Positions 1 to 35,175 of a DNA stretch of 35,175 bases are shown piece after piece. Numbering within the stretch: the stretch's first letter is position 1; the number at the start of each line of letters is the position of its first letter. Under the pieces are notes generated by a model. That model was not told the origin of the DNA, did no database searches, and was given only the letters and a program-made list of their open reading frames with translations. Made by a program: the position numbers and the translations under genes. Source of the stretch: a bacterium (GTDB lineage Bacteria; Bdellovibrionota_C; UBA2361; CALJRW01); assembly GCA_031385045.1 (NCBI GenBank), contig JANNBC010000055.1:1-35175 (forward strand). The letters run 5' to 3'.

Positions 1-155
1 AGAAAGCTACTAATTACTTTAAATGCGATGGTGCGGGACGGAAAACAATGGTCTAGTGACCGATATTTAACTCAACATATTTAAAACATTTAATTGTTTT
101 TTATTGACTATTAACAGAGTCTCTAATGGGTTTTAGTATACCAAAAAGATCGGGA

Positions 156-1103
156 TTAATGTACCCCTTGATACCAACGCCAAAAATGAGTAAGTCCTTC
201 TTCTAAATCTACCTTTGGCTGGTAGTTAAATAGTTTTTTAGCTTTAGTAATATCGGCAAAGGTTCGCGGAACTTCACTTTCTGGAGTTGGAACATTTTTG
301 ATAATTGCTTTTTGACCGATAACTTTCTGGATAATCTCCATAAAGTCATTTAAGGCCACAGGATTACCTCGACCAAGATTGACAATCTCATAAGCCTGAG
401 GACAGTCAAGTGCCGCCACGAAACCAGAAACTAAATCATCAACATAAGTCCAGTCACGTTCCATTTCTCCCTGACCAAAGATTGGAATCTCTTCTTGACT
501 TAAGATCGATTCTGTAACTCGATAGGGCATCATGTCCGGGCGTCCTTTAGGTCCATAAACATTAAAAAAGCGGAGTGATGTGAAATTTAACTTATGAAGA
601 TTATGATAAGCATGGCCTAATAATTCGGCAGATTTTTTTGTCGCTGGATAGCTTGCGAGTGGCTCATCCGATTGGTCTGTCTCTTTAAAGGGAACTATAT
701 CTCTAGCACCATAGATTGACCCAGTGGATGCAAAAACAAAGTTTTTAACCTCATGTTGTACGGAAAGTTCTAAAAGATTATTAGTACCGTGAACATTAAC
801 ATCAATAAAAACACGCGGATTTTTAACTGAATAACGAACATTAGCCATTGCTCCAAGATGAGCAACAACATCTGGTTTAAAGTTAGCAAAAACGCTAGCT
901 AGTTTTTCTTGATCACAGAAATCAATCTCTGCCAACTTACAATTCTTAAAAGTAAGTAACTCCTCGGCGTTACGGCGCTTTGCTTCTGGACTGTAAAAAT
1001 CATTAAAATTATCTACTAACAAAACCGAGTCACCGCGCTCAACTAATTTCTTAGCAAGTGTACTACCAATAAATCCAGCACCACCAGTAACTAAAATTTT
1101 CAC
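156..1103 (-). CDS. NAD-dependent epimerase, probable UDP-glucuronate 4-epimerase
   Basis: GGAGFIG Rossmann motif, YPATKK (YxxxK), LRFFNVYGPKGRPDM typical of the GlcA-epimerase SDR subgroup. Start taken as GTG at 1103, just after the gnd stop; the ORF track gives 1118. Confidence 0.85.
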   Translation of the reverse strand: MKILVTGGAGFIGSTLAKKLVERGDSVLLVDNFNDFYSPEAKRRNAEELLTFKNCKLAEIDFCDQEKLASVFANFKPDVVAHLGAMANVRYSVKNPRVFIDVNVHGTNNLLELSVQHEVKNFVFASTGSIYGARDIVPFKETDQSDEPLASYPATKKSAELLGHAYHNLHKLNFTSLRFFNVYGPKGRPDMMPYRVTESILSQEEIPIFGQGEMERDWTYVDDLVSGFVAALDCPQAYEIVNLGRGNPVALNDFMEIIQKVIGQKAIIKNVPTPESEVPRTFADITKAKKLFNYQPKVDLEEGLTHFWRWYQGVH

Positions 1104-1105
1104 AA

Positions 1106-2509
1106 TTATTTTTCCCACTCCGTATGAAAAGTTCCATCCATATCTTTTCGTTGATAAGTGTGTGCACCAAAGAAATCACGTTGAGCTTGAGTTAAATTCT
1201 GGGGCAGATTTTCGGAACGATAACAGTCGTAATACGATAGCGCCGTCGCTAAAGCCATTACTGGAACTCCTCCTAAACAGGCATCCGCTACTACCTTGCG
1301 AAGACTTGGGATATTTTTTTCTAATTCCTTAGTCATAAAATCTGCTAACATTAAATTGGCAATCTTTGGATTTGCTTGATAGGCTTTAGTAATATCCCCC
1401 AAAAATCTAGCACGGATTATACAACCGCCCTTCCAAAGAGCCGCAATTTCATCGAGCTTTAAGTCCCAGTTATACTGGTTAGATGCTTCTTGAATTAAGG
1501 CCATCCCCTGAGCATAAGCAATAATTTTGGCAGCATACAAGGCATTATGCACTTCAGTAGCAAACTTATCTTGATCAAGATCAGATACTTGCTTTAAGGC
1601 TGGAAGGATCTTAGAAGCAATTACTCTTTGATCTTTAAAACTACTTAATGTTCTAGCTGTAACAGCAGCTGCGATTGTTGGAACAGGAATCCCAAGTTCT
1701 AAGGCAACTTCGGAAGTCCATTGACCAGTTCCCTTCTGACCAGCCCGATCTAGAATTTTATCAACTAAATAACCATCCCCTTGAGGATCTTTAAATTTAA
1801 AAATTTCTGTGCTGATTTCAATTAAAAAAGAACTTAAAACCCCTTGATTCCATTTCTCAAAAGTCTCAGCTAATTGCTCTGGCTTAAACTGAGCAAGTTC
1901 AGTCAGAACTTGATAACACTCAGCAATTAATTGCATGTCGGCATATTCAATCCCATTATGAACCATTTTTACAAAATGTCCTGATCCATCTGGTCCGATA
2001 TAATTAGTACAGGGACCATCAACATTAGCCGCAATCTTAGCAAACATCTCAGCAACTTTCTCCCAAGCATGTTTTGGGCCACCAGGCATAATACTAGGAC
2101 CATTAAGAGCTCCAGTCTCTCCACCAGAAATCCCTGCACCAATAAAATTGACTCCAATCTTAGCCAAGAGATCTCCTCGGCGCTTAGTATCCTTAAACCA
2201 AGCATTACCACCATCAATTAAAATATCACCTAATTCTAAAAATGGAGTTAGGCCTTCAATCACAGCATCAGTTGGCTCTCCTGCCTTGACCATCAAAATA
2301 ATCTTTCTTGGTTGTTGAATACTCTTTACGAATTGTTCTAATCCATCGGTTGCCACAAAATTTTTACCAGAGAACTCCTGAACGAATTCATGTGTGACAC
2401 TTGTAGTCCGGTTACAAACTGAAACTTGATACCCACGACTCTCTAGGTTACGAGCTAAATTAGAACCCATGACCGCTAAGCCAAATAATCCTACATCAGA
2501 TTTTTTCAT
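1106..2509 (-). CDS. gnd: 6-phosphogluconate dehydrogenase, NADP-dependent, decarboxylating
   Basis: GLAVMGSNLA, GHFVKMVHNGIEY, GQKGTGQWT and QAQRDFFGAHTY signatures; 467 aa. Confidence 0.97.
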   Translation of the reverse strand: MKKSDVGLFGLAVMGSNLARNLESRGYQVSVCNRTTSVTHEFVQEFSGKNFVATDGLEQFVKSIQQPRKIILMVKAGEPTDAVIEGLTPFLELGDILIDGGNAWFKDTKRRGDLLAKIGVNFIGAGISGGETGALNGPSIMPGGPKHAWEKVAEMFAKIAANVDGPCTNYIGPDGSGHFVKMVHNGIEYADMQLIAECYQVLTELAQFKPEQLAETFEKWNQGVLSSFLIEISTEIFKFKDPQGDGYLVDKILDRAGQKGTGQWTSEVALELGIPVPTIAAAVTARTLSSFKDQRVIASKILPALKQVSDLDQDKFATEVHNALYAAKIIAYAQGMALIQEASNQYNWDLKLDEIAALWKGGCIIRARFLGDITKAYQANPKIANLMLADFMTKELEKNIPSLRKVVADACLGGVPVMALATALSYYDCYRSENLPQNLTQAQRDFFGAHTYQRKDMDGTFHTEWEK

Positions 2510-2556
2510 GATCTATTCCAAAAATATATTCTACAAATTAATTCACGAGAGGAAGC

Positions 2557-3300
2557 TTAAGGGGCCGTTTGTAACTCAAGAACTTCCACTCTTTTTTTAC
2601 CTGATTTGACTTGAAAAACCAAGTTCTGAGTAAGCTCAACACAGCTCAGCATGTTGCCGTATACTAAACCAGTATCAATTCCTAACTTACTCGGGTAATC
2701 ATTAAAAATTGTTTTAAAAGGAGTGTGACCAAAAACTATTGTCTTATCAAAGGAGTGCTTACTCATAATAAATTCATCACGAATCCAAAATAAATCTTCA
2801 TCTCTTTGAGAGGTAAGATCCCGTAATGGATTTAATCCAGCATGAGCTACAATAAATTTATCATAACAAACAATCCTTTTTAAACTTTGAAAAAACTCGA
2901 TATGATTGGGGGGAAACTTAGCAAAGATTTCATTAATATCATCCTTTTGATCAAATCCATAACTAATTAAAGTTTGCGCACCACCATTTCTAATAAAATT
3001 AGAACCAAAAGTCCCACCAAGTCCCATGAAATCTAGGAACATATCCTCATGATTTCCCTTCAGAAACTTAGTGTTTGGAAAATCTTTGGCAAAATCAATT
3101 AAGTAATTAACTAAAGAACAGGATTCATAACCTCGATCAATATAATCCCCCACAAAGACTACTTGATCCGTTTGATTTAAGGTTTGTTTTTTTTGAAGAT
3201 GATCTAATAAGCTAGCGGTTTCTGACAGAGTACCATGAAGATCCCCTACAACGTAAAGACGCCCTTCATAAGTTTCAATTTTACTCAAATCATCATTCAC
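2557..3300 (-). CDS. PPP-family (calcineurin-like) metallophosphoesterase / Ser-Thr phosphatase
   Basis: GDLHG, GDYIDRG, GNHE, HAG, GHTP and IDTG motifs. Start uncertain (GTG 3300 or 3336). Confidence 0.88.
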   Translation of the reverse strand: MNDDLSKIETYEGRLYVVGDLHGTLSETASLLDHLQKKQTLNQTDQVVFVGDYIDRGYESCSLVNYLIDFAKDFPNTKFLKGNHEDMFLDFMGLGGTFGSNFIRNGGAQTLISYGFDQKDDINEIFAKFPPNHIEFFQSLKRIVCYDKFIVAHAGLNPLRDLTSQRDEDLFWIRDEFIMSKHSFDKTIVFGHTPFKTIFNDYPSKLGIDTGLVYGNMLSCVELTQNLVFQVKSGKKRVEVLELQTAP

Positions 3301-3360
3301 AATAATTACCTTTTGACGACAGGATACCAAACCCAATTAATAAAAACAGCTACTTAAATA

Positions 3361-5166
3361 TTATTCCTCACCCAGCCTTAAAACAGCTAAGAAAGCCTCC
3401 TGTGGGATTTCTACCTTACCTAAACTCTTCATTCGTTTTTTACCTTTTTTCTGTTTATCCAGCAACTTACGTTTTCTACTAATATCTCCACCATAACATT
3501 TAGCAGTCACGTTCTTACGAAGTGCTTTGACCGTGCTACGGGCAATAATCTTGGCTCCAATTGCTGCCTGAATAGCGACATCAAACATTTGACGATCAAT
3601 AATCTCTTCTAATTTTTCAGTTAGAATCTTACCACGATGAAATGCTTGATCGCGGTGAATGATGATTGATAAAGCATCCACGTTCTCACCATTTAGCTTG
3701 ATATCAAGTTTAACTAAATTATCGGCTCGATATGTTTTAACTTCATAATCAAAAGATGCATAACCACGAGTTCGGCTCTTCACCCGATCATGAAAATCTA
3801 AAATTACTTCACTAAGTGGTAATTCATAAACCAAGACGGCCCGAGTTTCCCCAAAGAAGTCCATACTAATTTGAATTCCACGCTTTTCTTCGCAAAGCTT
3901 AATTAAGTTTCCAAGATATTCCTTTGGAGAGTGAATTGTGACATGAGCAATCGGCTCTTCGATAAAATCAATATCTCCTGGATCGGGCATCTTAATTGGA
4001 GTATCAACGCTAATCACAGTTCCATTATTATGCCTGACTCGATAAACAACACTTGGTGCTGTTGTAATTAAATCTAATAAGAATTCTCTCTCTAATCGCT
4101 CCTGGATAATCTCCATGTGCAATAGCCCCAGATATCCACAACGAAATCCAAAACCTAAAGCAACAGAACTTTCTGGCTCAAATGTAAAAGAGGCATCATT
4201 TAAACTTAATTTTTCTAAGGCAGTCCTTAAGTTTTCATAATCAGCGGCATCAATCGGAAATAGCCCGCCAAAAACCATGGGCTTAACCTCTTTGTATCCC
4301 GGAAGTGCTTCGACCTCTGCTCTTGCTAAAGTAACAGTGTCTCCAATTTTAACATCATGTAAATCTTTGATTGAAGCCGAAAGATAACCAACCTCACCAG
4401 AAGAAAGACTTGATACTTCCTTAGCATGTGGTGTGAACATCCCAAGTTTGTAGACTTCATATTCTGCACCAGTTTGAATAAATTTAATCTTATCACCTTT
4501 CTTGATTTGACCATCAAAAACTCGCACTTGAATTAAAACGCCCAAGTAAGAATCAAACCAGGAGTCATAGACTAAGGCTCGCAGTGGATGATTAATATCA
4601 CCACGAGTTGGAGGAGGAACTTTTTTGACAATCGCTTCCAGCATGTCTTCAATGCCAACTCCCGTCTTACCACTAACATGCAAAGCCTCACTGGCATCAA
4701 TTCCGATAACAGATTCAATCTCTTCTGCTACTCGATCTGGATCGGCGCTATTTAAATCAATTTTATTAAGTGCTGGAATAATTTCTAAATTATTATCAAT
4801 CGCCAAATACACGTTTGCTAAGGTTTGAGCTTCAACTCCTTGTGTTGCATCAACAACTAACAATGCACCTTCACAAGCAGAAAGAGAACGAGAAACCTCA
4901 TAACTAAAATCTACGTGACCAGGAGTATCAATTAAATTCAAACGATATGTAATTCCATCCTTGGCTGGATAACTAATACAAACAGTCTGAGCTTTAATCG
5001 TAATGCCCCGCTCCCGTTCGATATCCATTTTATCCAAAAACTGAGATTGCATTTCTCTTGAGGATAGAGCTTTAGTGAACTCTAAAATACGATCAGCCAG
5101 GGTTGATTTACCGTGATCGATGTGTGCGATAATGCTAAAGTTACGTATTAAACTTTTATTGTACAT
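3361..5166 (-). CDS. lepA: Translation elongation factor 4 (LepA)
   Basis: [32 protein letters not shown] and C-terminal [17 protein letters not shown] at 5166 gives a canonical 601 aa and avoids overlap with the upstream gene. Confidence 0.98.
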
Positions 5167-5174
5167 TTTGATTA

Positions 5175-6095
5175 CTACTGTTGACTTGCAAACCACCGAT
5201 AGGTGTCTTGAAGTCCGGATGCTAAATCTAATTTTGGTGACCAATCAAGCAAATCTCTTGCTCTTGCTGAAGTAATAACACTTCGTTCTTGATCCCCTGC
5301 TCTTTGTGGTCCATAATTTGCTTGAATCTCAAAGTTACCAGCCTTTAAGATCTCTTGGTAAAGTTCATTCACAGAAGTTTCAATTCCTGTACCAATATTA
5401 AAAGTATTACTTAACTTACGCTCAATAACTTTTTCAATTGCCGAGACAACATCAAGTACGTTCACATAATCTCTAGTAAAATGCCCAGTACCGTTAATTG
5501 TTGGGATTTCACCGCTTAGTAATTTCTTTAGAAAGATTGCTACCACGCCAGCTTCACCATGGGGATTTTGACGAGGTCCATAAACATTAGCTAAACGTAA
5601 GACCGCATAATTTAATCCATAAACTCGTTTCCAAAGAGCTAGATACTGTTCAACAACAGCCTTGGACTGACCGTAAACACTAGTAGGACGAATTTCGTGA
5701 TCTTCTGGTGCCGGAAAAACATCTTGCTCACCATATAAGGCACCACCTGTTGAGATAAAAACAAAAAATGGAAAATTATTTTTGTCTAAAGCATTTAGTA
5801 AATTAATTGTCCCTTGAACATTAACCCGAACATCATTTAAAGGATTCTTCATACTTTCACTTACTGACATCTGCGCAGCTGTATGAATTATAACCTCAGG
5901 CTTAAAGTATTTAATTGTATGAGCAGCTTCTGGGTCGCAAATATCTTGTTGAAAAAACTGTGCTCGGTCAGAGAGATTATCAAGAGTTCCAGAAGTTAGA
6001 TCATCAATAACCGCAACTTCAAAGTTTTTAGCGATAAGCCGATCCACGACATGTGAACCAATAAATCCTGCTCCTCCTGTTACTAAGACTCTCAT
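5175..6095 (-). CDS. NAD-dependent epimerase/dehydratase (UDP-glucose 4-epimerase-like)
   Basis: [40 protein letters not shown]. Confidence 0.88.
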
Positions 6096-7024
6096 TACAT
6101 TCTTGCTCTAAAATCACTAATTGTCTTAGCTAAACCAGTTTCTAAATTAATTATTGGCTCCCAAGCCAATTCTTTTTGAGCTAGGCTGATATCAGGCTTA
6201 CGTCGCATTGGATCGTTAACCCTAAAATCTTCATAAATTAATTCTGATTTGCTATCGGTCATGGCAATAACTTGTTTGGCAAGTTCTAGGATGGTCATCT
6301 CTTTTGGATTTCCAAGATTGACAGGGCCACTAAAACCATCTTTGTTCATGGTAGCGATAATTCCGTTAACTAGATCACTACAAAAACAAAAGGAACGAGT
6401 CTGAGATCCATCACCATGAATCTCAATTTTTTCATTATTTAAAGCCTTGATAATAAAGTTAGATACTACTCGACCATCGTCAAATAACATTCGTGGGCCA
6501 TAAGTATTAAAGATTCGAATAATCTTGGCATCAACTCCATTATGGATTCGGTAATCATTAGTTAGTGTTTCTGCCACACGCTTACCCTCATCATAGCAAC
6601 TTCTTGGACCAACCGGATTAACATTTCCATAATATGATTCACGTTGTGGATGCTCTAGTGGATCTCCATACACTTCCGAAGTTGAAGCCATCAAAAACTT
6701 TGCGCCAACTCTTTTTGCCAACCCCAACATATTAATTGTACCAATCACACTTGTCTTGATCGTTTTAATTGGGTTGTATTGATAATGAACAGGAGACGCT
6801 GGACAAGCCATATGATAAATTTGATCAACCTCTAAAAGGATTGGCAAAGTTACATCATGCCGAATAAATTCAAACTTAGAGCTCTTCTCTGCATTAGTTA
6901 AGTTAACTTTTCTTCCCGTGAAAAGATTATCTAAGGCAATAACTTCATGCCCCTGGGCTAATAATTGATCACAAAGATGTGACCCAATAAATCCGGCTCC
7001 GCCGGTAACTAGAATTCTTGACAT
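6095..7024 (-). CDS. UDP-glucuronate decarboxylase (UDP-xylose synthase)
   Basis: [35 protein letters not shown] and [10 protein letters not shown], characteristic of the UXS family. Confidence 0.93.
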
Positions 7025-7028
7025 TAAA

Positions 7029-8354
7029 CTAAACTCCTAAAACTGTTGCTCGACCAATTGAATGATAAGTTAAACCAAAGTTAGCAATCATTTCTGGATC
7101 AAATAAATTTCGACCGTCAAAAACAACTTTATCCTTAACCTTACTAGCTACTAATTTAAAATCCGGATTACGGAATTCATTCCACTCAGTACATATAATT
7201 AAGGCATCCACATTCTCCAATGCCTGATAGCTTTGCTCATGATAAGTAATGGCATCATTCTGTCCAAAATACTCTGGAAAAGTTTTTAAAGCTTCTGGAT
7301 CATAGGCTTGAATTTTAGCACCACGACCAATTAGCTCTCGGCAGATCGTTTGCGCAGGCGCTTCTCGGACATCATCGGTCTGTGGTTTAAATGCCAAGCC
7401 CCAAACTGCAAATGTTTTGCCTGCAATTTTTTCATTACCGTAATGACTTAAGATTTTCTTAATGATTACCAATTTTTGCTGATAATTAACATCTTCTACA
7501 GCTGTCGCAATCTTTAAATCTACACCATTATCTTTAGCAGTTCGAACAAGAGCTTGAACATCTTTTGGAAAGCAAGAACCACCATAACCGATCCCCGGGA
7601 ATAGAAAGCTCATCCCAATTCGGGCATCGGTACCCATGCCCAGACGAACTTTAGTAACATCCGCCCCAACTTTTTCGCAAAGCTGAGAAATTTCATTCAT
7701 AAAGGAAATTCGTGTTGCTAACATAGCATTAGCGGCATACTTCGTCATTTCCGCAGAAGCAACATCCATGAAAATAATTGGATTATTAGTACGAACAAAT
7801 GGAGCGTATAATTCTTTCATTACCTTGGTAGCTCGCTCCGTCTCGACACCAACAACGACTCTGTCAGGCTTTAAAAAATCATCTAACGCTGCTCCTTCTT
7901 TTAAGAATTCTGGATTGGAAACAACATCAAATTCTTGATCACTAATTTCAGCGATAACGGCCTTGACCTTAGCTGCAGTTCCAACTGGAACAGTTGATTT
8001 ATCAACTACAACTTTGTAGCCATTAATATTCTGACCAATGCCTTCGGCAACTCGTAACACATGTTGCAAATCAGCAGCACCGTCTTCGTCTTGTGGAGTT
8101 CCAACCGCAACAAAAATTACAGTAGACTCTTGAACGCCCTTTTTTAAATCAGTAGTAAAACTTAATCGCTTCTTGGCAATATTTCTGGCTAATAAATCAC
8201 TTAAGCCAGGCTCATAAATTGGACACTCACCTTGATTTAGTTTGGCAATCTTTGATTCGTTAATATCGACGCCAATTACTTGATTTCCATGTTCAGCAAA
8301 ACAAGCTGCTGCCACTAAACCAACGTATCCACTTCCAATAACACAAATATTCAC
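7029..8354 (-). CDS. ugd: UDP-glucose 6-dehydrogenase
   Basis: [33 protein letters not shown] (catalytic Cys). GTG start with a G-rich SD. Confidence 0.95.
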
Positions 8355-8508
8355 CTCAATTCCCCCTGGAAGAATCCATTAAACCTAGCAAAATCAAATA
8401 ATTACTAATCTAAGTGGAACTCAATTAAATTTGCAACTTTAATACACTTTTTTAGGAATACTTGCTAGCCCAGCAGTTAATTCAGTCGATTTCGCTCGTT
8501 CTGCTTCT

Positions 8509-9912
8509 CTAATAAGCATTTTTATTTATGAGACCCTTCAAAAAGGTCATCAAAATAATCTTAATATCCAAAGATAAGGACCAGTTAGTAATATAATATA
8601 AATCAAACTCTATTCGCTTATCTATCGAAGTATCACCTCTCCAGCCGTTTACTTGAGCCCAACCAGTAATCCCAGCAGGCACCTTATGGCGCAACATATA
8701 GTTAGGAATCTTATGGCGAAAATCAGAAATGTAGACTGGACGCTCTGGTCTAGGCCCAACTAAAGACATATCCCCTCTAAAAACATTAAACAGTTGGGGA
8801 AATTCATCAAGACTGGTGGAACGCAAGATCTTACCAATCCATGTAACTCGACAATCATTTTTCGTAGTCCAACCAGGCCCCTGCTCCTCAGCATCCGTTG
8901 TCATCGTTCTGAATTTATAAATATTAAAAGATTTACCATCTAGACTGGCTCTTTCTTGTTTATAAAATACTGGCCCACGAGAAGATAGCTTTACCAAAAC
9001 CGCAATAATTAAAAAAACCGGAGAGAGTAGTACCAAACCAAGCGAAGAGCAGAATAAATCAAATAGTCTTTTAGCCTGTAAGTTTATCCCATTTAACGGA
9101 GAGTCTTGAATATTAATAACAGGTAAACCTTCAAACTCCTCAATTGAACCACCAACACTCACAAAACGATAAATATCTGGAATAATTTTGATATCAACTA
9201 ACGAGTCTCCGATCCGCTCTAAGATTTCTGTCAGTAAATAATGATCCTCAAGTGGCAGTGCAATCACGATTTGATCGATTGCCTTCTCTTCTAATAATTG
9301 ATGCAAGTCATGATAAGATCCTAAAATAGGCATCCCCCATGGCCCCTTCTCTTCTGTTCCAGATTTAGATAAACAACCAATTAACTGTATACCCAGTTCC
9401 CGATGTAAACGAACACGACTAGCAATATCCGCCGCAACCTGACCAGCACCAACAATCAACATATACCTTAAGTTGTATCCCTTACGACGAACTTCTCGTA
9501 AAAAGAAACGTAAGAATAACCTCTCCGCTATTGAAAAAATTGTGGCCGTTACACCAAAATAGATAAATACTAATCGCGAAAACGGTATTTCTTTTTCTCT
9601 TAAAAGAAAAGTTAAGGCTATCAAAATTAGGACAGCAACGGCGTTAGCATTGATCAATAAAAGAATCTCTTTTGTTCGGCGCACACCTCGCATTGGTCGA
9701 TAAAGGCCGGTGCGTTTATAGACAGCAGCCCAGATAACCCAAATATAAACTAGTAAGAATAAGTATTCAGTAACTGATGGCAAGCCATAGTAGACAGGAA
9801 TCCAGCCACTGTAGAATCGTAACCAAAATGCAAAGATCCAAGCCAAGCTGATGACAATAAGATCGGCAATAATATATAAAATTTCAAAAAATTGTCTTTT
9901 CTGCTTTAACAT
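8509..9912 (-). CDS. Undecaprenyl-phosphate glucose phosphotransferase (WcaJ-type priming glycosyltransferase)
   Basis: N-terminal TM helices, a central Rossmann-like region, and C-terminal KFRTM, SLDEFPQLFNV, GDMSLVGPRPE, PAGITGWAQVNG. Confidence 0.93.
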   Translation of the reverse strand: MLKQKRQFFEILYIIADLIVISLAWIFAFWLRFYSGWIPVYYGLPSVTEYLFLLVYIWVIWAAVYKRTGLYRPMRGVRRTKEILLLINANAVAVLILIALTFLLREKEIPFSRLVFIYFGVTATIFSIAERLFLRFFLREVRRKGYNLRYMLIVGAGQVAADIASRVRLHRELGIQLIGCLSKSGTEEKGPWGMPILGSYHDLHQLLEEKAIDQIVIALPLEDHYLLTEILERIGDSLVDIKIIPDIYRFVSVGGSIEEFEGLPVINIQDSPLNGINLQAKRLFDLFCSSLGLVLLSPVFLIIAVLVKLSSRGPVFYKQERASLDGKSFNIYKFRTMTTDAEEQGPGWTTKNDCRVTWIGKILRSTSLDEFPQLFNVFRGDMSLVGPRPERPVYISDFRHKIPNYMLRHKVPAGITGWAQVNGWRGDTSIDKRIEFDLYYITNWSLSLDIKIILMTFLKGLINKNAY

Positions 9913-9923
9913 TTGCTTCGATT

Positions 9924-11078
9924 TTAGCTCTTTATCACCAGTTGTCTAGACTCAATTAGTTTCTGAATTAAACCAAACCAACTCTTTCTAAAATGATTTA
10001 AATCAAATTTCCTGGCTTGTTCACGACAAGCAACTGCGGAAAAAGATTTTTCCTGTCTAATAAAATAATCCTTCCCACGATTAATTTCGGCAGCTAGATT
10101 TTTATAATCATAGCGAAAAAATACTCCAGTCTCATTTCCAGAAAGTGGCTCAGGCGCATCCCAATATTTAAGATTATTTAAGCTTTCTTTTAAGGCTCCA
10201 GCAAAAGGGCCAATTACAGGTAATCCACTAGCCAAACTTTCTACTGGAATCAGTCCAAAATCTTCTTTGGCTGCAAAAATTAAAGCTCGGGAATTTTGAT
10301 AAAGCTCGACCAATTTTCGATCTGTAACCTTTCCTAAAAATTGAATATTAGACTTGGCAATACTTTTTAATTTTTCAGATTCTGGACCTGATCCCGCAAT
10401 CACTAATGGCAATCCACTAAAATTAAAGGCTTGAACGATTTGTGCTACATTTTTATAGCGAACCAGTGCTCCCGCATATAAAAAAGGGAAATTACTACGT
10501 TCTGCTTCTTGTAGCTTTGGCTCTAACCAAAAATCTTTAATCGGTGGATAAATCACCTGTGAAGTTCTTTTATAAAAGCAGCGAATTCTAGCAGCAACAA
10601 ATTTACTAATCGAGACGAACTGAGTTACTTCTCGGGAACAATAACGATCCCAGACTCTTAGTGCTAATAAAATTGGTGCAAATAAGTAACTAAGCAAACC
10701 AAAATAAGTTAACATTTGATCCCAAGCATAACGCATTGGCGTAAAACAATAACAGATATGACAGGCAGTGGCTGGAACTTTAACATTTTTTGCAACCGCA
10801 TGATTAAGTGATATGACTAGATCGTATCCTTCAATTTTTAAATCACGAACAGCAAAGGGAAATAGGGGTAAAAGCCAGCGATAAATTAAGGCGATCTTGG
10901 GAATTTTATTTAGAAATGAAACCTGCTTAACTCGGGCGTCAATTTGATCACTGGTGACACCTGGAATATGAATTAATGTGAAAATATCGGCATCAGGGTA
11001 AAGATTTAAGAACTCCTCGAGGCAACGTTCCCCACCTCTCATTCCAGTTAACCAATCATGCACTAATGCTACTTTCAT
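9924..11078 (-). CDS. Glycosyltransferase family 4
   Basis: MKVALVHDWLTGMRGGER N-terminus; EDFGLIPVE (ExF..E) motif. Confidence 0.92.
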   Translation of the reverse strand: MKVALVHDWLTGMRGGERCLEEFLNLYPDADIFTLIHIPGVTSDQIDARVKQVSFLNKIPKIALIYRWLLPLFPFAVRDLKIEGYDLVISLNHAVAKNVKVPATACHICYCFTPMRYAWDQMLTYFGLLSYLFAPILLALRVWDRYCSREVTQFVSISKFVAARIRCFYKRTSQVIYPPIKDFWLEPKLQEAERSNFPFLYAGALVRYKNVAQIVQAFNFSGLPLVIAGSGPESEKLKSIAKSNIQFLGKVTDRKLVELYQNSRALIFAAKEDFGLIPVESLASGLPVIGPFAGALKESLNNLKYWDAPEPLSGNETGVFFRYDYKNLAAEINRGKDYFIRQEKSFSAVACREQARKFDLNHFRKSWFGLIQKLIESRQLVIKS

Positions 11079-12180
11079 TTCCGAGAATTTTTTTATAATA
11101 GCTAAGTAATTTATCAGATAAACTCAAAAGATCATAATGACTTAAGTCATATTGCTGTTTTATTTCAGAATTCCCTTCAGAAAATTTAAGAACTGCAGCT
11201 TTAAGTGCTTGGCAACTAAAATCTTCCGCAACAATATCACCTTCTGCTAATAATTCTAAGATAGCAGGAATAGGCCTAACAATTACCGGAGTGCCTTGGC
11301 TATGAGCCTGAAGTACTGGTAGAGAGAATCCTTCTACCAATGACGATACAACTAATGCTTCAGCAGTTGCTAACAAAACAAGCAATTCTGAATCATCTAC
11401 TGCTCCACGATTAATTATTTGCGGACAACCAGCCATTACTTTTAAAATCTGAGGATCAGATAAGTCAGCAAGTCCATTTCCCACAAGCAGGAGATTTAAA
11501 TCTTTAGAAATTTTCTGTTCAGCAACTAATGAAGAGAATGCTGTTAGTAAATCAAGGCATCCTTTATGAGGTTTAAGGTTAGAGTAAAGTGCCATCAGAA
11601 ACTTTTTAGTCTTAATTGCAGAATCCTTCTGAGCTGAATTTACTTTAATTGATTTCCAAAAACTACTTCCTAAGGCATTTGGAATAACCTGAAGTTTTCC
11701 TGATGTTATTTTACTAAAATACCTTTGAATTAATGACTGAGATGACTTACTAACGGTTAAAATTCCACTAGCTAACTTGATTGAATTACCAATAATAATC
11801 TTAGCAAACAGTGGATAGTAAAATTTCTCTGGATGGGTAATTTGAATTAAATCATGAATCGTAATAATCCCTGGAATCGGAAGATTCTTTGGAAGGGTTA
11901 TAAAAGGAGACTGATAAAGATCGAAGTCCTTAAAATTTACTCGCCTGGCTAAATTCCAGTACTCATCAAATGTCAGGACTTTGGCAGTGTCCTCTCTCCA
12001 ACTAACCTGATTTAACCAAGCAAAATTATAATCGTAAATTTTAGATTTTTGATCTGGATTAATCAGCAAACAAATCTGTATTTGATTACTACTGACTAAA
12101 GCTTCAATGATATTTTGTGTGTAAACTCCAATACCACCATCAAATATCTTTCGAGCATCAAGCAGTAATCTGATACTCAC
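11056..12180 (-). CDS. Glycosyltransferase family 4
   Basis: GGIGVY, TIHDL, PHKG and EGFSLP motifs of GT-B/GT4. The second Glu of the Ex7E motif appears as Gln. Confidence 0.85.
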   Translation of the reverse strand: MSIRLLLDARKIFDGGIGVYTQNIIEALVSSNQIQICLLINPDQKSKIYDYNFAWLNQVSWREDTAKVLTFDEYWNLARRVNFKDFDLYQSPFITLPKNLPIPGIITIHDLIQITHPEKFYYPLFAKIIIGNSIKLASGILTVSKSSQSLIQRYFSKITSGKLQVIPNALGSSFWKSIKVNSAQKDSAIKTKKFLMALYSNLKPHKGCLDLLTAFSSLVAEQKISKDLNLLLVGNGLADLSDPQILKVMAGCPQIINRGAVDDSELLVLLATAEALVVSSLVEGFSLPVLQAHSQGTPVIVRPIPAILELLAEGDIVAEDFSCQALKAAVLKFSEGNSEIKQQYDLSHYDLLSLSDKLLSYYKKILGNESSISA

Positions 12181-12185
12181 ATTCT

Positions 12186-13196
12186 TTATTTGATAGAAGC
12201 CTGTCTAGTCCAAGTAGACTCAGCTGTCTGACTAAGAACACTCTTTTTACCTGGTTCAATAAATCTTCGAACAGAGTAAATACTTTTATTTTGTGACTCG
12301 TAATATGTTCGAGCTAAGACTTCAGCCAGAAGTCCAAATACTAAGAACTGCAAACCAACTAGGACACACATTACTCCCAAAGAAAATAATGGCCTGTTAC
12401 CCATTGGCACACTAAATGCGAATCTCTGAAAAGTTGTCCAACTAATAGCAAGAAAGCCTAGGAAACCGGCAACTAAACCAAGTGTTCCAAAAAGATGAAT
12501 TGGTCGTTTAGCAAAGCCTAAGAAAAACTTTACAGTAATCAAATCTAGAATAACGCGCAGGGTTCTAGAAATCCCATACTTGGATGTCCCAAATTGTCGT
12601 GCCCTGTGATTAACTGGAACTTCAGCAATTCGTGCTCCCATTTCCACAGCTAAGGCAGGAATAAATCGGTGCATCTCACCATAAAGCTTAATACCTTTAG
12701 CAATCTCCGAAGTCATAGCTTTTAGGCTACATCCGTAATCATGCAACTGCACATTTGTTAATTTTGAAATAATATAATTGGCAATTTTACTTGGTAACTT
12801 TCGGCTTAACCATTTATCTTGTCGGTATTTTCTCCAACCTGCAACGAGGTCATAGCCACCTTCTAATAATTTATTAACTACAATTGGAATTCCCGATGGA
12901 TCGTTTTGTAAATCGCCATCCATTGTTACAACAACATCATATTGGGAATGTTCTAAACCGGCTGCCATTGCTGCGGTCTGTCCAAAGTTACGACGGAATT
13001 CAATAATTCTAACGTGACTATCTACTTGTACTGCCTTTAAGAGATTTTTTATTGTTTGATCGCGTGAACCATCATCAACAAAAATTAGCTCATAATCACA
13101 ATTCATTGAGCCCATAACCTGCGTCAACTCCTGATATAGAGGTTGAACGTTTAACTCTTCATTATATAGTGGAACTACGACTGAAACTCCTCGCAT
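12186..13196 (-). CDS. Glycosyltransferase family 2, polyprenol-phosphate glycosyltransferase (ArnC/DPM-like)
   Basis: VVVPLYNEE, VDDGSRD, RNFGQTAA, MDGDLQNDP, GEMHRFIP; two C-terminal TM helices. Confidence 0.9.
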   Translation of the reverse strand: MRGVSVVVPLYNEELNVQPLYQELTQVMGSMNCDYELIFVDDGSRDQTIKNLLKAVQVDSHVRIIEFRRNFGQTAAMAAGLEHSQYDVVVTMDGDLQNDPSGIPIVVNKLLEGGYDLVAGWRKYRQDKWLSRKLPSKIANYIISKLTNVQLHDYGCSLKAMTSEIAKGIKLYGEMHRFIPALAVEMGARIAEVPVNHRARQFGTSKYGISRTLRVILDLITVKFFLGFAKRPIHLFGTLGLVAGFLGFLAISWTTFQRFAFSVPMGNRPLFSLGVMCVLVGLQFLVFGLLAEVLARTYYESQNKSIYSVRRFIEPGKKSVLSQTAESTWTRQASIK

Positions 13197-13309
13197 CGGT
13201 TTTCTCCTGCAATTGTGGTAAAATCCTTAGTGTTTATGACATCAGGCAGTGGTAATGTATCATATAAAATAGCTCAAACCAAATTATATAGGCTAATTGT
13301 CTGCTAAAT

Positions 13310-14431
13310 CTAAGATTTCTTGATTATTTGATAAAATAACTCTTGATACTGATTAGCAATAACTTCCCAAGAGAAATTTTGCTTTGCTAAATCTTTTGCT
13401 TTTTGACCAAGTAGCCCTCTTTTCTCTGGGTTATCTAACATCTCTCGCATCTTGTGACTTAAATCACTGAAATTGTTATATGAATAGTAAACACCGGCAT
13501 CTTCTAAGACTTCGCGATGCTCAGGTACATCATTAGCGATAACAGCATTACCATAGGCCATAGACTCCACAAGGGCTGGGTGAGTTCCACCAACTTCCGT
13601 GGCTTGGATATAAAAAAGACAGTTAGTTCTTAACTCGCGATAAGCTTCTCCGAACTGAAATCCAGTAAAAACAACCTGGGAATTAGCAGTTGCCTTTAAG
13701 TTCTCAATGTAATCTTTGGCATAAGGAGCATCTCCTACAATTACAAGTGGTATATTAGTATCTAGCTTGTTATAAGCTTCGATTACTCCCAAAGCATTAT
13801 TTTCTGGCTCCAGCCGACTTACATATAAAATATATTTTTTTTCTTCTAAAGAAAATTTCTCTAGAACACTCGCTGGCGCTATCGGCTTAGCCTCACAACC
13901 ATAACGAATAATATCCGTTCGTAAATGATAATTTTCCTGATAATATTCTGCAATAATATCTGCATCAGAAATTATCCGATCGGCAAACCAAACTGATGTC
14001 TTTTCACCTAATAAATACCATAATTTTCCAAGTGCATTCCACTTAGCCCGACGCCGTTCAATCCCATCAACATTAATAGCAATTGGATAATTATTTAATT
14101 TTAAAATCCAAGAGAACGGACTATTGGCAGCATTGCAAATCAAAATAACATCAAAATCCCTTTTTAAGGCATCGACATAGGCAGTGATCGAACTTAGCGG
14201 AGTTTCTAAATACTTATGATAGATTGTACTTGTCGCAATTGTGTTGATTCCTAGGTAATCGAGATTTTCTTTTTTCTCACCAAAACGTTTTCGACCATAA
14301 ACGGTCACCTGATGCCCCAAGAGCAAAAACTGTTTAGAAATCTCTTCCGCAAAGGTTTCAAATCCTCCATAGTTGGCCGGCAAACCTCTTGTCCCCAGAA
14401 TTGCTATTTTTAAATTTGGATAATTTACCAT
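13310..14431 (-). CDS. Glycosyltransferase family 4 (DUF1972-type N-terminus)
   Basis: IAILGTRGLPANYGGFETF, RLEPENN, GGTHPALVESM. Confidence 0.9.
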   Translation of the reverse strand: MVNYPNLKIAILGTRGLPANYGGFETFAEEISKQFLLLGHQVTVYGRKRFGEKKENLDYLGINTIATSTIYHKYLETPLSSITAYVDALKRDFDVILICNAANSPFSWILKLNNYPIAINVDGIERRRAKWNALGKLWYLLGEKTSVWFADRIISDADIIAEYYQENYHLRTDIIRYGCEAKPIAPASVLEKFSLEEKKYILYVSRLEPENNALGVIEAYNKLDTNIPLVIVGDAPYAKDYIENLKATANSQVVFTGFQFGEAYRELRTNCLFYIQATEVGGTHPALVESMAYGNAVIANDVPEHREVLEDAGVYYSYNNFSDLSHKMREMLDNPEKRGLLGQKAKDLAKQNFSWEVIANQYQELFYQIIKKS

Positions 14432-14490
14432 TGCGCTCAGATGTAATATACTTATTTAACTAACGTTTGCTTGATTCCGTAGAGTTGCTT

Positions 14491-14551
14491 TACCTTAGTG
14501 ATTTCAAGTACTTAGTGGCAATTACTTAGTAATTTGTCACTACTTAAGTAG
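14491..14551. repeat. Cluster of TAC(C)TTA(A)GT repeats and palindromes in a divergent intergenic region
   Basis: TACCTTAGT at 14491, TACTTAGT at 14509 and 14523, TACTTAAGT at 14541. Also includes the dyads AATTACT-T-AGTAATT and CTACTTAAGTAG. Confidence 0.5.
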
Positions 14552-14784
14552 AAATTGTATCTTCTTTCAAAAATATTTAAAGATATAAGACCAAAATTTA
14601 CTGCGAACAAATGTATTGTACGTCTCGTTAAAACAAAATAAATAGGGTTTAATAAAGCTCTTTTCAAAGTCAAAGGCTTTGGAAATACCCCATAAAAGTT
14701 GTAACCTATGCCTAGTTTAGATCATCTTAGTTTTAAAGCCAAAATGTTACTAATCATCTTTTTAAGTAGTCACAAAACTAACTA

Positions 14785-17163
14785 ATGTTCCATTTTTTTG
14801 AAATTTTATTTCTAGAGTTTTGTCACTGGTATTTTGGTACTAGTTTTATCCTTGGGTTGCCAGTTTTTCTATTGGCCTGCGGGTTCATTATCTTACAATT
14901 CTTTAAACAAGAAAAAGCGATCCTGCCAGGGATAGTTGCATTATGTTTACTAACTGTTGAATTCTTTCATATTTTCAGATCGGAAGACACTGTCACGCGA
15001 ATCGCTAGTTATATTTTAGAACTTCAAGCTAACGGCACATACGTCCAGCCTTTTCCTGTTGCCATCAATTGGTTTTGTGAGCCAATCTTCTCTGTCCTGG
15101 TTGCCCCTTATGAATTACGTCGTCTGCACCAAGAAATAATTTTTGTGTTGATGGCTTCTTATTTTGCAAGCTTAGCCGTTATTAGTTTCAAAGAATATAA
15201 AAGAACTGGTGTTGTTTGGGGAGATTTATCATTTGCCGCAATTGCTCAGTTTAAAGATAGCGATCGTCCCGTACGATCTGATTTTAATGAATTAGGTTCT
15301 GGTGATTTGGCTCGTGCTGAAGAAATTAATCACTGGACAAAACCATCAGGTAAGCCAAACGATACGATTCTTCATGTTACAGACATTCGAGGTTCGAGTG
15401 GAGTAATTCATAAAGAAGCTAAACTTTATATTCCTGGTGGCGAAAGAAACCGTCACATGTTGGCCATAGCGAAAACCGGGGGTGGTAAAACTACTAAATT
15501 AATTCTTCCAATTCTATACAATGACTGTATGGATAATTCCCGAAGTACAATTGTTATCGATTCTAAACCAGAGATGTGGGGAAAATTAGCAAATCTTGTT
15601 AAAAAGAATAATCCTCATAAAAAAATTATCCTGTTTAACCCCCTTGATCGAGCTAGAAGTCTAAGCTGGAATATCCTAGCAAAAATTGAAACTGATACTG
15701 ATGCCAAACTAATTGCCAATACAGTTATTATGGCGACTGATAACCCACAGTCAAAATCGGATAGTCCATTCTTTCGAAACAATGCTCTATCCTTGCTAAA
15801 CTCAATCTTCGTGGGATTACTAAACGATGATAATGATATCCTATCCATGCCCCGAGTTCACCAACTTGTACAATCTGGGATGAAGGGTCTTTGTGACTGG
15901 TTAGAAGCTCACCCAGAGTCGATTCGAACAGCACGATCATTTGTAGATTTAGCCCGTTCAGGATCGCAGAATGCTGATACAATCATGTCCGAACTTTCCA
16001 TGCGAATTAATGCTTGGGACTTATCAGACATTCGTGCCACAACTGCTTTCAATGAGATTGATTTGCGCTGTCTGATAGAAGAGCCAACTTTATTTATTGT
16101 GGAACTTCGCGAGTCAGAGTTGGAAATGTTACGACCGCTGGCTAACGTAATCGTGATCGAACTTCTTAGATATTTAACCAAATGTGCGGAATCATTTCCA
16201 GGCAATAGACTTCCGATCCCTGTTGGATTTGTAATCGATGAGTTTGCCTCTGCTCTTGGTCGCTTACCAGATATTCACGTCAAACTTAACACTCTCCGTT
16301 CGCGTAATGTGAGCATCGTTGCTGCGATTCAGTCAATTACTCAGGTTAAAGCAAATTATGGAGATGACTCTGATTCAGTTCTAGCCGGCTTCAGTACTAA
16401 GATCTGTATGCCAAACTTGGATATCCAAGATGCTGAGTGGGCCTCCAAAGAAAGTGGTCAAATGACCATCCGTTTTCAAACTACATCGACTGGTAGTAAC
16501 CGTAAGATTGTGGAAATGTTTGCTAGCAAAAATACTGGTTCACAAGAACAAGTTCAACAACGTGCCGTATTAACTCCAGACGAAATTGGGCGTCCACTTG
16601 ACGGAAGAAATACTTTCTTCTTACCAGATACTCAACCCTTCCAGGGCTTTCTTGTTCCCTTCTATAAAATTCCTCATATGCTAAGAGAAATCGAAGCTTC
16701 AGAGAAAGGACCAAAATGGCAACTTCGAGAGTCTCCAATTGAATATTCGGAAAATGATGTCAAAAAAGAATTGGGCAATTCTACAACTGGTGGCGGAGGT
16801 GGCAGTGCTCCAGCAGCCAGCTCCTATGCTAACAATGGATTACCACCTGGAATAACTGACACTCGTGGAATGTCGGACGCTGACATTCTGGCTAAAATTG
16901 ATGGTTGCCGTAAGAGTCTTGATTGGGAGAATACCACTGGCAGTGCTAGAAAATGGTGGCAAACTTTTGAAGATGAAAACAAACATCGCCCCGCATTGGT
17001 ACTAAGACTGGCAGAAGAATTAGTAACAAGAAATGCCACAATTAGTGAATTTTTCCTATCATATGTTTATAGCAATACAGATAATATTCAAGCGAATCTC
17101 CACTATCTTGATTACAGTAGATTAAAGAAAGAGGAAGAAAAGAAGAAGCAGGAAGCAGCGTAA
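14785..17163 (+). CDS. VirD4/TraG-like type IV coupling ATPase with N-terminal TM segments and an extra C-terminal domain
   Basis: Walker A (AKTGGGKT), VIDSKPE, FNP..SLSWNIL, Walker B (FVIDEF), QSITQVKANYG, AEWASKESG and RAVLTPDEI, all typical of T4CP/TraM-recognition-domain proteins. Confidence 0.85.
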   Translation: MFHFFEILFLEFCHWYFGTSFILGLPVFLLACGFIILQFFKQEKAILPGIVALCLLTVEFFHIFRSEDTVTRIASYILELQANGTYVQPFPVAINWFCEPIFSVLVAPYELRRLHQEIIFVLMASYFASLAVISFKEYKRTGVVWGDLSFAAIAQFKDSDRPVRSDFNELGSGDLARAEEINHWTKPSGKPNDTILHVTDIRGSSGVIHKEAKLYIPGGERNRHMLAIAKTGGGKTTKLILPILYNDCMDNSRSTIVIDSKPEMWGKLANLVKKNNPHKKIILFNPLDRARSLSWNILAKIETDTDAKLIANTVIMATDNPQSKSDSPFFRNNALSLLNSIFVGLLNDDNDILSMPRVHQLVQSGMKGLCDWLEAHPESIRTARSFVDLARSGSQNADTIMSELSMRINAWDLSDIRATTAFNEIDLRCLIEEPTLFIVELRESELEMLRPLANVIVIELLRYLTKCAESFPGNRLPIPVGFVIDEFASALGRLPDIHVKLNTLRSRNVSIVAAIQSITQVKANYGDDSDSVLAGFSTKICMPNLDIQDAEWASKESGQMTIRFQTTSTGSNRKIVEMFASKNTGSQEQVQQRAVLTPDEIGRPLDGRNTFFLPDTQPFQGFLVPFYKIPHMLREIEASEKGPKWQLRESPIEYSENDVKKELGNSTTGGGGGSAPAASSYANNGLPPGITDTRGMSDADILAKIDGCRKSLDWENTTGSARKWWQTFEDENKHRPALVLRLAEELVTRNATISEFFLSYVYSNTDNIQANLHYLDYSRLKKEEEKKKQEAA

Positions 17164-17188
17164 AAAGACCTGAGTTTTATTTCTATAC

Positions 17189-17217
17189 CTAGGAAAAATC
17201 CAAAATCCTAGTCTTTT
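17189..17217 (+). terminator. Possible weak intrinsic terminator after the coupling-protein gene
   Basis: CTAGGA-N11-TCCTAG followed by TCTTTT. Confidence 0.3.
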
Positions 17218-17296
17218 ACCTCTAAAATAAACCTTAAGTTATATCTATAATTAATCGATAATTAACTCTAATTAAATAGAGCTACTCCGGATCAAA

Positions 17297-18184
17297 ATGC
17301 TGAATGACCCACAACCAATACCAGTTCTAAGTAAAGCTGAAATTATAAACCTTGCAGAAAGGTGCCAGCAACCAAGCGATCAACTAAAGCTTTTCTTAAA
17401 TATGCATCTTCAAAAATCAATCTCCCCCGAGATCTGTTTTGATTCGGCCAAAGTTTTACTTAAGGTAATTATAATAGGCTTGGATCAAGGAATCCTACCA
17501 CTCGCTAACGTACAACAAATCAAAGATAACATTGAAGGCTCAATTAAAAATGGAAATATCTCATTAAGTTTTTGGAATGAATTATCTAAAAAAGAGCAGG
17601 ATGGATTTCACAACCTGCAGAAAGAAGCCCTCGCCAAGATCTCCTCTCATAACGATGGAACAATCAACTTGATTGCTATTGAAAAAATGGAAGAAGTTAC
17701 AAATGCTAATCTAAAATACTTTCGCTTAAAATATGTGGATCTAAGTTCTGAACAAATTGTAACTTTATTTATCAAAGCAAATCGACCAACTTCGGAAGTT
17801 AATGCGGTACGTTCATTGCTAAAGATGAAAGAAAATCCAGAGCAAGTGACAATCACGCCAAAAGAGATTGGAATAGCCGGAATAACACTAGCTTACCGAG
17901 CTGATCGTCGGCTAAATTCTCATCGCCAAGATTCTATTACTTGTCATCAGGCCTTACAGTTAATTGAACTAGCAATAAATGCCTTCTCGCTCCTAGGTAA
18001 AGAATCCGGCTTTCCTAATATTGACCTAGGAGATGATAAAACAGCCAATCTAATCAAAGACTGGGCACAAAAAGAAAAGATTTGGAATCCGATTGAATCC
18101 GTTGGCAATAAAGCAACAACAAGCCAAGACAGGGATAATTTTTTAGATCTAAGGGAATTTTACCGAGAAACCTTTGCTGTGTAA
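17297..18184 (+). CDS. Hypothetical protein
   Basis: 295-aa ORF filling the gap between neighbours; no motif recognised. Confidence 0.7.
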   Translation: MLNDPQPIPVLSKAEIINLAERCQQPSDQLKLFLNMHLQKSISPEICFDSAKVLLKVIIIGLDQGILPLANVQQIKDNIEGSIKNGNISLSFWNELSKKEQDGFHNLQKEALAKISSHNDGTINLIAIEKMEEVTNANLKYFRLKYVDLSSEQIVTLFIKANRPTSEVNAVRSLLKMKENPEQVTITPKEIGIAGITLAYRADRRLNSHRQDSITCHQALQLIELAINAFSLLGKESGFPNIDLGDDKTANLIKDWAQKEKIWNPIESVGNKATTSQDRDNFLDLREFYRETFAV

Positions 18185-18199
18185 CACTAAGGATAAAAA

Positions 18200-19054
18200 C
18201 TAAAAATCATATTTAATCTGATTTGAGGCAACTGTAACACCAGTTTCATCTCTAGGTGTAAATGACTTAAGTTCAGTATTCACACTACCAATAAAAACCT
18301 GACTAGATATTTTTAGAATTTCGCGCTTAGAATCAGCTGTTACATAAATGTTTGCTTCCCGTAATTTCTTATACTCCGAGATCGCACTAATCTTCTTAAC
18401 CTTAGGTTGAATGACCCAAACATCTCGCTCATCACCATTAACATTCATTTTGATCATCTCTTTACTTGTAAAAGAGATTAGATATCTGCTCTTCCCATTA
18501 AAGGTATCAAAATATCTAGTAGTACCAGGTGCCCAATCTAGACTTCTGGCAAAGAAAGCAGCAGAGAATGGTTCTAGCATCATATTGTTGGGATCGAAGT
18601 CATAATCAATCACACCATTCTTGCTATCTACAAAATTAGAAACAACTCTGTCTGGACTTTCAAAACTAATATTGGCAACTTTATGACGAGAATTTTCCAT
18701 AGAGTCGATAGTTGTTTGAATCGGGCGAAAGTCGGCACCAGAGAGCAGACCAAAGGCATGATATTGTAAGCTATAAATTAAACTAATTGCCCGACTAGTC
18801 TTAACTCTTGTAGATAGTTTATAATTAACCCCTTCCTTATCAACATCGAAATAGACAGTTGCCGCTGGAATCCCAGCCCAGCTTACTGTGAATTCATAAG
18901 TCCCAAGCTCAGGCTTAAATTCGGAAAACTCTGGCTGGTAATTTGGCGTGGAGACAATTAACTTGTCTAATTCAATCTCCGGCTTCGGCTCTTCGGCTTG
19001 AGCACCCAGTGCTCCAATCAGGATTAGTAGTAGACTAAGGATTAATTTATTCAT
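18200..19054 (-). CDS. Exported DUF3108-like protein
   Basis: Signal peptide ending AQA; FTVSWAGIPAA pattern; beta-rich C-terminus (IYVTADSKREILKI). Confidence 0.7.
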   Translation of the reverse strand: MNKLILSLLLILIGALGAQAEEPKPEIELDKLIVSTPNYQPEFSEFKPELGTYEFTVSWAGIPAATVYFDVDKEGVNYKLSTRVKTSRAISLIYSLQYHAFGLLSGADFRPIQTTIDSMENSRHKVANISFESPDRVVSNFVDSKNGVIDYDFDPNNMMLEPFSAAFFARSLDWAPGTTRYFDTFNGKSRYLISFTSKEMIKMNVNGDERDVWVIQPKVKKISAISEYKKLREANIYVTADSKREILKISSQVFIGSVNTELKSFTPRDETGVTVASNQIKYDF

Positions 19055-19197
19055 GGTTAACTTTTAATTTGTGGTCATTCTAGTACAGGGTACCTGCTTT
19101 AACCAGACTCCACTTGCGAAAGAATCGTGGATACTCTAACATTTTACAGACACTAAACAAGACAACACAACTTAACTATCTTAAATCATTAGAAATT

Positions 19198-19674
19198 ATG
19201 ATTACTGGCTCCCTAAAACTAGACTCCCCAAGCCTTCATTCCAAACTAAAACGCCTATTCACAAATGAGGAAATATTGACTCTGGAAGCTAGTTATAATG
19301 AAATTTGTAAGTCCCCTTTTATACTTTCTGAAAATAACTGGAGAGAAGTTGGGGTCAATTTCAATCCCAAACCAGCCCGAATTTTAGAAATTCTGATTGA
19401 ATGTGGAGCCAATTCTTACCAACTTCTCCAAAGATGCTTAAGAACCATCCCAAACCAAGAGGCTAAAATTGAGACTCCTCCAGAAATTTGCCTTGCTCTC
19501 ATCTTAGATAGTGTGCGACACCTTTCCTACGTAGAGAATCCAAAGCCTGTATATCACCAACTGAAACTAGAATCTTCTCTTATCGTCAAAGATTTTCCTG
19601 AGTTACTTAGCTCCTACCCCAAATTAATTGAGAAAGTTGAGAGTGCCTTTAGACTATATCGAAAGTTCTCCTAG
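19198..19674 (+). CDS. Hypothetical protein, possibly a degenerate HD (RelA/SpoT hydrolase-like) fold
   Basis: The spacing of LEASYNEI / REVGVNFNPKPARILEIL / LALILDSVRHL echoes HD hydrolase motifs, but no HD dyad is present. Start taken as ATG 19198; the ORF track gives 19114. Confidence 0.55.
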   Translation: MITGSLKLDSPSLHSKLKRLFTNEEILTLEASYNEICKSPFILSENNWREVGVNFNPKPARILEILIECGANSYQLLQRCLRTIPNQEAKIETPPEICLALILDSVRHLSYVENPKPVYHQLKLESSLIVKDFPELLSSYPKLIEKVESAFRLYRKFS

Positions 19675-19720
19675 ATTTGTCTTTTTAAAATTTTACGTTA
19701 TACTTCGACTTCACTTGTGT

Positions 19721-19802
19721 GCCGGGGTGGCGGAATTGGTAGACGCGCCGGATTCAAAATCCGGTATCCTTGGATGTGCGAGTTCGATTCTCGCCTCCGG
19801 TA
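19721..19802 (+). tRNA. tRNA-Leu (anticodon CAA)
   Basis: Acceptor stem GCCGGGG/CTCCGGT, D-arm GGCGGAATTGGTAGACGC, anticodon arm CCGGA-TTCAAAA-TCCGG, long variable arm, T-arm GCGAG-TTCGATT-CTCGC, discriminator A. CCA is not encoded. Confidence 0.96.
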
Positions 19803-19824
19803 GAAATATAGAAAAATTCAATAA

Positions 19825-19909
19825 AATCAGGTGTTTACACCTGCCCTACGCTCTGTTATAATCATCATAGATTAGCAACAACGAGCAAATTTGTTCCACT
19901 TTTGTTCCA
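19825..19909 (+). promoter_or_regulatory. Putative att-arm region: IHF-type site plus tandem integrase arm-type repeats
   Basis: AATCAGGTGTTTA (19825-19837) fits WATCARNNNNTTR; TTTGTTCCA occurs at 19890 and 19901. Confidence 0.5.
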
Positions 19910-19948
19910 ATTGCTACTAACAACTTCAATATTTTTTGATTTGTTACT

Positions 19949-21025
19949 ATGGCAACTATTCAGAAACTCACCAGTAAAAAAAGAGGCATTCGCTATAAAG
20001 TGAGAATTGCCCGTCAAGGTAACAAAGTTATTTGTGCAACCTTCGACCGAAAAATTGATGCAGAAACATTTGCTAGAGAACATGATACTCAAGCTAGAGC
20101 CCAAAAATATCTTGATAAAGAAGAGTCTAAAAAACACACCCTAAATGACGCGATAGAACGCTATCTTGCTGAAGGACATTTAAACGAACTAAAGACTAAG
20201 GTTGAAAGAACAAAGCAACTAGAGCTTATCAAGAAGCTATTTGGGGACATCCAACTTTATCAACTAACCAAGCCGGCTACTATTAGCAACATCGAAACAA
20301 TATTAAAAAAATATCAAGGGAAGGAAGATAAAGTTCTAAGTAATGCCAGAGTAAATCGCTACTTCTCCGCCATGAGTCACCTATGTCAAATCGCTTATGA
20401 GAGTTGGTACTGGATTGATATAAATCCTTTCAGGGCAATCAGAAGAAAAAAAGAAGCAAGTTTTTCTGGTCGTTGCCTCACTGATGAAGAATTTAAAAAT
20501 CTAAAAAAATACTGCGAAGAAAATTCCAAAGAGGAGATTTGCATTATCGTCATGCTAGCTATTTGTACTGGCATGAGAAAAAATGAAATCCGCTATCTAT
20601 CTTGGGATGATGTTAATTTAATCGAAAGAACTATACATTTGAAAGATACCAAGAACGGTAGCCCAAGAACAATTCCACTTGTTGAACCTGCTCTATCAAT
20701 GCTTAAAGCACACGCTAAACTTAGAAACATCAAATCAAATTGGATTTTTGTTGGAAAGAACTCCGAACAAACCACCTACCCTTTTTCTATTACAAAACCT
20801 TGGGACAACTTAAAAACCGAAACTAAAATAACTAACTTTAGATTTCACGACTTACGACATACTTGCGGAAGTCATCTGGCGAAGAACAATGTCAGCCCAA
20901 GAATCATCGCTGCGATACTTGGGCATAAAACCTTAGCTATGGTGATGAAGTATTCTCACCTTGCCGTGGAAGACCAGAGGGAAAGTTTAGAAGAAATGAC
21001 TAAAAAGATATTTAACAATGGATGA
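19949..21025 (+). CDS. Tyrosine recombinase / phage-type integrase
   Basis: Catalytic set TGMRKNEI, TKNG, FHDLRHT, LGHK, KYSHL; N-terminal arm-binding-like segment. Confidence 0.95.
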   Translation: MATIQKLTSKKRGIRYKVRIARQGNKVICATFDRKIDAETFAREHDTQARAQKYLDKEESKKHTLNDAIERYLAEGHLNELKTKVERTKQLELIKKLFGDIQLYQLTKPATISNIETILKKYQGKEDKVLSNARVNRYFSAMSHLCQIAYESWYWIDINPFRAIRRKKEASFSGRCLTDEEFKNLKKYCEENSKEEICIIVMLAICTGMRKNEIRYLSWDDVNLIERTIHLKDTKNGSPRTIPLVEPALSMLKAHAKLRNIKSNWIFVGKNSEQTTYPFSITKPWDNLKTETKITNFRFHDLRHTCGSHLAKNNVSPRIIAAILGHKTLAMVMKYSHLAVEDQRESLEEMTKKIFNNG

Positions 21026-21647
21026 ATATATTTCTAAAGAACAGCTGAAGTTACATTTAATCAAGCAAATTGATACCATAGAGGAAAGAGCGTTAAGTAA
21101 GATTAAAAAATATTTCAAGAATATTAAATATACCCCTTACTCTCCTAGTAGAAAACAAAAGTCTGTAACATATACTTACCTCACTGCAGATAAGAAAAAT
21201 AAAATTACTACAACATTTCCTATAATTAAAAAGTCAGGAATAATCGAATATGAAGGGTCAAGGAAAGTTGGAGCAGATATAATCGAAAAAACACTTAATG
21301 ATGTTGATTCTTGGAGAATCAGACTTACAGAGGTATACACTTGCGACCAGCTCCTATACGGCATTCAACAAATGGCAATTAATTTGATTCGGTTAAAAGA
21401 TATTGAGATACACCTAAAAGCATTTAAGAACTGTAAACAAGTTGGGGAAACAAATCGAAAAAATGCCAAGTTAACTGAAGAATTGAAACAAAGAGTTATT
21501 ATTTATTACCATAATAACAAATACTCAAAACTCCAGTGTGCAAAAAAATTTCATTCAATATTAATAAAAGAAGAACACCTCCCTAAAAATAAGTTACCAA
21601 GCCCAAGCACTATTAAAGATTTCCTATCACAAGTGAAACGAAAATAA
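21018..21647 (+). CDS. Hypothetical protein, basic, possible C-terminal HTH
   Basis: Overlaps the integrase stop by 8 nt. The C-terminal SKLQCAKKF...PSPSTIKDFL looks HTH-like. Confidence 0.65.
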   Translation: MDEYISKEQLKLHLIKQIDTIEERALSKIKKYFKNIKYTPYSPSRKQKSVTYTYLTADKKNKITTTFPIIKKSGIIEYEGSRKVGADIIEKTLNDVDSWRIRLTEVYTCDQLLYGIQQMAINLIRLKDIEIHLKAFKNCKQVGETNRKNAKLTEELKQRVIIYYHNNKYSKLQCAKKFHSILIKEEHLPKNKLPSPSTIKDFLSQVKRK

Positions 21648-21743
21648 CTGACAGACCAAATATCCTGTCAATTCTCCTAAACCTATACTGACCACTGTTG
21701 AGCGATTACTAGCTTATTAGTTCGCCATTTAGGAGATTTTACG

Positions 21744-21959
21744 ATGACAAATAACAATACAAAACGCTTTTACACCTTCAAGCAGTAGGCTGAGGAAAAA
21801 GGCGACCCTTCAGAAAGTGCCCTTCGTTGGATGCACCATACAAACAAAGACGGTTTTAGTGATGCGTGCGTTGTTCGTCGAGGAAAACGGGTCTTAATTG
21901 ACTCTGAGACTTACACTCAATGGCTTCTGAAACAAAACAATCAACAATTTTCAAATTAG
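21744..21959 (+). pseudogene. Excisionase/AlpA-like winged-helix gene with one in-frame amber stop
   Basis: SD AGGAG at 21731, ATG at 21744. Translates as MTNNNTKRFYTFKQ*AEEKGDPSESALRWMHHTNKDGFSDACVVRRGKRVLIDSETYTQWLLKQNNQQFSN, with TAG at 21786-21788. Sits between int and primase. Confidence 0.75.
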
Positions 21960-21967
21960 GAGAAGAT

Positions 21968-24013
21968 ATGAAACAATATAATGCAAATGAATTAGCAACA
22001 AAACTTGGGAAAAAACAAAAGGCTGGAGCAGGATGGAACTGTTCTTGCCCTGCCCATGATGATAAAATTGCAAGCCTCACAATTACAGACGGAAAAGATA
22101 GTAACCCAATATTTTACTGTCATGCTGGTTGTAGTTTTGAGAATATTATTAATGCACTCATAGCAAAAGGCTTATGGGAGAAGAAAACATTAAAGGATAT
22201 AAATTATGTTAAGTCCAAAAATAAAGAAGTAGTTTATAACTACACCAATGCAGATGGAGCTACCCTCTATCAAAAGGTACGGTTTGGCGTGAAAAAATTC
22301 TACGGTCGCCAAATCCTACCTACAGGAGAAACCATTAAAGGGATTCCAAAATATCGCGTCATATATAATTTACATGAAGTAATAAAAGCTCGAAATGATG
22401 GAACTTCGATTATACTATGCGAAGGCGAGAAAGACGCAAACAACCTTATTAGTTTAGGCTATGTTGCAACAACAATCTTTGAAGGTGGCGGTAAAAAATG
22501 GAGACCAGAGTACACTGAGCAACTAAAGGATTCGATACTTTATCTTTGTCCAGATAATGACATTGCCGGTTTGGAATTTATCAATAATGCCGCAGGACAA
22601 CTCAAAGACGTTGTAAAATCAATCAAATTAATTGAGTTACCTAACCTAGAAAACAAGGAAGATGTAAGCGACTGGATAAACAAAGGTGGAACAAAGGAGC
22701 AGCTTGACTCCCTTATTGAATCCGCACAAGTATACCACCCAACAAAAAATACTAAACCAGATGGTTTGTTGCAAAACGAATATGCCTACGCATGGCAATT
22801 GGTAGAGTCATTGGGCAAGGACAATATTATTTTCTCCAGAGGTATGTTCTACCATTGGGATTATTCAGGGGTTTGGAAAGCTAAAGATGACAGAGAAATT
22901 ATTCAGCTACTGCATAGGTTAATTCCGGAGAAAGTCACAAGGGCTCTGGATAATTCTGTTATTGAACTTATCAAAACCGAATGTTTTAAAAGCAGTGATA
23001 TATTCGATACTAAGCAAAACATTATTAACTGTCTTGATTGTGAGGTCTTAGTTAGTGATAAAGGTTATGAAAAGAGGAGACATTTAAAAGGTAGCTATTC
23101 ACTCTCTCAAATTCCGTTTTCATTTAATCCTAATGCTGAATGTCCGAATTTCATTAGTGCATTAAACGAATGGTTCGATGGAGATGCTGATAAGGAAGAA
23201 AAAAAACAAGTAATTTTTGAAATGCTTGGGTATTCACTTTTAGCTACTGCTAAATTAGAAAAATTTATTATTCTCGTTGGAGCAGGTGCAAATGGGAAAT
23301 CTGTCTTACTGGATATAGTAAGAGAGCTGTGTGGAATTAAGAATACTGCCAGTGTTGGAATCTTAGGTCTTAGTCAAAAATTCCAACGTGCATATTTGAG
23401 TGGCAAGTTAGCAAATATTGTAACAGAGCTTTCGCAAGGATGCATGATTCCAGATGGCGAACTGAAATCAATTGTAAGTGGCGAACCCCTTGCCGTGGAA
23501 ATCAAGTTTAAAGACCCATTTGATTTTTGTCCTTACTGCACGATGTGGTTTGCAACAAATCATATACCGTCTACTAGGGATTTCTCAGACGCCTTATTTA
23601 GAAGAGCAATAATACTAGAATTTAACAATCAATTTAATGATGAAAAAAGAGATATACATCTTAAGGAAAAGTTAAGAAAGGAACTTGAAGGAATTCTATA
23701 CAAATCAATAATTGCAATCACAGAGGTAATGCGTAGAGGTTCATTTACTGAACCTAGTTCGAGTCAAAAAAGAATTGATGAATGGAAAATTGAGAGTAAT
23801 CCGATTGAGTTATTCATTGAAGATAGTTGCAATTTAACCCCTTCTGCTTACGTTGGCTCAAGTAAATTATACGATGCTTATGTTAAGTGGCAAGATGGCT
23901 GTGGGGCAATCGACATTACTCAAACTATGCTTGTTCAGAGGCTTAAATCATTTGGTGTTAGCACCGGTAAGAGATATGGGGAAAGAGTGCTTGTTGGTAT
24001 AGACTTAAAATAA
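21968..24013 (+). CDS. Phage/plasmid P4-family primase-helicase (Zn-binding + TOPRIM + D5/SF3 helicase)
   Basis: CPAHDD...CHAGC Zn motif, CEGEKDA and PDND TOPRIM motifs, GAGANGKS Walker A, WFATNH, ALFRRAII. ATG 21968 follows SD AGGAG; the ORF track gives 21920. Confidence 0.92.
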   Translation: MKQYNANELATKLGKKQKAGAGWNCSCPAHDDKIASLTITDGKDSNPIFYCHAGCSFENIINALIAKGLWEKKTLKDINYVKSKNKEVVYNYTNADGATLYQKVRFGVKKFYGRQILPTGETIKGIPKYRVIYNLHEVIKARNDGTSIILCEGEKDANNLISLGYVATTIFEGGGKKWRPEYTEQLKDSILYLCPDNDIAGLEFINNAAGQLKDVVKSIKLIELPNLENKEDVSDWINKGGTKEQLDSLIESAQVYHPTKNTKPDGLLQNEYAYAWQLVESLGKDNIIFSRGMFYHWDYSGVWKAKDDREIIQLLHRLIPEKVTRALDNSVIELIKTECFKSSDIFDTKQNIINCLDCEVLVSDKGYEKRRHLKGSYSLSQIPFSFNPNAECPNFISALNEWFDGDADKEEKKQVIFEMLGYSLLATAKLEKFIILVGAGANGKSVLLDIVRELCGIKNTASVGILGLSQKFQRAYLSGKLANIVTELSQGCMIPDGELKSIVSGEPLAVEIKFKDPFDFCPYCTMWFATNHIPSTRDFSDALFRRAIILEFNNQFNDEKRDIHLKEKLRKELEGILYKSIIAITEVMRRGSFTEPSSSQKRIDEWKIESNPIELFIEDSCNLTPSAYVGSSKLYDAYVKWQDGCGAIDITQTMLVQRLKSFGVSTGKRYGERVLVGIDLK

Positions 24014-24020
24014 ACCAACC

Positions 24021-24110
24021 GGACAGGTTGGACAGGTTAAATTTTTAAATTCAATATAACGTTGAAATAAAAATTAGATTTATAAAATAAATGCCGTCCA
24101 ACCCGTCTAC
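24021..24110. repeat. Iteron-like direct and inverted repeats around an AT-rich spacer (candidate replication origin)
   Basis: GGACAGGTT twice (24021-24038), then about 50 nt of AT-rich sequence, then imperfect inverted copies CCGTCCAACCCGTCT (24094-24108). Confidence 0.6.
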
Positions 24111-24236
24111 CTACTTTGGGAGGTAGGGGGGTCGCTTGGTCAGATGTCCCTGCCCTAAGACCACCCTACATAGTAACGCGGACGTTTCGAGGATTTGAAA
24201 ATTGTTAGCCCCTTGCGAAAATTCGCAAGAACAAAG

Positions 24237-25586
24237 CTACTTGAATCTTTTCTCGTTATAAACAATAAAAGTAGTCCCCATTAATTCCTTAAATTCAATT
24301 GTTGCATTATTCATTGCGGGATTCCATGTGGCAAATACCTTAAACGGAGAAGTTTGTCCTGACAGCAAAGGTCGATATTCTATCAAAGCAGAGTCCGCAG
24401 TGATAAAGCCCCCATTCTTATCATAAAAACTTACAACTGCTTGGATATTATTAAGAGAAAGACCAGTAAGATTTTTGACCTGTCCTTCTGCAATTACATT
24501 AGAATAGCTTTGTCCCCAACTCCATTTAACAAGCTCAAGCTGTGCTTCTTCTTTTGCCTTACGCTTTAATTCTACCTTTGCATAAGCCTCCGAGAATTTG
24601 TCCCTAGTTGCCTGATAGCTTTTATTGTCAGGATTAAAGTCAACTAGCTCACGATACAAATCAAGATTTCCCTTCAAATCAGAAGACGGAACTTTCCTGA
24701 GCTTTTCAAGAATCTCATTTGTTTTAATTTTTACTGCCTTTGCAAAAAACTCACCTAAAACTGGATTACTACTTTTATATATTCTAGTAGCACTTATGAC
24801 TTCATCATAATTTTTTGCATCAAAATTGGCTGTTACTTCGGCAACTAAATTTTTAGCTTTTTCTTCTAGTATTTGTGTCTCTGCCTTTTCATATAAAACT
24901 TTTATCTGAGGGTCATCTTTAAGCTCAGAAGCTACCTTTACAATCTCCGAATAATTACCAACTACCTCAAGTTCAGCAACTTTGGCTAATAACTCAGTCA
25001 GCCTTCTTTGATAATCTTGTTTATCTAAATCTTCCTTGTATGTTGCAATTTGGGCAGTTAGTTCGGGAGCAACAGTTAAGTACCTTTCTAATTTCTTTAT
25101 GGCATCGCTATAATTTTTATTTGAAGCTAATGTTTGAGCTTCATTTAATATTTCATTTTTCTTGAGAGTATACTCCTCCGTTAAGATGGCTACCTGTTCA
25201 TTATTAGCCTTCTGGTTAGCTAATATTTGGCGTTCATGACTAAAGCTCGAGTAGAAATGAACTATAGCCAAGAACCCCAGTATTCCAACGAAGAGCACTC
25301 TCTTACTACTTAGCAAATTTGGAGCATAACTCTGAAATTTTTTATTGGTGTGTAAATAACCAATCAAACCAATTAATAATATTGTTAAAACAATCCCAGT
25401 AACAGGAGTTAGAAGAGATAAATACAAAACAAATCCGATTACCCACAATATAACTTTCACCAAACGACCCTTCTTCTTTGGCTTAACATTATCTTTTGGT
25501 GCTTCAATAGGACAACCGCAATGAGGACAGTTTGGGGCTTTATCGGAAATTTTCTTTTTGCATTCTGAACATTTAATTAAAGGCAC
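24237..25586 (-). CDS. Zinc-ribbon + transmembrane + FxLYD-like domain protein
   Basis: CSEC..CPHC N-terminus, 2-3 hydrophobic helices, helical stalk, C-terminal GQVKN...VSFYDKNG...LLSGQTSPF. GTG 25586 follows GGAG; the ORF track gives 25598. Confidence 0.75.
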   Translation of the reverse strand: MPLIKCSECKKKISDKAPNCPHCGCPIEAPKDNVKPKKKGRLVKVILWVIGFVLYLSLLTPVTGIVLTILLIGLIGYLHTNKKFQSYAPNLLSSKRVLFVGILGFLAIVHFYSSFSHERQILANQKANNEQVAILTEEYTLKKNEILNEAQTLASNKNYSDAIKKLERYLTVAPELTAQIATYKEDLDKQDYQRRLTELLAKVAELEVVGNYSEIVKVASELKDDPQIKVLYEKAETQILEEKAKNLVAEVTANFDAKNYDEVISATRIYKSSNPVLGEFFAKAVKIKTNEILEKLRKVPSSDLKGNLDLYRELVDFNPDNKSYQATRDKFSEAYAKVELKRKAKEEAQLELVKWSWGQSYSNVIAEGQVKNLTGLSLNNIQAVVSFYDKNGGFITADSALIEYRPLLSGQTSPFKVFATWNPAMNNATIEFKELMGTTFIVYNEKRFK

Positions 25587-25609
25587 TTTTTTCTCCAACT
25601 ATTAAAAGT

Positions 25610-25627
25610 AGTAGCGTAAACGCTACT
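25610..25627. promoter_or_regulatory. Perfect 8-bp inverted repeat, candidate operator
   Basis: AGTAGCGT-AA-ACGCTACT between divergent genes. Confidence 0.45.
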
Positions 25628-25701
25628 CTTATAAACTACCTTCGGAGAATACTTAACTGAAGATACAATGTCAAAATAAATCACAGATAGTTTACAAAAA
25701 A

Positions 25702-25893
25702 ATGGCTAAAACTTTATCCGAACAAATTCGAGAATATGCAAAACAATCAGGCATGAGTACGCACAAACTTGCCATTGAAGCTAAGTTAGATAGGCTGATA
25801 GTTTACAGATTTATGGACGGCGGAGATATATTAAGTAGAAATTTAGATGCTATCGCTGAAGTTCTAAAACTTTGCATCAAAAAACAAAAATAA
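25702..25893 (+). CDS. Small Cro/XRE-like helix-turn-helix protein
   Basis: 63 aa; SGMSTHKLAIEAKLDRLIVYRFMDG...LDAIAEVL pattern. Confidence 0.75.
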   Translation: MAKTLSEQIREYAKQSGMSTHKLAIEAKLDRLIVYRFMDGGDILSRNLDAIAEVLKLCIKKQK

Positions 25894-25926
25894 TTCTCTT
25901 AATAATTTAAATTGTATAAAAAATAA

Positions 25927-27045
25927 TCAATCCCAAGAGGAGTCATAAATTATTTGTTGCCATACGTTTTGGAATCCCTTATCAGACACCTGATGCCAAT
26001 TTTGAGCTAACATCAGCTTCTCAAGTGCATGACACGCAGTGGTATCATCCTCCGTTAATGAATAAAAATTTTCTTTGGAAAGAAGCAACTTAATAATTAA
26101 TGGGTAAGCATATACGCTTAATAATAAATACTCGAAATCTGCCCATCCCCAATTAGAATGAACCTTCTTTGAATGAATATGGTAATTTCTTCTTTTATAA
26201 AATTCATACATCCATGCTTTGAGTAACGACCAAGAAGCAATACTCCCCTTTTCCGCAGAAAGGTCAATATTTCTCCCTGCGGTTATTGCATCGTCAACTG
26301 TTTCTTTTGAAAAAGGCATAAATAGTTCTTCAAATTTAATACTTAGCTGTAATGCTTTTTGCCCAGAATCAATTTGAAATATTGTTTCATAAGCTGAAGA
26401 CATTAGGATTAATTCCGACTCAGGGGTCATGTTATAGCTATCCGTATTAGCTAATGCTACAAAATTTAAAGTCGATACAAGTAAATTAAAAACCTCCGCT
26501 CCATCTTCTTTTGCCTTAAGCAATGAAGTTAATAAAATTAAATCTATCTTAACTTTATCTCCTATCTGATAATGAGGAGGTGCTTCCCTAAAAATTTGAT
26601 TAAAATTATACCCACCGACAATGGACTCGCCGTCTCGTCGTCTTATAGTTAGTGCAACGCTCTCGGGATTAGCGGATGAAAATCGTTGTCCGACAATATT
26701 AAATAAAGAACTATTAGTATAGCTACTTATCTGATTATAATACTTATTGGTTGATATGCCACAGAAGAATATTATCTTTGCATATCCAGCAATTTCAAAA
26801 AATTGCTCTTCGGGTATGTTCCAAGGCACTTCCAGGTCTTTGTTTATAATTAGAGTTAAATCGGAAATGCAGTTCCCTTGTATATCCTTATGCGACGAAC
26901 AAAAAAAATCAATTTTTCGAATAACCTCATTGTCTAAATTAGAATATCCACAAGTCTTGCCAACAGGAAGCAAGGTAATATGATTGAAACTGATGGCTTC
27001 ATCTAATTGAAGCCAAGGCATAAAGATAAGAAAGCTAGTATTCAT
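25927..27045 (-). CDS. Putative HEPN-domain protein (ApeA-like architecture)
   Basis: LMSSAYETIF helix followed by YKRRNYHIH (Rx4H) in the C-terminal half. Confidence 0.65.
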   Translation of the reverse strand: MNTSFLIFMPWLQLDEAISFNHITLLPVGKTCGYSNLDNEVIRKIDFFCSSHKDIQGNCISDLTLIINKDLEVPWNIPEEQFFEIAGYAKIIFFCGISTNKYYNQISSYTNSSLFNIVGQRFSSANPESVALTIRRRDGESIVGGYNFNQIFREAPPHYQIGDKVKIDLILLTSLLKAKEDGAEVFNLLVSTLNFVALANTDSYNMTPESELILMSSAYETIFQIDSGQKALQLSIKFEELFMPFSKETVDDAITAGRNIDLSAEKGSIASWSLLKAWMYEFYKRRNYHIHSKKVHSNWGWADFEYLLLSVYAYPLIIKLLLSKENFYSLTEDDTTACHALEKLMLAQNWHQVSDKGFQNVWQQIIYDSSWD

Positions 27046-28538
27046 ACTTTTGTTTTAAGTTCAATTTTATCAAAAATCCTTGAAAATTCATCATTTAAAA
27101 ATGGCAATTCAGCATCAACTTGAGTGTATTCCTCAAGATACATCCTAAAAGTGAATCGTCTTGTACTGGGATTATCTTCCTTAATTTTCAAATCTTCAAG
27201 GAAGTCCTTTAGGTTAATTAAATCATTCTTTACTAAATAAAAAACTACCTCTAGGTCATCAATTGTCAGAAAAAAGATATTGCAAATAGGAAGTGTTTCA
27301 AAATCAAAGGTCTTAGCATTTTCACGTAAAGCAACTTTGATAAATTCTGACCATGCTCTTTGCATACTACCAAAATATAATTCTTTATAGGTTACAATAA
27401 ATGCAAAGTTAATTTGTGAACTCAAATTGAAACTACCCACCCCATTTTGTAGCTTTACGTAGTTAATGAAATCATAAAATTGCTTTACAGCTTTTATTGA
27501 ATGGCATTTTTGCGTATTAATTAGATTAATATCAGTGGGGTCTTCTCCTGCAACCCACGACAATTCCGTCGCCTTTGCCTCAATCAAGACTGAATAAGCA
27601 TCGCTGATTAATCCAAAATCTACATTTTTAATGTCTTTAGGAAATGACATATTGTGATTAAAGTTTACAAATTTTAACCCTGAATATTCTAGGCATTTTT
27701 GAATATACCTTTCAAAGACTAAACCAAAATGCTGAGAAAAAGATTCTTTATCTTCATATCTGAAAAAATCATACAGTGAATACTTACAAAAACGATTTAC
27801 AAGACAAGGAGCGATTATTAAATATTCATTATTTATTTTAATTAATGGGTAACGAAAAAATGGTGAGTTCTCATAAATTTGACGTTCAGCGGATTTTTCT
27901 CTCGTATCAGATTTTTGTCTTGCAAAAATTTTAGCATCTTCTAAGTCAGTTGATATAGAATCTAAGAATAATATTATCTGCCTCTTTCCTATAAGCTCAA
28001 CAGTTGGACCAAATAAATCGATTGATATTTTGGTATTCTTAAGTTCAAAGACCAATGCATATAAAAGAAAAAGCATTAGAAAATAATCTTCGAGTTCAAC
28101 ACCTGACTTAGAAAGTAACATACTCTTAACTTCATACTTACTGTTAATTTGTTTGAAAATTATAGATTGTCGAGCAAAATCTCTTTTGTGTACATTTTCA
28201 GAAACCCAAAATTGTTGATATGCTATGGCTCTTACTGGTTTATCAATATTATTGTAACGTGAAAAAATTGGAGTATCAAAAAATGACTGAATATTGCCAA
28301 TTATTTTTCTAAAGTCATTATAATTTGCAATCTTATTTTTAGAGTTAGTTCCGGCATGAGCAAGAATTAACTTAAAAGCAAACAATACATGCCATTCTAG
28401 AAAATCAGTTCTTTCTAGACCTAATTTTGTTTTGGAAATTTCGTGAAGTTTATGAACGCAGAAGTAAAATAAACTATCAAAATTATAGGAGGAAATATTA
28501 TTTTTAATAGTTTTCAAATCAACTGGCAGTCCCTTCAT
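27042..28538 (-). CDS. Putative PD-(D/E)xK nuclease, possibly GapS1-like anti-phage protein
   Basis: FGLVFERYI...KNVDF...LIEAK...Q motif order after a long helical N-terminal region. The family resemblance is from memory only. Confidence 0.6.
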   Translation of the reverse strand: MKGLPVDLKTIKNNISSYNFDSLFYFCVHKLHEISKTKLGLERTDFLEWHVLFAFKLILAHAGTNSKNKIANYNDFRKIIGNIQSFFDTPIFSRYNNIDKPVRAIAYQQFWVSENVHKRDFARQSIIFKQINSKYEVKSMLLSKSGVELEDYFLMLFLLYALVFELKNTKISIDLFGPTVELIGKRQIILFLDSISTDLEDAKIFARQKSDTREKSAERQIYENSPFFRYPLIKINNEYLIIAPCLVNRFCKYSLYDFFRYEDKESFSQHFGLVFERYIQKCLEYSGLKFVNFNHNMSFPKDIKNVDFGLISDAYSVLIEAKATELSWVAGEDPTDINLINTQKCHSIKAVKQFYDFINYVKLQNGVGSFNLSSQINFAFIVTYKELYFGSMQRAWSEFIKVALRENAKTFDFETLPICNIFFLTIDDLEVVFYLVKNDLINLKDFLEDLKIKEDNPSTRRFTFRMYLEEYTQVDAELPFLNDEFSRIFDKIELKTKV

Positions 28539-30829
28539 ACACTAGCAACTACAGAGTCAAGAAGGTTAATTTCTTTTAATGATTTGGCTCTAATTACATC
28601 TTCAAGCCTATCACAACGTTGCATTAGTTGGTCAATTTTCTTAACTATTCTTAATTGTTCTTTGATAGGTGGAAGAGGAAATGGATTATTTGAAAAAAAA
28701 TCTGTGGGTACTCGTTTCTGACCTGCAGAACCCGTCATCTTAGTTGCTCCAAGCGATAAATATCTCGGATTTTTTAAATAATTAAGCAAAAATCTTGGAT
28801 TTACAATGGAGTAGATATCTCTAAAAATATGCAATTCAGTAGTTCCTGCCCCAATACCATTAGGCAAATCATAGAAGACGCAAGACTTAGCATTTTCAAA
28901 ACATGGTGTAATCTTTGCTAAGCCAACATCTCTATTTTGAAAATGAGTATAGCCTTTTTTTATTTCACTCCATTTCTTGGTTTGAAATGTATGAACAAAG
29001 CTATATCCAGCAGAAATATGAGGCATAGAGACAAACCCAACATCTTTGTCATCTTCACAATTATTTCTAGGATTAATTAACCCAACCTCGCCTAACCTTA
29101 CCCACTCCCAACCATTTGGTAATTCATAAGGAATTTCCTCAGGAGTTATACTTGGTAATGGACTAGAATGCTTTATCTTTCTATCTTTAACTAACTTTTG
29201 TTTTTCCTTTGATACTTCCTTTAGTACCTCTCTGGTTGGTCTATCGCTTGGTTCTTGCGGGACAAGTTTTCCTTGCATAGCTAGAGTTAAGATTAGTTCT
29301 CTTAGTTTTTTGATTCCATTAGGAGCAAAAAATGCTATGTCTAAATGTTTTTTGAGTATTTTTTTTTGTTGACCTTCTAATGATTGAATTAATACATTTT
29401 TTAATTCATTTTGAATTTCTAGAAGATTATTTTTAAGTTCCTGATATTCACAAAATAAAGTATCAGGATTGGCATGAACGACCGCAACTCTATGTGGATT
29501 TTTACAATCAAAATTAAAGTTTCGTTCACAAAGTTCCTTGACGGACATTTTCCATGCGTTCTCAGTAACTTTACGACTTTTGCGTGTTGCTCCTCCCCAC
29601 CATTTTTTTTCTAAGTTAAACTCTTCAATAGTAAGTGGCTTAGACCTTGAGTAGGACTTATAGCCTTCTGGATATGGATGCTCAAAGAACCAGACATCTT
29701 TTGTTGAACCACCTTTTTCAAAAAACAAGATATTAGTTGAAATATTTGTATAAGGGCTAAAGACACCCTTTGGTAGGCGAACAATAGTGTGAAGATTAAA
29801 CTCGTTTAAAAGCTCTTGTTTTATTGTAGTTTTGACACCTTCCCCAAATAGAAATCCATCAGGGAGAACAACAGCTGCCTTTCCAGTATTTTCCCTAAGA
29901 AGATGCATAATAAGAGCCATGAATAAATCGGCAGTCTCACGTGTTTGAAACTTTTTTGGAAAGTTTTTTTCAATTCCGTCTTCTTCTATTCCGCCAAACG
30001 GTGGGTTCGTGATAATAATATCCACTCTGTCTTTTGGTGTATAATCTTTCAACGGTCGGCTTAAAGTGTTGTCATGGCGGATATTCGTTGGGACATCAAT
30101 CCCATGAAGCATCATATTAGTCATAGCTAGCATGTGAGGAAGGGGCTTCTTCTCAATCCCATTAATACTAGACTGAAGTATTTTCATATCTGAATTATTT
30201 TTTACTTGTTTATTAAGATGTTCAATCGTACAAGTAAGAAACCCCCCTGTTCCACAAGCAGGGTCTAGTATCTTATCTCCTAGTTGCGGGTCTAAAATAT
30301 CAACCATGAATTGAGTAACGGCTCTCGGGGTATAATACTCGCCCGCATTTCCTGCTGATTGAAGGTCAGCTAAGATTTTTTCATAAATATCATTAAATAA
30401 ATGCCTATCCTTAGAGGAATTAAAATCTACATCAGCTTCAATCGTATTAATGACTTGACGAAGCAACGTGCCAGACTTCATGTAATTATAAGCATCTTCG
30501 AATACAGAACCAATTACTCGACCCTGAGGGGAAACCCCCGCAGTTGTCGCTAGTTTTTTTAAGGCAGGAAAAAAATCATTATTAACAAAATCAATTAATT
30601 CTTCACCTGTTATACCCTCAGCATCTTTTGCCCAGTTAGACCAACGATACCGAGTTTGTAATGGAGACTTATAATTTGGGATAGTTACTTGCCATTCTTG
30701 TTCCTTATCATCAAATATCTTAAGGAATAGTAACCAAACAATCTGGCTAATACGCTGTGCATCTCCATCGACACCAACATCTTTACGCATAATATCTTGG
30801 ATGGTTTTTATAAGAGAAGTGATAGACAT
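28535..30829 (-). CDS. hsdM: Type I RM methyltransferase HsdM fused in frame to a half (single-TRD) HsdS
   Basis: GEYYTPR, DPACGTGGF, NPPF (N6-adenine MTase). Then GIKKLRELIL..GKLVPQ, PYELPNGWEWVRL, one TRD and PLPPIKEQLRIV, then stop. Confidence 0.9.
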   Translation of the reverse strand: MSITSLIKTIQDIMRKDVGVDGDAQRISQIVWLLFLKIFDDKEQEWQVTIPNYKSPLQTRYRWSNWAKDAEGITGEELIDFVNNDFFPALKKLATTAGVSPQGRVIGSVFEDAYNYMKSGTLLRQVINTIEADVDFNSSKDRHLFNDIYEKILADLQSAGNAGEYYTPRAVTQFMVDILDPQLGDKILDPACGTGGFLTCTIEHLNKQVKNNSDMKILQSSINGIEKKPLPHMLAMTNMMLHGIDVPTNIRHDNTLSRPLKDYTPKDRVDIIITNPPFGGIEEDGIEKNFPKKFQTRETADLFMALIMHLLRENTGKAAVVLPDGFLFGEGVKTTIKQELLNEFNLHTIVRLPKGVFSPYTNISTNILFFEKGGSTKDVWFFEHPYPEGYKSYSRSKPLTIEEFNLEKKWWGGATRKSRKVTENAWKMSVKELCERNFNFDCKNPHRVAVVHANPDTLFCEYQELKNNLLEIQNELKNVLIQSLEGQQKKILKKHLDIAFFAPNGIKKLRELILTLAMQGKLVPQEPSDRPTREVLKEVSKEKQKLVKDRKIKHSSPLPSITPEEIPYELPNGWEWVRLGEVGLINPRNNCEDDKDVGFVSMPHISAGYSFVHTFQTKKWSEIKKGYTHFQNRDVGLAKITPCFENAKSCVFYDLPNGIGAGTTELHIFRDIYSIVNPRFLLNYLKNPRYLSLGATKMTGSAGQKRVPTDFFSNNPFPLPPIKEQLRIVKKIDQLMQRCDRLEDVIRAKSLKEINLLDSVVASV

Positions 30830-30830
30830 A

Positions 30831-33194
30831 TTAAGCGATATAAAGTTCTTTTTCTAACTCACTGATTGCTTGTTTGTAATTTTCAAGTCCACCGAAAGAA
30901 TTTACAATTTCGGTTGGAGTTCCAAATTCGCTAAAAGGAGAAATAGTTAAAATCTTGGGTTCTTCAATTTGTAAGATGCCCTCATCCATATACTTATTTA
31001 GGAGTGCTTCAATCACTCGTTGTGCCTTTTCACCATACTTGGTGAAGTAATTTCTTTTTTTGACATTGTCAGCACGCTCTTTTCTAGAAAGTGGTGGCAT
31101 ATCCCACGCAATATGACAGACTAGGTCGAATGGGTCGTAATCTTTGCCAATCTCTTCCGCAAGTGCTTCAAAGAAAACTCCTTCATTGGATAGCTCCTCA
31201 ATAATTACTTGTTTCTTCTCAGCACTGCTCCATTTTTGAAGAAAATCATTTACTGAAGCATATTCCTTAGTAAGAGTTTTTCTTGTGTAATCTTTTAATG
31301 ACTCAGTTATCAGTTTTCCATTTGCATCAAAATATTGAACTCTTTCTGCTACTACCATTACGGGCACATTATCAACCACATATCTTTTAGTTGACTGTGC
31401 GTCCACTATCGGAGTCTCTGCAACTTCGTCCCAATCTATTGGCTCTTCATTCTCTGGGTATATTAAATTATCTCCATCTTCGTAATCCTCAGGAGGGACT
31501 GGTGAATCATCGATAGATGCCGGTGTATAAATTTGCACAGGCTTTCCATCAAAATCTGGGTCAGCAAAAAGCTCGGTAGCTTTTTTAAAATCCATTATAG
31601 TAAAATAAAACTTATTATAATCTTCGTTTATTCGAGTACCCCTACCAATTATTTGCTTGAATTCAGTCATCGACTGGATGTTCTGGTCTAGGACTATTAA
31701 CTTGCAGGTTTGAGCATCAACTCCTGTGGACATAAGTTTTGAAGTGGTAGCAATTACTGGATATTTGGATTCAGGGAAAATAAAATTATCAAGCTCGGCT
31801 TTACCTTCTTCATTATCACCGGTAATCCGCATAATATATTTATGATTTTCACTAACAAGGTCAGAGTTTTGATTAGCAAGAGCCTGCCTCATTCGCTCTG
31901 CGTGGTCGATGTTTTCACAAAAAACAATTGTCTTATCAAACCTATTTGTCTCTTTTAGAAAATCACTAATTTTCTTAGCAACTAGCATCGTTCTGGCTTC
32001 AATCACTAAGTTACGGTCAAAGTCTTTGGCGTTATAAATCCTATCTGGAATTTCATTTCCGAATTTATCAATCATGCCTTTTTCAGGTCTCCAACCTTCA
32101 AGGTCTTTATCAATATCGATTCTTACAACTTTGTAAGGAGCAAGGAATCCATCATCGATACCTTGCTTTAGTGAATATGTATAAATAGGTTCGCCAAAAT
32201 AATCGATATTTGAGACTTCTCTAGTTTCCTTAGGTGTTGCGGTTAATCCAATTTGTGTGGCAGAGCTAAAGTATTCTAGAATTTTACGCCACGCAGAATC
32301 TTCGGCAGCACTCCCCCTATGACACTCATCAATAATAATTAAATCAAAGAAATCAGGACTAAATTGCTTGTAGATATTCTGCTCTTCTTCATTTCCAGTT
32401 ACGGCTTGATATAAAGAAAGATAAATTTCATATGCCTTAATAGCTTGTCGCTTCTGGATTTTAGTCATTGCTGAGCCAAAGGGCTTAAAGTCATTGGTAA
32501 TCGTTTGGTCAACAAGAATGTTGCGGTCTGCTAAAAATAAAATTCGTTTTTTAGTTTTTGATTTCCATAAACGCCAAATAATTTGAAAAGCGGTAAATGT
32601 CTTCCCTGTTCCTGTCGCCATTACCAGTAAAATTCTATTTTGCCCTTTTGCAATTGCCTCTATAGTTTTGTTAATAGCTAGGACTTGATAATAGCGAGGC
32701 TCTCTACTTGTCCCTTCGCTATAGTAATCTTGCATTACTAAATCTGTTTGTTTTTCATCTAGACCCTTTTGATTTTTCCAAGATTGCCAAAGGGTTTCAG
32801 GAGAAGGAAATTCCTCTAAGGACAATTCCCTTTCGATTACGCCATCAGGGGACAGCTTATTATGAAATAGAAATCCATCTCCATTAGAGCTAAAAACAAA
32901 TGGAACCTGAAGCATTTCAGCATAGCCAAGTCCCTGTTGCATACCATGCCCCACCGTATGCTTATTATCTTTTGCTTCGATAACTGCTATTGGGATATTA
33001 GGCTTATAAAACAGAACATAATCTGGTCGTTTATTTTTCGCTCTGGTGTGTAACTTGCCACGAACGATTACACGTCCCTTAGTTAAGGGGTATTCCTCTC
33101 GAATTTGAGTTGTAACATCCCAGCCAGCTTTCTCTAGTGCAGGAGTGATGTATTTTGTGCAAATGTCTCTTTCCGTTAAATCTTTCTTATTCAT
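30831..33194 (-). CDS. hsdR: Type I restriction subunit HsdR, EcoAI-like
   Basis: PDY..IEAK nuclease motif, [26 protein letters not shown]; EcoEI-like C-terminus; 787 aa. Confidence 0.95.
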
Positions 33195-33200
33195 TACAAA

Positions 33201-34106
33201 TTAAACTTCGAAGTAATCACTATCAATTTTTTTAATCTCATACTTCTTTACTAAAGAAACCCCAATGTCATAATCAATCATGTAATCAGCAAGTAACCTG
33301 CCATCGATTAGAATGATTTTTTTATCTGTGGACTCCGCATAATTCATGGCATCATTAGAAAAACCAGAAGTGGTAATAAAGACTCCCTTGTTAGCTTTTT
33401 TACCTGAGAGTGCACCAACAAACTTTTGAATCTCTGGTCTTCCAACGGTTCCTGCCCAGCGTTTTGCTTGAATGTAAATAATATCCAGTCCAAGTTTGTC
33501 TTCTTTGATGATACCATCGATACCCTCATCTCCGCTCATTTTGGTAGCCTGAGCAGCGTCATCAAAACTACCGCCGTATCCCATGGCAACTAGTAATTGA
33601 ACAACTAGCCTTTCAAAAAAAGCAGGAGAACTATCAGCAATGGCTTGAAGTAGTTCCTCTGCTAACTGGGCTCTAATTTTAGTATATGATGATTGAATTT
33701 CCTCTTCTGGTGTTTCAGTCGGAAGCACCTCATGAATCTCCTCTGTTGCAGGCTGATTTTTTTTATTCTTAAACTCATTGAACTCAGGAAAGGTTGCAAG
33801 CAGGCGATTATTAATTTCTTGAATGTTGGTACTCAGTAGCTCTTTGCCACGTTTTGAAATCTGGAAGAATCCCCTTTTTTTAACTTCTAGAAGCTGTGCT
33901 TTTACTAAGTATGTCCTTGCCCAACCAACGCGACCCGTAATGTAAGTCTGACTACCACTTGGAATCATTATGTTTTGTTCTTCAGGGGTAAGTTTAAAGT
34001 ATTCAATCATTGCTTGAGTCGCATTTTTGACACGAATCTCTCCGCTTTGACTATTCGCAAATTTGAGAAGAGGGAGCATTATTTCTTGATACTGTGGGAT
34101 ACTCAT
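33201..34106 (-). CDS. mrr: Mrr-family type IV restriction endonuclease
   Basis: N-terminal MSIPQYQEIMLPLL / RVGWARTYL winged helix; FFERLVVQLL, GDEGIDG, YIQAKRW, GVFITTS. Confidence 0.93.
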   Translation of the reverse strand: MSIPQYQEIMLPLLKFANSQSGEIRVKNATQAMIEYFKLTPEEQNIMIPSGSQTYITGRVGWARTYLVKAQLLEVKKRGFFQISKRGKELLSTNIQEINNRLLATFPEFNEFKNKKNQPATEEIHEVLPTETPEEEIQSSYTKIRAQLAEELLQAIADSSPAFFERLVVQLLVAMGYGGSFDDAAQATKMSGDEGIDGIIKEDKLGLDIIYIQAKRWAGTVGRPEIQKFVGALSGKKANKGVFITTSGFSNDAMNYAESTDKKIILIDGRLLADYMIDYDIGVSLVKKYEIKKIDSDYFEV

Positions 34107-34227
34107 TGATGTTTATTGTAGGCATTAGCAATTTAGAATAATAGGAAGGCTCTGGCAATTGATAATAACTCTAAAGTAACCTTGAAACGGCTAACCAATA
34201 TTTTACGTGGGTATCACGATGTGTAAA

Positions 34228-35175
34228 TCACTTCTCACTAATTGAGTTTTTCGAATAATTTGCTGTGAACTCAGATATTCGTTGACTCATCTGGCTAATT
34301 GGTTCTTTAAGTACACGCTCAAGCCTAAGCATTGCATCAATCATAGTTGGAATCATATCGTCCCATTTTTCAGGCTCCATGATATTACCCTCGAACTCGA
34401 CCTTGATTCTACAAGCTCGCTTATTTTCAAGCCTTTCCCAAGTCAATGGACCACCAAAATCATTTTCGATTTTTTCTTTCTGGTTTAATAGGGTTTCAAA
34501 AATAAATTCATTTTCATCTTTGTCCCCTCTATCAATGTAGAGTTCCGCCCTTCCAAAGGAGTTAGTGACCACAAAGTTAAGTCCTAATCCCCTAACTCCT
34601 GTGCTACTCCCAATCCAATGTCCCATATGTGGGTTAATATTTTGATAACGCTTGGAGCCAGTTGAATTCCACATTTTTAGTAACTTAGTCCAAAACTCCT
34701 TTCGTAGACGAAGCCGGACTCGCTCATGCTTTGAAGAGTCTATATCATCTTGTGCCTTATCTGCTATTCTAATCATGTAATCTTCGGCGTCCCGCGTTGG
34801 TATGATTTGCTCCATGCTTAAAAAGAACTCCTCTCCCATGACATATGGAGTTGCGATAAAACACTGTAAGTTTATTTTAAAGTTCATTAGCCACAAAACT
34901 GTACTTGTCACCTCTTTTCTGAATTTTGCAGCAATAAAAATAATTCTCTGTGAAACTCCTTTGTTTAAAGTTATTTCCTCAAAATCCTGTCCTTCCAAGA
35001 ACTCCACAATAAGGTCTTCTGCTTTGCCAGATGCCCCCATAGCATCTAAATAATCCTGATAAATCTTGACGATATTAGCCTTGGATAAACTAGAGCAATA
35101 AGATGCATATTTTAAAGCCTGCCAAACGACATCCCTTCCCGAATCATCTAATTTATTTTCAATTACTACAAGATT
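34228..35175 (-). CDS. NucS/DUF91-like nuclease with C-terminal DUF4268-like domain (5' end outside window)
   Basis: The frame stays open from 35040 to the window edge, reading NLVVIENKLDDSGRDVVWQALKYASY (ExK...Q..Y). The C-terminus has FWTKLL...IENDFGGPLTWERL..KRACRI. Confidence 0.8.
   Translation of the reverse strand, partial: NLVVIENKLDDSGRDVVWQALKYASYCSSLSKANIVKIYQDYLDAMGASGKAEDLIVEFLEGQDFEEITLNKGVSQRIIFIAAKFRKEVTSTVLWLMNFKINLQCFIATPYVMGEEFFLSMEQIIPTRDAEDYMIRIADKAQDDIDSSKHERVRLRLRKEFWTKLLKMWNSTGSKRYQNINPHMGHWIGSSTGVRGLGLNFVVTNSFGRAELYIDRGDKDENEFIFETLLNQKEKIENDFGGPLTWERLENKRACRIKVEFEGNIMEPEKWDDMIPTMIDAMLRLERVLKEPISQMSQRISEFTANYSKNSISEK

Follow-up and report, generated by a model that had tools for sequence, protein, structure and literature searches.

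How a Type I system might read its target with only half of an HsdS is the question raised by a two-gene locus in a bacterial contig (JANNBC010000055.1), of which we analyzed a stretch of 35,175 nucleotides, hereafter the window. A Type IB system is built from three genes, its HsdS carries two TRDs, and the type is defined by ATP-dependent translocation, cleavage at a distance and an asymmetric bipartite site; the window locus departs from this gene and TRD content, with two genes and one TRD. Our analysis indicates that this Type IB HsdM~half-S protein probably pairs into an (M~S1/2)2 core. In the proposed mechanism, two copies of the fusion would come together via their conserved helices to form an M2S-like core, which would methylate a palindromic bipartite site and, upon addition of HsdR, would support restriction. 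In characterised Type IB enzymes the methylated adenines lie 9 bp apart, and an engineered half-S moved this spacing by 1 bp.

Domain order of the fusion gene and its operon

The hsdM~S1/2 gene occupies positions 28535..30829 of the minus strand, on which all features given here with coordinates are encoded, as an uninterrupted ORF of 764 aa plus stop, and its Met start is backed by homologues with the identical Met start. HsdM extends from residue 1 to about residue 490. Within it, Pfam recognizes HsdM_N (PF12161) at residues 4-130 (30440..30820) and N6_Mtase (PF02384) at residues 141-446 (29492..30409; E 1.6e-70), the gamma-class N6-adenine methyltransferase motifs are intact (DPACGTGGF at 189, NPPF at 275), and the predicted model places an HsdM C-terminal helix at residues 455-483 (29381..29467). 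With ordinary split Type IB HsdM proteins the M part shares 83-84% identity. Across the M|S seam (residues 485-490), the frame continues into one complete EcoAI-type HsdS repeat unit. This unit comprises an N-terminal conserved region with linker helix (residues 491-570, 29120..29359), one TRD, corresponding to the only Methylase_S (PF01420) stretch of the protein (residues 571-744, 28598..29119), and a long conserved C-terminal helix, the predicted dimerisation helix (residues 722-763, 28541..28666).

Several comparisons define the S part as half of a normal subunit. A normal HsdS of 565 aa (P0004) aligns through its residues 8-278, gap-free and with 59% identity, to residues 491-764 of the fusion, and the final 40 residues of the fusion align also to the true C-terminus of P0004. 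The leader scored 62.9 bits against a profile of HsdS N-termini vs 16.5 bits against a profile of HsdS central regions. In the AF2 model (mean pLDDT 86.5), the C-terminal end is a single 42-residue helix. An earlier reading, made from the sequence alone, had described about 490 aa of HsdM running in frame into an EcoAI-type HsdS N-terminus, one TRD, one helix and a stop; the open frame bears out the first part of this description, and Pfam, the P0004 alignment and the N-terminus profile agree on the second. Two other assignments of the protein were rejected: it scores 104 bits against the MADS MAD2 methyltransferase model (NF047738; cut-off 720), and it has no nuclease or helicase domain of the kind expected for a Type IIG or Type ISP single-chain R-M-S enzyme.

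The same reading had noted that no other hsdS is present in the window, and this is true of the window and of the whole assembly (61 contigs, 94.9% complete). A PF01420 scan of the assembly matched only the TRD of the fusion itself, and the S part used as query matched nothing but itself, with the caveat that the TRD went unrecognized by Pfam in 14 of the 48 fused relatives, such that a very divergent S could escape the scan. The separate two-TRD HsdS subunit that is standard for Type IB is therefore absent from these searches, its place being taken by one TRD joined to HsdM. One ORF, orf372, was considered as a cryptic second HsdS and rejected, its best BLASTP match to a full HsdS having an E of 0.44 and Pfam giving no match. 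The neighbours of orf372 in the Atlas are hypothetical clusters without names.

Upstream of the fusion lies hsdR (30831..33194), which encodes a 787-aa protein matching the EcoAI/FtnUII equivalog NF046051 over positions 1-767 of 768 (1230.5 bits, cut-off 550) and carrying a C-terminal EcoEI_R_C domain (PF08463, E 1.9e-36). The HsdR equivalog family and the HsdM identity thus both liken the locus to EcoAI and Type IB. The genes are tightly packed: 6 nt separate mrr from hsdR and 1 nt separates the hsdR stop from the start of the fusion, which overlaps the next gene by 4 nt. The locus is located within a mobile island with cargo turnover. All the parts needed by a self-sufficient M~S1/2 protomer are present, namely one M for each TRD, the conserved helices on either side of it, the intact methyltransferase motifs and an intact EcoAI-family HsdR.

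This setting bears on whether the fusion could instead be a stand-alone homodimeric gamma-methyltransferase acting independently of the neighbouring HsdR. Such enzymes exist: according to a review (Loenen et al. 2014, PMC3874165), M~S homodimers acting on interrupted palindromes modify for several Type II systems, M.XmnI, M.DrdI as well as M.XcmI are homodimeric gamma-methyltransferases with symmetric bipartite sites, M.AhdI is termed 'Type 1 1/2', and the M~S or 2M+2S enzymes share single TRDs. As described there, these methyltransferases pair with Type II endonucleases and lack an HsdR motor subunit, whereas the window fusion adjoins hsdR. A Pfam scan of the window found no Type II endonuclease partner beside the fusion, the M part closely resembles ordinary Type IB HsdM, and the gene begins directly after an EcoAI-family hsdR that is kept in five of five fused relatives. 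We therefore regard an HsdR-independent role as very improbable.

Fused and split relatives

The sequence-only reading had proposed a search for fusions of the same length, and these were found. P0122 (766 aa) aligns to the fusion over its full length with 65% identity and has a different TRD between the conserved flanks. The layout of hsdR followed by the fused gene occurs at five further loci (L014, from the isolate Flavobacterium psychraquaticum LB-N7, L146, L148, L156 and L180), where an EcoAI-type hsdR precedes the fusion in every case and each locus has a different TRD. Among 48 long HsdM-like cluster representatives, 34 contain exactly one PF01420 stretch and none contains two, as would be the case for M fused to a full two-TRD S; the scan left out five matches of at least 650 aa, three of which are long HsdS (P0147, P0233 and P0252) and two HsdM with N-terminal extensions (P0187 and P0189).

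Few close relatives are fused (1 locus out of 80 in genomes, 4 out of 80 in metagenomes), and, within the same order, the relatives from 40 genomes include no fused copy. HsdM trees show the fused state in scattered positions that require a minimum of 4 changes in the close clade and of 11 overall, so it arose or reverted repeatedly. The half-S of every fused case amounts to one unit, cleanly delimited and ending in its native C-terminus. The fusion leaders are of two kinds among the relatives, N-terminus-type and central-region-type. The scattered fusions, the TRD swapping between fused and split genes and the at least two fusion routes together suggest that the design is a recurrent outcome rather than a curiosity.

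The split relatives point to a possible origin of the fusion. Its conserved regions and TRD are shared with ordinary Type IB HsdS of 560-590 aa, and the TRD type of the window is present in all 70 parsed split HsdS, where it occupies both positions in 16. In split Type IB loci the hsdM stop overlaps the hsdS start in 117 of 151 cases, so a single frameshift at the seam could join the two genes. In such an origin, a symmetric two-TRD HsdS would also collapse to leave one repeat unit.

These comparisons can be set against the view that the gene is an inactive remnant, i.e. a decaying Type I locus that lost half of its hsdS and is accidentally read through from hsdM. The large excess of split over fused relatives and the position of the gene in a mobile island with cargo turnover are compatible with decay. 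However, the reading frames and methyltransferase motifs are intact, HsdR is full length, the S part that was kept corresponds precisely to one repeat unit, including the conserved flank on each side, and diverged lineages have retained the layout with exchange of TRDs, a mark of working S modules. We consider a remnant unlikely and retain the paired (M~S1/2)2 core as the preferred reading.

The A9 run at the M|S seam

A run of nine A lies at 29359..29367 (T9 on the plus strand), over residues 487-491, and is the only homopolymer of at least 9 in the 35-kb window. In this genome, 27 homopolymers of this size (at least 9) occur in about 2.05 Mb of long ORFs. If the tract changes by one base, the M frame ends after 495 or 503 aa, which is a normal HsdM length, and in both shifted frames the S part has no ATG, GTG or TTG before its conserved region.

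A tract of this kind invites the suspicion of a sequencing or assembly error, the real tract having 8 or 10 A and the S part being a separate or dead frame. The uniqueness of the run in the window, its position on the seam and the normal length of the HsdM given by a shifted tract all fit such an error. Against it, the shifted S frames lack a start codon, as noted above, neither P0122 nor any of the five fused loci has a homopolymer of at least 8 at the seam, and the half-S is always a clean single unit ending in the native C-terminus. An error is accordingly a highly unlikely explanation of the fusion.

The same tract could act as a switch, with slippage of A9 producing either the active fusion or HsdM alone without a TRD, by which modification and restriction would be turned off together. 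The rarity of such a tract in the genome, its location exactly on the seam and the two shifted states, each with HsdM of normal length and an untranslatable S, are in favour of phase variation, as are the homopolymers of 6-7 found in the last 36 nt of hsdM in 30 of 151 split relatives. On the other hand, nine A are short for a dedicated contingency tract, a genome of 36.8% G+C makes A runs easily (401 of length 8 and 44 of at least 9), and such a run is missing from the seams of all five fused relatives. We thus hold phase variation to be unlikely. If the switch were true, gain or loss of one base would uncouple the TRD from the methylase and silence modification and restriction together, providing an intrinsically safe OFF state that is open only to the fused two-gene design.

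Comparison with known half-S systems

The dimerisation of the window fusion, its symmetric target and its activity in vivo are inferred from precedent. Half-S homodimers, in which one TRD plus helix dimerises and reads an interrupted palindrome, are described for the EcoR124I HsdS(delta50), the EcoDXXI truncations and the natural NgoAV, and in the account of the 2014 review they were reported for Type IC alone (Loenen et al. 2014, PMC3874165). Those half-S subunits are free and unfused Type IC proteins, as presented there, whereas that of the window is joined to HsdM. In the literature searched, apart from a Vibrio case considered below, HsdM~S1/2 fusions were engineered ones only; the Pseudomonas 'hsdMS' was rejected as a fusion, the term denoting two genes.

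The closest engineered counterpart is M1/2Sfus, derived from Staphylococcus aureus CC398-1 by an in-frame junction between HsdM and the first half of HsdS. As reported by Bower et al. 2018 (PMC6158711), M1/2Sfus elutes at the size of a dimer, methylates the palindrome ACCN5GGT and, together with HsdR, restricts in vivo and in vitro; it was put forward as a hypothetical evolutionary intermediate. By that description M1/2Sfus was made in the laboratory from a different Type I family, whereas the window gene is natural and keeps the native HsdS C-terminal tail. The window locus bears on models of this kind, in which M~S1/2 intermediates lead from Type I enzymes towards simpler kinds of R-M system (Bower 2018, PMC6158711). 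A methyltransferase that is encoded by one gene and has a symmetric target open to prediction would also be readily cloned, either to match methylomes or to get around restriction barriers.

A natural HsdM-S1/2 fusion has been described in Vibrio vulnificus YJ016 as a 'minimal intact methyltransferase', with a structure in PDB 7EEW (PMC12429846, citing Seo et al. 2022, Int J Biol Macromol 208:381), and two copies of it are reported to recapitulate M2S1 (PMC12429846). From that account, the Vibrio fusion, like that of the window, is a single chain of HsdM plus one TRD. Among the top PDB matches, 7eew_A is the only one aligned over both M and S (769 columns, E 1.8e-27). By sequence, 7EEW is matched in the M part alone (E 8e-34, 638 aa), and the S part gave no match to the 7EEW S1/2 at E up to 0.01. 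Because only the M part matches, 7EEW is, on sequence grounds, a parallel case and not an orthologue, and since the fused state is scattered on the HsdM trees, an origin independent of the Vibrio protein is likely. The YJ016 protein belongs to a distant lineage, whereas the window fusion is of the EcoAI/Type IB family with a long N-terminal conserved region; in the window locus, hsdR is in an operon with the fusion and a full-length hsdS is absent.

In summary, the novelty implied for this layout by the sequence-only reading was overstated, given that the natural case (PDB 7EEW) and the engineered fusion precede it. The compact two-gene layout is already known from one solved natural case and from engineered constructs, and the window is a further example, adding a Type IB (EcoAI-family) case to the compact Type I design. 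This copy stands out for its Type IB membership and for an A9 run whose position coincides exactly with the M|S seam.

The fused gene and its setting

The hsdM~S1/2 fusion (28535..30829, minus strand), which encodes HsdM and a half HsdS in one chain, is an open frame of 764 aa in the window, which is one entire contig of 35,175 bases, one of 61 in an assembly of 2.83 Mb that is 94.9% complete. Pfam assigns residues 4-130 to HsdM_N, residues 141-446 to N6_Mtase (E 1.6e-70) and one stretch only, residues 571-744, to Methylase_S, and both the SAM motif DPACGTGGF (at 189) and the catalytic NPPF (at 275) are retained. The start at 30829 is backed by homologues sharing the same initial methionine; the gene caller's version in the database (P0002) starts 13 residues downstream. 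An AlphaFold2 model based on a 20-sequence alignment (mean pLDDT 86.5, pTM 0.60) shows an HsdM fold with a C-terminal helix (455-483), two short helices (487-518), a linker helix (532-548), a mixed TRD (575-719) and then a single 42-residue terminal helix (722-763).

With residues 440-764 as query, we retrieved ordinary HsdS proteins, mostly 555-615 aa long and in some cases near 790 aa, together with the window's own product. Residues 491-764 correspond to residues 8-278 of P0004, a normal 565-aa HsdS, in a gapless alignment with 59% identity, and in a second alignment residues 447-764 pair with P0004 residues 248-565, the last residue of both proteins coinciding. Leader profiles made from 89 split HsdS proteins (those encoded separately from hsdM) gave the fusion leader 62.9 bits for the N-terminus type versus 16.5 bits for the central-region type. 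Based on these alignments and scores, the S part is exactly one EcoAI-type HsdS repeat unit, in which the N-terminal conserved region leads through a linker helix to one TRD, followed by the native C-terminal helix. The sequence-only reading, in which HsdM runs in frame into an EcoAI-type HsdS N-terminus, one TRD, one helix and a stop, is thus confirmed by the open frame, Pfam, the alignments and the profiles. Its observation that the window holds no other hsdS also holds, and extends to the 61-contig assembly, in which neither a PF01420 search nor the S-part protein query (E up to 1) returned a second HsdS. Among the HsdS homologues, P0003, P0026, P0049 and similar proteins of ~790 aa carry a C-terminal extension of ~220 aa beyond the second TRD.

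Upstream of the fusion lies hsdR (30831-33194, minus strand; EcoAI/FtnUII equivalog, 1230 bits against a cut-off of 550, profile positions 1-767 of 768), whose stop is 1 nt before the fusion start. An Mrr-type gene (Type IV restriction) ends 6 nt ahead of hsdR and occupies 33201-35040 (minus strand) together with a DUF4268/PDC-S11 candidate defence gene, which lies upstream of it across a gap of 121 nt. Downstream are genes for a GapS1-like protein of 498 aa (27042-28538, minus strand; NF047931, 251 bits, under the cut-off of 320) and for a 372-aa protein of no family (25927-27045, minus strand), each translationally coupled with a 4-nt overlap; both may be defence cargo inside the R-M operon. 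The 372-aa protein was considered as an HsdS and rejected, as sequence comparison showed it not to be HsdS-like and its Atlas neighbours are unnamed hypothetical clusters. A tRNA-Leu(CAA) at 19720-19803 is followed by a tyrosine integrase at 19949-21025 and a D5-type primase (D5/DUF5906) at 21920-24013. The defence genes, which run to the contig end, have the look of an island inserted at the tRNA gene, its far end being off the contig. A TraG/VirD4-like T4SS coupling protein (14785-17163, plus strand) is encoded on the opposite side of the tRNA, between the island and a polysaccharide synthesis cluster (~5.2-14.4 kb).

The M-S seam

In split relatives, the hsdM stop overlaps the hsdS start as ATGA in 87 of 151 loci and as TGATG or TAATG in another 30. 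The equivalent point of the window (residues 485-490) is read through, so that the two parts are joined end to end and the seam is essentially linker-free. On the seam lies an A9 run (29359-29367), the sole homopolymer of at least 9 in the window; the whole genome has 44 A/T runs of at least 9, 27 of them within the ~2.05 Mb of long ORFs. If the run loses or gains one base, the M frame ends after 495 or 503 aa, and these shifted versions have no ATG, GTG or TTG in the S frame ahead of the conserved region. A homopolymer of 6-7 occurs within the last 36 nt of hsdM in 30 of the 151 split relatives, and none of at least 8 is found at the seam of the five fused loci described below. Many split Type IB loci (e.g. 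L108, L116 and L123) have a G6-G7 run just 5' of the ATGA overlap; we infer that a +1 slip in the G7 of L108-like loci would join hsdM in frame to a full-length hsdS.

Fused relatives and their possible origins

Searching 1.84 billion cluster representatives exhaustively with HMMER returned, among the matches listed, many proteins of similar length. We scanned the domains of 48 of the 53 matches of at least 650 aa; the five set aside were three long HsdS and two HsdM extended at the N-terminus. Exactly one PF01420 stretch (E up to 0.001) was found in 34 representatives and none in 14; two stretches occurred in 0 of 48. P0122, a 766-aa fused relative among the 14, nevertheless aligns with the query over its full length (65% identity), its conserved flanks enclosing a different TRD.

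Of 80 genome loci scanned, one (L014, Flavobacterium psychraquaticum LB-N7) carries the fused form, as do four of 80 metagenome loci (L146, L148, L156 and L180); the others are split. All five have an EcoAI-type hsdR directly upstream, a fusion with one TRD and, as the next gene, an AAA_15/AAA_21 ATPase of 621-634 aa. Their M parts are close, and by alignment their TRDs are unlike that of the window and mutually different. F. psychraquaticum has further unrelated HsdS genes, versus none in the window's genome. Judged by these homologues, the window fusion is not a one-off. The downstream cargo of the five loci is unlike the window's: the L014 ATPase weakly matches TIGR04435 ('restriction system-associated AAA ATPase'), and in L156 and L180 a PLD-like nuclease gene follows the ATPase.

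We counted changes between the fused and split labels, without direction (fusion or fission), on three M-domain trees. On a FastTree tree of 111 rows (all 42 fused rows obtained and a chosen subset of 69 split rows) the label has to change 17 times, with well-supported branches forcing at least 11 of these changes. A quick IQ-TREE search of the close clade (43 rows, of which 7 are fused) gave 4 changes, and a tree with the fused rows united lost 309 log-likelihood units (p-AU 4e-104), the fused group for this test having been named after the first tree had been seen. A careful IQ-TREE search of the same clade gave 4-5 changes, with a single origin in 0 of 200 bootstrap trees. Recombination between hsdM genes is a caveat to these counts. 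Leader types also suggest independent origins, since they differ among fused lineages: the window fusion and P0122 have the N-terminus type, whereas L014, L146, L156 and L180 tend towards the central-region type, L148 being marginal. Lineages with a central-region leader could have arisen by a single deletion from the hsdM end to the middle of hsdS, and the window lineage by a frameshift plus collapse of one HsdS repeat.

Sequence patterns allowed us to parse 70 of the 119 split HsdS listed, and in all 70 a TRD shares at least 40% identity with that of the window, at position 1 only (47), position 2 only (7) or both (16). Because it occurs in all these arrangements, the window-type TRD works in either HsdS position. 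In the 16 proteins carrying it twice the halves are 79-100% identical; full-length, naturally symmetric S subunits of this TRD type thus exist, and are obvious substrates for half-S collapse via recombination between halves.

Proposed homodimer scheme and known counterparts

In the classical M2S1 core, every M is seated on a single TRD, and an antiparallel pair of conserved helices holds the two TRDs in inverted orientation (Loenen 2014, PMC3874165). A protomer that combines one M with one TRD and the conserved helices has the right stoichiometry to rebuild this core as a homodimer, which would then necessarily read an inverted repeat of a single half-site. For the window protein we infer dimerisation, target symmetry and activity alike, and anatomy, conservation and precedent lend support to the homodimer mechanism put forward from the sequence. 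The same scheme was shown for the engineered M1/2Sfus of S. aureus CC398-1, which elutes at dimer size, methylates ACCN5GGT and, with HsdR, restricts in vivo and in vitro (Bower 2018, PMC6158711). In characterised Type IB enzymes, 9 bp separate the methylated adenines (Loenen 2014, Table 1, PMC3874165); since the engineered half-S shifted the spacing by one base (Bower 2018, PMC6158711), the spacer length of the window's putative site cannot be predicted exactly.

The hsdM~S1/2 layout has already been described. PDB entry 7EEW, the 'intact MTase from Vibrio vulnificus YJ016 in complex with ... Ocr' (638 aa; Seo et al. 2022, cited in PMC12429846), is a natural HsdM-S1/2 that reportedly pairs to recapitulate M2S1. 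It matches the window's M part in sequence (E 8e-34) and, among the top Foldseek matches, is the only one whose alignment extends over M as well as S (769 columns, E 1.8e-27, TM 0.47/0.58). For the EcoAI/Type IB family, the 2014 review knew of no half-S homodimers (Loenen 2014, PMC3874165), and our literature search, with REBASE outside its scope, turned up no paper describing Type IB fusions that occur naturally. Compared with these systems, what is specific to the window case is its EcoAI/Type IB membership, the evidence for recurrence of the fused state within that family, and the A9 run on the seam.
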